Source: Escherichia phage SF. Taken from it: a stretch of DNA of 64,000 nucleotides. Positions 1 through 64,000 of this stretch are shown here, in pieces (position 1 is the stretch's first letter; each line of letters begins with the position of its first letter). The notes under the pieces are model-generated. The model did not search any database, was not told where the DNA came from, and worked only from the letters and a program-made list of their open reading frames with translations. The translations under genes were made by a program, and so were the position numbers. The DNA is taken from the sequence record MH359124, one strand, 5' to 3'.

Positions 1-1565
1 ACTGTCGTCTGAGCCTTTTTGGCTTCAGCCATTTTATTATTTAGCTTTTCAAATCTAGCATCTAATTCCTTTTTAACAACAGGAGTTTTATTAAGTTCAG
101 GGTCTTTAATAAGTTTACTTAAATCAGCATAAGACTTCTCAACGTTTTTAGCATTTTCCGGATTAGTCATATCAATTTTATCGATATAATCCTCAAATCT
201 AACTAAGGCTGCCCGAGTTTCATTAGCTTTTATATATGCCTCTTTACGTTCCTCTTCAGGTAACTCTTTTAATTTTGCCGATTCCGCAGCACGCTCATCG
301 CTTGTACTAAACTCTTCTTTATTGTCATTACCACGAACCCAGTTAGTAACGAATGTTTTGCCGCGTTGTAACATATCAAGACCTTTAGAAACGGTTCCTA
401 ATTCCCCATCGTCACGCTTCATTTGATATTTAGCGACTTTCTCTTGGTCTTCTTTCTTTAATTTGTTTCCGGTAGTTTCTTGGAATCCTTCCAAAGCACG
501 TCCTTCTATTTCGTCCGCGGTATCACCAAAACCTATAGCACGCAATATAGACGCGGAGAGTTTAGCCATTCCTAATTGAATTAGTTCACCTAAGTTCATT
601 AATGCTGTTCCTACACCTTTGACAATAGCAACGGTTAAACCACCCCAGTCTCCAGCTTCCCACAATTGTTTTATAGAGTCAATAGAAGTGAATATATCAC
701 TTAAGAATTTACCCCACTCTTTAGCTTCATCGGAGAATTTAGTAAAGTTTTCATCAAATAAATCCCAGGCAGAAGTGAACTTGTCTGTCCAATATTTGAA
801 ATGGACTATCAATAAATCAATACCGATAACAATACCAAGAATAAGTGCGGCCATTTTTGCTGCTTCAATAGCAGCCGTTATAGTGTATTTGAAAAGCATT
901 CCAGCAATTCTGTCTGAAATTGATATTGATTTATTAAACCCGGTTTGAACTGTTTTGGTGAGCATTGCAATTTTATCGCTCAATTTAAAGCTAATTCCAC
1001 CTTTAGAATCGGAAGTAGAATTAGCACTTTCTTGAACCGGGACCGGGAAGAAATCTTCGTCTGGCTTATTATCAATCTTTTCAGGTGTAGGTAATGCTTT
1101 AAACAACTCATCAGAAGTTTCGTTCTCAACCACTTTAACAGGTATTGCGTTCTCAATTACTTCAAGAGAGGTGCCTCCTGTGTTTTGAATAGTGGTAGAT
1201 GTTTGTAATTTTTGCTCTAATAATGTAGCTAATCGGTCTAACTTAGAGCTTATTGCACTAGAAACTTCGTTTATACTTTTAGTGACTTCAGTTTGTTTTT
1301 CAATAACTTCTGCGATAAGCTCTGTGCCTTCAGCAGTATTATCTGTCGAATTCTTTAAGTCTCCAATTGATTCAATAATTCCATTGCCTTTATCTTCTAC
1401 ACTTTGTGATGTGAGTTCAGACGCGGCTTGGACATCGTCTAGTTTTGATGAAATGTTATTCAATGCTTCTAATGAATCAGTAGCTGCTGTTGCAGCTACT
1501 TTTTGTGGTTTATTATCGGCAATGACCTTATTTCTACGCATGGATTTCATTTCTTCAGGTTTCAT
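1..1565 (-). CDS. 29: gp29 baseplate hub / tail length determinator (partial, C-terminus beyond window edge)
   Basis: Minus-strand ATG at 1565..1563 translates [22 protein letters not shown], matching the T4 gp29 N-terminus; start overlaps gp28 stop (ATGA); synteny 29-28-27-51. Frame assumed open to position 1. Confidence 0.8.
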   Translation of the reverse strand, partial: MKPEEMKSMRRNKVIADNKPQKVAATAATDSLEALNNISSKLDDVQAASELTSQSVEDKGNGIIESIGDLKNSTDNTAEGTELIAEVIEKQTEVTKSINEVSSAISSKLDRLATLLEQKLQTSTTIQNTGGTSLEVIENAIPVKVVENETSDELFKALPTPEKIDNKPDEDFFPVPVQESANSTSDSKGGISFKLSDKIAMLTKTVQTGFNKSISISDRIAGMLFKYTITAAIEAAKMAALILGIVIGIDLLIVHFKYWTDKFTSAWDLFDENFTKFSDEAKEWGKFLSDIFTSIDSIKQLWEAGDWGGLTVAIVKGVGTALMNLGELIQLGMAKLSASILRAIGFGDTADEIEGRALEGFQETTGNKLKKEDQEKVAKYQMKRDDGELGTVSKGLDMLQRGKTFVTNWVRGNDNKEEFSTSDERAAESAKLKELPEEERKEAYIKANETRAALVRFEDYIDKIDMTNPENAKNVEKSYADLSKLIKDPELNKTPVVKKELDARFEKLNNKMAEAKKAQTT

Positions 1566-2095
1566 TCAAGCAATCCAATAATTTCTGCTATACCCTTAAT
1601 AGGGCCATTAGGGCCTGGAATAGCAATAGTTGTCGAAAGGTCTTCTGCCCATTTGATTACAAAAGCAGGCATCTCAAGGAAAGAAATTTCTTTCTCTTCG
1701 TCATTAACTTTTATTAAGCAATTTGATAGCATTTCACTGATTGTAGCGAATTGTTCAAATTTGCCTGGGGGTCTAAAATAAAAAGTATTACCTTGAAATT
1801 GGAATTCTGTTCGTTGGCATACATAGACGTCATCTAGTTTATAAGTGAATCCATCTTTTTCAACTTCAGACTTAAGTTTGTTATTAAATTCCAATATGTG
1901 TAGACATGCAAAATCAAAATCCGCGGGACTCATATTTTTACAAATAGAATCAGCTAAGATTTTCATGTTTTCGTCAGGACCTTTAACATCCTTTAAAAGA
2001 TTATAATGTTTGAGCCCTAATTTGGGAATCATTACCTTTTTATTAGACTGTGGTAGAATTATTTTCTTTAGAGGTAGAATCAGATTTAAGTTCAT
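1562..2095 (-). CDS. 28: gp28 baseplate hub distal subunit
   Basis: 177-aa ORF, synteny between gp27 and gp29; start may be the internal [10 protein letters not shown] (about 2032) since the ORF overlaps gp27 by 53 nt. Confidence 0.8.
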
Positions 2096-3215
2096 TTTTA
2101 ACCTTAACTGGGTTAACAGGTTCTAACACCATTGAGTTGGTAAACATGTACAGATGAGTTTGTGAGTTGTTATTTGATAACTCATGAATAACTTCATCCA
2201 CGTAAAATTCGGATTTGAATTGGTTCTTTTGGTCAACAAATATAATTTTAGTGGCAGGCGTTATGTTAAAATTACCTGTAGTAGTGCATTTAGCATATCC
2301 GTCATATTGAGCCATTGTCTGAAGACGACTTGCTTCTTCAAATCCATTACGATAGGTCATTTCGGAATATCCACCCGATCTTGACACAAGAATAGCATTA
2401 TCACCATCGCCTGTAACAATAACCGGAATAGATGTATCTAAAAATGAATGAGCGAATACCGTGGCGTTTTTAATAGGGTCTCTTGTAAATTGGTTAGCTT
2501 TAGTCATCCAGGTGAAATCCCATACTAATGGATACTCAAGCTCTTGAATATACTGACCTACAGTATTTGGCTCGCCTACAATCATCTTAATGCCTTCCTG
2601 ACCAATAAGAGTATCATAGTCAATCATGTTTACGCCTAAAATATCTTGCCATACGAATACGAACTTATCACTCGCTGTAGCAAGTCCTAATTCTCTGACA
2701 TATGCCAAATAATCATCAAATGTGCTTGTCCAAGGGATATCAGGAACATAAGCATTAATAGTGTTTATTGGCGGAGTAATTAACGTACGGTCTTTATATA
2801 TGACACCTAACATTTCACGTATAGATTCTCCTGCGTCTGAGAAGAATGGTCGCCCAAATTTAAGGTTCTCTATAGAATGTATTGTTCCAAGCTCAATTGC
2901 AATAATATTGTCACCTTTTGAGTCCACAGACACAGAATAATGTCTACATCCATAAATTCGAGTTCTAACTTGGAGAGGTGTGTTTGAATTTGAAACAGAG
3001 ATTTGGACTATCTGTCTACCATCCATTTTAGTGTGGATGTTTTTAGTGTCATAAAATTGAAGAATCCCTTCATTTCTTCCATATAGCGAATCTCGCATGG
3101 TTAAAGTTGTTATTGTTGCTGCGAGTTCAATATATCTATTTTCTTGCCAAGCCGAATAATCTTGATATAATTTAACGCTTAAGTTAGGATATCCTGGACG
3201 TTGGAATACTGTCAT
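2043..3215 (-). CDS. 27: gp27 baseplate hub subunit
   Basis: 390-aa ORF, size and synteny match T4 gp27 (391 aa); 4-nt overlap with gp51. Confidence 0.85.
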
Positions 3216-3964
3216 TTTTTATGGTCCTTTTCTACTAATGTTAAAGCAATACCACGTTCAACAGGAATCATTTGCATAATAGAATCCAATGTGTATTGAC
3301 TCTTTACTAGTGAATGGTTTATCTGATAGAATGTAAAAATCTCATCAGGGTTAACTAACAATTTAAAAACCTCTAAGATATCAGTGTATGTTTTAACATG
3401 ACGTTCACAACAACCTAATCTAAGGGTCAAATTAATAGGGTTCATAGAAGCAATAACCTTCTCGAGCGAGTCAATGTCTATTGCTTCTATTACTTGGATT
3501 TGGTTCTCTTCAGTCAAATCATTCCATGGGTACCATTCATCATTATAATATATTTCTTTTATGTTTTCACTTATCATTAATGCTTTATTGTCATAAAACT
3601 TTTCAGGGAAAGAAAAACGTATTTTTATACCAGCAACATCAAGTTCAGGTTCGACTAGTTCTTTTTGATATATCTCAAATGGTGCAGTTTTTTCTTTAGA
3701 GCATTTAGGGCAAGTGAAAATAACAGGAACTTTTGTTTTGCCTATAGAGCCTGCAAAAACTTGCAGGAATATAAATGGTTGCCATGTTTTAGGGTACTCG
3801 CCAAAATAATCATCAATCAGATCGGCAATTATTTCTTTTTGTTCTTGCGGCGAACGATGTTCGATATCATTTCTAACTAGTAAAAAGTCTCTATAATCCG
3901 CCACAGTGAACGGCTTAAAACGATGAACACCATCCGGTAATTTACAACGAATTATATTAGCCAT
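3212..3964 (-). CDS. 51: gp51 baseplate hub assembly catalyst
   Basis: 250-aa ORF divergent from gp26 across a late-promoter region; synteny. Confidence 0.8.
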
Positions 3965-3981
3965 AATTACTCCTTTTCTAT

Positions 3982-3993
3982 TATTTATAAATA
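3982..3993. promoter_or_regulatory. overlapping divergent late promoters (TATAAATA on both strands) for gp26 (+) and gp51 (-)
   Basis: tatttataaata: TATAAATA on plus at 3986..3993 and on minus (TATTTATA) at 3982..3989, 20-25 nt from each start. Confidence 0.7.
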
Positions 3994-4011
3994 CACAATA
4001 AAGGAGTTAAC

Positions 4012-4638
4012 ATGTACAAATATACGTTTACCGTACGTTTAGGCGATAAAGAAGTGAATTGTAGAGCCTTTACTTTAAAAGAATATTTAGGACTCATTGG
4101 TGCGCGGGCTACCGGTACTATTGAATCAGCAGTGAACAATATTATCACTAATTGCTCTAACGCTAAAAACTTGACTAAACAAGAAGCCGAGCTATTGTTG
4201 GTAAATCTGTGGGCACATTCATTAGGTGAAGTGAATCAAGAACACACCTGGAATTGTTCCTGTGGGCATTCATTTCAAGTCTATATGAATTTATTGCACA
4301 CTCAATTAGATGAACAGGCCGATCCCTGGTATTCGTTCAGTGGTATTAAAATTAAGTTCCGTCAACCTAAATTATTTGACGATAAAAATATCGCATTAAT
4401 GATTGCTTCATGTATTGAGGCCGTTTTTGTCAATGGAGAGTCCATCCCTGTTGAAGATTTAACTGAAGCAGAAATAAACGACCTTTACGGCCTTATAACA
4501 GAAGATGACATGATCAATATTAAAAATCTTTTAGTATCGCCATCAATTTATCTGGCAACCCCTATTAAATGTCCCAAATGTGGGGCGTCACACGTTCACA
4601 CAATACGAGGCCTCAAAGAATTCTTTGAGTTACTATAA
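4012..4638 (+). CDS. 26: gp26 baseplate hub subunit
   Basis: 208-aa ORF (T4 gp26 is 208 aa), RBS AAGGAG upstream, TATAAATA late promoter upstream. Confidence 0.85.
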   Translation: MYKYTFTVRLGDKEVNCRAFTLKEYLGLIGARATGTIESAVNNIITNCSNAKNLTKQEAELLLVNLWAHSLGEVNQEHTWNCSCGHSFQVYMNLLHTQLDEQADPWYSFSGIKIKFRQPKLFDDKNIALMIASCIEAVFVNGESIPVEDLTEAEINDLYGLITEDDMINIKNLLVSPSIYLATPIKCPKCGASHVHTIRGLKEFFELL

Positions 4639-5036
4639 TGTCTAATATCAATAAACTTTATTCAGATATCGACCCAGAAATGCGTATGGATTGGAACAAG
4701 GACGTTGCTCGTTCTGTAGGACTTCGTTCTATTAAAAACAGTCTTCTTGGCATAGTGACAACTAGAAAAGGCTCACGCCCCTTCGACCCTGAATTTGGAT
4801 GCGATTTGGTCGACGAACTTTTCGAGAACATGACACCACTTACAGCCGATACGATTGAGCGTAATATCCAGGCAGCTGTTCGTAACTATGAGCCACGCAT
4901 CGACAAACTTTCTGTAAGTGTAACGCCAGTATATGATGACTATACGGTTATAGTAGAGATTAGATTTTCGGTCGTAGACAACCCTGACGATATTGAACAA
5001 ATTAAACTTCAGTTAGCGTCAAGCAATAGAGTGTAA
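4638..5036 (+). CDS. 25: gp25 baseplate wedge subunit (gpW/lysozyme-like fold)
   Basis: 132-aa ORF (T4 gp25 is 132 aa), translationally coupled to gp26 (ATGA overlap). Confidence 0.9.
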   Translation: MSNINKLYSDIDPEMRMDWNKDVARSVGLRSIKNSLLGIVTTRKGSRPFDPEFGCDLVDELFENMTPLTADTIERNIQAAVRNYEPRIDKLSVSVTPVYDDYTVIVEIRFSVVDNPDDIEQIKLQLASSNRV

Positions 5037-5116
5037 TGCTTCAAGGCAACCTATGTATAATGGTTTTAGGTCCTTCCGATACAGCCGGGAGATTATTAGT
5101 TAAAAGAGAGAACATT

Positions 5117-5530
5117 ATGAAGCTGGAAGATTTACAGGAAGAGTTAGACGCAGACTTAGCTATTGATATGACAAAGTTGCAATATGAGACGGCGAATAAT
5201 GTTAAGTTATACAGCAAATGGCTACGTAAGCACTCATTTATTCGTAAAGAAATGTTGCGTATAGAGACTCAGAAGAAAACTGCTCTAAAAGCAAGATTAG
5301 ACTACTACTCGGGACGAGGTGACGGTGATGAATTCAGTATGGACCGATACGAGAAATCTGAAATGAAAACTGTCCTGGCTGCCGATAAAGATGTACTTAA
5401 AATAGAGACTACTTTACAATACTGGGGAATTTTACTTGAGTTCTGTAGTGGTGCACTTGACGCAGTTAAGTCTCGTAGTTTTGCACTTAAACATATCCAG
5501 GATATGCGAGAATTTGAAGCGGGGCAATAA
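5117..5530 (+). CDS. uvsY: UvsY recombination mediator
   Basis: Translation from internal ATG 5117 gives MKLEDLQEEL...KLQYE..NNV.LYSKWL...DYYSGRGDGDEFSMDRYEKSEMKTVL, near-identical to T4 UvsY (137 aa); RBS AGAGAG upstream. Confidence 0.92.
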   Translation: MKLEDLQEELDADLAIDMTKLQYETANNVKLYSKWLRKHSFIRKEMLRIETQKKTALKARLDYYSGRGDGDEFSMDRYEKSEMKTVLAADKDVLKIETTLQYWGILLEFCSGALDAVKSRSFALKHIQDMREFEAGQ

Positions 5531-5754
5531 TGCGTTATTCAATTGAAGATGCCTTTAATAATGATGAAGAATTTGAAACTGAAATTAAATTCTTAATGGA
5601 AAAGTATCGTCTACGACGCCAGGATATTCGTATTCTGGCAGACCATCCTTGTGGCGAAGACGTCCTTTATATTAAAGGGAAGTTTGCTGGGTACATCGAC
5701 GAGTATTTTTATACAAAAGATATGGGTATCGATATGTGCATGCGATTTGTATAA
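5530..5754 (+). CDS. uvsY.-1-like small protein
   Basis: 74-aa ORF coupled to uvsY stop (ATGA overlap); position as in T4. Confidence 0.6.
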   Translation: MRYSIEDAFNNDEEFETEIKFLMEKYRLRRQDIRILADHPCGEDVLYIKGKFAGYIDEYFYTKDMGIDMCMRFV

Positions 5755-5786
5755 ATAGATATGTAATTTCAACTTAGGAGGCAATC

Positions 5787-5954
5787 ATGTCAGATAAGAT
5801 TTGTGTTGTCTGTAAAACTCCAATCGATTCTGCATTGGTTGTTGAAACAGACAAAGGACCAGCACATCCTGGACCTTGTTATAATTATGTCCAACAAATG
5901 CCGGTTTCAGAAAGTTCAGAAGAGCAATTGAACGAAACCCAACTTTTACTATAG
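5787..5954 (+). CDS. uvsY.-2-like small Cys-rich protein (55 aa; not in ORF track)
   Basis: Manually translated: MSDKICVVCKTPIDSALVVETDKGPAHPGPCYNYVQQM...; RBS AGGAGG 7 nt upstream; followed by a hairpin and T-run. Confidence 0.5.
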   Translation: MSDKICVVCKTPIDSALVVETDKGPAHPGPCYNYVQQMPVSESSEEQLNETQLLL

Positions 5955-5980
5955 TGTTACCTTTTTTGCCTATGGTTTTT

Positions 5981-6010
5981 GGCCCTTCCAAAAAGGTCGG
6001 GCCTTTTTTT
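5981..6010 (+). terminator. putative rho-independent terminator after uvsY.-2
   Basis: GGCCC...GGGCC hairpin followed by TTTTTTT between convergent genes. Confidence 0.45.
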
Positions 6011-6012
6011 AA

Positions 6013-6246
6013 TTAGAAGTCTTCTTCCTCATCCTCATCGTCGACGCCTTCAAGTTCGGCACGCTTACCTGCTAAGGCATCCCTGACAGAAATATCATCT
6101 GTATCTTTTAATTCCGTTTCTTTTATACGTTTCTTATAATAAGCTTCCAATTCTTCAAGCCCTTCTAAGGTATGACAACTAGCAATTTTACCCATGAATT
6201 CGTCAATAGATGCTTCGTATAAAAATTGTTTAAATTCAAGTACCAT
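6013..6246 (-). CDS. UvsW.1 small acidic protein
   Basis: 77-aa ORF immediately downstream of uvsW on the same strand, as in T4. Confidence 0.7.
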   Translation of the reverse strand: MVLEFKQFLYEASIDEFMGKIASCHTLEGLEELEAYYKKRIKETELKDTDDISVRDALAGKRAELEGVDDEDEEEDF

Positions 6247-6257
6247 TTTTATCTCCT

Positions 6258-6273
6258 AAGGGCCGAAGCCCTT
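6258..6273 (-). terminator. hairpin AAGGGC-cgaa-GCCCTT downstream of uvsW
   Basis: Perfect 6-bp stem with tetraloop. Confidence 0.45.
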
Positions 6274-7786
6274 ATAAATTAATTGTTTTCATTACATAGT
6301 TAAATTTCTCATCAGCGTAACGTTGGATACGATCAATACCGTGTTTTAACAAGTAATTAAGATGAGTATACTTCTTTTTAGTATTTAATGATTTAGGTTT
6401 TACACCTGCGTCATCTATGAGATCCCAAACTGTAGCAACAGCTTTAGAACCATGCTTACGAAGCACGCGACCTACGGTTTGAAGTACGATAATTTTTGAT
6501 TTAACACCATGGGCGAAAATAACATGATGAAGATTCTTGACTGAAATACCAGTAGAGAATACTCCATATGATGCGACAATAATAATGCCTTTACCATTTT
6601 CTGCCATGACTTTAAGCGCGTTACGTGTTTCAGTATCAACTTCACCTGATACGTAATAAACTTTTTCGTATCCAAGCTCTTTAATAGCTTCAAATATTTC
6701 TTTACCGTGTGTAACGTGTTTAAACATTACAAAGGCGTTCTCGTCTTTCTTAGCCAATTTGACTGAAAGTTGAGCAATCCACTTTGTACGTCGTTTTAGT
6801 CCGGTAATAATTTTAACTTCTTCTTGGTATGTTTTACCTTTTAATTTAACAGTGAATTCGTCCGGATAACGAAGGAAAATACTATTAATCTTAAGCTCAG
6901 TTACCTGTCCGTCTTCCATTAATTTAGACGTGCTAACAGGACGGAAGATTTCGCCGAACATACCTACGTACTGCATTACATTGGCTTTTCCGTCTCTTAA
7001 TGAGCCAGATAAACCGAATTTAAACATGCAATTATTTAATCCTGAGATGATTGAAGAAATACTTTTGCCTGTTGCTAAGTGGCATTCATCATTCATCATC
7101 ATACCGAACTGAGAGAACCATTCTTTAGGCTGCTTAACCACTGTTTGCCATGTACCAACAATAATTGGAGCGTCGTTTTTAGATTTGTCTGCTTTATCAG
7201 CACCACCGCCAATTTTCTTAATCATTGAATGACTAAACAAGCGATAATCAACAAAATCATTAGCCATCTGGGTTGTCAATGCTGTTGTAGGGACGATAAT
7301 GAGAATTTTACCTTCATAGTTCTCTAGATAATATCGAGCTAAAAGTGCTTGGATTAGTGATTTACCTGCTGATGTCGGAAGGTTTAAAATTCGCCGACGA
7401 TTAACTAGTCCTTCATATACTGCATCTTTTTGATACCAATGTGGTTCGATTTTGGAGTTGCCTGAATAAATTTCTTGTTTAGAAAGCCATGCGTCAAAAT
7501 CTTCCCTGGTAAGGTCTTCAGTCTCAAAGATTTTAGGGTCAATCCATACAGAATAACTCATATTGTTACAGAACTTTTTTATTTGTCCTACAAGTCCATA
7601 TGGTAACAAACGATTGTAATCTAAAAGTCGAATTCTACCATCCCATTGCCCATAGCGATATTTTGGGTTAAATTTATACCCGTCAGCTTCAAAGCTAAAA
7701 AAGTCACGAAGTTCGTAAAACGTACTTTCGTCGCATTCAATGCGAACGTGACTAAAATCATAAAAATGTACTTTAATGTCAGTCAT
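6272..7786 (-). CDS. uvsW: UvsW ATP-dependent DNA/RNA-DNA helicase
   Basis: 504-aa ORF with helicase motifs (LNLPTSAGKS Walker A, DECH box, TVGRVLR motif VI); size matches T4 UvsW; late promoter upstream. Confidence 0.92.
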   Translation of the reverse strand: MTDIKVHFYDFSHVRIECDESTFYELRDFFSFEADGYKFNPKYRYGQWDGRIRLLDYNRLLPYGLVGQIKKFCNNMSYSVWIDPKIFETEDLTREDFDAWLSKQEIYSGNSKIEPHWYQKDAVYEGLVNRRRILNLPTSAGKSLIQALLARYYLENYEGKILIIVPTTALTTQMANDFVDYRLFSHSMIKKIGGGADKADKSKNDAPIIVGTWQTVVKQPKEWFSQFGMMMNDECHLATGKSISSIISGLNNCMFKFGLSGSLRDGKANVMQYVGMFGEIFRPVSTSKLMEDGQVTELKINSIFLRYPDEFTVKLKGKTYQEEVKIITGLKRRTKWIAQLSVKLAKKDENAFVMFKHVTHGKEIFEAIKELGYEKVYYVSGEVDTETRNALKVMAENGKGIIIVASYGVFSTGISVKNLHHVIFAHGVKSKIIVLQTVGRVLRKHGSKAVATVWDLIDDAGVKPKSLNTKKKYTHLNYLLKHGIDRIQRYADEKFNYVMKTINL

Positions 7787-7815
7787 GTCAAATTACCATG
7801 TAATAAATATAGTTA

Positions 7816-7823
7816 TATTTATA
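7816..7823 (-). promoter_or_regulatory. late promoter TATAAATA for uvsW
   Basis: Plus-strand TATTTATA is TATAAATA on minus, 30 nt upstream of the uvsW ATG. Confidence 0.65.
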
Positions 7824-7836
7824 ATGAGGAAATACT

Positions 7837-8505
7837 ATGATCGATAAAGACTATATTGAAGAGTTACGTGCTCTTTCTGATAAAAAGGAAGCCAAAGCTA
7901 AACTGTTTGAATATGCGGAACAATTTGGCATTAGTGTTAAGAAAACAAAATCATTCGATAATATTGTTATTGATATCGAAGAAGCTCTTAAAGCACTGGC
8001 TGATGAACCATTACCTGAAACTGATGGATTATCTATCACCGATTTAATTACTGCCGCAGATGATGTGGACGGTGTTAATTTCACCAACGAAGAAGTTAAA
8101 GAAGAAGCTATTCTGTTGTTTGATTCTCCAACAGAACAAGTTGAAGTATTAGAAGTTGTCGAACAAGAAAAAGAATTCGACCATGATAAATTCGAAGAAG
8201 CAATTACTCAGGTTGTTGAATCTGAAAAAGAGCCTGAGACAGAGGTAAATAAAGAAGTAAAATTTGTTCTGCCTGAAAATTTTAGTCCTACACTCATTAA
8301 ATTAGGCAAAGCTCCAGGATATGTTACTGTTCCTTGGTGGATTTATCAATGGATAGCCGAAACCCCAGATTGGAAATCTCGCCCAACTAGTTTTGTGCAT
8401 GCTTCTGCTCACCAAACATTATTTAGCTTAATTTATTATATTAATCGCGATGGATCAGTTCTAATTCGTGAATCTCGTAATTCTTCTTTCGTAACATTAA
8501 AATAA
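7837..8505 (+). CDS. inh: Inh inhibitor of prohead protease gp21
   Basis: 222-aa ORF with acidic central region, position immediately upstream of hoc as in T4. Confidence 0.75.
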   Translation: MIDKDYIEELRALSDKKEAKAKLFEYAEQFGISVKKTKSFDNIVIDIEEALKALADEPLPETDGLSITDLITAADDVDGVNFTNEEVKEEAILLFDSPTEQVEVLEVVEQEKEFDHDKFEEAITQVVESEKEPETEVNKEVKFVLPENFSPTLIKLGKAPGYVTVPWWIYQWIAETPDWKSRPTSFVHASAHQTLFSLIYYINRDGSVLIRESRNSSFVTLK

Positions 8506-8514
8506 GGATAACTT

Positions 8515-9645
8515 ATGGCTTTTACAGTTGATATAACTCCTAAAACCCCTACTGGAGTTATAGATGAGACTAAGCAGTTTACTGCTACTCCCAGTGGTGA
8601 AACTGGAGGTGGAACTATTACCTATGCATGGAGTGTAGATGGTGCTCCTCAAGTAGGATCGGCAGAAACTTTTGATTATGTGTTAAAAGGACCTGCTGGA
8701 ACAAAAACAATTAAAGTTGTTGCAACAAATACTATTCCTGATTCTGAAGCTGAAACAGCTGAAATTAGTACAACTATCACAGTTCAAAATAAGACACAGA
8801 CAACTACGTTGGCAGTAACTCCTAATAGTCCTTCAGCTGGAGTAATTGGAACCCCAGTTCAATTTACTGCTTCCTTAGCTTCTCAACCGGCTGGAGCGTC
8901 TGCTACGTATCAATGGTATGTTGATGATTCTCAAGTTGGTGGAGAAACTAACTCTACATTTAGATATACTCCAACTACAAGTGGTGTAAAAAGAATTAAA
9001 TGTGTAGCCCAAGTAACCGCAACAGATTATGATGCAAAGGAAGTTACTTCGAATGAAGTATCATTGACAGTTAATAAGAAGACAATGAATCCACAGGTTA
9101 CATTGACTCCTCCTTCTATTAATGTTCAGCAAGATGCTTCGGCTACATTTACTGCTAATGTTACTGGCGCACCTGAGGCAGCACAAATTACTTACTCGTG
9201 GAAGAAAGATTCTTCTCCTGTAGAAGGGTCAACTAACGTATATACCGTTGATACTTCATCTGTTGGAAGTCAAACTATTGAAGTTACTGCAACTATTACT
9301 GCAACTGATTATGATAGCAAAACTATTACAGCAGAAGGTCAAGTTCAAGTGACTGATAAAGCTGCTCCAGAACCAGAAGGTGAACTACCTTATGTTCATC
9401 CTCTTCCACATCGTACTTCAGCTTACATCTGGTGTGGTTGGTGGGTTATGGATGAAATCCAAAAAATGACTGAAGAAGGTAAAGATTGGAAAACTGAAGA
9501 TCCAGATAGTAAATACTACCTGCATCGTTACACTCTTCAGAAGATGATGCAAGACTATCCAGAAGTTGATGTTCAAGAATCACGTAATGGATACATCATT
9601 CATAAAACTGCTTTAGAAACTGGTATCATCTATACATATCCATAA
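8515..9645 (+). CDS. hoc: Hoc highly immunogenic outer capsid protein (Ig-like domains)
   Basis: 376-aa ORF (T4 Hoc is 376 aa) with repeated Ig-like T/S-rich modules and conserved capsid-binding C-terminus; hairpin terminator follows. Confidence 0.9.
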   Translation: MAFTVDITPKTPTGVIDETKQFTATPSGETGGGTITYAWSVDGAPQVGSAETFDYVLKGPAGTKTIKVVATNTIPDSEAETAEISTTITVQNKTQTTTLAVTPNSPSAGVIGTPVQFTASLASQPAGASATYQWYVDDSQVGGETNSTFRYTPTTSGVKRIKCVAQVTATDYDAKEVTSNEVSLTVNKKTMNPQVTLTPPSINVQQDASATFTANVTGAPEAAQITYSWKKDSSPVEGSTNVYTVDTSSVGSQTIEVTATITATDYDSKTITAEGQVQVTDKAAPEPEGELPYVHPLPHRTSAYIWCGWWVMDEIQKMTEEGKDWKTEDPDSKYYLHRYTLQKMMQDYPEVDVQESRNGYIIHKTALETGIIYTYP

Positions 9646-9650
9646 TCGTA

Positions 9651-9672
9651 AGGGGCTTCGGCCCCTTTCTTC
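9651..9672 (+). terminator. terminator after hoc (AGGGGC-ttcg-GCCCCT plus T-rich tail)
   Basis: Perfect stem, tetraloop, tttcttcgttttt. Confidence 0.6.
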
Positions 9673-9746
9673 GTTTTTAAAGCATACAAAACACATCTTG
9701 AGATTGATGTATATAATGGCACAAACCAAATAATACGGGATTGATT

Positions 9747-9941
9747 ATGAGAGCTGAAGTTGAAGTTTATACATTACACGAGGCGGGATTTTCATTCGTA
9801 GAAATTGCTCAAAAAATCGGTTTACAACCTAAAGAAGTTGGATTACTATGGACTAAAGCCGAGACAGCTCGGTCAAAGTTTAAAGCAAAAGAAAAAGTTG
9901 TATACCGTAAACGTTTGATTAACAAAAAGGTGAAGAAATGA
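9747..9941 (+). CDS. 24.3-like small protein
   Basis: ORF begins at ATG 9747 (track start 9741 is TTG); position between hoc and rnlB. Confidence 0.5.
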   Translation: MRAEVEVYTLHEAGFSFVEIAQKIGLQPKEVGLLWTKAETARSKFKAKEKVVYRKRLINKKVKK

Positions 9942-10189
9942 GTTTTGCACAGGAATTAAGAGAAAGGGCCCTGGCCACTAAAGCCAATTTGTTGAAAGAT
10001 TTTATTACTAACTTCTCTGTGATGGCAGAGAAAGCCGCTGACAAAGGCCAGACACAATTTACATACTATCCGTCAAAGAATGATTTAACTATCACCGAGC
10101 AAATCGGGCAGTGGTTCCGTGATAACGGCTTTCAGTACAAAATTAATCACGACCAGCGTGATGGGCACTGGATAGAAATCAAGTTCTAG
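9938..10189 (+). CDS. 24.2-like small protein
   Basis: 83-aa ORF coupled to the upstream ORF (ATGA overlap). Confidence 0.5.
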   Translation: MSFAQELRERALATKANLLKDFITNFSVMAEKAADKGQTQFTYYPSKNDLTITEQIGQWFRDNGFQYKINHDQRDGHWIEIKF

Positions 10190-10308
10190 TATGCTTTACA
10201 TTTTTTGATGGTATAATGAATCTAGGTTTTATCCATTCAAATTAAACATTGGGCCGGAGATAGAGTCTCTGCTAATTATTTTGATATTATTATTTATAAT
10301 GGTGATTT

Positions 10309-11316
10309 ATGTTTAAGAAATACAGCAGTCTTGAAAACCACTACAACTCTAAGTTTATTGAAAAACTCTACACTAATGGTTTGACTACTGGTGTTTGGGT
10401 AGCACGTGAGAAAATCCATGGGACCAACTTCTCGTTAATAATTGAACGTGACAACGTCACATGCGCTAAGCGCACAGGCCCTATTCTTCCAGCAGAAGAT
10501 TTTTACGGCTATGAAATCGTACTCAAGAAGTATGATAAAGCTATTAAAGGCGTTCAAGAAGTCATGGAAAGTATTTCAACTTCAGTGCCGGTGTCATATC
10601 AAGTCTTTGGTGAATTCGCTGGTGGTGGAATTCAGAAAGGTGTTGACTACGGTGAAAAAGATTTCTATGTATTCGATATCATCATAAACACGGAAAGTGA
10701 TGATACTTATTATATGAGTGATTACGAAATGCAAGATTTCTGTAATACGTTTGGTTTTAAAATGGCACCAATGCTTGGTCGTGGAACATTTGATTCTCTT
10801 ATCATGATTCCAAACGACCTTGATTCTGTCTTAGCCGCTTATAATGCTACTGCGTCAGAAGACCTTGTAGAAGCAAATAATTGTGTATTTGATGCTAATG
10901 TTATTGGTGATAATACGGCAGAAGGTTATGTTCTGAAGCCTTGTTTCCCTAAATGGCTGCCAAACGGTACTCGTGTAGCTATTAAGTGCAAGAACTCTAA
11001 ATTCAGTGAAAAGAAAAAGTCCGATAAGCCTATTAAAACTCAGGTTCCATTAACCGAAATTGACAAAAACCTGCTTGATGTTCTAGCTTGTTATGTTACA
11101 TTAAATCGTGTTAATAATGTGATTTCTAAGATTGGAACTGTAACGCCAAAAGATTTTGGCAAAGTGATGGGATTGACTGTTCAAGATATTCTGGAAGAAA
11201 CTTCTCGTGAAGGTATTGTATTAACATCATCTGATAATCCGAATCTTGTTAAGAAAGAATTAGTCCGAATGGTGCAAGATGTTCTGCGTCCTGCATGGAT
11301 TGAATTAGTATCATAA
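10309..11316 (+). CDS. rnlB: RNA ligase 2 (Rnl2)
   Basis: 335-aa ORF; N-terminus [21 protein letters not shown] with nucleotidyltransferase motif I (EKIHGTNF); matches T4 Rnl2 (334 aa). Confidence 0.92.
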
Positions 11317-11319
11317 CGA

Positions 11320-11348
11320 AAAAAGGGACCGTAAGGTCCCTTTGTTTT
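11320..11348. terminator. bidirectional terminator between convergent rnlB and gp24
   Basis: aaaaaGGGACC-gtaa-GGTCCCtttgtttt: GC stem flanked by A-run and T-run. Confidence 0.65.
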
Positions 11349-12630
11349 ATTCATCAACGATGATTTTTGGCAATTTAACACCGAGTAAAACAGACAAGTC
11401 TGAACGTCCTGCCATTTTATCCATGTCCCCGCCATCAATTATTCTCGCTTCTTTTTCATCTTTTGCTACTGTGTAAGGATTTGCTGATAAAGCATATCTA
11501 ACCAATAATCCGATAGATGGTTGCAAGCTTTCTGGATCAACTACAACTTTAAATGCACCAACATGTTCTGGGTCATCTAAATCTACTCCTTCAGTGTATG
11601 GAGCATAAAAGATGGACCCTACAATTTCTTTTTCGCCGATATTTTCTACAACACCCACAATAACATAATCTAACGGACTGTTGGTGTCGCAGTAAAGAGG
11701 TAATCCATTTGCCAAGAATCCATAAGCATTTTGTGAAAGATACTTGTCATCTTCTGGCTTATGTTTTAACCAACCAGAAGCAGCAAGAATAGCAGCTGCA
11801 CGAGCTGAGGCTACACAAAACGTTGCAGTATAAGTTGTCTCTTTTTGAATGTGTGATACCATTTCACATACCATTCGATATAATGAACGACCTGCTTCTG
11901 GAGCGGATGCATAGCTCAAGTCAATAAATCCGGTGTCAGTAATTCCAGTAACTTTATAGCGTTTCGATACAGTAATTAAAGACTGAAGAATATCTTTATT
12001 AATTTCATCAGCCATTTCAGTGGCAAGCAAATCTTCTAAGAAGTTAGGGGCATCAAATCCATTCGCTTCCAAATCTTGCGCTAATTCAACCGTGAGACCA
12101 GTTTTAAGTTTACGAGATTTGACTGAAGTTTGCCATTTATTAATCTGGAATCTTGCATCAGAAATTTCGCTACCAGAGCTTTCAAATTTGCTTGTTACCG
12201 CTGCATCTGAAAATAACCGTACCTTTAAATGAACGACTGCAATCTGAAGAGCTAATTCTAGATCACTTTCTTGAATATCCGCAAATGGTGTATCTTCTAA
12301 CACTTTATAGACAATATTATTATATTTGAAAAAATCGCCTTTATTTAGTGTGACTTTTGATTCTTCTGTGAGCTCAGTAATTTTTTCTCGGTCTACATAT
12401 CCAACTTCGCCAGCATAAGTAGCACCAGTTTTAAATGTGAATTCGTTATCTGGGTTAAGATATTTGATACCATAAAAAGCAGCAACAGGTTGATTAGTTC
12501 TTTGTGTTGCTACAATGTCAGAATATATTAATTTAGTCGTAGCGCGAGTCAAAGCAACGAGATTTGGGCGACCAATTGAGTTGCTAGTAGACGTTGTAGA
12601 TTCACGCAATAATTTTTGGATTTTACTCAT
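11347..12630 (-). CDS. 24: gp24 capsid vertex protein
   Basis: 427-aa ORF (T4 gp24 is 427 aa), gp23-like fold region, RBS and late promoter upstream. Confidence 0.92.
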   Translation of the reverse strand: MSKIQKLLRESTTSTSNSIGRPNLVALTRATTKLIYSDIVATQRTNQPVAAFYGIKYLNPDNEFTFKTGATYAGEVGYVDREKITELTEESKVTLNKGDFFKYNNIVYKVLEDTPFADIQESDLELALQIAVVHLKVRLFSDAAVTSKFESSGSEISDARFQINKWQTSVKSRKLKTGLTVELAQDLEANGFDAPNFLEDLLATEMADEINKDILQSLITVSKRYKVTGITDTGFIDLSYASAPEAGRSLYRMVCEMVSHIQKETTYTATFCVASARAAAILAASGWLKHKPEDDKYLSQNAYGFLANGLPLYCDTNSPLDYVIVGVVENIGEKEIVGSIFYAPYTEGVDLDDPEHVGAFKVVVDPESLQPSIGLLVRYALSANPYTVAKDEKEARIIDGGDMDKMAGRSDLSVLLGVKLPKIIVDE

Positions 12631-12657
12631 TGCATTTTTTCCTTATGTGATATAGAT

Positions 12658-12665
12658 TATTTATA
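12658..12665 (-). promoter_or_regulatory. late promoter TATAAATA for gp24
   Basis: TATTTATA on plus, 28 nt upstream of the gp24 start. Confidence 0.65.
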
Positions 12666-12671
12666 AAGATT

Positions 12672-12702
12672 GTTTACAACGTATTTGGTATGTGATACTA
12701 TA
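12672..12702 (+). promoter_or_regulatory. T4-type early promoter (GTTTAC -35, TACTAT -10) for ORF 12732
   Basis: tGTTTACaacgtatttggtatgtgaTACTATag; downstream leader almost identical to 49557..49595. Confidence 0.6.
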
Positions 12703-12731
12703 GACTTATCAACTACAGAGGAGTAAACAAA

Positions 12732-13001
12732 ATGACTAAAGCACGTTTCTTACGAGATACTTTAAAAGTTCTGGAAGCTGAAGCAGTTAAGTTAGTAGAA
12801 AAATATGGTGCAAAAGTTAATGGTAATGCCTTCAACAAAGTATGGATGAAAGTTGATTCTGAAGCTCGAGCTAAAGGTTATTGGGCCACTGATAAACTTG
12901 CGTCATTCAAAAACAAAGACGGTTCTCCGGCATATGTCCAAGAAGGTATGCCTAATTGGCAAAATATTTTGAAAACTTACATCGAAATTGCACAGAAATA
13001 A
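12732..13001 (+). CDS. hypothetical Lys-rich 89-aa protein driven by an early promoter, antisense to the gp24/gp23 block
   Basis: RBS GAGGAG 8 nt upstream of ATG; early-promoter-like GTTTAC...TACTAT upstream; hairpin terminator downstream; no recognisable domain. Confidence 0.6.
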   Translation: MTKARFLRDTLKVLEAEAVKLVEKYGAKVNGNAFNKVWMKVDSEARAKGYWATDKLASFKNKDGSPAYVQEGMPNWQNILKTYIEIAQK

Positions 13002-13011
13002 AACCAAAAAT

Positions 13012-13029
13012 GGGAGACCGAAGTCTCCC
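13012..13029. terminator. terminator hairpin GGGAGAC-cgaa-GTCTCCC between ORF 12732 and gp23 3' end
   Basis: Perfect 7-bp stem; identical 18-mer recurs at 32353..32370. Confidence 0.55.
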
Positions 13030-13053
13030 AAAATAAGATTTAATCAATTAAGA

Positions 13054-14622
13054 TTAGATGCCTTTTACATATACACGGCGGAAGTAAGCGTTCTTACCAA
13101 GGCTGTTCAGGATAGACGGCATACCGGACTGGATGCGAGCACCTGGAGCCTGCAGGGAACTTTCAGCAAACGGGTTAACACCGATACCGTAACGAGTTTT
13201 AAAGCCCATTACCGGCTGGAAGTTCTTAGGATCGGAACCACGCAGTGGGGTAAGTGCAACGTAAGGAGCATAGTAAATACCTGCATCCATTTCGTTAGCA
13301 CCTTTGTAACCAACGGTGAAGTAATCCTGTTTAGCATACTGGTCGATGTATACGCGGTATTTACCACCAAGTACACCGGCAAATACAGACTTAGTAGTGT
13401 CGGTATTAAAACCAGAAGCCAGACCCTGTGCAGCATAAGAAATACCAGTATCAACTGAAGCCAGTACGTTAACTACGTTACGGGAAGCGATAATGAAGTT
13501 ACCTTCACCACGACCGGTTTGACGAGCAATTTCAACTGCTTCTTTATCAATCTGGAACAACAGAGCTTTAAAGCTTTCACCGGCCCAACGAGCACCACGG
13601 ATATCAATCGGGTCCTGGAAGTCAAATACGCCAGCTTTAGAACCAACGATATTAGTCATACCAGATTTACCAACCTGAGCGGAATAGTTAATCCAGTCAA
13701 CAACTTCACGGTTGATTTCCAGCATAATTTCAGTAGCAAGAATACCACTCAGTTCAGCATCAGCATCCATACCGTGTACTGCACGGAGGTCTTGTGCCAA
13801 TTCGATAGAGTAAGCTGCTTTCAGCTGACGAGATTTAGCTTCAATAACTTGTTTGTCGATACGGAAGCCCATTTCGTTCCACGGGTTGTCGGTAGAACCA
13901 TTGAAGCCTTCCTGAAGTTCAGCGATAGAAGTAGCCATACCTTCAGCGATTTCTACCAGTACACCAGCTTCCATTTGTTTCTTAATTTCAGCATCTAATT
14001 TAGCTGCATCGGTAGCACTAGCATCGATTGTTACTACAGCGGAAGCTTGCAGATACACAGTACCAGTTTCCTGGAAGAAGTGAGTATAGATATCACCTAC
14101 AACGGTTTGTGTGCTAGCAGCCAGAGCTGGGAATTTCTTAGCAGCACCCTGACCAGAGAACATCGCGTCTGGAGCATACATCGGATGGAAAGCTTCTTTA
14201 GCGCCAGCAGCGATAGGGTCTTTACCGTATACTGCACGGAGAGCAAATACCTGACCGGTAGGGCTGCTCATAGGCTGAACACCGCAAATATCAAAAGCGA
14301 TCAGATTAGGAATAGCACGACGAACCATACCCATAACGGCTGGCCCAATCTGGGTTACTGCACCAGAGGTTTGACCTGCTGCGATGTTCTGAGCATTATA
14401 ACCGTGGTCACCACCAATTTCAGCTTCGGTCAAGAAAGAACCAAATGCCTGAGCGATTTTCTCGTCTTTATATTCAGGGGATACTTCGAAATCTTTTTCC
14501 TGGTTTTCGAAGATTTTAGCGATAATAGCCTGCTTGCTATTAGCGATTTCTGGCAGGCCTTCACCTTCCAGCAGTTCTTTCCATTTGTCTACGAGCTGAG
14601 CTTTAGTTTTGATAGTAGTCAT
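13054..14622 (-). CDS. 23: gp23 major capsid protein
   Basis: 522-aa ORF beginning MTTIKTKAQLVDKWKELLEGEGLPEIANSKQAIIAKIFENQEKDF, near-identical to T4 gp23 (521 aa). Confidence 0.97.
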   Translation of the reverse strand: MTTIKTKAQLVDKWKELLEGEGLPEIANSKQAIIAKIFENQEKDFEVSPEYKDEKIAQAFGSFLTEAEIGGDHGYNAQNIAAGQTSGAVTQIGPAVMGMVRRAIPNLIAFDICGVQPMSSPTGQVFALRAVYGKDPIAAGAKEAFHPMYAPDAMFSGQGAAKKFPALAASTQTVVGDIYTHFFQETGTVYLQASAVVTIDASATDAAKLDAEIKKQMEAGVLVEIAEGMATSIAELQEGFNGSTDNPWNEMGFRIDKQVIEAKSRQLKAAYSIELAQDLRAVHGMDADAELSGILATEIMLEINREVVDWINYSAQVGKSGMTNIVGSKAGVFDFQDPIDIRGARWAGESFKALLFQIDKEAVEIARQTGRGEGNFIIASRNVVNVLASVDTGISYAAQGLASGFNTDTTKSVFAGVLGGKYRVYIDQYAKQDYFTVGYKGANEMDAGIYYAPYVALTPLRGSDPKNFQPVMGFKTRYGIGVNPFAESSLQAPGARIQSGMPSILNSLGKNAYFRRVYVKGI

Positions 14623-14639
14623 TTGTGTTAACCTTTAAA

Positions 14640-15452
14640 TTAGAAACGAGATGCGACTTTCGCATATAAACTTACATTAGAATTCTGTTCTACCTGAGTT
14701 GTGGTAGTGTCAACTGCTTCGGCAACAAAATTAAGACCGGCAGCGTCATTGTCAACTGTATTTATACTTTCGGTAATAGCGGCTTCTTCTTTAGTAGAAC
14801 CTTTAACCATTTCTACAATAGCAGTTAACTTAGTACCAAATGCGTCAGAATAATCCATACCTTCAACCAGGCCAATAACTTTTTCTTTCTGAGATTCAGT
14901 CAGGTCTTTCACGCTTTCATTAATAGCGGTTTCACGCTGAACGTAATTGATATATGCATCACGTTTGGTAACTTCTTCGAACAAACGAGCGGTTTCTTCT
15001 TTATGTTCGGCCAGCTCTTCTTCCATTTCTGCTACAACATCTACAGATTCTTCTGGAACAACAACGTTATGTTCAACAAACAGTTCTTTCAGACCACCAA
15101 GCATGGATTCGAACAAATCAGCTTTAATGCCTTTATCAACTGCGATTTGGTTTTCTGCGAGCCATTCTTTTGCAAGATGGTCTAGGAATTTAGAAGCTTG
15201 TTCAGCCAATTTTTTATCAGCTTTCTCTTCAGCATCTTCTTTAGCCTTTTCAACTTCTTCTTCGGCTTTTTCGGCGATGGCTTTGATATGAGATTCAGCC
15301 AGTTTGACTGCTTCCTGCTTAACGGTGGCTTCGAATACAGTGCTGAAATTAGCTTTAACGTCCGGAGACAGTTCTACTGATTCGAAAACACTATTAAGAG
15401 CAACTGAAGTCTCGATATTCTGAGCTTCTTTCAAAAGTTGTTCTTTGATCAT
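14640..15452 (-). CDS. 22: gp22 prohead core scaffold protein
   Basis: 270-aa highly acidic coiled-coil ORF between gp21 and gp23. Confidence 0.9.
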   Translation of the reverse strand: MIKEQLLKEAQNIETSVALNSVFESVELSPDVKANFSTVFEATVKQEAVKLAESHIKAIAEKAEEEVEKAKEDAEEKADKKLAEQASKFLDHLAKEWLAENQIAVDKGIKADLFESMLGGLKELFVEHNVVVPEESVDVVAEMEEELAEHKEETARLFEEVTKRDAYINYVQRETAINESVKDLTESQKEKVIGLVEGMDYSDAFGTKLTAIVEMVKGSTKEEAAITESINTVDNDAAGLNFVAEAVDTTTTQVEQNSNVSLYAKVASRF

Positions 15453-15485
15453 TTTAGTGTCCTGTGGTTTAGATTACATTATTAT

Positions 15486-16127
15486 TTATAATGCTTTTAA
15501 ACTCTCTGCGAGAGCTTTAAATGCTTCATCAGCACTGTTTTTGGTGATTTCCACCGAATTTTCTGATTCTGATATTTGTTTAGGAGTAACCCAAGCATCT
15601 GGAGCAGAAGGTCCCCATACGGCATCTACGCCGACGGTTAATTTAAATCCTTCGTTCACGATACGGTACCCTTTATTGGTGTCGGTTAAAGAACCAAGAC
15701 CACGAGAGGAAACACCTGGAATCCAACCAGCTCGTATATTAGCAGCTAATTTATCGCCGGGACCATGGTCGCCTTCAATAATTCTAGCACGTCCATATAC
15801 ATCGTTTCCTTTCCACCACATATCTTCAATAATGATAGCGGCTTGCATAGGGTCAACATTTGCACGAGGTGGATGGTTTAATTCTCCAAGGGCTTGTTTG
15901 GTTACGACTTGTTCTTTAATATAGTCGCTTACCGCTTTTTCCAAAACGCGTTTAGGATATAAACGTTTATTTCGGTTAACAACCTCTGCTTGAAGAAAAA
16001 TACCTTCTATATAAAGCCCTGGTTTTAAGCCAGAATCTTTTCCATCATGAGATTCCAACATTGGAACGCCATCAATAATCTCACCTGGTTGACCCCAAGT
16101 TTCAATAAGTAACTCGGGTTTATTCAT
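15486..16127 (-). CDS. 21: gp21 prohead core protease
   Basis: 213-aa ORF, size and position match T4 gp21. Confidence 0.9.
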   Translation of the reverse strand: MNKPELLIETWGQPGEIIDGVPMLESHDGKDSGLKPGLYIEGIFLQAEVVNRNKRLYPKRVLEKAVSDYIKEQVVTKQALGELNHPPRANVDPMQAAIIIEDMWWKGNDVYGRARIIEGDHGPGDKLAANIRAGWIPGVSSRGLGSLTDTNKGYRIVNEGFKLTVGVDAVWGPSAPDAWVTPKQISESENSVEITKNSADEAFKALAESLKAL

Positions 16128-16552
16128 TAGCTTAATCCTAATGCTTTACGACGTTTAAGAGCTTTTTTACGCTTACGCAAGCCTTTAACTTGGCCTGAAG
16201 GGTTAGCTTTTTTAGCTTTAACGACCTTACGAGCGATTTGTCTACGTTTTGCTTTAGAAAGACCGGTTGTTTGGAACGCGTTACGTTCACGAGTTTTACG
16301 GTCTTTAGTGCGGGTGACTTCACCGCGAGAAGAAACATGTTTAACGATAAACTCATTTAACTGTTCTTCATTAATAATGGAAGCCATTGCAACAGCTAAA
16401 TCCGTTTCAGTTTCAAGCATGTTCTCGATAATAGTATTTATATCGTCAATATCGAGAGCAGAAGACAATGCATCGATTCGGCCCTGTGCTTCAGGAATAA
16501 GTGCTTCGACATTTTCGAGTACCAATTCATAAGATTCAGGGATAAGATACAT
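16127..16552 (-). CDS. 68: gp68 prohead core protein
   Basis: 141-aa ORF with basic C-terminus, coupled to gp21 and gp67. Confidence 0.8.
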
Positions 16553-16782
16553 TATTCATCGTCCTCATCATCTTCGTCTTCGTCGTCATCGCCTTCATCG
16601 GCGTCGTCTTCCGAAGCTTTCTTTTCTTCTTCAGGTTCTTCGCCTTCAATCAAAAATTGAGAAGCGATTTCTGCTTTGCGTGCTTCAATCAAACGAACCG
16701 TTTTTTCTGCCATTGCACTTTCAAAAAACTTTCGAGTAGCAACGAGGTCGTTTGATTTAATAGCTTGAATTAAATCGTCCAT
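16552..16782 (-). CDS. 67: gp67 prohead core protein
   Basis: 76-aa ORF with poly-acidic C-terminus, coupled to gp20. Confidence 0.8.
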
Positions 16783-18353
16783 TAAAAATCCTCTTGTTCT
16801 TGGTCGGGGTCTTGGAAACGAGCCTCTTTCGACTCTTCTTCAATTTGCTTAGCCTCTTGTTCAATTTCCTCGTCAGACATCTGAAGAATATCTTTCATAG
16901 CTGTTCTGTGAGAAATATATTTACCAATAAATGGTTCGGCCATCTGAAGCATATTAATGCGACGCTCCAGAATCTCAGCATCCTTTAATTCCGAGAAATA
17001 ACTATCCCGATGAAATTTTATCTTAATATTATTTATTTCATCATTCCACTCATCTTCTGTAATAATTCCTTTAAGAATTAAATTAGTTTTAAGCGGGTCT
17101 AGGAATATCTCTTCAAATTTATGTTGCAGCTCACGAATAAATTTACCAAATGACAATTCATCTCGTGTAATAGAAGTACCAGCATCAAACTGTATACCAC
17201 CTTGGTCACTTGGAATACGGGTAATAGGAATACGTAAAGCCATATAAAGCGCATTACGGAACCAACGTACATCTTCCATATTTCCAGTATTATCTGCACC
17301 TGGTAATGTGTCAACTTCTGTTACTGCTTTACCATCACGTCGTTGTAACCAATAATCTTCGGTCATCGACATAATATGCTGCTGGTTTTTAATCTTGCCT
17401 GTAGTAGCATCATATGCAATACGGTTTTTCATCGTATTCATAACATGTTGCATATGTTCTGCTGCTTTTCTTGAAGGCATATTACCTGTATCAACGTACC
17501 ATACACGACGATCGGGAGCACGAGTAATACGATAAATTACAACAGCATCTTCAAGAAGTTTTAATTGGTTCGCTGGCTTAATAGCCCGATGCAAATAACC
17601 GATTATATTTTTACCACAACAATCAACTAAACCAGAATGGGCATAAACAATCGCGGCTTTAGGGATTTTTATTTTTGTGCCAGCTTCATATATACGACCG
17701 TCACAAGCATAAGATTCGTGTGATGTGTCATAAATGAAATATTCTTTATAACCCTTGACTATTTTAACACCGGCTTCAGTGGTTGTAATAACTTCACGGA
17801 CATATTGAACTTGACGTGGGTCTAAACGACGAAGCTCTTTAATACCTTCTTTAGGGCGTTTAGGGTCAATAATTTTATGGAAGAAAATTCGAGAATCCAC
17901 ATACCAACGTCTAAAATGATCTGAACCTTTACGTTGGAAAGATAAATGATTTAACACTTCATTAAATTCATCCAACATCATTGATTTGATATTTGGACTA
18001 AATTTTGTGTTGTCTAAATTTATAGAAACGACTTCTGTATCATCTTCATACACGATAGCATCAGAAACTATTTCAGAGACCGCGTTATCCACTTCATAGT
18101 TCGTCATCAAATTTCGATACGTATCGATTAATTCACGGGTTGATTTGAGCCCTGGTTCTTGACTACCGAACATTCTCTGAAACATAGCATTATATGTTTG
18201 CTGTGCTTCATTTTCAGATACTTCGTATTCTTTAGCGCCGTCGTCTAATTTTGGTGAGGTGATCGATTCTAAATTTTCTTTTTCTTGGTCTTTGTAATCA
18301 CGTTCGTCCATTTTTGCCCATGGAGCAAACAAACTTAAGATATTAAATTTCAT
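16782..18353 (-). CDS. 20: gp20 portal vertex protein
   Basis: 523-aa ORF (T4 gp20 is 524 aa); late promoter upstream. Confidence 0.95.
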
Positions 18354-18381
18354 TGTATTCTCCGAATGGGAATTATAGTTA

Positions 18382-18389
18382 TATTTATA
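18382..18389 (-). promoter_or_regulatory. late promoter TATAAATA for gp20
   Basis: TATTTATA within the repeated motif TAGTTATATTTATA, 29 nt upstream of gp20. Confidence 0.7.
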
Positions 18390-18437
18390 TGGACTTCTCC
18401 GTCATCACGGGAAGCTGGGGATTTCTCCCCAACCAGA

Positions 18438-18929
18438 TTATTCCCACCAATCAAGAGCAAGAGTTACTTCGAACGTTTCAATCTCGTTATTGCTGTCCCA
18501 GTCAAGAGATACTTCACCAACGTTAGTAGGCCACAAGCCAACAATTTCAACTTCTTTAGTGACCGTTTTAGCATCACGAGCAAATTGGCGAACGATAGCA
18601 GTCTTTTTATATTCAGCAGGTTTACCACCGGTAATTTCATTACCTTGTCCTGCTGCAATACCTTGCCAATCAACAAATTTCTGACGAATGCTATGAGCAT
18701 CATCGTTCATTACTGTAATAGTCCAATCATCGAATGTACGATCACCGGCCACATTAATTTTACGGTTCATATAAGAAACAGGAACCTTTTCAACGATCGC
18801 AGCAGGAAGAGCCGTAGCACGACACTGGAAGCTAAAGTTTTGCCCAAGATAAGAGATTTCTACTTCGAACAGGTTAGGGCGAGCGAAATCACCTGATTCG
18901 AAGGCACGAGTTACGTCATCTACAAACAT
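18438..18929 (-). CDS. 19: gp19 tail tube protein
   Basis: 163-aa ORF (T4 gp19 is 163 aa) beginning MFVDDVTRAFESGDFARPNLF. Confidence 0.92.
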   Translation of the reverse strand: MFVDDVTRAFESGDFARPNLFEVEISYLGQNFSFQCRATALPAAIVEKVPVSYMNRKINVAGDRTFDDWTITVMNDDAHSIRQKFVDWQGIAAGQGNEITGGKPAEYKKTAIVRQFARDAKTVTKEVEIVGLWPTNVGEVSLDWDSNNEIETFEVTLALDWWE

Positions 18930-19001
18930 ATTAGCCTCTGTAGTAATATGAGCTTAGGATTAACCAGATGCCCATAGAATTAATTTTAAACGATATAGTT
19001 A

Positions 19002-19009
19002 TATTTATA
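19002..19009 (-). promoter_or_regulatory. late promoter TATAAATA for gp19
   Basis: Same TAGTTATATTTATA motif upstream of gp19. Confidence 0.65.
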
Positions 19010-19041
19010 TGGGCTACCGAAATAGCCCATCAGGCGTCTTA

Positions 19042-21024
19042 TTAGCCACTTACAGTACCAATTAGTTCGTCGAAATCGGCACCAGTTGCTGTTGCTACAA
19101 AGTTCAACGTAATATAATTTATCGAGCGGGCAGGTTGTAAGTAGAAAGTAGCTACAAATTCATTACGGTCGATAACTGCTGGGGTGTTATTGGTAGTATC
19201 ACAAACAACTTTAAAGTTATATACACCACCAAGAGCTTTAATACCCTGTAAATATTGGGAAGTCTCTGTACGGAAAGAAGAACGGGTAAATGCGTTGTTC
19301 AATTCAAACAGGCGATATTTAGATGCTGAACCAATGTTCGTTTTAACCATATTGAACAAACGACGAACGTTAATACGGTCAAATGGTGAAGGAACAGAAG
19401 TGGCAGTTTTATCACCATACAGAACATACCCATCACCACCGGTACCAGTAACAGGGTTAATAGCTTCCTGATACAAACGATCACGCTGTGGTTGGCGAGT
19501 TTCAATTGCAAGCTTAATAACGTTAAGAATTTGTCCACGGTTATAACCGGCAGGAGACATCCAAGGCTGAGAAATATTGTCTGTGCGAGCACAAAGACCA
19601 GCAATATCAGCAGCTAATGGAACCCAACGATTCACATCATTATATTTGTCATATTGATATTTATAGTTACCGTCAATAGCAGCATAAGTAGAACTTATAT
19701 TAAAGTTATTATCAGTGTAAGTTCCTGACGCAGTACGCCAATCAACCAGATTATCAACTGCACGATTAACAGGAATACCGACTATAGTTGCACGTGGCGG
19801 TGAGCAAAGAACCAAACAATCTTGGCGAGAATCGCCAATTGCTACAACATGTTTCTGAACTGTAGAAGCAACTTCTAAAGATTCACCTGCGCAAGATCCG
19901 GCAATAAACAACTGCGCATTAACAGATTCACGGTCAGCAAACAAATCCCAAGCTTCCATTAAATCACCAGCGTCAACCGTTTCATTAGATGATAAGCCAC
20001 CATTCAGTTTGATTACACCAGAGAAACCTTTTGGCCAACCTTGTGCAGTAGCGAAAATATAATTGCTTGCGCCTTTAGCAAAGAAATCATCAATAAAGAT
20101 ATTACTACCATAAATATCGCGTTCACCACGTTTAGTAGAAAGAATTACGCTCTGAACTACAGCATCGTTACGACGAACGATAATTGCATATTGGTCATCA
20201 GTTTGTGGGCCATATCCAAACACTGCTTTAGCAGTAGATGCACGAGTACCACCATCAGGATAAATTTTTAACTGGGCTGAAGCACCTTTGTCATAGTCTG
20301 CTTTAGATACGATTTCAATTTCAAGCTGGTCGCCAAGTTCACCAGGATAAAGAGCAACTACGCCTGGGACACCATATTTTTTAATAGATTCTTGGAAAGT
20401 TAGAGAAGTAATAGCTTCTTCAGAAGTTTCAACTTCAGTTAACAGAATACCCGAATCGGTTACGATAGAACCAATTGTAATAACGCCGGAAAGTCCAGAA
20501 GAAGAACTGGCAACTTCGGCGGTCCAATTAGAACCCAATGCCGGATATTCATTAATTTCTTTTGCACGAGCAATAATTTTACCGGTTGGGATATAAATGT
20601 TAAGAATTTTACCATCGGCATCAACTGAAGTGACATAACCATCTGCTTCAACAGTTTCTGTCAAATACTTAACGATAATTTTATCACCAACTGCATAGTT
20701 ACTACCAGCAGCAGAGATTGTGAATTCAATATTGCCTGCTACAGGAGATGAGTTCTTAGCAGTATCACGATCAACTGCGCGTACAACACGAAGGTCATTA
20801 CCATATTGAAGGAAGTTCATAGCAGACATGAAATAATCTGCTGTATCTGTATTAGGAGTACCAAACATATCAACTAATGCAACTTCATCAGTGATTTGTT
20901 TAATCTGGAATGCTGGTCCCCATTGGAATTTTCCAGCCAGGGCAGCAGTACCAGTGGAGTTATTAACTACAGTACTCTGTACGGTAGTTTCTTTGAGCTC
21001 AACGCCCGGAGAGAGAAGTGCCAT
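19042..21024 (-). CDS. 18: gp18 contractile tail sheath protein
   Basis: 660-aa ORF (T4 gp18 is 659 aa) beginning MALLSPGVE. Confidence 0.95.
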   Translation of the reverse strand: MALLSPGVELKETTVQSTVVNNSTGTAALAGKFQWGPAFQIKQITDEVALVDMFGTPNTDTADYFMSAMNFLQYGNDLRVVRAVDRDTAKNSSPVAGNIEFTISAAGSNYAVGDKIIVKYLTETVEADGYVTSVDADGKILNIYIPTGKIIARAKEINEYPALGSNWTAEVASSSSGLSGVITIGSIVTDSGILLTEVETSEEAITSLTFQESIKKYGVPGVVALYPGELGDQLEIEIVSKADYDKGASAQLKIYPDGGTRASTAKAVFGYGPQTDDQYAIIVRRNDAVVQSVILSTKRGERDIYGSNIFIDDFFAKGASNYIFATAQGWPKGFSGVIKLNGGLSSNETVDAGDLMEAWDLFADRESVNAQLFIAGSCAGESLEVASTVQKHVVAIGDSRQDCLVLCSPPRATIVGIPVNRAVDNLVDWRTASGTYTDNNFNISSTYAAIDGNYKYQYDKYNDVNRWVPLAADIAGLCARTDNISQPWMSPAGYNRGQILNVIKLAIETRQPQRDRLYQEAINPVTGTGGDGYVLYGDKTATSVPSPFDRINVRRLFNMVKTNIGSASKYRLFELNNAFTRSSFRTETSQYLQGIKALGGVYNFKVVCDTTNNTPAVIDRNEFVATFYLQPARSINYITLNFVATATGADFDELIGTVSG

Positions 21025-21051
21025 TTTAATTCCTCTTAATTTGCTTTATTT

Positions 21052-23377
<2,326 letters not shown>

Positions 23378-24202
23378 TTATTGTTTTCTAGGACCAGGAG
23401 GGGTTGGTGGAGTCGGGATTGGAATATCATGAGTATAAGTTTGTTCAACTTCGCCATTCCAATCTTGTGCTTCAACGTCTCTCGGTTTAATTTCTGTATC
23501 AACTGATTCAAAAACGCTGGCGGCTGTTTGAAGGTCTCGTTCATTAGCATGAAAATCAAGATAAGTCGTTTTAATAAGGCCTTCTGCTGCGCCTACCGGA
23601 GGGTACATCCATCCATTTACTTCAAATGTTAATGACCACTCTAAACGTCGACGGGATAAATTATCACCGTCTATTTGTTCATCCATTGCTGCTGCCATCC
23701 ATACGACTTTAATATCCCTTTCAAATGGAATATCCTGCCCGTATTGCTCAATCATAGTCGTATTAAAATGCGGCTGAAAATATGGAATAATTTGCTCAAC
23801 GATTTGGAACATATCATCTTCATAACGAGTAAAGATGCTTAGTTCAAAAATCATTTTAATTGGTGATGGGTTGTATTGGTCTACAATATCCTTAGTCGAT
23901 TTACTCAAAAGAGAGTTATTCAATATATTCGTTTTAAATGTTGGGTTATAAACGAAATCTACCATTTGGAGATTTATACGTGGTAGAATAGTTTCGACTT
24001 TAGCCACATCTTCTTGTGAGTTTATAGAGGTCCATTTATTAAGTTTCATCATAAAGTGCTCTTTAGATGCGTACGTAATAGGAACTCTAATTAATTTATT
24101 GCCTGTAGACAATTGACGGTTAACTTGGATATTTGAAAACAAATCGCCCATCATTGTGATATATCGCCTGAACGACGAGTTGTAAAAATAGCCAAACATC
24201 AT
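23378..24202 (-). CDS. 15: gp15 tail sheath stabiliser / tail completion
   Basis: 274-aa ORF beginning MMFGYFYNSSFRRY (T4 gp15 MFGYFYNSSFRRY). Confidence 0.9.
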   Translation of the reverse strand: MMFGYFYNSSFRRYITMMGDLFSNIQVNRQLSTGNKLIRVPITYASKEHFMMKLNKWTSINSQEDVAKVETILPRINLQMVDFVYNPTFKTNILNNSLLSKSTKDIVDQYNPSPIKMIFELSIFTRYEDDMFQIVEQIIPYFQPHFNTTMIEQYGQDIPFERDIKVVWMAAAMDEQIDGDNLSRRRLEWSLTFEVNGWMYPPVGAAEGLIKTTYLDFHANERDLQTAASVFESVDTEIKPRDVEAQDWNGEVEQTYTHDIPIPTPPTPPGPRKQ

Positions 24203-24251
24203 TTCTCCTAACCGGCCTTTCGACCGGTGTTTGCTTTATCTTATCTATTTA

Positions 24252-25016
24252 TTAATTCATAAATCCGTCATCAAAGGGTGAATTTTGTCTACCACGGTTG
24301 TTAACTACTACATACGGCTCAACGTATTCACTTGCCTCTGAATTGATTTGCTCAACTTCAGAATATTCATCGATATTAATGTCATGGATACCGTCAAGAT
24401 TTCTAACAGGGTTAAGTTCCAAGTCACTAAATTCAGGTATATTGATACCTTCATTTTTCTGAAGCACCGGATTGATTTCTTCACCAGAGTAAATAAACTT
24501 GCCTGCAGTAATTTTACGAATCGCATTTTTACCTACTTGATAGAATGGGTCATATGGTTCAACCCAGTTAATCTCAAACAAACTATTGTCCATTGGGAAG
24601 TATATTAAATCACCTTCCTTGGGCTCCTGATTGTTGACCTGGTGTTTGAAAAGACCTGGGTTAATAGATAATGTAACTTCGTCTTGAACTTGCATTCCGA
24701 AGTTGCTGAAGAACGATTTCGCTCCTTCATAACCTTCAAATGAGTTCAGATATGCAGCAAATTTCCATGCTTTAGTAAATTTATTTTTAAGGTCCTCGCC
24801 AAAGATAAGGTCCACAGCAACATATTCACGTGGAACATAAAAACATTCAATACCGCGCATTTGTATGCTTTCTGCCACTAGAACATCGGCTAATGTCTGA
24901 CTATTCTCATAGTTATTAAAATTGACAAATGGATTGAGGATTTCGGTCTCATTTGTCTGAGAATACCCACCACGATTTTCTAGTTTGGCGAAAAGATTTT
25001 TATCATAAGTTGCCAT
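24252..25016 (-). CDS. 14: gp14 neck protein
   Basis: 254-aa ORF; size and synteny. Confidence 0.9.
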
Positions 25017-25017
25017 A

Positions 25018-25944
25018 TTAACCTACCAAAATACCAGCAGGAGGGTCCAGTAAATATAACTCTTCTCGTAAAGCTTCTTTCTCTAAACGAGCTTCATCAA
25101 TTAATCGAACGCCATCAACAGTGACGCCACCCGGTAACATCATACCTTGATGTTTAGCAAGAATTTGCCCATTAAGCTCTTTAGCTAATGCAGTTGCATA
25201 ATCTTTAACCCAGCGGTTGTTATATGCGCCTTGTTTAGTTGCAGGATCTTCACCAACTCGACGTCCGACCAAATTATGGTCTGGATTATCATAACGTTCA
25301 GAAATAGACCATGAATCACGAGGACCGACCTGTCCATAACCTACTGTATTTCCTACCATCTTATGGGTCTCAATATAAGAACGAACGTACGATTCAACAA
25401 TAATGACATCTTTCTGTCTAAAGTTACCCATTACTTTTAATTGCTCGTTTGCAGAGTTAAACCAAAAATCTGGAAGAGGAGCAATCATATCTTGAAGCAT
25501 ACCCATATAAGATACTAATTGAGAATAATACCCAAGGTCAGCGCCAAAAGCGTTCGGTCCATAGAATTTACCGCAATTACTACCCATGCCACCAGAAACA
25601 CCTGCCATTCCTAAAAGGAAATCAGTGAACCAAGGATAAGTTGCATTACCATCCATTGAAGTAATAGAGCCAACGTTTGTTCTTATAATTCTTGTTACAG
25701 CAAATACGTTAGAACCACGCATATCAAATACGCCGTGACGGTATTTTTCTTCGTCATCAACAAAAAATACATGGAAACCTTTATTCAACCCGTCAAAATG
25801 GTATTCACCATAAAGTTCTAACGCTCGTGAAATACAATCATAAATTTGATCTGTAGTTAATTCAACATTTACAATAGGAGCGCCTAAACGACGTAATATT
25901 ACATCCTTTAATTCTTTAGGGTTTTGTGCATTATAACCTGACAT
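25018..25944 (-). CDS. 13: gp13 neck protein
   Basis: 308-aa ORF; size and synteny. Confidence 0.9.
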
Positions 25945-25955
25945 ATAAATCCTTT

Positions 25956-25971
25956 AGGGCCCGAAGGCCCT
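25956..25971 (-). terminator. hairpin AGGGCC-cgaa-GGCCCT downstream of wac
   Basis: Perfect 6-bp stem with tetraloop. Confidence 0.45.
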
Positions 25972-25976
25972 TTTCA

Positions 25977-27419
25977 TTAAGCTGTAGGAAGTTCAACCCA
26001 TGCACCATCTTTACGAACATAGAATTTACCGTCTGAAGGAGCATCTTCGATATATCCAGCGTCCTTAAGAGTTTGGATTTCAGCTTCTGCAGCGGCCAAA
26101 TCAGTTTCAAGAGTAGCAATTCTAGAAGTTAAACCATTAATTGTCGTATCATGGTTTTTAACTGTTGGCAATATACCACGTTCTTCAACAGTCGAACCAT
26201 TTGGGTTGGTGCCGCTTATAAGTTTATTTAAACTAGTCACTTGTCCTTTAATACCGGACGAATTAGTTCCCAATTCGGTTTGAACGTTTTGAATGTTATT
26301 GCCTAGGTCAGTAACATCAGTTTCAAGAATACGAGTCCTATATAAAAGTGAACCAGCCGGTTCAGGTTGTCCACCATTTGAATCAACGCCAACCACCTGA
26401 TTAAGCCATGCTACGTTAAAACGTAAACCACTAGAAGAATCAACACCTAAAACTGTGTTAATACCTGAAATGGAATCGGTATTTAATTTGATCTTACCCT
26501 GAAGAGTAGTTGGTAAATCTGGAGAGCCTATAGTAGTTTCTAACGTTGTCAAACGTGGTTTAATACCGCCAGGCGAGTTAATGTCTGAATTTATTGTTGA
26601 TATAGAAAGACGATTGGCCTCGACTTGAGTTTTAATAGCGGTTGAATTAGGATATCCAACAAAATCTTTTAATGCCGCAATATCTCTGGTTTGGATAGAA
26701 ATGGATGAATCAATACCAGATAAACGAGTGTAAACCGGTACTGTTAACGATGGTCTAGGACCTATTTCTTGACGGAGGTTTTCAACTTCAGTTGTCAGAG
26801 CCCCAACATCAGAATCGGCAAATTTATTTTCTAACTCGGTTAAACGAACGCCTTGGTCAACCAACACTGAACTGTTAGTAATAATACGTCGTTTCATCCC
26901 GGTGCTTTCATTACCTTCGGTTGGGACACCATTAATATCTTGTCCAGTATATTGCCCTAATTCGGTTTTAATCCAAAGAAGGTCGTTACGCACCGTACGA
27001 TACACCGAATCTGTTTCTGGATTAACTACTCCGATATTAGCAATAGTATCATCTAGTTTTTCTTCAGTGTTTAAAATATCAACACCGTGTGAATTTACAG
27101 TGTGTTTTAATACTTCAATATCATCAGTGTTATTTCCAATTTGTGCTAAAGCATCTACGTCACCAGAAACATCCAAGATACTTTTAATTGTGACAATATC
27201 GGCATTAGCGGTATCTAAAGATTCTGCGATAGTCTTAACGTTATCGTTAATTGTTTCTACATTTCGTTGAACTTCTGATATTGGACGGTTCATTACTCCT
27301 TCAGAACCGTATAACGTATCAGCGCCAGTTATTTCTTCTGAATTTTTAATCCAGTTTAAACGTTTTTGACCCTCATCAGGAGGGCCATCAACATATGGTA
27401 GACTTTTTAATTCGATCAT
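25977..27419 (-). CDS. wac: fibritin (whisker antigen control)
   Basis: 480-aa coiled-coil ORF with C-terminal foldon-like GYIEDAPSDGKFYVRKDGAWVELPTA. Confidence 0.92.
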   Translation of the reverse strand: MIELKSLPYVDGPPDEGQKRLNWIKNSEEITGADTLYGSEGVMNRPISEVQRNVETINDNVKTIAESLDTANADIVTIKSILDVSGDVDALAQIGNNTDDIEVLKHTVNSHGVDILNTEEKLDDTIANIGVVNPETDSVYRTVRNDLLWIKTELGQYTGQDINGVPTEGNESTGMKRRIITNSSVLVDQGVRLTELENKFADSDVGALTTEVENLRQEIGPRPSLTVPVYTRLSGIDSSISIQTRDIAALKDFVGYPNSTAIKTQVEANRLSISTINSDINSPGGIKPRLTTLETTIGSPDLPTTLQGKIKLNTDSISGINTVLGVDSSSGLRFNVAWLNQVVGVDSNGGQPEPAGSLLYRTRILETDVTDLGNNIQNVQTELGTNSSGIKGQVTSLNKLISGTNPNGSTVEERGILPTVKNHDTTINGLTSRIATLETDLAAAEAEIQTLKDAGYIEDAPSDGKFYVRKDGAWVELPTA

Positions 27420-27428
27420 TTTTTACCC

Positions 27429-28979
27429 TTAGTAATGGACTTTAATAATATAATTTAAAGATATATTCCATGGTCTAGTTTCATAACCAATTAATCCTTC
27501 ACGATTAAGTGTACCAAGGGCATCTCTCGGTCCACCTAATTCGAAGCCGTCATTTGTGAAATATGATGCGTTATCCCAATCAGAGTATTTTCTAGTACCC
27601 AAATAACCTTGATATACGGATGCTCCGAATGGTGCCTCATGACGTTGATATTCGCCCCATCCACCTGCGTGTTTATGATATGACATTTGCTGTGCTTGGA
27701 CACCGCCAACATGCATTCCGTCACATCCTACACCAAGTCTATCCTTCCCATAGCCATCTTGTCCTCGTTGATTTAAAATATGGCTGCCTGTGCCAGCTCC
27801 TCTAACAAAAAGACCGCGCATGTCTGGAATTCCAGGATTATTCCAATCACCGCCAAATCTTGTTCCAACCACATTTCGATAGTCCGGAAATTGGTCTCCA
27901 GAAATGGTCCCACCATGACATAAAACCCAACCTGGAGGAGCGCTATCACCTGCGAACATTTGAATTGTTCCAACAGGAACACGTTCAGATGCATATCTCT
28001 CTGTTGCAACTGGCTGGTCACCGTTTTTCCACATTCCGCCACGCGACCAAATTCCATTTGCTGTGAGGTGATCTAAATTTAAAGAACCATTAATAGTTTG
28101 TCCACCGCGTGTATTAATTACATCTGCGTTCCATGCTAATGCTCCGGAGCTATCGCCTTCTGGTGCAACACCGGCCTGCGTCGTTAATTTTACGACTCCA
28201 CGCATAGAACCGGTAGCTCCTCTACCATTTAGCGTTTCACCTGTTACAGCAACATCTCCCAAATTACTATTAATTTCCGCTTGTGTTCCTAGACGTATAA
28301 CACCTTTATATTCTTGTGTTGCAACAGAATTCATAAAGGTATACGGGGAAATTGAATATCCTTCGCGAAGAGTTCCTTGACGTGTTTGAGCCACCGTAGC
28401 TAAACGCACAACACCTGTAATAGATTCTGAAGCCGGGTCGTTATTAGGAGCTATTTGAGAAATTAATTTTATTGCTAATTGCTGCGTTTTAAGCGGAGTC
28501 ATTGCTGTGGTGTCATCAGACCCGGCAAGTGCAGCGGTTTGAGTTGCAATTTTAATAACACCGTTAGTTGTTTCTGTTGAATAACGAGTAGAGAACGTGT
28601 TATCAATAGTTTGGTCTAATTTAAGCGGAGTAATAGAAACAGTGTCTAAAGTGCCAGCAATGGCCTCCTCTTGTGTTGCATATTTAGTTACGCCGTACTG
28701 TGTTTCTGACGCGTTCGGATACTGAAGTCTTGCATTTAATGTGGCGGGTGTAACAACCTTAGTACTATTAAAACCGTCAAGAACTTCTTGTTCCGTCGCT
28801 AATTGAATTACGCCTTTTTCTGTTTCACTTGCGTCCGGAACACCTTTAACACCATATGCGCTAATTGAGGCTAAGGCCGTCTGGACATTGGTTACTGAAC
28901 TATCAAAATTTGACCCGGTAGGGTCAAATTCAACATATACAGATTCGTTCGAAACGTGTTGATATGTATTGTTACTCAT
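27429..28979 (-). CDS. 12: gp12 short tail fibre
   Basis: 516-aa ORF; size and synteny between gp11 and wac. Confidence 0.9.
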
Positions 28980-29635
28980 GCGGTTCTCACAAAATAATAA
29001 AAGGTTGTAGGTGAAGTATGGTTGTCAAGAGTAAGGGTTTGCGCACCTAGTAAATTCCAAGTGCCGTACCCGGACTTAGCCTGAGACACTATTTCTTGAG
29101 AAACCGTGATACCATAAGCGGAATACGTTGGGAGTACGTGTCTTTGGTTATCTAAATATGTTATTTGTAATTTAGTCCCATCAGTAGGGTCATCTTTATA
29201 CTCTGCAATAGCCAATTGGTCGGAAATCGCATTACGGAGAGTAGTACGTAATTGTACAACAAATTCGTCGGCTGTCATACCTACGGTAGCATTAACAGGA
29301 AGCCCGTAAACTTTTACAATAACAGGGCTTCCATCGGGTAAACTAGGGTCAGTTACACTTCCACTAAAGGACCAATAATCTACCTGTGAAGTTCCTTCAG
29401 GAGATACACCTGAGGTGTTAATTGTAACTGTTCCTACATCTGCTCTAGCAATATTATGAACATCGTTTATTGCAGATTCTACGTTATCATCGTAGAATCC
29501 TTTTGCCAATTGAGAAATAGTTACAGAACCTACGCCTTGGTTGTTTAAAATATCAATTTGAGTAGGATTTTTTCTAAATCCTAAAAAATCTGCTTCGCGG
29601 GATATTACTCCCGCTTTAGTATTAAGTATGGTCAT
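28976..29635 (-). CDS. 11: gp11 baseplate wedge / short tail fibre attachment
   Basis: Start placed at ATG 29635 ([20 protein letters not shown]), overlapping the gp10 stop. Confidence 0.88.
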
Positions 29636-31449
29636 TATGCAATCCTTACCCAACGGTATACGGTAATTGACGGTTGAATATTATTTACGGCTTGAGGCGG
29701 TATGTGTGTACTATTCGTTGTGGCGTGGCCTTCACGGTATTTGGTGTATATAGGACCTTCTGCATCAGGGTCGTATTGACATCCACCAATAATAATTGTA
29801 CCGTTCTCATCGGAAATAAGAACTTTCTCGTCAGTTTGAGTAGGAGGTAAATCAGAATTAGTTAGTGTGTTAGACGTTGTTCCGACTGTTCCACCGGCTG
29901 TATGTGTAGGATTCCCGCTAGAATCAAGGTCGTTATTATTTAATGCAAAATTAGGATCGCTAATATCGTCGTTCCATCCAACTAATACTTTTCCTTGTCC
30001 CCATAATTTCCAAGAACCAAATCCTAAATACGTGGCTGGGTTATTAGGGTTCACTGCATTTTCGTAAATAGTACCGACAGGGTAAATAGTGTTAAAAATA
30101 TTTGCAATAGATGAGAATTCCCTGCTATATGCCGGAACAGATTCTACATTAGGCCATCCGATATTATTGAAATCGGTCAAAGCCACATCGCCGGTCACAT
30201 TTACGGTTGCACCTTGTGCGACATACTTTTCATCAGTTGTATCTAAAATGTCATCGATACTTAATAAAGTGCCTAAATCGTTATTAAACCATGTAATATC
30301 AATAATGTCTTGGTCTTCAAACTTACGGTCAAAGACTAAAGCACGTGCAATAGTTGCATCGTTATCATCATATTCAATAGAATAATCGGTGTTAGATGTA
30401 ACCCAAGTCCCACCTAAAGCTGAACACTCGGTAGAAGTTTCTGCATCAGCACCTTCACATCTGAACATAGGTAAACCAACAGTACCAGCTAATTCTTGAA
30501 GAATACCATTAAAACGAACTTCTAAAGAATTGGTATTGACCGGTTCTGAAGGATTAACTCCAAATGCCGAAAAAGGAATAGATTTCAAAGTTGACAAATC
30601 AGCGACATATACACTTCCTTCTAAGGAAGGACGGGTTGTTAATTTCGAATCTAAAATACGTATTTGGCGGCGAGAATAAGAACTGCGTAATTGTGTAATC
30701 CCATCCAAAAAGGTTTCAATTTGTACGGTGTCGCCAATATTACATGGTTGTCTTAAACGGATGTTTTTACCATCTAACGCAACGATTTCTCCAGGATTAG
30801 CTCCTGGAGAACCAAAGTCACTATTGTCACTGAACGCATCGCCGTAGTATAATTCGTTACCACGATGTTTTACACGGATATTATTCACATTATAAGAAAC
30901 AGACCCAAATACATCAAGAAAATCAGTTTGACCTTGAACTTCGACTAAAAATTCTTTACGAGCTACACTACTAATATCAGAACTAGTAATTTTGTCTATT
31001 TGTTTATTTTTAACGTATTCCCAGCGCCCAGGAGAACAGTAAACTAATTCTAAGTCTGAAAACTGCACATTGATTTCTACTGGGCTAGAAGAACCTTTAA
31101 TAGTATCACCACTGGCAGCAATTAATGTTACAGGGTTAATATTCCATGTGGCGAATACATCACGGGCTCTAATTACTTTATTATAATCTTCCACTGTTCC
31201 TTTAGGTAAATTTATAGAAACACGCCCTGTTGAAGTATCAATTGCGTATGATTTACCCCATTCAGCAGCTAAATTAAGTCCATCTGAAGAATGGTATGTT
31301 TTCCAGGCACCAGCGGAATACGGAACTTCGCCATCGCCTAATTCATAATACAACTCATCAAAGTTTTCATTAATTTTTGCACCACCACGACGAAGGTAAT
31401 CGCCTTGTCCGTCATCAACGAAGTTCCCAATTTTAATATTTTGTTTCAT
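29635..31449 (-). CDS. 10: gp10 baseplate wedge subunit
   Basis: 604-aa ORF (T4 gp10 is 602 aa). Confidence 0.9.
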
Positions 31450-32312
31450 TATTGAGCGACCCTAATTTTCTGAGTTGAAATAACTTTAGCTGCCACTCGA
31501 AGACCATTTATATGTGAAGAAACTGTCATAGTGGCAAAATTGTTAATTATCGAAAAACTAATATTCGCAATTTCATCTTCTTCGTTATCATTACCAACGC
31601 GCATCACTGCGTATTCGGTTGAAATAACTCTTGAATTAATTGTATCTATTAGAATATTTATTTCGCATGATTTAATTTTTCTGCCGTTGGCAGATTGGCA
31701 TGTAACCAAAAGTTTAGCAGCATTATATTCAGTTTTATAAAATAGAGGAATATTGACATAGTCTGAAATAATATTCCATGTCCCGTCTACAGGAATTTCG
31801 GTATGACTAAACATACTTTCTGTAGAATAATCCCATATTGAACCGCCTACACCAGAAGAAATACAACGAAGAGTAACTTTAGTATAAGGTGTAGTTATAA
31901 CTAAATTACCTGCAACACCTTTAATAGAATCTAATGCTTGGATACTTAATGGGTTGTTTACAGAAATTGACCCGTTTGAATTTATAAATTCCACGGAATC
32001 GCCGAGTTCACCTCTAGCAACAGTAACAATAACACCACCGGTAGAAGCATCTATGTCATGTCTACTTCCTACTGGAACAGGGGTGAAATAATCAGTAGGG
32101 CCTCCTTTTTGGTAGTATCCAGTGGCATGGATTATTTGTCCATTTGGTCCTGTCCCATTAGCAGTTGCCATTTTTCGTTGGTCACCAAACGCATTGTAAA
32201 TAGCATTTATATCATTGTTTATTTTAACACCGCCGTCAAAAAGGATATCGCCTGTAGAAGCGTTACCAATTTCGCCAACGTCAATCAATTGTTTTGGAGT
32301 TTGAATATACAT
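31449..32312 (-). CDS. 9: gp9 baseplate wedge / long tail fibre socket
   Basis: 287-aa ORF (T4 gp9 is 288 aa); late promoter upstream. Confidence 0.9.
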   Translation of the reverse strand: MYIQTPKQLIDVGEIGNASTGDILFDGGVKINNDINAIYNAFGDQRKMATANGTGPNGQIIHATGYYQKGGPTDYFTPVPVGSRHDIDASTGGVIVTVARGELGDSVEFINSNGSISVNNPLSIQALDSIKGVAGNLVITTPYTKVTLRCISSGVGGSIWDYSTESMFSHTEIPVDGTWNIISDYVNIPLFYKTEYNAAKLLVTCQSANGRKIKSCEINILIDTINSRVISTEYAVMRVGNDNEEDEIANISFSIINNFATMTVSSHINGLRVAAKVISTQKIRVAQ

Positions 32313-32337
32313 GTGGCTAATCCTTAATAGTTTATAC

Positions 32338-32345
32338 TATTTATA
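32338..32345 (-). promoter_or_regulatory. late promoter TATAAATA for gp9
   Basis: TATTTATA 26 nt upstream of the gp9 start. Confidence 0.65.
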
Positions 32346-32352
32346 CACGAAA

Positions 32353-32370
32353 GGGAGACCGAAGTCTCCC
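32353..32370 (-). terminator. hairpin GGGAGAC-cgaa-GTCTCCC downstream of gp8
   Basis: Identical to the hairpin at 13012..13029. Confidence 0.5.
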
Positions 32371-32374
32371 TAAA

Positions 32375-33379
32375 TTAGAACATAAACAAAATATTGATCT
32401 CTTCGGTTTGGTCCATTGCCATAATAATAGGTGGACGGTTTTCCATATAAATCATTTCACCAGAATGACGCTGTAAATCTCTGGGGTCATAATAATCCTT
32501 TTCAGCCTTTATATTAGGGTCATTAGGACGGAGTTTAGCTTCCAAGGGGTTTGTGATAATAGAAATTTGTCTAAATCCTTTATTACCAGGCAGTGCTGCA
32601 TTAGGGAAATAAACTGAGTCTAAATAGGCTTTAAAACGAATTATGTTTGCTTTAACTCTATACACAAGGCCAAAATCATCTTGTTGCCAGGTTAGATTGT
32701 TTTCATATCCCCAACGAGCAGGGTCTTCTTTAACTTCTTCCGGCCATGGAACGACTATATATTCATTAGTACATCGGTTTATAGACACATCAGGTGGAAT
32801 CTCATAAAGATACTCCCATATATATCCGTCACCAACTTCGATAATCCCTTCAGCATCTCCACGGCCTTCAGGAGGGGTTAAAGACCTAACAGACGGAGTC
32901 CATTTACCACCTAATTTAAGACATTCTTCTTTGTTGTCGAGAGACTCAATAGAACACATCCCAACATCAGGAACATCTACGCAACGGTATACTAACCATC
33001 CGGCCCCGACTTCAGTGGCATTATATGGGGCTGTATTACATACGACTATATCATTTATTTTGAATGTATAAGGGTCTGGATAACGAATATCTCCCCAGTC
33101 ACGTCTAGGAATAACCGAGTCTAACATAGATGGGATAACTTTAACTAAACCCATCATGTTAGTCCACATATCTGTTACACCTAAAACCGAGTCTGTTGGA
33201 TACGGTGGGGCGAAGCCCACCTCATTTTCATTAGCAGCCCATGGTTCAGACCGACCAAACGTTATAAAGATGGTGTTTTTATTATCACCATCACCTATTG
33301 AATTGTAGAAATTCAACATTTTTTCAGTTCTAAATTTTGAAGTAACTATCGCACGATAGACAACACTTGAATCATTCAT
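32375..33379 (-). CDS. 8: gp8 baseplate wedge subunit
   Basis: 334-aa ORF (T4 gp8 is 334 aa). Confidence 0.9.
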   Translation of the reverse strand: MNDSSVVYRAIVTSKFRTEKMLNFYNSIGDGDNKNTIFITFGRSEPWAANENEVGFAPPYPTDSVLGVTDMWTNMMGLVKVIPSMLDSVIPRRDWGDIRYPDPYTFKINDIVVCNTAPYNATEVGAGWLVYRCVDVPDVGMCSIESLDNKEECLKLGGKWTPSVRSLTPPEGRGDAEGIIEVGDGYIWEYLYEIPPDVSINRCTNEYIVVPWPEEVKEDPARWGYENNLTWQQDDFGLVYRVKANIIRFKAYLDSVYFPNAALPGNKGFRQISIITNPLEAKLRPNDPNIKAEKDYYDPRDLQRHSGEMIYMENRPPIIMAMDQTEEINILFMF

Positions 33380-36300
33380 CTAATTTAACCTGTGGTGGAT
33401 TAATCGGGTCTCTAGGATTTCCCACGTTATCTAACAATCTTTCATTAACAAGCTCTCTAAATCTAGAGAACGTTGTACCTGATGCATCAAATAATGGGCT
33501 CATTGGCTTGCGTCGTTCGGACGGTAATTGTCCTTGGAAAATAGAATTATCATTTTCTTCGTCATAATTTGCAGGTAAAGGGTATTCGATACCGGCATAA
33601 GGACCGGCATCATAAATTACTTCACCTGTAACAGGATTGAATTCTACATTACCTTGAGGGTCTAAACGAGCGACGCGGTCTGCATATTCCGTAGGCAGTC
33701 CGGAATCCCACTTATAATTTTTATATTTATTAATAATAGTTTCAACATGTTTAAGCGTTAATCCTGTGTTAATAAACATTGTTAATAAGGTTATTGCAAT
33801 AAATCCAAATCCTACCGGATGTACAAAACGTAGTACGTCAGATTTCCAACGAGAGGATGGAAGATTTGACTTTATTTTCATGACGTAATAAGCTCTACCA
33901 CGATTAAAATAATCAATAGTGTTTTGGGCAAGTTCTTTACCTTTAATACCGCGAACTATTTCACCTTCAAAATCTGCTAGTCTTTCGGCTTTTACTTCTT
34001 GACCGACTAAAAGCCTACCTAAAAGGTTATGAATAGTCACAGTCCATTGTAATTTACCTTTAGAATAGCTTCTTTCTAAATATGTAACATTACATCTACC
34101 TGTAGCGGTGTATATAGTTTGTCCAACCAAATCTTCACTTATAGAATCAGATTGAATTATGATATCGTACTCTGTTCCAGCAGATGACTCAATTTCCACT
34201 TCAACGTCTTCGTTATAAAGAACTTTAAACAAAAACTTATACGACGCTTCAGTTCCTTTAGTAGAATAAAAATCGTAACTTCTGGACTCAAAGAACCTAG
34301 AAACTAGATCACGTTTCTCAGCATTCAAATAAATGTTCCGTTTATAAATTTCAGACCAAAGATATTCCCATGCGTGTTCTTCTCGTGGGTATTTATTTTT
34401 AATCAAATTCAATAAGTTATTATAATGAGTCCCGTATCCATCAGAAAGATATTGAATATACGCTTCACAAAATGCTTCAAAGTTTGTATTATCCAACAGA
34501 TAAGACTCTGGCATCATTGTAGTGAGTAATGGGCGTAAATCCGGGTCAGCTAGACCTGTTTCTTCAACAGGAACCCAAGAAGTTTCTTTTTCTTGGTTTT
34601 GTAATGAGGAGGTCAAAAATACGTTAGTGGGCTTCCAAATTATAGAAACATTATCTCTAACACGATAACTAAAATCGTAATATGAAATTATTTCACCTGA
34701 TGATTTATAAAACAACATACCAGATGCGTATTTTTTAAATCCAGTGAATTCTATATTCGGCATAACAATCTTACAATCACCATCATTCCAGTATTCATGA
34801 ACTTTACGATCAGGTGAAGTGCTAGGGTGGCTTTCCACTACCTTTGTGTAAAGCAAATCAGAATAAATCACTACCGCTCTATCAGAGTTATTAATCCAAG
34901 AACGTGTGCCTGATTTTCTAGAATAACTAAAGAAAGGTTCTGCATAATACTGCATAGGAGTTGGTGAAAAAGTTTCCCAATTACTTTCTTCGTTTGATGC
35001 GAAAATCATCATATGGTAATGTTTATCTGCGAGCCATTCTCTAGGATATTCATACTTAACTGCTTCTAAAAGTCCATACTTAGATTGCGTTTCTGGGTCG
35101 TCAACAATATCAGATTCTAAAAATTTAAAATTACTAGAGGAGATATAAAGCTCAACACCATCAGTAGACATATTGGTGAAAGCCGGTTCTATACGACGGC
35201 GTTCTTCTTCGGTATTACCAAATATCCTTTTAAATGTTCCAGCGTCATGGTCTAAAACGTATACACCTTTATCAACGGAATCCAAAATAGGCTTTGTTCT
35301 TGGGTCGTCATTAACGTTTTCGACTTCACCAATAATAAGAGCGAATATTCTTCCACCAACAGAATCCATTTTATAACAAACTGCTTTAGGGTTGCCTGTT
35401 ATTGTAAACGTCTCGGGTTCAAACAACCGTTCGGAATAGGTCGGAGATAATGGATCTGAATCAATAGGAGCGTTACTGGTTTTAACGAAGCGAACTTTAT
35501 CTCTGGCCGCAATATAAACATAGTCATCATTACAAGTAATAGCTTCTGCAATACGTGATACGTTTCCTGGTAATGACGCGTATGTACCGAAAATCTCTAC
35601 ATCAAAACCTAAATTTAATCGGTCCCCGATTTTAGCAAACGTTACATCTTGTGAACTGAAACGAACATCATTAGCAGACCAACGAATATCGGATGATTTA
35701 CGCCCGTAAAAAATCTTATCATAGCCGAGCAAATACGTCGTATATTCTGATTGGTAATATACGGTTCGTGAAAGTGGATATCCTACACGGTCATTAAGCA
35801 ATTTAACCGCTTTCCATGTTTGGCCTTTATCATTAGACACTTTTACAATAGGTTGGAATCTTTCAAAAAGGTAAAGAATTCCTTCAGATTCCATTAGATA
35901 TACTCGATTTATATCTTTACATACGTCCTGGATATGCCCCTGGATTTCATGATACTGATTTTCGCCAATTATAAAATTTCTAATCGATGACACATCGGTG
36001 TATGCAGGACTAAATTGGAACGACTCGCTCATCAGCGCTGCCATGATCGTGTCATTATTAAAATCAACGTAGTTGGTATTATTTTTTGTAAATTTTTCAG
36101 AAATAAACTCATTAGCTAATTGCATTTCAATCATATGTTGGAATGTATAAGCGTTTATTTCAAATGTTTCAAACTCTTCGGTGTATCTCCAATCAGACTG
36201 CTCAAATCCCTCCGCTGCTGTAGCCACACGCATCATATATGTTGTTAATGAATTTAAACCAGACTCAAAGAAATTGTTATCAGCGGTATATCCTAAATTA

Positions 36301-36470
36301 GTCCATCTATAGCTATTACGGGGAATTGCTTCCCCATTAGCTGTTTTGGTCTCAGCTATTTCCACAAAATAGTAGAAATTAGCGCCAACCTCATCCCAGC
36401 GAATTTGAACTTGGTTTGCGGACAATTTAGATAATCTGAGACTCGTGACTGCTGGCGCTTTTACTGTCAT
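33372..36470 (-). CDS. 7: gp7 baseplate wedge initiator
   Basis: 1032-aa ORF (T4 gp7 is 1032 aa). Confidence 0.92.
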   Translation of the reverse strand: MTVKAPAVTSLRLSKLSANQVQIRWDEVGANFYYFVEIAETKTANGEAIPRNSYRWTNLGYTADNNFFESGLNSLTTYMMRVATAAEGFEQSDWRYTEEFETFEINAYTFQHMIEMQLANEFISEKFTKNNTNYVDFNNDTIMAALMSESFQFSPAYTDVSSIRNFIIGENQYHEIQGHIQDVCKDINRVYLMESEGILYLFERFQPIVKVSNDKGQTWKAVKLLNDRVGYPLSRTVYYQSEYTTYLLGYDKIFYGRKSSDIRWSANDVRFSSQDVTFAKIGDRLNLGFDVEIFGTYASLPGNVSRIAEAITCNDDYVYIAARDKVRFVKTSNAPIDSDPLSPTYSERLFEPETFTITGNPKAVCYKMDSVGGRIFALIIGEVENVNDDPRTKPILDSVDKGVYVLDHDAGTFKRIFGNTEEERRRIEPAFTNMSTDGVELYISSSNFKFLESDIVDDPETQSKYGLLEAVKYEYPREWLADKHYHMMIFASNEESNWETFSPTPMQYYAEPFFSYSRKSGTRSWINNSDRAVVIYSDLLYTKVVESHPSTSPDRKVHEYWNDGDCKIVMPNIEFTGFKKYASGMLFYKSSGEIISYYDFSYRVRDNVSIIWKPTNVFLTSSLQNQEKETSWVPVEETGLADPDLRPLLTTMMPESYLLDNTNFEAFCEAYIQYLSDGYGTHYNNLLNLIKNKYPREEHAWEYLWSEIYKRNIYLNAEKRDLVSRFFESRSYDFYSTKGTEASYKFLFKVLYNEDVEVEIESSAGTEYDIIIQSDSISEDLVGQTIYTATGRCNVTYLERSYSKGKLQWTVTIHNLLGRLLVGQEVKAERLADFEGEIVRGIKGKELAQNTIDYFNRGRAYYVMKIKSNLPSSRWKSDVLRFVHPVGFGFIAITLLTMFINTGLTLKHVETIINKYKNYKWDSGLPTEYADRVARLDPQGNVEFNPVTGEVIYDAGPYAGIEYPLPANYDEENDNSIFQGQLPSERRKPMSPLFDASGTTFSRFRELVNERLLDNVGNPRDPINPPQVKLDE

Positions 36471-38437
36471 TGTGAAATAGGCTCCAAATCTATGGTTAAA
36501 TATTGCGGACGTAAGTCATTTTCAAATACAATTAACGACCCGTCTTTAGTAAAGATAACATCATCAGCTGGGTCTGAATAGAGTTCAATAGTTTGAACTT
36601 CAAACCTATCAGAAGTTAAATCAATTTTAGCTATATTCCAATAAATTGAATCAGCCGGATAATTTACTTCACCTATAGAGTAATATTTGTTTCTTCCGTC
36701 CTTAACATTAAGTTTATTAAAATCGTCACCAGTATATGGTTGAATATAAGCGTTTTCTATAACGTCGCCATCTGCAAACGGGCCAATAATAACTTGTCCA
36801 ATGCCGCGGTCATTTCTATCTGAACCTACAATGCGAACGTCGTATTTAATAGTAACTTCCGTTTCAGGGTCAACGCGTAAACTATCAAATGAAAACACGT
36901 TAGATTCTAATGTTCTATCTTTAATCTGGTTATTGTATTTAATACCTGTTTCAGGTGTTTTGTAGAAGTTCTGTACCTCGCGAACCATTTGAATAGTCGC
37001 AGACGAACCAATGATAGAAATATCTGCGTCATCGACATACGTTAGCATTTTAGATTTTGCGAATGACGAGTTAAAAATTTCCACGTCTTCAATATAATAA
37101 CGGTCGATTTTATTAATAATTTGGCCTTCTAACCATTGTTCAGATTCCTGTAATTTGTTCAATGCATACGTAACGCGAATATTCATTTTAATAAACAAAT
37201 AATCAGGAGAAATAACAACAGGAGTTATCGTCCCTAAGTTATACTCATTAAGATAATTTTTAATATCGTCTCGTTGGACGGAAGTCAAATATAACCCAGA
37301 CTTAGGTTTAGCAGCAATAAATGCGTACCCAGGCTTAGATGAATCCGTAAATGTCTGAACCGCTTGAATAATAGAACCAAATCGCTCAGAGACGAATGTG
37401 TCGTAATCAGTCGCGGTCACACATCGTTGTTGAGTTTCGCGTTTAATTGTACCTAATTCACGGATACGTTCAATATCTTCAGGGTCGCCGCCGCCATCCG
37501 CGCCAACGAAGTCAGGGTTATTACTTGGGTTTTCATTAATTCCAATAACCGTGATATTAGCTAATGTATCAGCATAAGAAAATCCTACTGCACCATTTGC
37601 TTCAGCACCATTAGTAGAAATATATTCAATTACGATTTTAGAACCCTGAACAGGTTTAAGGCCACCAATATAGTTAGATGTTAACGCACCTTCTGATGTG
37701 TTAATAGAGATTTCGCCTTCACCAAAATAAAATTCAGTGTTCCCATCAACTGTTTCACGCATATAATAGATTGTTGACGTAGAACCAGCGTGAACCATCG
37801 ACTTACGAGTCCAGTTAATCCATTCTGCTCCGTCAACATACAACTTAACCAAATTACGGTCAATATTCTTATCACGAATAATGATAGGTTTTAATCTATC
37901 AAATGTTAATTCAGTGCGAACAATACGTCCTTGAGCTAATCGAAGACGTGGAAAATATTGGTTATTTTTGTCTTTAACTACAATGACATCTTCAGTAGAA
38001 ACAAAGTTATACGGGTTAACAGAAGTATCTTTAGCGTATGCTAAGAAACGAGTGCCACGTGGAATGGTGATATAGTTTCTATTTAATGCATCCGTACATG
38101 TGAGCATAATTTCTGTTTGTGCTGCTGATTTAGATGAAGGCAGATATCCGTTATCTTGAGCCGCTTGTACAACAGAACTACGCAAGTTTGCAGTACGCAT
38201 AAAACTTTCATACACTGCACTATTACTGAACTGTTGGATGTAAAGAGTGTTATATGCTAAAAGGTCACACAATACGTTTAAACGTGAACCTTCAAAATCA
38301 TAATCAAGAAATTCATTCTGTCCGTTGAGCCATTCGATAATGTTCTGTTTGATTTCGGCAAATGTGCCCCCGATAAAAATCTCGGGAATAGCATTCGCTG
38401 TTCGGGTTAATTGATAATTTACAGGAGTGTTTGCCAT
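36467..38437 (-). CDS. 6: gp6 baseplate wedge subunit
   Basis: Start placed at ATG 38437 (MANTPVNYQLTRT) with RBS AGGAA; about 656 aa (T4 gp6 is 660 aa). Confidence 0.9.
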   Translation of the reverse strand: MANTPVNYQLTRTANAIPEIFIGGTFAEIKQNIIEWLNGQNEFLDYDFEGSRLNVLCDLLAYNTLYIQQFSNSAVYESFMRTANLRSSVVQAAQDNGYLPSSKSAAQTEIMLTCTDALNRNYITIPRGTRFLAYAKDTSVNPYNFVSTEDVIVVKDKNNQYFPRLRLAQGRIVRTELTFDRLKPIIIRDKNIDRNLVKLYVDGAEWINWTRKSMVHAGSTSTIYYMRETVDGNTEFYFGEGEISINTSEGALTSNYIGGLKPVQGSKIVIEYISTNGAEANGAVGFSYADTLANITVIGINENPSNNPDFVGADGGGDPEDIERIRELGTIKRETQQRCVTATDYDTFVSERFGSIIQAVQTFTDSSKPGYAFIAAKPKSGLYLTSVQRDDIKNYLNEYNLGTITPVVISPDYLFIKMNIRVTYALNKLQESEQWLEGQIINKIDRYYIEDVEIFNSSFAKSKMLTYVDDADISIIGSSATIQMVREVQNFYKTPETGIKYNNQIKDRTLESNVFSFDSLRVDPETEVTIKYDVRIVGSDRNDRGIGQVIIGPFADGDVIENAYIQPYTGDDFNKLNVKDGRNKYYSIGEVNYPADSIYWNIAKIDLTSDRFEVQTIELYSDPADDVIFTKDGSLIVFENDLRPQYLTIDLEPISQ

Positions 38438-38445
38438 TTTAATTC

Positions 38446-38739
38446 CTATTTTATAAAGACTTTTGACGAGGCCTGAGAAACAGTATCCCCGCATGAAATT
38501 GGGTCGGCCATTTGAACGGCCTTTTTACCGGTGACGTATACTTTAGATGTACGAGGTTCAGTAACACCTCCATGAGTCTCGTATGGTTTTTTAATTTCTG
38601 TATGAGGTGTTATTTGGTCTCCTGCCACAAGAACAGGAATACCGCCGGTGAACACTTTAGATTGGGAAGCATTTATTACAGTAGGAGGCCATGCTTCATG
38701 ACCTGATGTAACGCACTTGTCGTAACTTAAGCCAGACAT
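38446..38739 (-). CDS. 5.4: gp5.4 PAAR-repeat baseplate spike tip
   Basis: Start at ATG 38739 gives a 97-aa protein [19 protein letters not shown]...PISCGDTV matching T4 gp5.4; RBS GAGG upstream. Confidence 0.88.
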
Positions 38740-38741
38740 TT

Positions 38742-39257
38742 TCACGGCCTCACATAAACATAGTTTCGTAATTGTTGAGCCCATTTGCTCCAATTTCCTA
38801 CTATAGTTTTTGTATAAACCTTAGTAAGAGTTTTTTGTACTGGAGCCGGTGGAGGTTCCGTACCAGAGTCACTTCTAGAACCGCCTGATGAACTTTCTTC
38901 TTGGTAATTATAAATCATTTCAACCGTATAACTAAACACTTTACGAAGATTCTGAGGAGCTCTCCACAAATATAACTGTGTGGATTCATCTTTTGGTAAA
39001 TCGTCCCATGAAGATGCGGTTTTAAAATCGTCATTTAATCGGTATTTCAATGCATCCGAAGAAAAGCTAAACACACTTTCATATGTTCCATATAAACGAT
39101 TACCATCTACCGTAATGCCTTGTGTCGGTTCATAATCTGTTATATTTATTGACACTAAAGTTTCGGTTGTTTCTAACTGTGGAGTAAAAAGGACGTCAAT
39201 AGACGCCCCTTCCATGTCTTCTCCTAAGTCGGTATTTAAAGGAAGTATTTGTGCCAT
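38742..39257 (-). CDS. conserved protein at the gene 5.1 position (between gp5 and gp5.4)
   Basis: 171-aa ORF, synteny only. Confidence 0.6.
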
Positions 39258-39260
39258 ATA

Positions 39261-40994
39261 TTACCCAATATCAATACGAGATCCGTCAACAGTGTATTGT
39301 CCTGAAGCTATTGAGCTCATTGTAGACATTGTCTCTGACCAATCCCCGGCAACAGTCATATCAACATTACCATTAACAGTCCATTTAACGTTTCCGTTGA
39401 CGGTGTAATCATGATTCCCTTCGACCTGAGTTTTAGCATCGCCTTTAACAAGAATATCTGCGTTTCCATCAACAACTATTTTGATATTGCCCTTAACGTA
39501 AAGAGTTCCATCGCCTTCAACAGTTTTAGATTGGTTACCACGAATAAAGATTGTGTCATTGCCGTCTATTTGATGGAGGCGGTCTGCCATGTTATAATAT
39601 ATTTCGTTAGCACCAACGTTAACAAGTTTATCACCGGAAATCAAGAAGTTCCCATCACCATTAGTGATGTCAAAAAGGTCTTCTACAGTTTTACGAGTGC
39701 GACGACCGGACGGAGAAACTTCCTCATATGACCCTGTTGGATGAACTAAGCGATAACGTTCGTTACCTGGAGTGTCGTCAAACTCTTGGATATGACCGCT
39801 TTCTGTTTCCATAGCGTGAACATACGGGTATTCACCACGATAACTTGATTCCGGTTCTTTAAAAAGGATACGCGAATCTAACGGAACAGGAGGACCGGCT
39901 GGGTCTTCTGGATCTGTATTTCTAGTAACTAAATCGGCACCAACTCCCGGTGAAGGCGGTGTTTTAACAGGAACACCATATGATTCCATGTTACCAGTTA
40001 AAATAATTGTTGTTACACGTGAAGCACGCCCTTTAGTCTGTTGGAACCATAACGAATCGCGTCCAGATTTGTATGCGGTTTTCCAATCACCTGCGGCCAT
40101 TGCTTTAAGCATAGTATTGAATTTTGCTACACCACCAACGCCCATCTGGAAGCACATGTTTTCTAATGCCATTTGGCGAGATCTGTTCATTTTAGCATAA
40201 ACAGGACCTACTTTAGAATTAGAACGAATGTCTTTCTGCATCTTAGCAAGGTCCTTCTCAAATAACGCTGTTGCTTCTTCTAACGTAATAGTTCCCGGAT
40301 TTCCTGTTACTTCACGCCCTACTTGATCAGATAACAATTTATTAATCCGAGACATATCTCGGGTTTTTTCCATTACGATAAGGTGTCCAATACCTACTGT
40401 AGGATATCCGAGATGGTCCCAATACACTTTATCACGAAGACCTTCGTCACGACGTAACATTTCTGTTATTGTAAAATTAGGGTCATCATCTTCTGGAATA
40501 TTTGCTAAATCTGTATCATCTGGGTTTATACCATAATCTAAGTTGTTATCTTGAATTACGTTAGAGTTCGAATAATAACCAGCTTCACCACCTTGGTTTA
40601 GTACGTTCGTATCATTACCTAAACGTCGCGGATACTGACCTGTCGGGTCTGAAAAACCTTCAAGTCTATTAGGCTTTTCACGTACTATTCCGCCGTATGT
40701 ACCAAGTACAATCCCGTTTGTTTTCCATTTGTCTAAGAAATGACCATATACTCGAGTTCCTTCAACAGGACCTGTAACAGAACCACCAATACCAGACATT
40801 GATGCAGACGTAATAGGTTGAATAACAGTCATCCATGGAAGTTTTTCTGTAGGAATACCTTGTACGTCACCTTGTGCTCTCTGTGCTGGATGAAGACCAA
40901 CGACTCGAACTCGAACTCGCCCTTGTTTTAATGGGTCCATTCTGTCCTCGACAACGCCCACGAACCAATTAAGGCTACTGCTAATCATTTCCAT
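39261..40994 (-). CDS. 5: gp5 baseplate hub / cell-puncturing spike with lysozyme domain
   Basis: 577-aa ORF with T4-lysozyme-like domain (RDEGLRDKVYWDHLGYPTVGIGHL) and C-terminal beta-helix VxGxxxxx repeats. Confidence 0.95.
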   Translation of the reverse strand: MEMISSSLNWFVGVVEDRMDPLKQGRVRVRVVGLHPAQRAQGDVQGIPTEKLPWMTVIQPITSASMSGIGGSVTGPVEGTRVYGHFLDKWKTNGIVLGTYGGIVREKPNRLEGFSDPTGQYPRRLGNDTNVLNQGGEAGYYSNSNVIQDNNLDYGINPDDTDLANIPEDDDPNFTITEMLRRDEGLRDKVYWDHLGYPTVGIGHLIVMEKTRDMSRINKLLSDQVGREVTGNPGTITLEEATALFEKDLAKMQKDIRSNSKVGPVYAKMNRSRQMALENMCFQMGVGGVAKFNTMLKAMAAGDWKTAYKSGRDSLWFQQTKGRASRVTTIILTGNMESYGVPVKTPPSPGVGADLVTRNTDPEDPAGPPVPLDSRILFKEPESSYRGEYPYVHAMETESGHIQEFDDTPGNERYRLVHPTGSYEEVSPSGRRTRKTVEDLFDITNGDGNFLISGDKLVNVGANEIYYNMADRLHQIDGNDTIFIRGNQSKTVEGDGTLYVKGNIKIVVDGNADILVKGDAKTQVEGNHDYTVNGNVKWTVNGNVDMTVAGDWSETMSTMSSIASGQYTVDGSRIDIG

Positions 40995-41569
40995 TATGCA
41001 ATCTCCATCTCACGAATCAAATCTGTTATAAACGAGTTTATATCTTCTTTTGCAACGATTTTTATTTTACGAAGTTTTTCATTATCTAATACTGCCGCTT
41101 CATAAGTATCTACTGCAGCTAAAGGTCCTTTATATTGTGGATACTTACGAGCTTTATCGCCTTTATCATACCATACTAATGGCTCATCTGGATATGAAAC
41201 TAAGTTATAAAATTTCTCGCGTTTTTCGTTAATATGATAAAGAACTTGGTCTCCGCCAGCATTTGCATATTTCTGAATAGAAGCTTGATACGCTGCTTCC
41301 TGAGATGTAATCCAACCATAATACGGATCATAGTTATCATTACACATCAAAAGGACCCAGTATAATTGAGGGTTGCCATAAATTATGTTTGCTAGTTCTT
41401 CAGGACGCGGAGAGCCTTTAATGTAATAAGAACGTAATCTATAATTGGCAGCAACACGCTTAAAGTACTCTTTATAGTTACGAAATATGTCTGTCATAGG
41501 AATAGTAGGTGCGTTCTTATTAACTGTTTTAGCACTATATCCTATTGGGTCGAAGAATGTAAATAACAA
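40994..41569 (-). CDS. 53: gp53 baseplate wedge subunit
   Basis: 191-aa ORF beginning MLFTFFDPIGYSAKTVNKNAPTIPMTDIFRNYKEYFKR; divergent from gp4 across a late-promoter region. Confidence 0.88.
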   Translation of the reverse strand: MLFTFFDPIGYSAKTVNKNAPTIPMTDIFRNYKEYFKRVAANYRLRSYYIKGSPRPEELANIIYGNPQLYWVLLMCNDNYDPYYGWITSQEAAYQASIQKYANAGGDQVLYHINEKREKFYNLVSYPDEPLVWYDKGDKARKYPQYKGPLAAVDTYEAAVLDNEKLRKIKIVAKEDINSFITDLIREMEIA

Positions 41570-41596
41570 GATAGTCTCCTTCCAATATGAAATTGG

Positions 41597-41619
41597 TATA
41601 AATAATAATACTATTTATA
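41597..41619. promoter_or_regulatory. divergent late promoters for gp4 (+, 41597..41604) and gp53 (-, 41612..41619)
   Basis: ggTATAAATAataatacTATTTATAagg in the 61-bp gp53/gp4 divergent spacer. Confidence 0.7.
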
Positions 41620-41630
41620 AGGAGGACAAC

Positions 41631-42080
41631 ATGGCCTACTCTGGTAAATGGGTCCCAAAAAATTTAAAAAAATACCGTGGAGACCATACCAAAATAACGT
41701 ATCGTTCAAACTGGGAAAAATTCTTTTTCGAATGGTTGGATAAAAATCCAGAAATTATTGCATGGGGTAGTGAAACAGCAGTAATTCCATATTTTTGTAA
41801 TGCTGAAGGTAAGAAACGTCGATACTATATGGACATATGGATGAAAGATGCATCAGGTCAAGAGTTCTTTGTAGAAATAAAACCAAAGAAAGAAACTCAG
41901 CCGCCTATTAAGCCTGTAAATCTTACGACCGCAGCAAAGAAACGTTATATGAACGAGATCTACGTGTGGTCTGTGAACTGTGATAAATGGAAAGCTGCTT
42001 CTGCTGTCGCAGAAAAGAGAAATATAAAATTTCGAGTTCTAACCGAAGATGGACTTAGGAAACTCGGATACAAGGGGTAA
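41631..42080 (+). CDS. 4: gp4 head completion protein
   Basis: ATG 41631 with RBS AAGGAGG; [43 protein letters not shown] matches T4 gp4. Confidence 0.92.
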
Positions 42081-42082
42081 TT

Positions 42083-42904
42083 ATGAGCATATTCCAAATT
42101 ATATCTGAAGGCGTACAAGCCCCTAAGATTGCTCAGTCTATGAATGAAAGAAAATGGATTGAGATAGGATTAGAATACAAGAAAGCTAAAGAGAAAGGAA
42201 TCACTGCAAAAGCATTTGCAGAATCAAAAGGAATAAAATACTCGTCGTTTACATCTGCAATGTCTAGATATGCATCATCTATTAAGACTGCACAGAAAAT
42301 TGAAACGCTTGAATCTAAACCTAAAAATAAACTCAATAAGCAAGAACGTCAACTTCTGATGATAAACTCGTTTCGCAGTTCAATACGAGAAAAGATTAGA
42401 AATGAAGGCGCAGCAGTAAACAACAAATCATCTAAGTGGTTTGTTGAAACAATTAAGAAAAGTGTAAAAGGTCATAAAGTAGTCAAGCCTACGCCAGGCA
42501 AAATTTATACTTACGTGTATGATGCTAAACATAAAGATACTCTGCCATATTGGGACCGATATCCTTTGATTATTTATTTAGGATTAGGTAAACATAATTT
42601 GATGTATGGGCTAAACTTGCACTATATCCCACCTAAAGCACGTCAACAGTTTCTTGAAGAATTGCTGAAGCAATATGCTAGCACAACTACTATTACTAAT
42701 AACACAAAGTTGAAGATAGACTGGAGCAAGGTGAAAGGATTTCAAGGTGCTGACAAAATGATTAAAGCATACCTGCCAGGCCACATTAGAGGAACAATAA
42801 CAGAAATAGCTCCTAAAGACTGGGCTAACATAATCATGTTACCTACTCAGCAGTTTATGTCAAAAGGAAAACGTTTCTCTGCGAATACTGTTTGGAAATC
42901 TTAA
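42083..42904 (+). CDS. 2: gp2 DNA end protector protein
   Basis: 273-aa ORF (T4 gp2 is 274 aa), synteny 4-2-3-1. Confidence 0.88.
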
Positions 42905-43006
42905 TTCTATTCTCTTCCGTTCTTCTGATATTCTGTTGAACCAGATTAATGGAAGAGACCTAAAACCATTATACTGCATTTTTATTAAAGCGTTTTTGAG
43001 GTGCTT

Positions 43007-43591
43007 ATGACTCGTCCAGCGAGACAGATTTTTAACCAAACAAATATAACAAACTTTGTTGTGGATATCCCGGATAGTACACGAACTTCAGGTTTTGTGC
43101 TCAATGCCCAAACGGCTCCACTACCAGGTGTGAGAATTCCTGTTGTTGAAACTGTGACTGGCACAATGGGGTTAGGACGTGCAATGCGTGCAGGCACCAC
43201 ATTTGAATATGACCCTTTTGTTGTACGATTTATAGTTGATGAAGACATGACGTCCTGGATGAACATGTATAAATGGATGCTCAGCACTAATAACTATATA
43301 ACCGGGCATAATACTGCACACTCCGATGGTCCTGAGTTTGTTACTTTGCACATTTTAAACAACAATAAGACAGAAGTAGTTTTGACGGCAAATTTCTATA
43401 AACCATGGATTTCCGATTTGAGTGAAATTGAATTTAGTTACACTGAAGACTCTGACCCTGCCGTTACGTGCGTAGCAACTATTCACTACGCGTATATGAC
43501 GATAGAAAAGGATGGCGAAGTCATTGTATCTCAACAACCACGTCAAGCTGCCGAATCTAAATCCATTTCTAGACACCCTTCCTTGCGCTAA
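43007..43591 (+). CDS. 3: gp3 tail completion / sheath stabiliser
   Basis: ATG 43007 (MTRPARQIFNQTNITNFVVDIPDS) with RBS GAGGTG; the track start at 43001 is GTG. Confidence 0.85.
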   Translation: MTRPARQIFNQTNITNFVVDIPDSTRTSGFVLNAQTAPLPGVRIPVVETVTGTMGLGRAMRAGTTFEYDPFVVRFIVDEDMTSWMNMYKWMLSTNNYITGHNTAHSDGPEFVTLHILNNNKTEVVLTANFYKPWISDLSEIEFSYTEDSDPAVTCVATIHYAYMTIEKDGEVIVSQQPRQAAESKSISRHPSLR

Positions 43592-43645
43592 TCGCTTCTA
43601 GCTCCATATGTTATAATCGTTCATAAATTATATGAGGAAAATCCT

Positions 43646-44380
43646 ATGGAGCTAATCTTTTTAAGCGGCATCAAACGTAGTGGTAAAGACACTACTGCTG
43701 ATTACATCAATTCAAACTTTAAATCCATAAAATATCAATTAGCATATCCAATTAAAGACGCTCTAGCAATAGCTTGGGAACGTAAACACGCCGAAAACCC
43801 AGATGTATTCACTGAGTTGAAATATGAATACTTTGAAGGCATTGGATACGACCGTGAAACGCCATTAAATCTCAATAAATTGGATGTTATTGAATTATTG
43901 GAAGAAACGCTAATTTATTTACAACGACAATACCTGCCAATTAATGGTGTTAACGTATTATCATCACTAGAAGGTGGATACTCATATCTAGATATTAAAC
44001 CGTACGAAGCCCTGCGTGAAGCTATAAATAATATCAACGACACGTGGTCGATCCGCCGTCTTATGCAAGCCCTCGGTACGGATGTTGTCGTTAATTTATT
44101 TGACCGTATGTATTGGGTTAAGCTTTTTGCATTAAACTATATGGATTATATTGGAAGTGATTTCGATTACTACGTTGTGACCGATACACGCCAAGTCCAT
44201 GAAATGGAAACCGCTAGAGCGATGGGTGCTACAGTTATTCATGTGGTTCGCTCTGGTACGGAATCCACTGATAAACATATTACAGAAGCTGGGTTGCCTA
44301 TTGAAGAAGGCGACTTAGTTATTACAAACGACGGCTCTTTAGAAGAGCTTTATTCTAAAATTGAAAAAATCTTAAGGTAA
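43646..44380 (+). CDS. 1: gp1 deoxynucleoside monophosphate kinase
   Basis: 244-aa ORF with P-loop LSGIKRSGKDTTAD; matches T4 gp1. Confidence 0.92.
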   Translation: MELIFLSGIKRSGKDTTADYINSNFKSIKYQLAYPIKDALAIAWERKHAENPDVFTELKYEYFEGIGYDRETPLNLNKLDVIELLEETLIYLQRQYLPINGVNVLSSLEGGYSYLDIKPYEALREAINNINDTWSIRRLMQALGTDVVVNLFDRMYWVKLFALNYMDYIGSDFDYYVVTDTRQVHEMETARAMGATVIHVVRSGTESTDKHITEAGLPIEEGDLVITNDGSLEELYSKIEKILR

Positions 44381-44384
44381 TAAA

Positions 44385-45070
<686 letters not shown>

Positions 45071-45082
45071 TTTTCAAAAACA

Positions 45083-45118
45083 GTTTACATAAGGATGATG
45101 GCGTGTTACTATCATCCT
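45083..45118 (+). promoter_or_regulatory. early promoter with stem-loop (PeSL-like) for the ipI-locus gene
   Basis: GTTTACA, then inverted repeat AGGATGAT...ATCATCCT enclosing TACTAT. Confidence 0.6.
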
Positions 45119-45146
45119 ATCAAATAAACAACCTCAAGGAAATAAA

Positions 45147-45458
45147 ATGAAAACCTATCAAGAGTTTATCGCTGAAGCTACTAAAGCCGATAAAAATTTT
45201 ATTATTAACACCACCGGTCCGTTAGATGATGAATACGCTAATGCTATTATTAAGTCAATTTCTAATCAAGGCGTTGAAGTAACAAATTTCGAATATAAGA
45301 AAAATGATACTTATATGATAATTAGTATCAAAAAAGGTTCAAAAGCCAAAATTAAATCCGCATTTGGTGTTATGCGAGTTGACCAAATCGATAACCACGA
45401 TTTTTCACAAACAGGGGCCAAACGCCAAAATACCATTTCTTCTAAAGGCATAAAATAA
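45147..45458 (+). CDS. internal protein (ipI locus) with capsid-targeting leader
   Basis: N-terminus MKTYQEFIAEA, the T4 internal-protein capsid targeting sequence; early promoter upstream; position adjacent to 57B. Confidence 0.8.
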   Translation: MKTYQEFIAEATKADKNFIINTTGPLDDEYANAIIKSISNQGVEVTNFEYKKNDTYMIISIKKGSKAKIKSAFGVMRVDQIDNHDFSQTGAKRQNTISSKGIK

Positions 45459-45494
45459 TTTACAACACGATAGGACTATGTTATAATAGTCCTA
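45459..45494 (+). promoter_or_regulatory. early promoter TTTACA-17-TATAAT embedded in a stem-loop (PeSL)
   Basis: aTTTACAacacgaTAGGACTAtgtTATAATAGTCCTAtc: -10 lies in the loop of an 8-bp inverted repeat. Confidence 0.7.
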
Positions 45495-45519
45495 TCAAAA
45501 CAACCAAATGGAACCTAAA

Positions 45520-45783
45520 ATGAAAACTTTCAACGAATTCATCTCAGAATCGTCTGGTGTGAAAATTAACAAAGCGGTCAATCAGGTTATTGCTGATATT
45601 CTTAATTTGTATAACATTGACTTAACTCCGCATATCACGCTTGGTAACAAACGAAACTTTTTCATATTTGACACATCCGAACTTGATGAAAATCAGTTCA
45701 ATAACATTCAACGTTTTGCGAATGATAAAGGTCTTCGACACGAGCCTGGCGGCTATAAAAAATACGCAATATATTTGAAATAA
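45520..45783 (+). CDS. internal-protein-like (CTS variant MKTFNEFISE)
   Basis: Start at ATG 45520; CTS-like N-terminus; PeSL-type promoter-stem-loop upstream. Confidence 0.65.
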   Translation: MKTFNEFISESSGVKINKAVNQVIADILNLYNIDLTPHITLGNKRNFFIFDTSELDENQFNNIQRFANDKGLRHEPGGYKKYAIYLK

Positions 45784-45852
45784 AGGTATACAAGCCTATA
45801 GGGATATGTTATAGTAGTCCTATCAAAACAAATGAGTAAATGGAGAAATAAA

Positions 45853-46038
45853 ATGAAACGCGCTGAACTGATTCGTAATGTTGCTATAGTAATTGCTTCA
45901 ATGGCTTTTAGTTTTTCGATGTTTGTAGGATTCATTTGTGGACTACTGACAACAACTGAAAACTCTATCTCATTGGTAGTAGCATTTCTAATCGGCTTAA
46001 TCGCTATCGTTATGGATAAAATTGCAAAAGGTGAGTAA
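45853..46038 (+). CDS. small membrane protein (2 predicted TM helices)
   Basis: Start at ATG 45853 with RBS GGAG; hydrophobic segments VAIVIASMAFSFSMFVGFICGLL and LVVAFLIGLIAIV. Confidence 0.5.
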   Translation: MKRAELIRNVAIVIASMAFSFSMFVGFICGLLTTTENSISLVVAFLIGLIAIVMDKIAKGE

Positions 46039-46039
46039 A

Positions 46040-46402
46040 ATGAAATATCATGTATATGCGGATTTTGAAGCAAATCCTTCTAAAGACCATGATTGTCGTT
46101 TGATACGCAGACCATTTGATTCAGCAGCTCAAGCATGGGCTTGGATTAAAACTTGTACTCCTTCTTACACTTTCTTTGAAGTGGTAGATGATAACGGTGT
46201 TCTACATCCAGAACCTACAGAAACTATTAATTTCCTTCTGTTTGCTGGTTACGACTGTTATCCTCTTGGCGGTATTGACGATCTTGTTGCTACAGGAAAA
46301 ACTGTTGAAGCTCTTCGTGAAATCTATAAAAATGCTGAAGAAAATTTTGACTGGTACCAGATTGTCAGTGCACATACTTTTGAAGTGGTGGAACACTCAT
46401 GA
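46040..46402 (+). CDS. hypothetical protein
   Basis: ATG 46040 with RBS GGTGAG; 120 aa; no recognisable motif. Confidence 0.6.
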   Translation: MKYHVYADFEANPSKDHDCRLIRRPFDSAAQAWAWIKTCTPSYTFFEVVDDNGVLHPEPTETINFLLFAGYDCYPLGGIDDLVATGKTVEALREIYKNAEENFDWYQIVSAHTFEVVEHS

Positions 46403-46689
46403 TTCTTTATGCTAAAGTAAAATCTGTCGAGAATGGATATGAAAGCGATCAACGTGCAGCTAAAGCACTAGTCGATGACTATGGTATTTTGACTAATTTT
46501 GAAGTTGAAAAGGTTTACATCGACCGTTCGTCTTCACAGGTTAAATTGCTCTGTGAAGATGATAAATTTAACACAGTTAACTTTGATTTCTTTATTGAAA
46601 CAGAAAAAGGCCCTCTTGAATATGATATTTTCAAGAATCCTTTGAAATTACGTTGCATTGAATATAATTACATTAATATGGTACGGTGA
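46399..46689 (+). CDS. hypothetical protein
   Basis: 96-aa ORF coupled to the upstream gene (ATGA overlap). Confidence 0.6.
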   Translation: MILYAKVKSVENGYESDQRAAKALVDDYGILTNFEVEKVYIDRSSSQVKLLCEDDKFNTVNFDFFIETEKGPLEYDIFKNPLKLRCIEYNYINMVR

Positions 46690-46693
46690 TTAA

Positions 46694-47209
46694 ATGAATA
46701 TTTGTTTAGGCAGTACAATTCCTAAAGGTTACGTAATTGATGTCACTACCTATGAAAGTGATGGCGACAATTATAAAACCAAAACATTGTTTGAAGTGGA
46801 AGAGCATGAGCTCCAACAGTTTAAATATCTCTTGAAGAAATTTAAGAGCCGTCATTCTAGCACCAAAGCCGAACGTTATTGCGGTAATACACCATTCGGT
46901 CGTTGTTCGCTTATTATCTACGAATATCTGGTTGAAGGACTGTTCTCAGACCAACTCCAACCGGAATTTATTAAAAAGGTCTTTGGCATCGAAGTAGACC
47001 TTGGTGATAAATCTGAAGAAGACGAAGCCCGCGTATTCGACCTGTTCTTTGTGAAAGGCGGTGAGATATCTCAAGGACTTATTTATATTCTTGGCTATGC
47101 TTCTGAATACTATGATTACGATTTCTTGCGTGTAGTTGAACGTGTCGAATTTGCTTATATTGAAGAAGAAATCGTTTTGCCAACCGTTAAAATGATTGAT
47201 TTGCTTTAA
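46694..47209 (+). CDS. hypothetical protein
   Basis: 171-aa ORF, acidic; no recognisable motif. Confidence 0.6.
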   Translation: MNICLGSTIPKGYVIDVTTYESDGDNYKTKTLFEVEEHELQQFKYLLKKFKSRHSSTKAERYCGNTPFGRCSLIIYEYLVEGLFSDQLQPEFIKKVFGIEVDLGDKSEEDEARVFDLFFVKGGEISQGLIYILGYASEYYDYDFLRVVERVEFAYIEEEIVLPTVKMIDLL

Positions 47210-47288
47210 GAATTATGTGTTATTATTAATTCATACCATCTATTACCAAAGGTGCTCTAAAGTGCCTTTCATAATAGAAAGTTATTTA

Positions 47289-47362
47289 GGCCCTGTAGCT
47301 CAACGGTTAGCAGCAGTCCCCTCATAAGGGAAAGGTTACCAGTTCGAATCTGGTCTGGGTCA
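47289..47362 (+). tRNA. tRNA with anticodon CAT (Met/Ile2 type)
   Basis: Manual cloverleaf: acceptor GGCCCTG/CTGGGTC (one mismatch), D-arm GCTC-AACGGTTAG-CAGC, anticodon loop CTCATAA, T-arm ACCAG-TTCGAAT-CTGGT; 6 nt before the next tRNA. Stems are imperfect. Confidence 0.6.
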
Positions 47363-47368
47363 TATATT

Positions 47369-47445
<77 letters not shown>

Positions 47446-47463
47446 ACTTTAAGTGAGGAAAAT

Positions 47464-47808
47464 ATGAAAGGCAACATTTATCTGGTAGTTCATGATTTAA
47501 CGTTTTATTTTAACGAATATGATACAGTTATTTCTCATCGATTGATTAATTCGCTGTATCAGCATGCCGATTACATCTATGTTCAAAATGAATTTGGTCA
47601 TTGGAAGTTCATTAAAAATCGTTCTGGGTTAACTAGTTTTGAATACTTTGACCGTAAAGACCTTTTAAACGAAATCCCATTGCAACATCGGTTCCAGAAA
47701 CGTGAATCATTATATTATTGCCGCCATATACCAAACGCCGAATGTGTTAATGAAGCGATTAATCTATGGCGTCGGCGTCGAGAGCAAATTGATGATATGC
47801 CAAAATAA
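47464..47808 (+). CDS. hypothetical protein
   Basis: ATG 47464 with strong RBS GAGGAA; 114 aa; the track ORF start at 47416 lies inside tRNA-Arg. Confidence 0.6.
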   Translation: MKGNIYLVVHDLTFYFNEYDTVISHRLINSLYQHADYIYVQNEFGHWKFIKNRSGLTSFEYFDRKDLLNEIPLQHRFQKRESLYYCRHIPNAECVNEAINLWRRRREQIDDMPK

Positions 47809-47959
47809 GAAGCCGGGTCGCTACCGGTAAGTCGTCGGACTGATGTTCCCTGCGTAAGGACTGGTCTTAAATAAATCTTTATGATTTGTTAATATCCCCT
47901 TACATCACAGCAGAAACGGCGCACAGAATTATCGATTCGAGGAAATATCTTTGCCGTAA

Positions 47960-48150
47960 GCCGAGTAGCGTTTTTGACGGAACGTTCGGATATGGTCGAG
48001 ATATGGCCTTTTAAAAATATTGAGTAGCGTCAACTGCTTAATAACCGGGTTCGAATCCCGGCGTTTCGTACAAACACTTGCCTTAGCAGGTGGAACCCCG
48101 ACAAGGTTGCCGCAAGGCATAGCCCCTTCCGAAAGGTTGGGGCTTTTTGG
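47960..48150 (+). ncRNA. candidate small stable RNA with tRNA-like T-arm and terminator (possibly analogous to T4 rnaC/rnaD)
   Basis: 385-bp ORF-free stretch next to the tRNAs; tRNA-like T-arm CCGGG-TTCGAAT-CCCGG (48045..48061) and pairing 7-nt acceptor-like strands; GC hairpin plus T-run at 48121..48148. Boundaries approximate. Confidence 0.35.
48121..48148 (+). terminator. rho-independent terminator (AGCCCC...GGGGCT plus TTTTT)
   Basis: agccccttccgaaaggttggggcttttt at the end of the ORF-free RNA region. Confidence 0.65.
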
Positions 48151-48193
48151 CATAATAATAAATAGATAAGTTAATTAACTTAGGAAAAGCAAA

Positions 48194-48658
48194 ATGAAAT
48201 CATACGCCGAATTTTTGACTGAACAATCTAGTTCAGATGTAAAAGCCGCTGCGATTGCAGCAATTCAAGCAGGTAAATATTCTTACAAAGACGCCTCTGA
48301 TGAAGAACGTTTCCGTTTTATTAGAGATTTTAAAGCCGAAGGTTTTACTAATGCTAATACTGTTAGCCGAGTTTTTAAAAGCCTAGCTGCATCAGGTGAA
48401 TTGTTCCAGAAAGCTACAGGTAAAGCACCTGCGCCAAAAGCGGACCCTAAAGCCGCTCAAGAAAAAAATATCGCCAAAGGAATTATTTCTAAGTATGAAG
48501 CAATTCTTAAAGAGCTTTTAGTAATCAAAACAGAAGGCCAGAAACTGGCACGAGCACATAGCTTCAAAGATAATCCTCACGCTCATAGCCTTGAGTATGT
48601 TGAAGATATCCAAAAACTTATTAAAGACCGTATCTGGTCTGCTAAACAAATTAAATAA
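48194..48658 (+). CDS. internal-protein-like (CTS variant MKSYAEFLTE), 154 aa
   Basis: CTS-like N-terminus; flanked by near-identical terminator hairpins. Confidence 0.7.
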   Translation: MKSYAEFLTEQSSSDVKAAAIAAIQAGKYSYKDASDEERFRFIRDFKAEGFTNANTVSRVFKSLAASGELFQKATGKAPAPKADPKAAQEKNIAKGIISKYEAILKELLVIKTEGQKLARAHSFKDNPHAHSLEYVEDIQKLIKDRIWSAKQIK

Positions 48659-48664
48659 TAGAAT

Positions 48665-48691
48665 GCCCCTTCCTTACGGTTGGGGCTTTTT
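48665..48691 (+). terminator. rho-independent terminator after IP gene 48194, near-copy of 48121..48148
   Basis: gccccttccttacggttggggcttttt. Confidence 0.65.
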
Positions 48692-48829
48692 GGTATCTAG
48701 GCCTTTCCGGGAATCTCTAGGCATCATTTAGTTTATACCCTTTATAATAATATATTATCCTACCTTTTAATTGCCTCTCTCTGCCCTAGAATTCCCCGGA
48801 ACTTTTTAAAAATTTTTTTTCACAAAACT

Positions 48830-48859
48830 GTTTACATCCCTGTTCTTCCGTGGTACTAT
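48830..48859 (+). promoter_or_regulatory. early promoter GTTTACA...TACTAT
   Basis: ctGTTTACAtccctgttcttccgtggTACTATac upstream of ORF 48902. Confidence 0.55.
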
Positions 48860-48901
48860 ACAACTATCAACTACCGATACAGAAAAAACTTGGAGAATGA
48901 A

Positions 48902-49165
48902 ATGGATAATTACGGCGAACTGTTCAACTTCTTTATGAAATGTGTTCCAGAAGATTTCGGACGTACGGTGAATGATATTAAAGTTATCGGTCCTGAACAC
49001 CCTGTGTATGAAACCTATGCAGTAATGGGTAATGAAGACGGACAGTGGTATACAATTAAAGTTGTGATTAATATGTTCTCGGCCGAAGGCTACGCCAAAT
49101 CGTCTACCAAAGTTTACCATGATAACGATTTTGATGCGGAAGATTATTTCAATAATATGAAATAA
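48902..49165 (+). CDS. hypothetical protein
   Basis: ATG 48902 with RBS GGAG; early promoter at about 48830..48859. Confidence 0.55.
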   Translation: MDNYGELFNFFMKCVPEDFGRTVNDIKVIGPEHPVYETYAVMGNEDGQWYTIKVVINMFSAEGYAKSSTKVYHDNDFDAEDYFNNMK

Positions 49166-49223
49166 ATGTGTACATGGGCTCATGATTAAGATATTATGAG
49201 CCCTATTAATGAGAAAGAATGTT

Positions 49224-49529
49224 ATGAGTCTTTATACTGAACTGAATAAAAAATCTGAAGAATCTGCTGAAACTATTTTTAAAAACGTGCAAAAGCGTAT
49301 TTTAGAAAAGATGTATAACACTGCAGCTAAAGGTGAAAAATCTTGCCGGTTTCCGATGAGGTGTTCTTCTGATTTATGCGCAAATACTATTGAATGGCTG
49401 GAAAGTGAAGGTCTTACGGTAGAGAAAAACCCGGCGACTTCTATTGACAGTGAATCATATATTAGTATTTCTTGGGATAAACCACGTATTAATGAAGGAC
49501 ACTACAAGTTGTTGAGTTGGAAAAATTAA
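49224..49529 (+). CDS. hypothetical protein
   Basis: ATG 49224 with RBS GAGAAAG. Confidence 0.55.
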   Translation: MSLYTELNKKSEESAETIFKNVQKRILEKMYNTAAKGEKSCRFPMRCSSDLCANTIEWLESEGLTVEKNPATSIDSESYISISWDKPRINEGHYKLLSWKN

Positions 49530-49537
49530 AATAATGA

Positions 49538-49566
49538 TGTACAAGCACCAAAGATGGTGATACTAT
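49538..49566 (+). promoter_or_regulatory. early promoter for ORF 49596 (leader duplicated at 12690..12731)
   Basis: tgatactatagacttatcaactacagaggag shared with the 12732 upstream region; -35 is TGTACA here. Confidence 0.55.
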
Positions 49567-49595
49567 AGACTTATCAACTACAGAGGAGAAACAAA

Positions 49596-49823
49596 ATGGC
49601 TACAGTTAGTATTGATGTCGTTGATTATGAATACACTGAAGAAGTTATTCGCAACCGTCACCCTGAAGTTCGTATCGATTCAGTCCAAGATTCCAAGTTC
49701 TGGACAACTGAGCTTAATCTGAGTGGTCCTTATGAAGCTGTTAAGAAGTTCATGGTTGAAGAATACTGTGAAGGCATGCACCCGGAAGACGCCGAGTTTT
49801 ATGTCAATTTGATTAAAAAATAA
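49596..49823 (+). CDS. hypothetical acidic protein (75 aa)
   Basis: RBS GAGGAG; promoter and leader nearly identical to the one upstream of 12732. Confidence 0.6.
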   Translation: MATVSIDVVDYEYTEEVIRNRHPEVRIDSVQDSKFWTTELNLSGPYEAVKKFMVEEYCEGMHPEDAEFYVNLIKK

Positions 49824-49893
49824 TTTACAAACTCTTGAGAGCAGAGTATAATGCTCTCATTGGATAATAAACCACCAATTGAAAGGTAATAAT

Positions 49894-50487
49894 ATGAACA
49901 CACTGAAGAAACTTGTTGAATTCATCCGCACTAAACTGGGTACTGCTATGGCTAAAAATCTAACTGTCGAAGAACAGTATAACGCAGCTGCAGATAAGTT
50001 GATTACCCAAATCAAAGAACTAAAAACGGCTTCTGTTAAATCTATTAATGAAGAAAAACGTATTCGCGAACTTGTTATTGAAAAGAATAAGCAAGCCGCT
50101 TCTAAGGAACGTGAAATTCGTAAGCTCCTGGCTGAAGGACAAGATGTTACCATGCATGCTAAGCTTGGTCTTCTGTATCGTCGAACTGCCGAACAACTTA
50201 ATACAAAAGCTGATGGGTATGCCGCTATGCGAATTGAAATTGCTCGTAAGGTGGTTGAACTTGACGACGCTCGTCAGAATCTGGCAATCAAACTCGAATA
50301 CATTCGTGAAACTCGAGCAGCTAATGCCCTTGGTATCTCTACGGCCGATGATGTAATTGAAATCGCTGCACTGACTAAGGTTGATATCGAAGACACTCTG
50401 ACTCGTGTTGAAACGTTCAATGGCACTCCAACCGGTGTCGAAACCACTTCTGCTGATGTACAAGAATATATTAACTCTTTGAAATAA
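49894..50487 (+). CDS. coiled-coil protein (possibly PspA/IM30-like; weak inference)
   Basis: ATG 49894 with RBS AAAGG; 198 aa, predominantly helical and charged heptad-like; hairpin terminator follows. Confidence 0.6.
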
Positions 50488-50495
50488 AATAATAC

Positions 50496-50517
50496 GGAGG
50501 ACTCCGGTCCTCCTTTT
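50496..50517 (+). terminator. rho-independent terminator after ORF 49894 (GGAGGAC-tccg-GTCCTCC plus TTTT)
   Basis: Perfect 7-bp stem and T-run. Confidence 0.65.
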
Positions 50518-50536
50518 GGATAATAAAGGAGTTAAC

Positions 50537-51133
50537 ATGCGAAACCAAAATAATGATATTGACTCGATGTTCGAAGAGTTCCGAAATAAGGTAAATCCAC
50601 CTACGTCTTTAGTTGATTCATTACGATATGTTGCAACTGGACGTAAATGGTACTGGTCGTCTTCTTATGAGACAACTGAATATGCAAATAACCGAAAATC
50701 TTTATTAGCCCCAGGTATTATGATTCATGATATCGGAGCTATTGCTAAACTAGTTGCAGACCATGATATTAGATTCACCGATTTCGTTGCTCCTACGTGG
50801 TCTGTTTGTTGTTTAAACACTGAATGGGAATATATCAGCGAACGCTCTGAAGATTATTATGGTTTTAGAGACAAGCTTTTAAGGTCTAACATGTTTTATA
50901 TTGATACAGAAGTTCTGGTCAATAATAAAAAATACTATTTCACTTTAATAGTCGATTCTGAAACTATGTATGAAGGCAAGCCTTTGCTTAAAAGAGTTGA
51001 TGCTTTAAGTGCTATTGATGCGCTTTATGAAACCATGGTTGTTAGTCCTAATTTCACTAACAATTTAATCCTTGAGCAATTTATTATGGAATGTAGAGAA
51101 TATGTCAAAGCCAACCCTATACATGCCAAGTAA
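50537..51133 (+). CDS. hypothetical protein (199 aa)
   Basis: ATG 50537 with RBS AAGGAG; C-terminal region contains the FIMECRE junction motif. Confidence 0.65.
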   Translation: MRNQNNDIDSMFEEFRNKVNPPTSLVDSLRYVATGRKWYWSSSYETTEYANNRKSLLAPGIMIHDIGAIAKLVADHDIRFTDFVAPTWSVCCLNTEWEYISERSEDYYGFRDKLLRSNMFYIDTEVLVNNKKYYFTLIVDSETMYEGKPLLKRVDALSAIDALYETMVVSPNFTNNLILEQFIMECREYVKANPIHAK

Positions 51134-51497
51134 GCCCTGGGCGTATGAATACAAGCGTAAATTAATCCCAAATGAAGTACTATTTGGCCCTATTTTAGCT
51201 TTAGCATTTTTAATCTTTATGATTATAGGAGCTGTTTTAGATTCTAGTGAAGTTATATCGTCTGATGCAGTGTTTTTACTTATTATAGTCGGGTCGTTTA
51301 TTGTACCATTTTTATTAATGCCTATTAACTGGGTAGGATATTGGCACCAAGGCCGTCATCACAGAGCCCGATTAAGAGAATGGAAAGTTCAGTGCGCAAA
51401 AGCCCAAGCTCAGTATGATGAAGCTGTTAAAAAGTACGAATATGAAGAAGCTATGGAATTCGTTAAGGAAATAAGATGCAAAAGCCTCAACTCTTAA
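51102..51497 (+). CDS. small membrane protein (2 TM), ECR-family paralog
   Basis: Start at 51102 (alternative 51123); TM segments ILALAFLIFMIIGAVL and VFLLIIVGSFIVPFLL; C-terminus EFVKEIRCK. Confidence 0.6.
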   Translation: MSKPTLYMPSKPWAYEYKRKLIPNEVLFGPILALAFLIFMIIGAVLDSSEVISSDAVFLLIIVGSFIVPFLLMPINWVGYWHQGRHHRARLREWKVQCAKAQAQYDEAVKKYEYEEAMEFVKEIRCKSLNS

Positions 51498-51835
51498 CCG
51501 TATGGCCTTCTCTTGGTGAGAACATTCTAATTTTTATTATGAGTATTGGCGTGGGATTTGCCTTTGGATTAGTTGGATTTCTTATTGACGGCGTTGTGTT
51601 AGGATTTATAGGGAACACTGGTGGATTCACAGACCAATGGCAGGACTTACGGTATACCCAAGCCTTTGCATCCATCGCATCATTTTGTACTGTAGTCTAT
51701 TTTTACTATGATTTTATAAACCATAACAAGAAAAATAAAAAGGTTTACGCTTCTCAAATGATTAGTTATAATGAACTCCTAGCTAGACGTGAAAATGAAA
51801 CAATAGAAAACTTTATTAAGGAATGTAGAAAATGA
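51476..51835 (+). CDS. small membrane protein (2 TM), ECR-family paralog
   Basis: TM segments; C-terminus ENFIKECRK; coupled to the downstream gene. Confidence 0.65.
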   Translation: MQKPQLLTVWPSLGENILIFIMSIGVGFAFGLVGFLIDGVVLGFIGNTGGFTDQWQDLRYTQAFASIASFCTVVYFYYDFINHNKKNKKVYASQMISYNELLARRENETIENFIKECRK

Positions 51836-52137
51836 GTAAGATTATTGAAATTAAAGTACCAGAGTTTAATGATGCCAAATCCGCTTCAGATGCAATTTAT
51901 AAACTTCTGAATCAAGCTGAACGTATCGAAGAAGAAGCAACAAAGATCGCAGACCAATATGCCGTATCATTTTCTGTAGGTGATTATGGTAGCGGTCGTA
52001 CTTATTATCCTAAGGGTGAAATCGTATCCCAGTGGATGAAAAATGAAATTGAAAATAATGGTGGCGATGTTAAGCGTGAAGGTAATGGTTACGTTATTAC
52101 TGAAGGTGCTTGGGTTTCGTCTTCTGCGTTGTGCTAA
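51832..52137 (+). CDS. small protein, member 1 of a tandem paralog triplet (C-terminus GAWVSSSALC)
   Basis: 101 aa; shares C-terminal G-W-[VI]-[SA]-S-S-x-x-C and upstream spacer GCTAAGGAA with the next two ORFs. Confidence 0.65.
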   Translation: MSKIIEIKVPEFNDAKSASDAIYKLLNQAERIEEEATKIADQYAVSFSVGDYGSGRTYYPKGEIVSQWMKNEIENNGGDVKREGNGYVITEGAWVSSSALC

Positions 52138-52146
52138 GGAACCACT

Positions 52147-52419
52147 ATGTCTAAAGAACAAACCGAACTGGCTGAAGCCGTAGCAAAAATCTATGCAGCT
52201 ATTGAGGCTGCCAAAGAAATTGCTGATAAACAAAACACAACATTCGACTTGTATCCAGCTTATGGTATGGGTGGAACATATCATTCACCCGGACAGCTTA
52301 AAGCCGATCTTGAACGTTGTACAAAAAACGGCTATGCTGAATGGGCTGACGTTTACCAATACGACTACAACCTGAGCCTCGAAACTGGTGGTTGGATCGC
52401 ATCTTCTCACACTTGCTAA
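52147..52419 (+). CDS. small protein, member 2 of the tandem paralog triplet (C-terminus GGWIASSHTC)
   Basis: 90 aa; conserved C-terminus and RBS context. Confidence 0.65.
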   Translation: MSKEQTELAEAVAKIYAAIEAAKEIADKQNTTFDLYPAYGMGGTYHSPGQLKADLERCTKNGYAEWADVYQYDYNLSLETGGWIASSHTC

Positions 52420-52428
52420 GGAAACCAT

Positions 52429-52626
52429 ATGTCTCGTGAATTAGATTGTGCTGTACGTACTGCAGTAGCTGCCCTGGAAAACCTGTTCCAAATTGCAACA
52501 GAAGAACGCGAAGAAGTTACATTATGGATTGAAGATAACGCAGGTCTGAATCTCCAGGACGCGATCTCATTATCCCACAATAGTATCACTGTTCAAGGCT
52601 GGGTATCGTCTAGTTATTCTTGCTAA
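52429..52626 (+). CDS. small protein, member 3 of the tandem paralog triplet (C-terminus QGWVSSSYSC)
   Basis: 65 aa; conserved C-terminus and RBS context. Confidence 0.65.
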   Translation: MSRELDCAVRTAVAALENLFQIATEEREEVTLWIEDNAGLNLQDAISLSHNSITVQGWVSSSYSC

Positions 52627-52630
52627 AACA

Positions 52631-52670
52631 GTTTACAACAAGATAGGGCTATGTTATAGTAGTCCTATCA
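52631..52670 (+). promoter_or_regulatory. early promoter with stem-loop (PeSL)
   Basis: GTTTACAacaagaTAGGGCTAtgtTATAGTAGTCCTAtc. Confidence 0.65.
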
Positions 52671-52688
52671 AATTAAATGGAGTCCACA

Positions 52689-52928
52689 ATGATTTATTAC
52701 GAAAGTATTGGAACCGAAGTGGTTGCTAAAACCATTACTCGTGAAAAGTTTGCAAAGATATTCGATATGCGTTATAAAAAATCTGAACACAAAGGCATTC
52801 GATTCGAAGATGCGCACTGTACAATTTGCCCTTATAATGAAGACATAAATGGTACAATCGTTCCATTGGTAGAGGCTTCACATGATGACCTCTGGGATGA
52901 ATATAATATCGCATGTCGCGAAATTTAA
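52689..52928 (+). CDS. hypothetical protein
   Basis: ATG 52689 with RBS GGAG; PeSL-type promoter upstream. Confidence 0.55.
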   Translation: MIYYESIGTEVVAKTITREKFAKIFDMRYKKSEHKGIRFEDAHCTICPYNEDINGTIVPLVEASHDDLWDEYNIACREI

Positions 52929-52953
52929 GTAATCTAAATTCGAGGAAATTATT

Positions 52954-53910
52954 ATGATGTTAGTTATTGGTTCTCGTGCACTTCACTATCATGGACTTAT
53001 TGATTCTAATGCTATCAAAAATAGTGACTGGGACTTTATTGCAGACCAAGGTTCTTGGAATGCATTCAAAAATCAAATGATGGGTGTATATGTTCATCAA
53101 GATAACCCTGATGTCCAAGTTTTCAAATGCTTCCATAATGGACGCGAAACTCATTTTGAAGCATATATTGTTCCGGCAATCACTAATGTCCGTGAATTAG
53201 TCGGTGAACTCACTCCTGAAGATTTCACATCTTCTTACGACCTTTTAAAATACGCCAAGAAAAATTTGACCAAAGACCGTTTGAACGGGTTTTACTGGGC
53301 AACTCCTGAGATATGTCTTGCAATTAAGATGTCTCATCGTTTCAAGAAAAATAATCCATTCTTTTTAAAGACTATGAACCATATTCAGTATCTTCGTGGT
53401 AAAGGTGTTACACTGAACGACGAACTTACTGAAATTATGCTGAAACGCCAGAAAGAAACCTTGAACTATGCTCACCCAGTTCTTGACACTTCTAAAAGTG
53501 CGTTCTTTAAAGATGACATCTATACATATGACCATGATACTATTCATGAAGCCATTGCACTAACAGACCGCCCGGCTTATACATTTTACATGAAAGATGG
53601 TTCTGAAGTCATGACCTCACGCGAGAAGTTTGAATCATTACCAGAAATGGTAAAATTGGCTGGTGTATACGAAGAATCATGTGTACTAGCATTAGAACGT
53701 TCTCAGATTCCTAACGACTTTAAAATTAACCCTGAAGCCAGTTTTATGATGGCATTGGAAAAAGTCTGTACAAGCATCACCTCTGGTTGGTTCCGTGAGT
53801 ATGCCTGGGAAAACTATAGCAAAGTAGTAAGTATGTACCAAAGCTTAGGACATGATGATTACGTCAAACGTTTCAAACAAAATTTCCATATGGTAAAACC
53901 TTTCAAATAA
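52954..53910 (+). CDS. 318-aa protein with putative Pol-beta-type nucleotidyltransferase motif
   Basis: RBS GAGGAA; N-terminus MMLVIGSRALHYHGLIDSNAIKNSDWDFIA fits h-G-S...D-x-D, with a possible third carboxylate in HFEAYIV. Motif-level inference only. Confidence 0.7.
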   Translation: MMLVIGSRALHYHGLIDSNAIKNSDWDFIADQGSWNAFKNQMMGVYVHQDNPDVQVFKCFHNGRETHFEAYIVPAITNVRELVGELTPEDFTSSYDLLKYAKKNLTKDRLNGFYWATPEICLAIKMSHRFKKNNPFFLKTMNHIQYLRGKGVTLNDELTEIMLKRQKETLNYAHPVLDTSKSAFFKDDIYTYDHDTIHEAIALTDRPAYTFYMKDGSEVMTSREKFESLPEMVKLAGVYEESCVLALERSQIPNDFKINPEASFMMALEKVCTSITSGWFREYAWENYSKVVSMYQSLGHDDYVKRFKQNFHMVKPFK

Positions 53911-53922
53911 CTTCACAAAACT

Positions 53923-53962
53923 GTTTACATAATTATAGGGACTATGTTATAGTAGTCCTATT
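53923..53962 (+). promoter_or_regulatory. early promoter with stem-loop (PeSL)
   Basis: GTTTACAtaattaTAGGGACTAtgtTATAGTAGTCCTAtt. Confidence 0.65.
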
Positions 53963-53981
53963 AAAACATGAGGAGAATATT

Positions 53982-54287
53982 ATGAAATTAACAGAAACCA
54001 ATCGAATCGGTCTTTTAACAATATTTGCATCACCTTTTTACGCAGCTCTTTCTGTTGCAGTATTACAAAAGGCCTACGATATGGATGGAGTTACTGGTTT
54101 TGTATTCTTATCGCCGTTTTTGCTATTCGTTGGAGCATTGTTATTATACGCCACGACTAGTTTCGACCATAATGTCTGGGTCAATTATAAATGTAAATTG
54201 TCTGAAGAAGAACACGCAGAAGCTCGTAAAAAAGCTATTGAATCTACCAATCTAGAAAATTTCATTAAAGAATGTCGAGGAAAATAA
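53982..54287 (+). CDS. small membrane protein (2 TM), ECR-family paralog
   Basis: RBS GAGGAG; TM segments; C-terminus ENFIKECRGK. Confidence 0.65.
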   Translation: MKLTETNRIGLLTIFASPFYAALSVAVLQKAYDMDGVTGFVFLSPFLLFVGALLLYATTSFDHNVWVNYKCKLSEEEHAEARKKAIESTNLENFIKECRGK

Positions 54288-54288
54288 T

Positions 54289-54975
54289 ATGAATAGTTCT
54301 AAAGTGTTTAATAGTCAAGCTCGTGCAGTAGGTGGTTTTGCTCATGCGATTAAAAACGAGCAGATTAAAAACGAGCCTATGTTCTTTAACTGCGATTTGA
54401 ATTTTGCTTTTGATAATGGCGGTCCAATTACTCGTAGCTTTATCCAAAATCTTCCTGACGATTGGAAAGACTCGGATGTAGTATTTGATTCACGAGTCCA
54501 CATGCTGATGCCTGGTTGGTATCCTGCTATTCCTGGATATCACCATGATGATGTTCCTCGCCCTGATATTCCAGTTGGTCAACACTTTATTACTGCAGGA
54601 CAACCTGATTATGACAATCCTCGCTATTTGTCTGAACATATTCTTGGTCTTGTTAACGCTGATGTGTGTCCTACTCATTTTGCAACAGGAGCTGCAGAGT
54701 TCAGTCAGATTCCTGATGGCGAACTTATCTATCGCCAGTGGCACAAAGAAGTCCTCGAAAAAATTGAAAAAGGCGAACTAGAGAAATGGGAAGCTCCAGA
54801 TCGTACTCTTCTTCAGTTTGATTGGCAAACATGGCACACTGGTTCTCGTGCAATTAGTAATGGATGGCGTTGGTTCGGACGTGTATCTCGTAATACAGGC
54901 CGAGTTAAAAAGATTACCAATGAAATTCGTGTCAATGCTCAAGTTTATCTGGAATTCCCTATGGAAGGCTGGTAA
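54289..54975 (+). CDS. 228-aa His/Asp/Trp-rich protein (possible metal-binding enzyme)
   Basis: RBS GAGGAA; motifs PGYHHDD and CPTHF; no confident family assignment. Confidence 0.65.
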   Translation: MNSSKVFNSQARAVGGFAHAIKNEQIKNEPMFFNCDLNFAFDNGGPITRSFIQNLPDDWKDSDVVFDSRVHMLMPGWYPAIPGYHHDDVPRPDIPVGQHFITAGQPDYDNPRYLSEHILGLVNADVCPTHFATGAAEFSQIPDGELIYRQWHKEVLEKIEKGELEKWEAPDRTLLQFDWQTWHTGSRAISNGWRWFGRVSRNTGRVKKITNEIRVNAQVYLEFPMEGW

Positions 54976-55466
54976 TGATACATAAAATTCACTGGACAAA
55001 CATGGACGATGGCGACGAAGGTATTTCATATTATTCTATAGATTGGACAGGATGTCCATCCTACTTAGTGAAACATATTTGCCAAGAATTTAAAATCGAC
55101 CAGCCAGCAGGTATTATCGTGAACAGATACATTAATGGATATCAACCTATCGATGAAGTAATACGAACAACTCAAGCTGAGCTTGAAAGGTTTTTCAATA
55201 AGTGTCAATGGATAACAGGATGGATTATATTTGTACCGTCTATATGGTTTTTCAGTACTAAGGTGAGTTCTTTCGGTTTTGTTGATATTATTGCTATCTT
55301 ATTAGCATCTAGTATCATAAGTGTTGTTGGTGGCATCATTGGCGGCGGTACCGCCGCCATCATTATTAATCTTATTAAAAGTAGTTTACAAGAACATAAA
55401 GACAAGATAAAGGCCAAGAATAATGAAGTTGAACGTTTTATTACCGAATGCAGGAATTTGAGATGA
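54975..55466 (+). CDS. membrane protein with N-terminal soluble domain and 2 TM, ECR-family paralog
   Basis: C-terminus ERFITECRNLR; TM segments WIIFVPSIWFF and IIAILLASSIISVVGGIIGG; ATGA coupling. Confidence 0.65.
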   Translation: MIHKIHWTNMDDGDEGISYYSIDWTGCPSYLVKHICQEFKIDQPAGIIVNRYINGYQPIDEVIRTTQAELERFFNKCQWITGWIIFVPSIWFFSTKVSSFGFVDIIAILLASSIISVVGGIIGGGTAAIIINLIKSSLQEHKDKIKAKNNEVERFITECRNLR

Positions 55467-55699
55467 GTATAGCAATTTACATTAAATCAGAATCATGTGA
55501 TTCTTATCTGTACACATACGATAAAGATGTGTCAGAAGAAAAAATCAAAGACGACCTTAATATGGACCTTGATTTGTTCCGTCCTATTTCAGATTACAAA
55601 CTAGCATTCTCCGATAGCGAGCGTCCTGATAAAGAAACTCGCATTGAAGAATTTATGTCCGAATTAATGGCCAAATCATGGGACCGAGATGATGAGTAA
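55463..55699 (+). CDS. hypothetical acidic protein
   Basis: ATG 55463 with RBS AGGAA, overlapping the upstream stop; alternative start 55448. Confidence 0.5.
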   Translation: MSIAIYIKSESCDSYLYTYDKDVSEEKIKDDLNMDLDLFRPISDYKLAFSDSERPDKETRIEEFMSELMAKSWDRDDE

Positions 55700-56147
55700 G
55701 AAAAATAAAGTGAAAGAACTATCAGCCGGTATTATTTTCATGACAAAAGATAAAGAGTTATTCATGGGCCGTGTGACTGGTTCTCGTCCTAAAGGTTCTT
55801 TAACTCATCGGTGGGATATTCCTAAAGGCCGTGTCGAACCTGGCGAATCTCCTATTGAAGCCGCTATTCGTGAATGCGAAGAAGAAACTGGGTTTACACA
55901 ATATGACCCTGCCTTCCTGAAAGACCTAGGTGAACATCATTACTCAGACAATAAGAATATTCATCTGTTCCTATATACCATCCCTGTAGAGCACGAGCAA
56001 TTCAGAAACAGTGTTTGTAATTCCTATCATACATTCCCAGACGGACGACAGATTCCTGAATTTGATGCATTCGCTTTAATTAAACCTTCTCAATGGGAAT
56101 ATGTAATGGGCAAATCATTATATAAGGTGCTCACTACCCTCCTATAA
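55689..56147 (+). CDS. nudE: NudE Nudix hydrolase
   Basis: Nudix box GRVEPGESPIEAAIRECEEETGF; 152 aa; directly upstream of e, as T4 nudE (e.1). Confidence 0.88.
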   Translation: MMSKKNKVKELSAGIIFMTKDKELFMGRVTGSRPKGSLTHRWDIPKGRVEPGESPIEAAIRECEEETGFTQYDPAFLKDLGEHHYSDNKNIHLFLYTIPVEHEQFRNSVCNSYHTFPDGRQIPEFDAFALIKPSQWEYVMGKSLYKVLTTLL

Positions 56148-56181
56148 GTAATAAATACCTCCTATAAACGTGGGAGGTATT

Positions 56182-56670
56182 ATGAATATATTTGAAATGC
56201 TTCGTAATGACGAAGGTCTTAGACTGACTTTATACAAAGACACTGAAGGCTTTTGGACGATTGGCATAGGCCATTTAGTAGCAAAGAACCCATCTTTAGC
56301 CGTAGCTAAAGCTGAACTTGACAGAATGATCGGACGTAAATGCGACGGTACAATTACCCTTGATGAGGCTGAAAAGCTATTTAATGAAGACGTTGATAAA
56401 GCTGTTCGCGGAATCTTGGGTAATGCTAAACTTAAACCGGTATATGATTCTTTAGATGCAGTTCGTCGATGTGCGTTGGTCAATATGGTCTTCCAAATGG
56501 GTGTAGCAGGCGTCGCTGGTTTTACTAATTCTCTTCGTATGCTTCAACAGAAACGTTGGGACGAAGCGGCAGTAAATCTAGCCCAATCTAAATGGTATCG
56601 TCAGACACCTAATCGCGCGAAACGCGTAATCTCAACATTTAAAACAGGAACTTGGAAAGCGTATATATGA
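56182..56670 (+). CDS. e: lysozyme (endolysin e)
   Basis: [32 protein letters not shown]...[19 protein letters not shown]...[16 protein letters not shown], near-identical to T4 lysozyme; RBS GGGAGG. Confidence 0.97.
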
Positions 56671-56948
56671 AAACATATAGTGAATTTTTATCAGAATCTA
56701 TTCTTAACGAAGCTACTGACACCTTTGCAACTAAGCTAGGTGCAGCTTTGGTTGAAGCCGAAAGTCTATTAGCACGTATTTCTGAACTTGCTAGTAAGAT
56801 AGATACTCGCAAATTTGAACGTACAAGCGATATCGTTAAGCTTGAAGCCTTGTTGCGTATGTGCGATAAACCGGAAGAAATCGCCAAGAACGGTTCGCTG
56901 ATGAAACAACGTCTTGAAAAATATATTTCAGGCGCTTCAGAAAAATAG
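56667..56948 (+). CDS. internal-protein-like ([14 protein letters not shown]), 93 aa
   Basis: CTS leader; ATGA coupling to e; at the T4 ipIII position. Confidence 0.7.
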
Positions 56949-56949
56949 T

Positions 56950-56999
56950 GTTTACTTCCTCCAAGGGTTTTGATACTATACATTCATCAACTACTTGGA
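56950..56999 (+). promoter_or_regulatory. early promoter for denV with inverted repeat enclosing -10 and RBS
   Basis: GTTTACttCCTCCAAGggttttgaTACTATacattcatcaactaCTTGGAGGaa. Confidence 0.65.
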
Positions 57000-57006
57000 G
57001 GAAATT

Positions 57007-57420
57007 ATGACTCGTATCAATTTAACACTTGTTTCTGAACTGACCGACCAACATCTTATGGCTGAGTATCGTGAATTACCACGCGTATTTGGTGCAGTCC
57101 GTAAACATGTTCAAAACGGTAAACGTGTAAAGGATTTTAAAATCTCTCCAACATTTATCTTAGGCACAGGTCACGTAACATTCTTTTACGACAAACTCGA
57201 ATTTTTACGTTTACGTCAAATCGAGCTAATCGCTGAATGCTTGAAACGTGGTTTCAAAATCAAGGACACAACTGTCCAGGATATTTCCGACATCCCTGCC
57301 GAATTTCGTAATAATTATATCCCGACTGAAGCGTCCATTGCGATAAGTCAAGCACGCTTAGACGAAAAAATTGCCCAACGTCCTACTTGGTACAAATACT
57401 ATGGTAAATCAATTTACTAA
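57007..57420 (+). CDS. denV: DenV endonuclease V (pyrimidine dimer DNA glycosylase)
   Basis: [34 protein letters not shown]...[22 protein letters not shown], matching T4 DenV (138 aa); early promoter upstream. Confidence 0.95.
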
Positions 57421-57451
57421 GGAAAAAGGTGGCGATGGTAAAGCTTAAACA

Positions 57452-57481
57452 GTTTACGCTTAAGTATTAATATGGTATAAT
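57452..57481 (+). promoter_or_regulatory. early promoter GTTTAC-18-TATAAT for the ipII-like gene
   Basis: aGTTTACgcttaagtattaatatggTATAATtac. Confidence 0.65.
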
Positions 57482-57511
57482 TACTCTATCAAAACAAACA
57501 AGGAAACAAAA

Positions 57512-57814
57512 ATGAAAACATATCAAGAATTTATTACCGAAGCGCGAGTGAGTGCAGGTAAATTAGAAGCCGCTATAAATAAAAAGGCCCATTCATTTCA
57601 CGATTTGTCCGATAAAGACCGTAAGAAACTTGTAAGCCTTTATATTGACAAAGAGCGTATTCTCGCTCTTCCTGGCGCTAATGAAGGTAAACAGGCCAAG
57701 CCTTTGAATGCTGTCGAAAAGAAAATTGATAACTTTGCTTCTAAATTCGGTATGTCTATGGATGACCTTCAGCAAGCGGCTATCGAAGCAGCTAAAGTAA
57801 TTAAAGGTAAATAA
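57512..57814 (+). CDS. ipII: internal protein (ipII-like, 100 aa)
   Basis: MKTYQEFITEA CTS; 100 aa matches T4 IPII length; early promoter upstream. Identity as IPII versus another IP is uncertain. Confidence 0.7.
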   Translation: MKTYQEFITEARVSAGKLEAAINKKAHSFHDLSDKDRKKLVSLYIDKERILALPGANEGKQAKPLNAVEKKIDNFASKFGMSMDDLQQAAIEAAKVIKGK

Positions 57815-57816
57815 CA

Positions 57817-57846
57817 GTTTACTTTCTCCTAGAATTGTGATAGTAT
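57817..57846 (+). promoter_or_regulatory. early promoter upstream of a long structured leader and IP gene 58086
   Basis: GTTTACtttctcctagaattgtgaTAGTATattc; transcript would traverse repeat copy A. Confidence 0.55.
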
Positions 57847-57984
57847 ATTCATAATTACTTGGAGAGGTAAAATGACTCAATGAAAAAATTTTAATGAAGC
57901 CACACTGGTATAAGTATTAAGGCAAAAATATTTACATTCAAATAACATGGGAACAAGCTGGACCTCATGATTCTATGAGGGATT

Positions 57985-58085
57985 CCCGCCAACCTGTAAT
58001 AAGGTCGAGCCCAAGTGCGGTAATGGGTAATACAGAAATGGACAATTCGCGTGCCATGGAATGGCACAAACCTAGAGAGAACAAA
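57985..58085 (+). repeat. direct repeat copy A (~100 bp) immediately upstream of IP gene 58086
   Basis: ccaacctgtaataaggtcgagc[c/g]caa..tgcggtaatgggt...cgtgcca.ggaatggc.caa...agagaa...aaATG shared with copy B; internal hairpin GTGCCA-tggaa-TGGCAC. Confidence 0.7.
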
Positions 58086-58415
58086 ATGAAAACATATCAA
58101 GAGTTTATCACTGAAGTTACATTATCTGCGGAACAGAAAGCTGCTATCGAAGAAGGTAAAAATCCCAAAGTAACATATAAAGTAAATAGTAAAGGCGTTT
58201 TTGATGGCTTGGTTCAAGACCCTGAATTGAAAAAAGCTCTTTCTAAAACTAATGCGTACTTTGCTCCTAAATTTAACACAGCCGGTGTACTTATTGGATT
58301 GGATGTATTCAACTCTAAAGGTGTTCTATCTAATGCCTTTGGTTATGCCGCTAACAAAATTACTAAAGCCGCATGGGAATCCAATACCAAACAAGCTCAA
58401 AAGCCTAGAGTATAA
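58086..58415 (+). CDS. internal-protein-like (CTS MKTYQEFITEV), 109 aa
   Basis: CTS leader at the internal ATG of ORF 57975..58415; flanked by paired ~100-bp direct repeats. Confidence 0.75.
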   Translation: MKTYQEFITEVTLSAEQKAAIEEGKNPKVTYKVNSKGVFDGLVQDPELKKALSKTNAYFAPKFNTAGVLIGLDVFNSKGVLSNAFGYAANKITKAAWESNTKQAQKPRV

Positions 58416-58475
58416 TTCTTGCCTAATAAAGGGAAACGCAACCTCTCCTTATGAACGTCGAGTCCTCTGAGTGAT

Positions 58476-58587
58476 GTACCTTTTCCAACCTGTAATAAGG
58501 TCGAGCGCAATGCGGTAATGGGTTTACATAGCGAGTCGAAGGACATAACACGTGCCACGGAATGGCCCAACCTAAAAGAGAAACTAA
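58476..58587 (+). repeat. direct repeat copy B (~110 bp) immediately upstream of ORF 58588
   Basis: Same motif as copy A with small indels; hairpin GCCA-cggaa-TGGC shows compensatory changes. Confidence 0.7.
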
Positions 58588-59127
58588 ATGAGAACATTTT
58601 TAACTGGACCTTATCTATCCCTGATGAATGCTTTTACACACCATTCTGATGCTAGAGTAGAAGAAATTTGTAAGAATGGTTATATCCCGCCATTTGAAGA
58701 CGTACTCAAGCAGTACTGTACACTTCGTTTAGACGGCGGCAGACAATCAGGTAAATCAACTGCAGTAACTAATTTTGCGGCTAATTGGCTGCACGACGGT
58801 GGAACAGTTATTGTTCTTTCTAATACTTCAGCTTATGCTAAAATTTCTGCTGGCAACATTAAAAAAGAATTTTCTCGTTATTCTAGCGATGATATTCGAT
58901 TCCGTTTATTTACTGATTCTGTCCGTAGTTTTATTGGCAATGAAGGTTCTAAATTCCGTGGATTAACGCTTTCTCGTATTCTGTATATAATTGACGAGCC
59001 TATTAAAGCTCCTGATATGGATAAGATTTACAATGTCCATATTAAATCAGTACAGCACTGCTGCAAAAGCAAATATTGCATCAGCGGTACTGCTCGTCCT
59101 CAATTTTTTGTGATTGGACTGCAATGA
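58588..59127 (+). CDS. P-loop NTPase (Walker A GGRQSGKST, Walker B ILYIIDE)
   Basis: 179-aa ORF with Walker motifs; at the T4 vs.8 position by synteny. Confidence 0.7.
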   Translation: MRTFLTGPYLSLMNAFTHHSDARVEEICKNGYIPPFEDVLKQYCTLRLDGGRQSGKSTAVTNFAANWLHDGGTVIVLSNTSAYAKISAGNIKKEFSRYSSDDIRFRLFTDSVRSFIGNEGSKFRGLTLSRILYIIDEPIKAPDMDKIYNVHIKSVQHCCKSKYCISGTARPQFFVIGLQ

Positions 59128-59432
59128 TGACCACTATTGAAGTTTTTGAGTATTGTTATAACAGCCCAGTATGCAATAAAAGGGCTCTTGTAGAAAATTA
59201 CGAGATTTACCATTTTAAACCTAAACGATACCGTTTGACTAAAGGTCCGTTCGCAGGGCAGCAGGTTCTTTGTACTGCTCCTAATGCACGGTTGATGACT
59301 AGTATTCCGCATTTCAAAATGGAATTTATTGATGGGCCATTTAAGGGATTAATCACTCAAAGTTTAATGGCGTTTAATTCCGACCCATTTTTGATTAAAG
59401 AAAAATCTTGGATAAATTTATTTTCTAATTGA
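59124..59432 (+). CDS. hypothetical Cys-containing protein
   Basis: ATGA coupling; 102 aa. Confidence 0.55.
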   Translation: MMTTIEVFEYCYNSPVCNKRALVENYEIYHFKPKRYRLTKGPFAGQQVLCTAPNARLMTSIPHFKMEFIDGPFKGLITQSLMAFNSDPFLIKEKSWINLFSN

Positions 59433-59438
59433 GGTTAT

Positions 59439-59801
59439 ATGAAAGCATATCAAATTCTTGAAGGTGCACATAAAGGCACTATTTATTTTGAAGACGGTAC
59501 TCAAGCCCGGATTATCGTCTCTAAGACTTTTAAAGAAGACGCTATTGTAGACCCGGAAATTTTCTACGGTTTGAATGCCCGTGAAATTGAAATTGAACAT
59601 CAACCTAAAGTTAAAATTGAAGGTGGTCAACACCTGAACGTTAACGTTCTGCGTCGTGAAACTTTGGAAGATGCAGTTAAGCATCCAGAAAAATATCCGC
59701 AGCTGACCATCCGTGTATCCGGTTATGCAGTTCGCTTTAACTCTCTGACTCCGGAACAGCAGCGCGACGTTATCGCTCGTACCTTTACTGAGAGTCTATA
59801 A
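59439..59801 (+). CDS. autonomous glycyl radical cofactor (GrcA/YfiD-like)
   Basis: C-terminal [59 protein letters not shown] carries the RVSGY glycyl-radical signature, matching E. coli GrcA and the T4 Y06I protein (from memory). Confidence 0.9.
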
Positions 59802-60025
59802 TGGCTAAATTGATTATAGAAGGGTCTGAAGATGTTTTAAAATGTTTTGCCGCCTGGTTTAGTTGCTCAGGCGAGCAATCATTCATTGAAGCATTTAGAA
59901 CGTGTGATATTACTGGAAAATATCCGTCAACCGATATCACCGTACGCGGATATGGTATTAATGAGCCTATCCAATTGGTCGAATATGACCTTGCCACAGA
60001 TGAGGAAATTCCTTATGTCGATTGA
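59801..60025 (+). CDS. hypothetical protein
   Basis: 74-aa ORF, ATGA coupling to the GrcA-like gene. Confidence 0.55.
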   Translation: MAKLIIEGSEDVLKCFAAWFSCSGEQSFIEAFRTCDITGKYPSTDITVRGYGINEPIQLVEYDLATDEEIPYVD

Positions 60026-60281
60026 AGACATCAAAGGCTACAAGCCGCATACCGATGATAAAATCAGTAAAGTGAACGCTATTAAAGATGCAGAAGTCCG
60101 TCTTGGATTGTTGTTTGATGCTCTGATTGAAGAAGCATATATCTTGAAAGAAAATGAAACAGAGCAACAAACCAAAGAAGATATGGATGCAGTGCAGGCT
60201 CTTAAGTATGCTAAGCAACATCTAAAAGAGGCCAGCATGTGGGCATGTCGTGCAGTATTTCGACCTGAGGAAAAATACTAA
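60015..60281 (+). CDS. small protein at the T4 vs.4 position (candidate Acb2-like cyclic-nucleotide sponge; synteny only)
   Basis: ATG 60015 with RBS GAGGAA; 88 aa; third ORF upstream of regB as T4 vs.4. Functional call is positional inference. Confidence 0.5.
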   Translation: MSIEDIKGYKPHTDDKISKVNAIKDAEVRLGLLFDALIEEAYILKENETEQQTKEDMDAVQALKYAKQHLKEASMWACRAVFRPEEKY

Positions 60282-60496
60282 TGGCTTCTACTATTACCGG
60301 GTTATTAGACTTTCAAGAAAAGGTCAACAAAATTTGTAGTGAATACTTAAAGTATCTTGAAGAAGACCTTGAAGATTGTAAGGAAGAAGGCGAAGAAGAC
60401 TATGCTGACCAGCGTAGTCGCCAAATCGAAGAGATGAGGCATTTCGCCGATATGGTATCTAAAGAATCTTGGGCTTTAACTCCATTTTATCAATAA
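60281..60496 (+). CDS. hypothetical acidic protein
   Basis: 71-aa ORF, ATGA coupling. Confidence 0.55.
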   Translation: MASTITGLLDFQEKVNKICSEYLKYLEEDLEDCKEEGEEDYADQRSRQIEEMRHFADMVSKESWALTPFYQ

Positions 60497-60500
60497 AGTT

Positions 60501-60550
60501 GTTTACTTCTCCTCTAGATGTGTTACTATAGACCTGTCAACTAGAGGAGA
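60501..60550 (+). promoter_or_regulatory. early promoter for regB with inverted repeat CCTCTAG...CTAGAGG
   Basis: GTTTACttctCCTCTAGatgtgtTACTATagacctgtcaaCTAGAGGag. Confidence 0.65.
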
Positions 60551-60557
60551 AATCAAA

Positions 60558-61016
60558 ATGACTATCAATTCAGACGTTTTTATCCGCCGTAATAAACTCC
60601 GTCGAATCTTTGAAACGGAGTTCCGCAAAATAAATGCTGGTATAAAAGATGCTGCAAAGTCTCTTGGACTACCAGGCTTTCATATCAAGTATTCTCAACA
60701 TCTCTTAGATCGTGCTATCCAGAGAGAAATAGATGAGAATTACGTTTTTGAATTATTTCGTAAAGTAAAAAATCATGTTAAAGAAGTTGCAGAATTTTTA
60801 TCAATGCCTGCACGTCCAGATGTTGATGAAGATTTTGTCGAAGGTGTCGAATATCGCCCAGGCCGTTTAGAAATAACTGACGGAAATCTTTGGTTAGGAC
60901 TTACAGTTTGTCGCGAAAATCCGGCATTCAAAATGAAGACTCTCCAATGCAGAATGGCTATTATTAACAGTAAACGACTACCAGGAAAAGCTTCTAAAGC
61001 AGTGATTAAAATCTAG
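60558..61016 (+). CDS. regB: RegB site-specific endoribonuclease
   Basis: MTINSDVFIRRNKLRRIFETEFRKIN...HIKYSQHLLDRAIQREIDENYVFELF...GVEYRPGRLEITDGNLWLG...LQCRMAIINSKRLPGKASKAVIK matches T4 RegB; early promoter upstream. Confidence 0.93.
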   Translation: MTINSDVFIRRNKLRRIFETEFRKINAGIKDAAKSLGLPGFHIKYSQHLLDRAIQREIDENYVFELFRKVKNHVKEVAEFLSMPARPDVDEDFVEGVEYRPGRLEITDGNLWLGLTVCRENPAFKMKTLQCRMAIINSKRLPGKASKAVIKI

Positions 61017-61024
61017 AGGTAAAC

Positions 61025-61567
61025 ATGAGAAAAGCACTACTCGCTGGTCTATTTGCTCTTTCATTATCAGCACATAGCTCCGAGCATACTTTTAGTAATG
61101 TCCAACTCGATAACTTGAATTATGCTTATCAGTTTGGGGAACAGTTTTCTAAGGACGGAAAATTTAAAACGCATGAAAATATGCATAAGAAAGGACTTGG
61201 ATACATAATGGCCGCAATACTATGGCAGGAATCATCTGCCGGTATTAATCTTAAAGATAAGAAAGGTCACCATGCGTATGGAATGTTCCAAAATTATCTA
61301 CCAACAATGAAGGCAAGAATTAACCAGCTTGGTTATAATATGTCTGATGCCCAAATTAAGAAAATGCTATCTAAGCGGTCTAATTCAGCCAGATGGGCTT
61401 ATATCGAATTTTCTTATTGGTTAAATATACATAACGGGGATATAAGAAAAGCTATATCCTCATATAATGCGGGATGGAAGACAAGTGCTGGAAGTAAATA
61501 TGCTTCTGAAGTCCTAGAAAAGGCTAATTACCTTAAATCAAATAAACTACTGGAAATAAAAGAATGA
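61025..61567 (+). CDS. secreted lytic-transglycosylase-like protein (signal peptide plus SLT-type ES...GMFQ motif)
   Basis: N-terminal signal peptide MRKALLAGLFALSLSAHS; motif LWQESSAGINL...AYGMFQ; at the T4 vs.1 position. Confidence 0.65.
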   Translation: MRKALLAGLFALSLSAHSSEHTFSNVQLDNLNYAYQFGEQFSKDGKFKTHENMHKKGLGYIMAAILWQESSAGINLKDKKGHHAYGMFQNYLPTMKARINQLGYNMSDAQIKKMLSKRSNSARWAYIEFSYWLNIHNGDIRKAISSYNAGWKTSAGSKYASEVLEKANYLKSNKLLEIKE

Positions 61568-61911
61568 CCAAAATGTTGGCTTTAATAGTTGGCTTGGTTT
61601 CATTTAACACTCTTGCTAATACTACATATACTGATGTAACGGAGTATACAAACAGAACGGCGTCTGATTATTGTGGTAAAAGTCAAGAGTGTAAAGTAGA
61701 TTTTTCACAAAAATTGTTATATGCATATAAAGACGGAGAAAAAGATGGGGCGTCTAGTAGGTTCAAGGCGTCTACCTTAATTAAAAGATACTATAAAAAA
61801 TGGCAAATATTAGAATGCTCGGTGGCGGAACCTAAAGATAAGGCAGCATGCAATTCTATGGTGGACCGTCTAGTTGACTCTTATACTAGAGGACTTGCAG
61901 CAAGTGATTAA
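61564..61911 (+). CDS. 115-aa protein with hydrophobic N-terminus (size and position match T4 vs)
   Basis: Synteny (regB, vs.1, vs) and length 115 aa; no motif. Confidence 0.5.
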   Translation: MTKMLALIVGLVSFNTLANTTYTDVTEYTNRTASDYCGKSQECKVDFSQKLLYAYKDGEKDGASSRFKASTLIKRYYKKWQILECSVAEPKDKAACNSMVDRLVDSYTRGLAASD

Positions 61912-62371
61912 AAACTATATCAAGGGCGATATTGTCGCCCTGTTTTCTAAAGGTAATAATATCGCTCACGGGTGTAATTGTTTTCATACAATGGGCGCTG
62001 GTGTGGCAGGACAATTAGCAAAGGCTTATCCAAAAATTCTGGAAGCCGATAAACTTCAAACCGAATTCGGAGACGAGTCTAAACTCGGGACTTATTCGGT
62101 TTATGAAAAATATTTTAAGACACATAAAGCTTATTGCTTTAATCTTTATACACAGTTTGAGCCTGGACCTAATTTTGAGTACTCTGCTTTAATGAATTGT
62201 ATAATAGAATTAAATGAATTCGGAAAGAATAAGATAACAAAACCTGTAATTTATATGCCAAGAATTGGTGCAGGTATCGGTGGTGGAAACTGGGATGTCA
62301 TCGAAGAGATTTTAGATACGTATTCCACTAAACTAGAAATTGTGATTGTTGATTGGGAACCATTATTATGA
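61874..62371 (+). CDS. macro-domain-like protein (possible ADP-ribose-binding/processing fold)
   Basis: Gly-rich motifs GDIVALF...HGCNCFHTMGAGVAGQLAKAYP and MPRIGAGIGGGNWDVIEEIL; 165 aa. Start may be downstream; overlaps the upstream ORF by 38 nt. Confidence 0.55.
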   Translation: MTLILEDLQQVIKNYIKGDIVALFSKGNNIAHGCNCFHTMGAGVAGQLAKAYPKILEADKLQTEFGDESKLGTYSVYEKYFKTHKAYCFNLYTQFEPGPNFEYSALMNCIIELNEFGKNKITKPVIYMPRIGAGIGGGNWDVIEEILDTYSTKLEIVIVDWEPLL

Positions 62372-62580
62372 ATATACATTATCCACATCCATATGACCCA
62401 AAGAATAAGGCAGTAATTATTCGTCAATGGGAACGCATTTGTCGTACTAAATGTCCAATTAATAGTCCGCATGATGTAGATAAAGACTACATTGGAACAT
62501 TCGTTGAATATACCTTTATTGATAAGAAAGGTCGTAAACAACACGTAGAAGAATATTGCTTAAAGGTGACATGGTTATGA
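62368..62580 (+). CDS. hypothetical protein
   Basis: ATGA coupling; 70 aa. Confidence 0.5.
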   Translation: MNIHYPHPYDPKNKAVIIRQWERICRTKCPINSPHDVDKDYIGTFVEYTFIDKKGRKQHVEEYCLKVTWL

Positions 62581-62762
62581 GTTTAAGTAAAGAACAAAAA
62601 GACCGACTGTTTTCTCTTATTCATGAAGTTATGGATAAAAACAATGAATTGGAAAAAGTTTGTGATGAATGCGGTCCTTTTAATACCGATGAATATGAAG
62701 AACTGTGTAAAGATTTCGACGATAAAGAACAAGAACTTATTGATTATATAAATTCCTTATGA
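62571..62762 (+). CDS. small acidic protein, paralog pair member 1
   Basis: SKEQKDRLFSLIHEVMDKNNELE resembles TREQKNEIRFLISEIISLERDL of the next ORF. Confidence 0.5.
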   Translation: MVMSLSKEQKDRLFSLIHEVMDKNNELEKVCDECGPFNTDEYEELCKDFDDKEQELIDYINSL

Positions 62763-62947
62763 TTACTCGCGAACAAAAGAATGAAATACGATTTTTAATC
62801 AGCGAAATTATTAGTTTAGAACGAGATTTATCTTTTGAATTGGCTTCGGATTATGGAGATGCTGAAACATACTACGAATTAGTAAAATCTATCGATAAAG
62901 CTGAAAATGATTTAGAAACATATTTAGAAAATTTAACTAAGGACTAA
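62759..62947 (+). CDS. small acidic protein, paralog pair member 2
   Basis: ATGA coupling; similar to the upstream ORF. Confidence 0.5.
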   Translation: MITREQKNEIRFLISEIISLERDLSFELASDYGDAETYYELVKSIDKAENDLETYLENLTKD

Positions 62948-62948
62948 G

Positions 62949-63530
62949 ATGGCGAGTTTAATTTTTACTTATGCAGCAATGAATGCTGGAAAATCTGCTT
63001 CTCTTTTGACTGCTGCACATAATTATAAAGAACGTGGCATGGGTGTATTAGTTCTTAAACCGGCTATTGATACTCGCGATTCAAAAGGTGAAATAGTCTC
63101 TCGTATTGGTATTCGTCAAGACGCCAATATAATTACAAAAGACATGGATATCTTTGAATTCTATAAATGGGCTGCAGCACAAAAGGATATTCATTGTGTA
63201 TTTGTTGACGAAGCTCAGTTCTTAACCACTGAAAAGGTGTATCAACTTAGTCGTATTGTTGACGTATACAATGTGCCGGTAATGGCATATGGACTACGAA
63301 CAGATTTTAAAGGTAATCTATTTGAAGGTTCTCAAGCATTAATGGCTATTGCCGATAAGCTTGTTGAACTTAAAGGTGTCTGTCATTGTGGTAAAAAGGC
63401 CACAATGGTAGCTAGAGTCACGGAAGACGGACTTCCAATTACAGATGGCAGTCAAATTGAAATTGGTGATACCGATAGATATGTGTCATTATGCCGGAAG
63501 CATTGGAATGATTTGACAGGGTTGTTATAA
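62949..63530 (+). CDS. tk: thymidine kinase
   Basis: 193-aa ORF (T4 Tk is 193 aa) with P-loop YAAMNAGKSASLL and Zn ribbon CHCGKKAT...SLCRKHW. Confidence 0.95.
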   Translation: MASLIFTYAAMNAGKSASLLTAAHNYKERGMGVLVLKPAIDTRDSKGEIVSRIGIRQDANIITKDMDIFEFYKWAAAQKDIHCVFVDEAQFLTTEKVYQLSRIVDVYNVPVMAYGLRTDFKGNLFEGSQALMAIADKLVELKGVCHCGKKATMVARVTEDGLPITDGSQIEIGDTDRYVSLCRKHWNDLTGLL

Positions 63531-63557
63531 ATACTAATATCTAACCAAGAGGTATAT

Positions 63558-63770
63558 ATGCAGCAATTAAACGAAAGACAACTTCGTAATCTTACTGTAA
63601 CCCAATTGGATGAAATCCGAAGAGAATTAGGACATTCTATTTCTCATTTAAACGAGGATATCCGTCAAACTGGTTCTAAAGCTGATTATACACGCAAGCG
63701 CAAGCTGGAAAAATACCTCACAGATGTTAAGGCCGTCCAAAGGCGAAAAATAAATACTGGCCAAAATTAA
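63558..63770 (+). CDS. small basic protein (rI.-1 position)
   Basis: 70-aa ORF between tk and rI. Confidence 0.55.
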
Positions 63771-63782
63771 CAGGAGGCCTAT

Positions 63783-64000
63783 ATGGCCTTAAGAGCGATA
63801 GCCATTGCGGCGATGCTGGGGTTTTTTGCAGCAACAACTCCTATCGTTGGCACTGCATATGTCGACCCATACTTTGACAACTTTATGGAATCAGGGATTA
63901 AAAACGTATATACTTTGTTCGAAATTCAAAATGTTGAGAATTCCGAAAAATTTTATAAGTATATGGCAAAGCATTACAAAAATAGCCCCTGTGATGATGC
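63783..64000 (+). CDS. rI: rI lysis-inhibition regulator (partial, continues beyond window)
   Basis: MALRAIAIAAMLGFFAATTP...DPYFDNFMESGIKNVYTLFE matches the T4 RI N-terminus (signal-anchor plus periplasmic domain). Confidence 0.8.
   Translation, partial: MALRAIAIAAMLGFFAATTPIVGTAYVDPYFDNFMESGIKNVYTLFEIQNVENSEKFYKYMAKHYKNSPCDD

What the first reader, a model, noticed from the sequence alone, without database searches (positions are those of the whole stretch)
52954..53910. 318-aa protein with a Pol-beta-type nucleotidyltransferase signature
The N-terminus MMLVIGSRALHYHGLIDSNAIKNSDWDFIA fits the h-G-S ... D-x-D arrangement of minimal/CD-NTase-like nucleotidyltransferases, with a candidate third carboxylate in HFEAYIV. 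A phage NTase in an accessory island next to the tRNA locus could act in tRNA/RNA repair, nucleotide-signal interference or protein nucleotidylation. I do not recognise it as a known T4 gene.
Basis: inference. Interest (0 to 1): 0.7.

Follow-up and report, generated by a model that had tools for sequence, protein, structure and literature searches.

The report
Phage nucleotidyltransferase with Cys-tailed partner proteins
The 318-residue protein does have a nucleotidyltransferase fold with an intact active site, and it always travels with a previously unremarked family of small acidic proteins that all end in the same tryptophan-serine-serine-cysteine tail, so it looks like an uncharacterised two-part phage system.

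Summary

Pfam files it only as DUF7277 + DUF7275. Residues about 170-318, the most conserved part, match no solved fold.

The main new result is a partner family. In 77 of 83 related loci, 1-5 small acidic ORFs lie just upstream on the same strand, all ending W-x-x-S-S-x-x-C-stop. The window has three (51832-52626). The link also holds when searched from the small proteins. A shorter sister subfamily (~250 aa, actinophages) lacks these proteins and lacks several long-form residues. It sits next to tRNA genes instead.

Best reading (inferred, confidence about 0.3): the enzyme docks the tails and nucleotidylates a tail serine. The main rival is a MenT-like or repair enzyme acting on tRNA 3' ends, with the small proteins as regulators.

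Verdict: new variant of a known kind; function untested.

The parts
52954..53910 (+). Gene for the 318-aa nucleotidyltransferase-like protein. It is the ortholog of RB69ORF134c and belongs to the long subfamily of DUF7277+DUF7275 (PHROG 2141).
   Evidence: ORF. It is 97% nt identical to RB69ORF134c. Pfam gives DUF7277 E 1e-27 and DUF7275 E 5e-79. PHROG 2141 matches at E 2e-150.
52957..53256 (+). N-terminal catalytic domain (aa 2-101, DUF7277), a Pol-beta nucleotidyltransferase beta-sheet core.
52969..52974 (+). Codons for G6-S7, the hG[GS] motif.
   Evidence: Invariant in alignment A1 and across the loci. It lies at the strand-helix junction of the model.
53026..53034 (+). Codons for D25-W-D27, the [DE]h[DE] metal-binding carboxylates.
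   Evidence: Invariant. It lies at the start of strand 26-31.
53158..53160 (+). Codon for E69, the third catalytic carboxylate (h-E-h on a strand).
   Evidence: Invariant in A1. It is E, or D in four loci, across the loci. It lies within strand 64-73.
53311..53868 (+). DUF7275 (aa 120-305), an all-helical domain and the most conserved part of the protein. About the first 65 residues correspond to the helical lobe of MenT-like NTases. The remainder has no solved-structure counterpart.
53326..53337 (+). Codons K125-M-S-H128 (KMSHR). K125 and H128 are kept in both subfamilies. K125 is a candidate NTP-binding lysine, equivalent to MenT motif III.
   Evidence: The equivalence to MenT motif III is inference only (MenT motifs from PMC10435456).
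53533..53547 (+). Codons H194-D195-T-I-H198 (DHDxxH), kept in both subfamilies. With E240/E241 and E248/R249 this may form a second polar or metal site.
   Evidence: Conservation. An HD or PHP fold is not supported.
53767..53769 (+). Codon C272, within KVCTSITSGWFRE. Together with R129, H174, S277 and R281 it is kept only in the long subfamily, the one that has tail-protein partners.
51832..52137 (+). Small acidic tail protein 1 (101 aa, pI 4.7). The middle motif is DYGSGRTYYPKG and the C-terminus is GAWVSSSALC-stop (tail codons 52111-52134).
   Evidence: PHROG 899 matches at E 2e-22.
52147..52419 (+). Small acidic tail protein 2 (90 aa, pI 4.7). The middle motif is AYGMGGTY and the C-terminus is GGWIASSHTC-stop (tail codons 52393-52416). 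It is the ortholog of RB69ORF137c.
   Evidence: PHROG 899 matches at E 2e-18.
52429..52626 (+). Small acidic tail protein 3 (65 aa, pI 4.2). The C-terminus is QGWVSSSYSC-stop (tail codons 52600-52623). It is the ortholog of RB69ORF136c.
   Evidence: PHROG 4882 matches at E 8e-37.
52677..52928 (+). 83-aa ORF between the tail-protein genes and the enzyme gene (PHROG 3723, function unknown). It is found only in the T4-like clade (14 loci), so it is probably not a core part.
51744..51772 (+). Promoter-like site (TTTACG-17-TATAAT) upstream of the first tail-protein gene.
   Evidence: Consensus scan only; the region's promoter-like site count did not exceed shuffled controls.
52632..52660 (+). Promoter-like site (TTTACA-17-TG-TATAGT) upstream of the 83-aa ORF and the enzyme gene. 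No + strand terminator-like site lies between 51300 and 54400.
   Evidence: Consensus scan only.

Best explanation
The gene encodes an active Pol-beta-fold nucleotidyltransferase of a phage-specific family (DUF7277 catalytic core plus DUF7275 helical domain). In this long subfamily the enzyme forms a two-component module with small acidic proteins encoded just upstream; the window has three. The bodies of these proteins vary, but all end in the tail G-x-W-h-S-S-S-x-x-C-COOH.

Proposed mechanism: the highly conserved DUF7275 domain docks this tail. The G6-S7 / D25 / D27 / E69 site binds Mg-NTP. An NMP is transferred to a tail serine hydroxyl with release of PPi, that is, O-nucleotidylation of the small proteins. 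This changes their activity or primes a second chemical step.

Shown: the ORF, the fold, the intact catalytic motifs, and the near-obligate reciprocal gene linkage and its subfamily specificity. Inferred: physical docking of the tail, serine as the acceptor, which nucleotide is used, and the downstream role of the modified proteins.
For: Fold and active site:
- Model pLDDT is 93.
- The catalytic residues are invariant.

Linkage to the tail proteins:
- 215 ORFs end in the W..SS..C-stop tail, out of 11,647 ORFs in 83 long-subfamily loci.
- 207 of them (96%) lie on the same strand within 3.5 kb upstream, in 77 of 83 loci, with 1-5 per locus.
- The 64-kb window has only 3 such ORFs out of 420, and all abut the gene.
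- Other neighbouring genes are not conserved beyond single clades.

Reciprocal tests:
- 23 of 24 IMG/VR stretches with the independent YGMGGTYY motif lie on contigs that carry the enzyme gene. The remaining one could not be tested.
- Three small proteins taken from metagenomes are followed by a DUF7277/7275 gene in every readable place.

Negative control and covariation:
- The short subfamily has 1 chance hit in 7,979 ORFs.
- It also lacks the long-form residues R129, H174, C272, S277 and R281.
- L156-158 carry the long-form motifs and do have a tail ORF.

Chemistry:
- The tail invariants are W, S-S and a terminal C, so two hydroxyls are always on offer.
- ANT(2'') and LnuA, both among the best fold matches, nucleotidylate hydroxyl groups (established knowledge).
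- Pol-beta-fold enzymes that modify an adjacent or partner small protein are known: MntA-HepT, GlnD-PII and CitX-CitD (own knowledge, not tested here).
Against: - Gene linkage does not say which partner acts on which.
- The single best structural match is a tRNA 3'-end NTase (MenT1), whose antitoxin is also a small protein encoded upstream (PMC10435456).
- The short subfamily works without tail proteins and clusters with tRNA genes, so the ancestral substrate may be RNA.
- RNA-repair genes (Rnl1, PNKP, RNA ligases) lie nearby in several lineages.
- The spacing between W, S-S and C varies (W-x-x-S-S-x-x-C versus W-x-x-S-S-C). That fits a docking tag at least as well as a precise acceptor site.
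- The small proteins are very acidic (median pI 4.4). This would also suit nucleic-acid mimics or inhibitors.
Confidence: 0.32

Rival explanations
1. The protein is a tRNA/RNA 3'-end nucleotidyltransferase. It would either extend host tRNA CCA ends as MenT does (host shut-off) or rebuild damaged 3' ends of phage or host tRNAs (repair, a functional analogue of CCA-adding or RlaP enzymes). The small Cys-tailed acidic proteins would be regulators, specificity adaptors or nucleic-acid-mimicking inhibitors that dock through their tail.
For: - In the short sister subfamily, 31 of 45 loci have tRNA genes within 8 kb and 17 of 45 within 1.5 kb. This holds in 7 of 13 lineages defined at 60% identity. 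One example is Gordonia phage Engineer, with a tRNA array 1.2 kb downstream.
- In the long subfamily, 33 of 84 loci have tRNA genes within 8 kb, including the window at 5.5 kb.
- Rnl1 and PNKP lie 4-6 kb upstream in the jumbo-phage clade.
- An RNA ligase lies 1 kb upstream in Streptomyces phage Beuffert. An RNA ligase plus a LigT gene are present in L113.
- The acidic small proteins (pI 4.4) could mimic RNA.
Against: - In the long subfamily, tRNA proximity is confined to 4 of 16 lineages and is usually 4-7 kb away, which is consistent with inherited synteny.
- There is no sequence match to DUF1814/AbiEii, RlaP or CCA-adding families.
- The enzymes are mildly acidic (median pI 6.1, net charge -6).
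- No genome-wide control for tRNA proximity could be run.
- This reading does not explain why the tail keeps two invariant serines and a terminal cysteine.
Confidence: 0.3
2. The module is a toxin-antitoxin-like pair carried by the phage. The NTase would be a growth-arresting toxin and the upstream small proteins would be proteinaceous antitoxins that block or inactivate it, as MenA1 does for MenT1.
For: - MenA1 is a 68-aa protein encoded directly upstream of MenT1, and it blocks the active site (PMC10435456).
- Here too the small genes lie upstream on the same strand.
Against: - Up to five divergent paralogues per genome share one invariant tail, which is unusual for antitoxins.
- The short subfamily has no partner at all.
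- MenA1 binds through a helix and W47, not through a C-terminal tail.
- No PADLOC or AbiE model matches.
- These are virulent phages, where an addiction-type TA logic has no obvious role.
Confidence: 0.1
3. The protein is a small-molecule or nucleotide-signal nucleotidyltransferase. It would be an ANT/Lnu-like modifier of a metabolite or antibiotic, or a synthase or modifier of a signalling nucleotide (anti-CBASS or anti-Thoeris type). The small proteins would be unrelated neighbours.
Against: - This reading leaves the 96% positional linkage, the reciprocal linkage and the subfamily covariation with the tail proteins unexplained.
Confidence: 0.08
4. The linkage with the small proteins is only inherited gene order in a hypervariable early region, with no functional coupling.
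For: Both lie in the accessory e-to-tRNA region of T4-like phages, which holds many small ORFs of unknown function.
Against: - The linkage persists down to about 40% enzyme identity. It holds in jumbo phages, 150-kb Klebsiella-type phages, Aeromonas phages and environmental contigs where no other neighbour is conserved.
- It is reciprocal.
- It tracks enzyme subfamily and subfamily-specific residues.
Confidence: 0.05

Closest known systems
MenT1/MenT3(TglT)/MenT4 nucleotidyltransferase toxins of M. tuberculosis (DUF1814/AbiEii family)
   Different: Identity is only 8-11% and there is no Pfam DUF1814 match. The phage protein has about 150 extra C-terminal helical residues with no counterpart. 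Its partners are unrelated to MenA proteins, occur in several copies and are defined by a C-terminal W..SS..C tail. Activity on tRNA is untested.
ANT(2'')-Ia (AadB) and LnuA/LinB antibiotic O-nucleotidyltransferases
   Different: There is no sequence-family match. The phage gene sits in a virulent-phage context, not a resistance element. The C-terminal domain is much larger. The presumed acceptor is a protein tail rather than an antibiotic.
Pol-beta-fold enzymes that modify a partner protein: MntA-HepT (polyadenylylation of Tyr), GlnD-PII (uridylylation of Tyr), CitX/MdcG-acyl carrier protein (phosphodiester-linked prosthetic group on Ser). Cited from own knowledge.
   Same: The logic is the same: an NTase-fold enzyme paired with a small protein substrate that is often encoded next to it. 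GlnD also combines the NTase with a second, helical, metal-dependent domain.
   Different: No sequence or specific structural match was found here. An HD fold for DUF7275 is not supported. The acceptor motif (a C-terminal W..SS..C tail) and the multi-paralogue substrate set have no equivalent.
RlaP (RNA-ligase-associated Pol-beta NTase) and class II CCA-adding enzymes of phages
   Same: These are phage-encoded Pol-beta NTases found near RNA ligase, PNKP or tRNA genes and thought to rebuild RNA ends (PMC7824862). Here Rnl1/PNKP, RNA ligases or tRNA arrays lie nearby in several lineages.
   Different: There is no Pfam match to either family. RNA-ligase proximity is limited to certain clades (12 of 84 long-subfamily loci). 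Neither known family has Cys-tailed partner proteins.
Pfam DUF7277 + DUF7275 / PHROG 2141 (long) and PHROG 6944 (short)
   Same: This is the family the protein actually belongs to. Homologs occur in 732 of 50,697 phage records.
   Different: The family has no assigned function. A few depositors label members 'nucleotidyltransferase'. No paper in the searchable library mentions these DUFs or the gene.

Membership tests
Pol-beta nucleotidyltransferase superfamily | hG[GS] motif at the junction of the first strand and the following helix | tested here: met
   I5-G6-S7 is invariant. Strand 2-5 is followed by helix 6-12.
Pol-beta nucleotidyltransferase superfamily | [DE]h[DE]h on the second strand and a third carboxylate (h[DE]h) on a later strand | tested here: met
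   D25-W-D27-F lies at strand 26-31. F68-E69-A70 lies in strand 64-73. All are invariant, with E/D at position 69. The GS-to-DxD spacing is 17 residues, longer than the classical 9-13.
Pol-beta nucleotidyltransferase superfamily | Fold similarity to solved members | tested here: met
Pol-beta nucleotidyltransferase superfamily | NTP-dependent nucleotidyl transfer activity | not testable with these tools
   This needs an enzyme assay.
MenT / AbiEii (DUF1814) toxins | Sequence membership in DUF1814 (four motifs, including the family-specific motif IV) | tested here: not met
   hmmscan against Pfam at E up to 10 returned only DUF7275 and DUF7277. There is no PADLOC AbiE model hit.
MenT / AbiEii (DUF1814) toxins | Bilobed fold, with the NTase lobe followed by a helical lobe carrying a catalytic Lys and Asp | tested here: inconclusive
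MenT / AbiEii (DUF1814) toxins | Toxicity neutralised by a cognate antitoxin; addition of nucleotides to tRNA 3' ends | not testable with these tools
   Small upstream genes exist, but they are unrelated to MenA proteins and their role is unknown.
CD-NTase / cGAS-like | cGAS/DncV-type fold and a match to CD-NTase models | tested here: not met
RlaP and class II CCA-adding enzymes | Sequence match to the family model | tested here: not met
RlaP and class II CCA-adding enzymes | Conserved association with RNA ligase or tRNA genes | tested here: inconclusive
   Rnl1 is near 12 of 84 long and 3 of 45 short loci. PNKP is near 10 long and 5 short loci. tRNA genes lie within 8 kb in 33 of 84 long and 31 of 45 short loci. 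There was no whole-genome null.
HD / PHP phosphoesterase (for the DUF7275 half) | HD or PHP fold and profile match | tested here: not met
DUF7277 + DUF7275 (PHROG 2141) | Profile matches above the curated thresholds for both domains | tested here: met
   97 bits and 265 bits against cut-offs of 27. PHROG 2141 matches full length at E 2e-150.
RiPP / lanthipeptide-type maturation system | Recognisable precursor-modifying enzymes (LanB/LanM/LanKC/LanC, YcaO, radical SAM, cysteine decarboxylase) and a leader-core precursor | tested here: not met
   No such domains are present in the enzyme or in conserved neighbours. The small proteins are 51-173 aa, with a conserved C-terminal tag rather than a variable core. 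Only the Ser...Cys-COOH topology is reminiscent.

The most novel reading that the evidence does not exclude
The module may be a new kind of phage protein- or peptide-maturation system. The NTase domain would activate a tail serine by O-nucleotidylation. The unique DUF7275 domain would then catalyse a second step on the activated tail. One option is beta-elimination to dehydroalanine followed by attack of the C-terminal cysteine thiol, giving a thioether ring of the lanthionine/AviCys Ser-x-x-Cys-COOH type. Another is transfer of the tail onto a target. The result would be a set of 1-5 differently bodied, covalently modified effector proteins per phage. My evidence does not exclude this and does not test it.
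Probability: 0.07. Interest if true: 0.9.

Novelty: new variant of a known kind. Interest (0 to 1): 0.62.

Why it matters
- The family is common. tblastn finds it in 732 of 50,697 deposited phage genomes, spanning Escherichia, Acinetobacter, Aeromonas, Pseudomonas, Vibrio, Klebsiella, Gordonia and Streptomyces phages. It also has more than 2,600 protein clusters in metagenomes. Even so, it is filed only as two DUFs.
- Showing that it is a catalytically intact NTase gives it a testable biochemical identity.
- The finding that one subfamily is tied to a multi-copy family of small proteins with an invariant W-x-x-S-S-x-x-C tail gives a concrete experiment. One can test whether the enzyme modifies those tails, binds them, or is controlled by them.
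- If the tails are substrates, this would be a new protein-nucleotidylation system in well-studied T4-like phages such as RB69. It would also define a new terminal tag for a family of probable host-takeover or counter-defence effectors.
- If the target is tRNA, it would be the first phage-borne MenT-like enzyme, with a new type of protein regulator.

Tried and rejected
2. A C243-C272 metal or disulfide site. Rejected as a universal feature: C243 is Tyr or Ser in L074-L084, which still have tail proteins. C272 remains specific to the long subfamily.
3. A conserved downstream partner gene. Rejected. The similar-sized genes in the window (228 aa), L004 (227 aa) and L002 (212 aa) are unrelated. 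The downstream families differ by clade: PHROG 1843, a Metallophos gene, and an unannotated family.
4. A link to the RB69 arabinosyl-5-hydroxycytosine pathway. Rejected: that pathway is gp45-55, and ORF134c is not mentioned.
5. CD-NTase or a known defence/anti-defence model. No support.
6. A sequence relative among solved structures. None for the enzyme, the small proteins or the 228-aa neighbour.
7. A search of viral contigs with the small-protein alignment failed because no stretch was conserved enough. A single-protein search found only near-identical loci. I replaced these with an IUPAC DNA pattern for YGMGGTYY.
8. Foldseek against AFDB50 was not available on the machine.
10. Literature searches for the DUF numbers, the gene name and phage NTase/C-terminal-cysteine terms found nothing on this family.
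11. Larger tail-bearing proteins (125-173 aa) were scanned for extra domains. None was found.

Full report
**Observation.** The window comes from an RB69-like T4-type phage (Mosigvirus). The segment 52954-53910 is 97% identical in DNA to RB69ORF134c, a 'hypothetical protein' lying between e.3 and e.2/nudE/e. All neighbouring genes are on the same strand and closely packed. The only promoter-like sites on the + strand that fall in intergenic positions are at 51744, 52632 and 53924. There is no + strand terminator-like site between 51300 and 54400 (consensus matches only).

**Is it a nucleotidyltransferase?** Sequence libraries say only DUF7277 (aa 2-101) plus DUF7275 (aa 120-305) and PHROG 2141. 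There are no NCBIfam, PADLOC or PDB sequence relatives. A search of the 5.8-billion-protein collection found 2,212 homologous clusters. In an alignment of 55 of them (47-75% identity), G6, S7, A9, D25, D27 and E69 are invariant.

An AlphaFold2 model built on that alignment is confident (pLDDT 93.1, pTM 0.87). It places G6-S7 at the strand-to-helix junction, D25-x-D27 at the start of the next strand, and F-E69-A inside a later strand. That is the canonical Pol-beta arrangement.

**The partner family.** I fetched 80 IMG/VR loci encoding relatives (40-98% identity). To these I added RB69 and two contexts from the metagenome and genome assemblies (a 341-kb jumbo-phage contig and a Klebsiella phage), then clustered all neighbouring ORFs.

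Only one family is shared across clades. It consists of small ORFs just upstream on the same strand. The members have a median length of 86 aa and are acidic (median pI 4.4, net charge -9). They have an N-terminal amphipathic helix and a middle YGMGGTYYP or DYGSGRTYYPKG motif. Their extreme C-terminus is G-x-W-h-S-S-S-x-x-C-stop or a shorter W-x-x-S-S-C-stop. In the aligned set, W, S-S and the terminal Cys are the invariant residues.

The counts, are:
- 215 such ORFs among 11,647 stop-to-stop ORFs in 83 loci (1.32 Mb).
- 207 of them (96%) lie within 3.5 kb upstream on the same strand.
- 77 of 83 loci have at least one, with 1-5 per locus.
- Of the loci without one, some have too little upstream sequence. 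Four carry a copy 6.5 kb downstream on the other strand. About three truly lack one.
- In the 64-kb window only 3 of 420 ORFs carry the tail. They are the three consecutive genes 51832-52137, 52147-52419 and 52429-52626, directly upstream of the enzyme gene.
- They belong to PHROGs 899 and 4882, both of unknown function.

**Reciprocal tests and a negative control.** An IUPAC DNA pattern for the independent YGMGGTYY motif found 24 stretches in IMG/VR. Of these, 17 show the enzyme gene just downstream. Another 6 have less than 1.2 kb of stored downstream sequence but come from contigs already known to carry the gene. One could not be tested.

A profile search with the small proteins found only 'hypothetical' proteins. 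Three of them, looked up in independent metagenome assemblies, are followed immediately by a DUF7277/DUF7275 gene in every readable place. By tblastn, tail protein 2 occurs in 279 phage records, all within the genera that carry the enzyme.

The negative control is a sister subfamily. It is shorter (about 250 aa; PHROG 6944; Gordonia and Streptomyces phages and soil contigs) and keeps GS, DxD, E, K125, H128, HDxxH, EE and ALER. In 45 such loci (0.68 Mb, 7,979 ORFs) the tail pattern occurs once, on the wrong strand and far away. These short enzymes also lack R129, H174, C272, S277 and R281, which are invariant in the long form. Three loci that first looked intermediate (L156-158) turned out to have the long-form motifs, and they do have a tail ORF just upstream. 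The tail proteins therefore co-vary with a specific set of enzyme residues in DUF7275. This is the best available hint that the tail contacts that domain.

**The RNA connection.** The short subfamily is often right next to tRNA genes. tRNA genes lie within 8 kb in 31 of 45 loci and within 1.5 kb in 17 of 45, across 7 of 13 lineages defined at 60% identity. One example is Gordonia phage Engineer.

RNA-repair genes recur nearby:
- an RNA ligase 1 kb upstream in Streptomyces phage Beuffert
- an RNA ligase plus a 2'-5' ligase/2H gene in a 695-kb contig
- Rnl1 and PNKP 4-6 kb upstream in the jumbo-phage clade of the long subfamily

In the long subfamily, tRNA proximity is confined to 4 of 16 lineages and is usually 4-7 kb away. 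The window fits this, with tRNA-Met and tRNA-Arg at 47289-47445. I could not compute a genome-wide null, so this evidence is moderate. Together with MenT as the nearest fold, it keeps a tRNA 3'-end function as a serious rival.

**Mechanism.** Four things are shown: the NTase fold, the intact catalytic triad, the near-obligate and reciprocal linkage with the Cys-tailed proteins, and the subfamily covariation.

My preferred inference is this. DUF7275 docks the invariant tail, and the catalytic site transfers an NMP from an NTP to one of the two invariant serines. ANT(2'') and LnuA perform the same chemistry on hydroxyl groups. MntA-HepT, GlnD-PII and CitX-ACP follow the same enzyme-plus-small-protein logic; these three comparisons rest on my own knowledge and were not tested here. 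Variable bodies carrying one invariant terminal tag, alongside a single conserved enzyme, is the pattern expected for tagged substrates. I give this 0.32.

The main rival (0.30) is a MenT-like or repair-type tRNA 3'-end NTase, with the acidic small proteins as regulators, adaptors or RNA mimics. A toxin-antitoxin reading gets 0.10, a small-molecule or nucleotide-signal NTase 0.08, and mere synteny 0.05.

The most novel reading still open (about 0.07) is a maturation system. Serine activation would be followed by a second reaction in DUF7275, for example formation of a thioether ring with the C-terminal cysteine.

**Comparison with the known, and verdict.** The protein is a member of the Pol-beta NTase superfamily, and every feature testable here was met. 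It is a member of DUF7277/DUF7275. By sequence it is not a member of DUF1814/MenT, RlaP, the CCA-adding enzymes or the CD-NTases. It is not part of the RB69 DNA-arabinosylation pathway. No paper in the searchable library mentions the family or the tail proteins.

I rate it a new variant of a known kind: a known catalytic fold with a novel conserved domain and a novel, tightly linked partner family. Its function is still to be determined experimentally.

Noticed in passing
window 51476-51835, 53982-54287, 54975-55466 (possibly also 51072-51497): Several predicted membrane proteins flanking the module are T4 e.2/e.3-type. They end in a shared C-terminal motif: ...NFIKECRK, ...NFIKECRGK, ...RFITECRNLR. 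The motif also appears in related phages (...SFIEECRK in L015). This is a second family in the region defined by a conserved C-terminal tag that contains a cysteine.
   Followed up: no
window 54289-54975: A 228-aa ORF (PHROG 1843, function unknown, no Pfam or PDB relative) lies one or two genes downstream of the enzyme gene in 25 loci, including distant Aeromonas phages. It is rich in His/Asp/Trp (YHHDD, WHTG). In other clades the same position is taken by a calcineurin-like phosphoesterase (Metallophos) or by an unannotated ~230-aa family.
   Followed up: partly
L001 (RB69) 4875-5181 versus window 51832-52137: In the RB69 reference record the first tail-protein gene is split into two short CDS, ORF139c and ORF138c. 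In the window and in L005 it is one intact 101-aa ORF. This is probably a frameshift or sequencing error in the old RB69 record.
   Followed up: no
L004, L159-L165 (Klebsiella-type ~150-kb phages); L002 and relatives (jumbo phages): In clades outside the T4-like phages, the module is flanked repeatedly by a Metallophos phosphoesterase. This holds in 20 of 84 long-subfamily loci and in all three L156-158 loci. In the Klebsiella-type clade a SIR2-domain gene also lies 3-4 kb downstream.
   Followed up: partly
L005 2381-2474 (98%-identical Mosigvirus contig): ARAGORN calls a 94-nt 'tRNA-Stop (anticodon tta)' about 530 nt downstream of tRNA-Arg in the near-identical contig. No such call was made in the window, where only tRNA-Met and tRNA-Arg were found.
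   Followed up: no
P0054 (308 aa, from a 3-kb assembly); L162: One database protein joins a DUF1190-type lipoprotein N-terminus to DUF7275 in place of the NTase domain. One skin-metagenome contig (L162) has the enzyme gene split, with its two halves on opposite strands. Both look like assembly or recombination artefacts rather than real architectures.
   Followed up: no
window 53924-53970: Directly after the enzyme gene's stop codon there is a T4-early-like promoter match (TTTACA-18-TG-TATAGT). It overlaps an imperfect inverted repeat (TATAGGGACTATG...TAGTAGTCCTAT) upstream of the next gene.
   Followed up: no

What the first reader, a model, noticed from the sequence alone, without database searches (positions are those of the whole stretch)
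57985..58587. Pair of ~100-bp direct repeats with a conserved hairpin flanking an internal-protein gene
Copies at 57985..58085 and 58476..58587 share ccaacctgtaataaggtcgagc...tgcggtaatgggt...cgtgcca(t/c)ggaatggc...agagaa...ATG, each ending at a start codon. The hairpin GTGCCA-tggaa-TGGCAC in copy A versus GCCA-cggaa-TGGC in copy B suggests selection on RNA structure. This could be a structured 5' leader (translational operator or processing site), a small RNA, or cassette borders for IP gene exchange.
Basis: seen in the sequence. Interest (0 to 1): 0.65.

Follow-up and report, generated by a model that had tools for sequence, protein, structure and literature searches.

The report
Conserved phage RNA domain, present twice
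The two repeats are two different versions of a roughly 100-base folded RNA element that is conserved in over a thousand T4-like and unrelated phages, often beside their tRNA genes, has no Rfam family or known function, and lies twice here because an internal-protein gene was recombined in between.

Summary
The copies lie at 57958-58085 and 58437-58587, share an identical 22-nt core and each end at a start codon.

They are not a recent duplication. Copy A is the Tequatrovirus/HX01-type allele and copy B the usual Mosigvirus allele of one element, which in T4-like phages sits just upstream of vs.8. In T4 itself it is annotated as the vs.8 N-terminus.

The core folds as a three-way junction: P1, then P2 ACCU(GURRNA)AGGU, YCNRGC, a small P3, GCGGUAA, then P1'. 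In T4-like phages a covarying closing helix P0 and a hairpin Pa enclose it.

The same core occurs in Vequintavirus, Sf11/KP591P1-like 46-kb phages, Ivi-like 45-kb phages and metagenomic phages. There it usually lies within about 1 kb of same-strand tRNA genes, sometimes between long spacer hairpins or just before a terminator. It has no Rfam match and was not found in bacterial genomes.

The two-copy layout is best explained by recombination between an HX01-like and an F31-like arrangement at the 17-nt identity gaacaaaATGAAAACAT.

Function is unknown. My best guess is a discrete structured RNA acting through a conserved partner.

The parts
57512..57814 (+). ipII-like internal protein gene. It came in together with copy A.
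   Evidence: phrog_7857 internal virion protein, E = 4.5e-55. It is contiguous with the spacer and copy A at 97-98.6% identity in HX01, ZQ3 and Tequatrovirus W143/N2.
57815..57957 (+). Spacer with a PeSL-like early promoter (TTTACT-N17-TAGTAT at 57818-57846) and a 3-codon ORF. It is not part of the repeat.
   Evidence: Read. Absent in NHEP36, present in HX01. It differs by one base from the T4/PST PeSL promoter consensus TTTACW-N17-TAYWAT.
57958..58035 (+). Copy A, folded domain (type A allele). Putative P0 is CTG 57958-57960 with CAG 58033-58035. Pa hairpin is 57960-57986 (CCTCAT 57963-57968 with ATGAGG 57975-57980).
   Evidence: Sequence. Pa was predicted by the single-sequence fold and by the type A alignment fold. 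P0 in type A is inferred by analogy with type B and is weak, because type A sequences are too similar to covary.
57988..58028 (+). Copy A core three-way junction. P1 is 57988-57990 with 58026-58028. P2 is ACCT 57992-57995 with AGGT 58002-58005, loop GTAATA. J2/3 is CGA. P3 is GC 58009-58010 with GC 58017-58018. J3/1 is GGTAATG 58019-58025.
   Evidence: Model R1 match 57979-58037, 69.6 bits, E = 2.6e-20. Pair counts on 52 distinct family members.
58040..58085 (+). Copy A 3' extension, specific to T4-like phages: GGA at 58040-58042, hairpin GTGCCA/TGGCAC 58051-58067 with loop TGGAA, purine-rich AGAGAGAA, then the ATG at 58086.
   Evidence: GGA and GGAA are invariant in all T4-like copies listed.
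58079..58095 (+). Inferred recombination junction gaacaaaATGAAAACAT, shared by the vs.8 start region of HX01-type phages and the start region of this IP gene in F31-type phages.
   Evidence: HX01 reads ...agagagaacaaaATGAAAACATTTTTAACT. F31 reads ...aataggaacaaaATGAAAACATATCAGGAG. The window reads ...agagagaacaaaATGAAAACATATCAAGAG.
58086..58415 (+). IP-like gene (109 aa, starts MKTYQEFI) lying between the two copies.
   Evidence: phrog_3966. The same gene lies directly upstream of copy B, with no copy A, in Mosigvirus F31.
58437..58533 (+). Copy B, folded domain (type B allele, the resident copy). P0 is CGC 58437-58439 with GCG 58531-58533. Pa is a long imperfect hairpin, 58441-58477.
   Evidence: Pair counts on A3. 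P0 pair types are CG9/AU3/GC3/UA2/UG1 and GC10/CG6. The outer Pa pair is AU9/CG9. 96.5% of cells are paired against 25-35% when partners are slid.
58485..58522 (+). Copy B core three-way junction. P1 is CC 58485-58486 with GG 58521-58522. P2 is ACCT 58488-58491 with AGGT 58498-58501. P3 is GC 58505-58506 with GC 58512-58513. J3/1 is GGTAATG 58514-58520.
   Evidence: Model R1 match 58475-58532, 66.1 bits, E = 3.6e-19.
58541..58587 (+). Copy B 3' extension: GGA at 58541-58543, hairpin GCCA/TGGC 58554-58566 with loop CGGAA, AAAGAGAAA, then the ATG at 58588.
   Evidence: helix 6: three pairs invariant, the fourth A-U in 13 of 16 scored sequences.
58588..59127 (+). vs.8 homologue (small P-loop protein of unknown function), the gene the element normally precedes in T4-like phages.
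   Evidence: phrog_1488, E = 2.3e-77; weak AAA_14 and terminase-N Pfam hits. RB32 and T4 annotation.

Best explanation
Each repeat is one copy of a conserved, non-coding, structured RNA domain of virulent enterobacterial phages.

Shown: the core is a three-way junction, P1 / P2 ACCU-GURRNA-AGGU / YCNRGC / small P3 / GCGGUAA / P1'. In T4-like phages a long-range closing helix P0 and a hairpin Pa enclose it. A GGA-containing hairpin and the ribosome-binding region of vs.8 follow.

Shown: the same core sits in or next to tRNA operons, on the tRNA strand, in several unrelated phage groups.

Inferred, with good support: copy B is the resident Mosigvirus-type copy in front of vs.8. Copy A is the Tequatrovirus/HX01-type allele. 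It was retained when an HX01-like arrangement (ipII - spacer - element A - vs.8) recombined with an F31-like arrangement (IP - element B - vs.8) at the 17-nt identity gaacaaaATGAAAACAT. That left element A as the leader of the IP gene.

Inferred, weaker: the domain works as RNA, as a discrete folded module. It is released from, or stabilised within, polycistronic tRNA or early transcripts. Its invariant unpaired nucleotides bind a conserved host or phage partner, so it would act as a decoy, sponge or RNP component. It would not be a dedicated translational operator of the downstream gene.
For: Family and conservation:
- 1105 phage records match copy A, 621 of them over at least 80% of its length.
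- In RB32, T4, W143, HX01 and F31 the element is upstream of vs.8.

Structure:
- On 52 distinct cores, 87% of cells are paired against 79% in shuffles and 26-42% when partners are slid. The covariation score is 0.225 against 0.079 (0 of 500 shuffles reach it).
- The inner P1 pairs are CG40/GC11 and CG35/GC9/UA4/AU2/GU1. The closing P2 pair changes A-U to G-C in two lineages.
- For the full type-B domain, 96.5% of cells are paired against 25-35% slid, with P0 and Pa covarying.

Non-coding:
- In 39 of 43 T4-like copies the downstream frame is closed by a stop inside or just after the element.
- The alleles differ by 1-nt indels.

Breadth and context:
- Model R1 separates members (at least 41 bits) from everything else (at most 18 bits).
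- Same-strand tRNA genes lie 45-1000 nt away in at least 9 non-T4 lineages.
- The module is bracketed by long spacer hairpins in 46-kb phages.
- A terminator follows right after it in L054, L086 and L129.
- In Ivi it lies between two terminators, which would fit a transcription unit of its own.
- No vs.8 homologue is nearby outside T4-like phages.

Origin of the pair:
- Copy A is 94-98.6% identical to the Tequatrovirus/HX01 version and about 79% to the Mosigvirus version.
- Only about 4 of 822 records have the full two-copy layout.
Against: - There is no expression or processing data for this element. The T4 literature I could search does not mention it.
- Single-sequence folding energies are not better than shuffles (z = -0.65 and +1.11).
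- P2 and P3 are almost invariant, so they rest mainly on one covarying pair and on consistency. An alternative pairing of CCUGUA with UGCGG cannot be fully excluded.
- In T4-like phages the element is always an mRNA leader and is 6-10 kb from the tRNA genes, so a purely cis-acting role there remains possible.
- The partner is unknown.
- The recombination scenario is reconstructed from present-day genomes, not observed.
Confidence: 0.6

Rival explanations
1. Cis-acting 5' leader or translational operator. The element, especially its 3' hairpin and GGA motifs, would control ribosome access or mRNA stability for the gene that starts right after it: vs.8 for copy B, the IP gene for copy A. A CsrA-like protein might bind it.
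For: - In every T4-like phage the element ends 15-45 nt before a start codon.
- Two GGA motifs, one in a hairpin loop, are invariant.
- Where copy A precedes the IP gene, its hairpin has been lengthened to 6 bp by different substitutions in the window and in NHEP36.
Against: - The conserved core also occurs where no gene follows: before intrinsic terminators (L054, L086, L129), between tRNA genes (L122), and upstream of a promoter in Vequintavirus.
- The 3' hairpin is absent outside T4-like phages.
- The hairpin shows no compensatory change.
Confidence: 0.2
2. Processing element of polycistronic tRNA or early transcripts. It would be either a recognition structure for a host RNase or a small self-cleaving ribozyme that defines transcript ends next to tRNAs.
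For: - Association with tRNA operons on the same strand.
- The size and architecture, a 3-way junction with invariant junction nucleotides, resemble small ribozymes.
- Phage tRNA-adjacent ribozymes have a precedent in the theta ribozymes (PMC10879173).
Against: - No match to any Rfam ribozyme family, even at E = 10.
- The element is 45-1000 nt from tRNAs, not within 5 nt as theta ribozymes are.
- By inspection (no descriptor search was run) I saw no HDV-like nested pseudoknot and no C-containing L3 loop in the core.
- The distance and orientation relative to tRNAs vary, upstream in some phages and downstream in others.
Confidence: 0.12
3. DNA-level recombination cassette border of the PeSL type: a repeated sequence that promotes shuffling of IP genes.
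For: - The locus is a known hyperplastic IP region.
- Two-copy layouts flanking an IP gene arose at least twice, in TH58/NHEP36/window and in the Klebsiella phage L005.
- Tandem copies exist in Karamvirus.
Against: - There is no sigma-70 or early-promoter hexamer pair inside either copy, which is the defining part of PeSLs (PMC4122927).
- Helices covary, which argues for selection on a single-stranded fold.
- The element is on the transcribed strand in every context.
- The inferred crossover lies in the start-codon region, not in the repeat.
- Most IP genes lack it.
Confidence: 0.06
4. Protein-coding N-terminal extension of the downstream gene, as in the T4 RefSeq annotation of vs.8 and as the 146-aa ORF 57975-58415 in this window would suggest.
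For: The frame is open through the element in T4, in window copy A, in NHEP36 copy A and in L009.
Against: - The frame is closed in 39 of 43 copies.
- The alleles differ by 1-nt indels.
- The core is conserved at all three codon positions across unrelated phages where no ORF continues.
- The candidate ATG lies inside the Pa stem.
Confidence: 0.02

Closest known systems
T4 rnaC / rnaD (species 1 and 2 stable RNAs) and similar stable RNAs in phage tRNA regions
   Same: They are small structured phage RNAs of unknown function, co-transcribed with tRNA genes. In the 46-kb phages this element sits in the same array as an rnaD-like 3' end.
   Different: There is no sequence similarity: the core is absent from T4 rnaC/rnaD. 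It has no tRNA-like 3' end. In T4-like phages it lies 6-10 kb away from the tRNA cluster, in the vs.8 leader.
PeSL (promoter-early stem-loop) mobile regulatory cassettes of T4-type phages (PMC2839356, PMC4122927)
   Same: Both are short repeated non-coding sequences in hyperplastic regions next to variable small genes. Both are linked to modular shuffling.
   Different: PeSLs are defined by an early promoter plus a stem-loop. This element has no promoter, is GC-richer, has a multi-helix fold with covariation, and is conserved far outside T4-like phages. A PeSL-like promoter does lie in the spacer upstream of copy A (57818-57846).
Theta (minimal HDV-like) ribozymes next to phage tRNAs (PMC10879173)
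   Same: Both are compact structured RNAs found beside tRNA genes in phage genomes.
   Different: Theta ribozymes abut the tRNA (within 5 nt), have the HDV double pseudoknot with a catalytic C, and occur mainly in gut Bacteroidota and Bacillota phages. This element shows none of these features by inspection, and Rfam's ribozyme families give no match.
HK022 put RNA (cis-acting antiterminator RNA)
   Same: Both are phage-encoded structured RNAs in a transcript leader that act without being translated.
   Different: No core motif is present in HK022. This element is often at the end of operons just before terminators, which is the wrong place for a processive antiterminator.
E. coli rRNA segments: 23S H44 loop and H42 strand, and the 16S 530 loop
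   Same: GUAAUA and GGUCGAG occur within 25 nt in 23S rRNA. GCGGUAAU equals 16S 527-534 (from my own knowledge). Both are in the same sense as the element.
   Different: The spacing and helix order differ. The P2 loop varies among family members (GUAAAA, GUGAAA, GUAGCA, AUAAUA). The resemblance is post hoc and may be chance.

Membership tests
Any Rfam 15 family | A covariance-model match at the gathering score, or even at E <= 10 | tested here: not met
   There was no match over 57940-58600 at E <= 10. In 55000-62000 only unrelated chance hits appeared. The whole window at gathering score gave only two tRNAs.
PeSL cassette | Early promoter TTTACW-N17-TAYWAT (T4/PST type) inside the repeat | tested here: not met
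   The promoter scan found + strand sites only at 57453-57481 and 58963-58991, outside both copies. The consensus is from PMC4122927.
PeSL cassette | Located at the borders of genes that differ between close relatives | tested here: inconclusive
   This is true for the IP gene in this window and in L005. But in most phages the single copy lies next to the conserved vs.8.
T4 rnaC/rnaD-type stable RNA | Sequence homology to rnaC or rnaD | tested here: not met
   The core is absent from T4 70,908-71,171.
T4 rnaC/rnaD-type stable RNA | Encoded within a tRNA gene cluster and released as a stable small RNA | tested here: inconclusive
   The position in tRNA operons holds for at least 9 non-T4 lineages but not in this window, where the tRNAs are at 47289-47445. 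Stability cannot be tested with these tools.
Theta / HDV-like ribozyme | Within 5 nt of a tRNA end; nested double pseudoknot with a catalytic C in J4/2 | tested here: not met
   The nearest tRNA is at least 45 nt away. No Rfam ribozyme family matches. By inspection only, the P2 loop has no C to form P1.1. Criteria are from PMC10879173.
HK022-type put antiterminator | Sequence or structure related to putL/putR, placed near the promoter and upstream of terminators | tested here: not met
   There is no P2 motif or core in the HK022 genome. Several members lie at operon ends.
Protein-coding sequence (vs.8 N-terminus, as annotated in T4) | An open frame conserved among homologues | tested here: not met
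   The frame is closed in 39 of 43 copies, and the alleles differ by frame-shifting indels.
Structured RNA in general | Base pairs maintained by compensatory change | tested here: met
   P1, the closing pair of P2, P0 and the outer pair of Pa all covary. 0 of 500 shuffles reach the observed score, and slid controls drop to 25-42% paired.
CsrA-type binding site (3' extension only) | Two GGA motifs 10-60 nt apart, one in a hairpin loop (criterion from my own knowledge) | tested here: inconclusive
   The sequence pattern is present and invariant in T4-like copies. Binding cannot be tested here.

The most novel reading that the evidence does not exclude
The element is a previously unrecognised class of functional phage RNA. 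It is present in T4 itself, hidden under a CDS annotation, and is shared by T4-like, rV5-like, Sf11-like and Ivi-like phages. It would act in trans on a conserved host component. Examples would be a decoy for a tRNA- or ribosome-directed defence or host factor (hinted at by its home in tRNA operons and its rRNA-like invariant loops), or a new small ribozyme.
Probability: 0.3. Interest if true: 0.85.

Novelty: new variant of a known kind. Interest (0 to 1): 0.62.

Why it matters
A 2010 review of T4 post-transcriptional control stated that no riboswitch or trans-acting regulatory RNA had been functionally characterised from T4, and that rnaC and rnaD still had no known role (PMC3014915). This element is a strongly constrained, covariation-supported RNA fold. 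Its 40-nt core is nearly identical across phage groups that otherwise share no detectable DNA similarity around it. In non-T4 phages it is tied to tRNA operons, it matches no Rfam family, and I found it in none of the bacterial genomes searched. Because it exists in T4 and many lab phages, its function can be tested directly by deletion, by point mutation of the invariant junction bases, by Northern blot and by pull-down. It also corrects the likely mis-annotated start of T4 vs.8. Finally, it documents a concrete short-homology recombination event that reshuffled an internal-protein gene.

Tried and rejected
- Rfam at several stringencies gave nothing. A weak hit to the RNase P S-domain (11.6-15.8 bits) on the separate 'type S' motif was judged to be chance.
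- HK022 put RNA: no shared motif.
- T4 rnaC/rnaD: unrelated.
- Theta / HDV-like ribozyme: criteria not met.
- PeSL: no promoter inside the repeat.
- A link to vs.8: no vs.8 homologue lies near the element outside T4-like phages.
- E. coli genomes: no BLAST match. Bacterial species genomes: 0 hits with the strict pattern. A second, looser scan was a poor choice and returned only chance hits, none with the P2 half.
- 'Type S' motif (CCTGTAAAAAGGTGGGAATGTTGCGGTAA plus a terminator, after a lambda-like terminase gene) scores only 14-16 bits with the model, like random coding hits, so it was excluded.
- L066/L069 (AAGGTCGAGCGCAGCGCGGTAAGG..., beside tRNAs) lack P2 and are not hit by the model, so they were excluded.
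- Alternative fold (ACCUGUA with UGCGGU, enclosing a GGU/GCC hairpin): less consistent, because column 33 varies freely and a G18-to-A change is uncompensated.
- A P1 extension TGTA/TACA in copy B conflicts with the covarying outer pair of Pa and was dropped.
- Minimum-free-energy z-scores are uninformative.
- Literature searches by sequence and by keywords found no description. The catalogue of about 8,500 unnamed IMG/VR candidate RNAs (PMC10690425) could contain it, but its supplementary files are not held.
- tRNA-Tyr anticodon-loop mimicry (CUGUAA): rejected because the helix register does not give a 7-nt loop and the 'anticodon' varies.

Full report
**Locus.** The window is a T4-like (Mosigvirus-type) genome; the best match is Escherichia virus TH58 at 97%. 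On the + strand the order is:
- nudE 55689-56147
- lysozyme e 56170-56670
- an internal-protein (IP) gene 56652-56948
- denV 56995-57420
- an ipII-like IP gene 57512-57814
- a 143-nt spacer
- copy A
- an IP-like gene 58086-58415
- copy B
- vs.8 58588-59127
- vs.7, then a GrcA-like gene

.

**Observation.** Both repeats exist at the stated coordinates and each ends at a start codon. They share 22 identical bases (CCAACCTGTAATAAGGTCGAGC). Overall they are 79% identical, with several indels. The 19-nt core occurs twice in the window against 0.02 expected. A covariance model built later finds only these two sites in 64 kb, at 69.6 and 66.1 bits, with the next hit at 11 bits.

**The pair is not a local duplication.** Copy A matches 1105 phage records. 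In RB32, T4, W143, HX01 and F31 the homologous sequence is a single copy immediately upstream of vs.8. There are two alleles:
- Type A, found in Tequatrovirus and some Mosigviruses such as HX01. Copy A is 94-98.6% identical to it.
- Type B, found in most Mosigviruses and many Klebsiella, Salmonella and Enterobacter T4-like phages. Copy B belongs to it. Copy A is only about 79% identical to these.

In T4 itself the element (about NC_000866 64,793-64,912) is annotated as the first 40 or so codons of vs.8. That frame is closed by stop codons in 39 of 43 T4-like copies, and the alleles differ by 1-nt indels. The element is therefore non-coding, and the T4 start is probably mis-called.

**How the pair arose.**
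- HX01 has denV - ipII - spacer - element A - vs.8, and its vs.8 begins ATGAAAACATTTTTA.
- F31 has ... IP - IP(109 aa) - element B - vs.8. That IP gene's leader reads ggaacaaaATGAAAACATATCA.
- The window, TH58 and NHEP36 have ipII - (spacer) - element A - IP(109 aa) - element B - vs.8.

The two parental arrangements share gaacaaaATGAAAACAT (17 nt) exactly where the window switches from one to the other (58079-58095). A single short-homology crossover there explains the layout. Only about 4 of 822 matching records have the full layout, and about 30 of 1105 have two copies of any kind. A second, independent two-copy layout flanking another IP gene exists in a Klebsiella phage (L005). Karamviruses carry a degenerate tandem copy.

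**Structure of the core.** On 52 distinct sequences from all lineages (alignment A2), the proposed three-way junction is supported as follows.
- P1 flanks the core. Its two inner pairs are CG40/GC11 and CG35/GC9/UA4/AU2/GU1, with one unpaired sequence each.
- P2 is ACCU-hexaloop-AGGU. Its closing A-U becomes G-C in two separate lineages.
- P3 is GC/GC around a variable 5-6-nt loop.
- Overall, 87% of cells pair against 79% in shuffles and 26-42% when partners are slid. The covariation score is 0.225 against 0.079, and 0 of 500 shuffles reach it.

The unpaired junction bases are nearly invariant: the P2 loop G-U-R-R-N-A, J2/3 Y-C-N-R, and J3/1 GGUAA preceded by GC.

**Structure of the full T4-like domain.** For the type B allele (18 representatives, alignment A3) a long-range closing helix P0 covaries strongly (CG9/AU3/GC3/UA2/UG1 and GC10/CG6). 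The upstream imperfect hairpin Pa has an outer pair AU9/CG9. In total 96.5% of cells pair against 25-35% when slid.

The longer stem in copy A comes from one extra substitution, and NHEP36 lengthens its copy A stem by a different substitution. Single-sequence folding energies are unremarkable.

**Breadth.** Pattern scans of viral and metagenome contigs, scored with model R1, show the same core (at least 41 bits; everything else at most 18 bits) in:
- Vequintavirus
- 46-kb phages related to Shigella phage Sf11 and Klebsiella phage KP591P1, plus the 70-kb Klebsiella phage Pylas
- 45-kb phages like Escherichia phage Ivi
- several orphan metagenomic phage contigs

.

The same overall plan (closing helix, preceding hairpin, P1, P2, P3) can be read in the Sf11-like and Vequintavirus versions. 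The element was not found in 5,426 E. coli genomes. The strict pattern was not found in 185,579 bacterial and archaeal species genomes. No Rfam family matches, even at E = 10. No paper in the searchable library holds the sequence or describes it. It could be one of about 8,500 unnamed candidates in PMC10690425, which I could not check.

**Context outside T4-like phages.**
- In at least nine lineages the element lies 45-1000 nt from tRNA genes on the same strand. It is upstream of them in Vequintavirus and the 46-kb phages, downstream in L054, L105, L106, L113 and L129, and between two tRNAs in L122.
- In the 46-kb phages it is one module in an array of small structured RNAs separated by long hairpins. 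An rnaD-like 3' end and tRNAs follow.
- In L054, L086 and L129 an intrinsic terminator follows within about 40 nt.
- In Ivi it lies between two terminators, which would fit a transcription unit of its own.
- No vs.8 homologue accompanies it outside T4-like phages.

These contexts argue against a role limited to regulating the downstream gene. They favour a self-contained RNA module.

**Mechanism.** What is shown: a conserved multi-helix RNA fold with invariant unpaired nucleotides, found only in phage sequences in every collection searched, and with tRNA-operon linkage in non-T4 phages.

What I infer (about 40% within the overall explanation): it is released from, or persists within, polycistronic transcripts and binds a conserved partner.

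Rivals are:
- a cis-acting leader for vs.8 or the IP gene. The 3' extension, with two invariant GGA motifs, looks like a CsrA-type site.
- a processing signal or new small ribozyme
- a DNA-level recombination cassette
- coding sequence, which is essentially excluded

An unexplained resemblance of the invariant loops to E. coli rRNA is recorded but not relied on. GUAAUA plus GGUCGAGU occur in 23S around positions 1093-1112, and GCGGUAAU equals 16S 527-534 (my own knowledge).

**Verdict.** The finding is real and more interesting than a local repeat. It is two alleles of what appears to be an undescribed phage RNA family, juxtaposed by a reconstructable recombination event. The specific hairpin argument and the cassette-border idea were not.

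Noticed in passing
T4 NC_000866 64,793-64,912 (locus L079 about 3795-3913, minus strand): The T4 RefSeq vs.8 CDS starts at an ATG inside the Pa hairpin of this RNA element and reads through it. The frame is closed in 39 of 43 homologous copies, so the first 40 or so codons of T4 vs.8 are probably a mis-annotation.
   Followed up: yes
L040 about 5000-6000, L050, L059, L064, L043 (46-kb Sf11/KP591P1-like phages and Klebsiella phage Pylas): These phages carry arrays of several small structured RNA modules separated by long hairpins (CACAACAGGTAAGAGCA...TGCTCTTTCCGTTGTG). A 3' end resembling T4 rnaD (gcggcgcaccaaatt) and tRNA genes follow. Another module of the array matches Felixounavirus, 157-kb Salmonella and Klebsiella phages, and phiEcoM-GJ1. 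This suggests a wider set of shared tRNA-operon RNAs.
   Followed up: partly
window 57815-57957: A 143-nt spacer lies between the ipII stop and copy A. It holds a PeSL-like early promoter (TTTACT-N17-TAGTAT, 57818-57846) and a 3-codon ORF. It is present in HX01, absent in NHEP36 and partly present in a Klebsiella phage, so it looks like an independently mobile piece.
   Followed up: partly
window 58051-58067 versus L082 (NHEP36) about 2616-2632: Where copy A precedes the IP gene, its 3' hairpin is lengthened from 4 to 6 bp by different substitutions in two phages: GTGCCA/TGGCAC here and GCGCCA/TGGCGC in NHEP36. TH58 and all copies next to vs.8 keep 4 bp.
   Followed up: partly
window 58040-58061 and 58541-58562: Two GGA motifs 15-20 nt apart are invariant in all T4-like copies: AUGGAC or AAGGAC, and the hairpin loop NGGAA. 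The pattern resembles a dual CsrA-binding site.
   Followed up: no
window 57996-58025 versus E. coli 23S (L083 1150-1175): The P2 loop GUAAUA and the following GGUCGAG also occur within 25 nt in 23S rRNA (the H44 loop and the adjacent strand). GCGGUAAU equals the 16S 530-loop sequence. This may be chance, because the P2 loop varies in the family.
   Followed up: partly
L088-L099, L109-L128 (for example L089 3300-3430): A separate conserved motif (hairpin, then CCTGTAAAAAGGTGGGAATGTTGCGGTAA, then an intrinsic terminator) lies right after a lambda-like large terminase gene and before a Rha-like gene in 20-50-kb contigs. It shares the P2 and GCGGUAA strings but scores only 14-16 bits with the family model.
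   Followed up: partly
L066 2453-2580 and L069 190-330: A conserved non-coding stretch, AAGGTCGAGCGCAGCGCGGTAAGGAAGCGAAGCGGTTACATCC..., lies next to tRNA clusters in a 166-kb Citrobacter phage and a 235-kb phage. It lacks P2 and is not a member of this family. Its identity is unknown.
   Followed up: no
window 59439-59801: This ORF has a C-terminus like an autonomous glycyl-radical cofactor (GrcA; T4 vs.6). It lies three genes downstream of the element.
   Followed up: no
window 47289-47445: These are the only tRNA genes in the window (Met-CAT and Arg-TCT). They lie 10.5 kb upstream of the element. In non-T4 phages the element lies within 1 kb of tRNA genes.
   Followed up: yes
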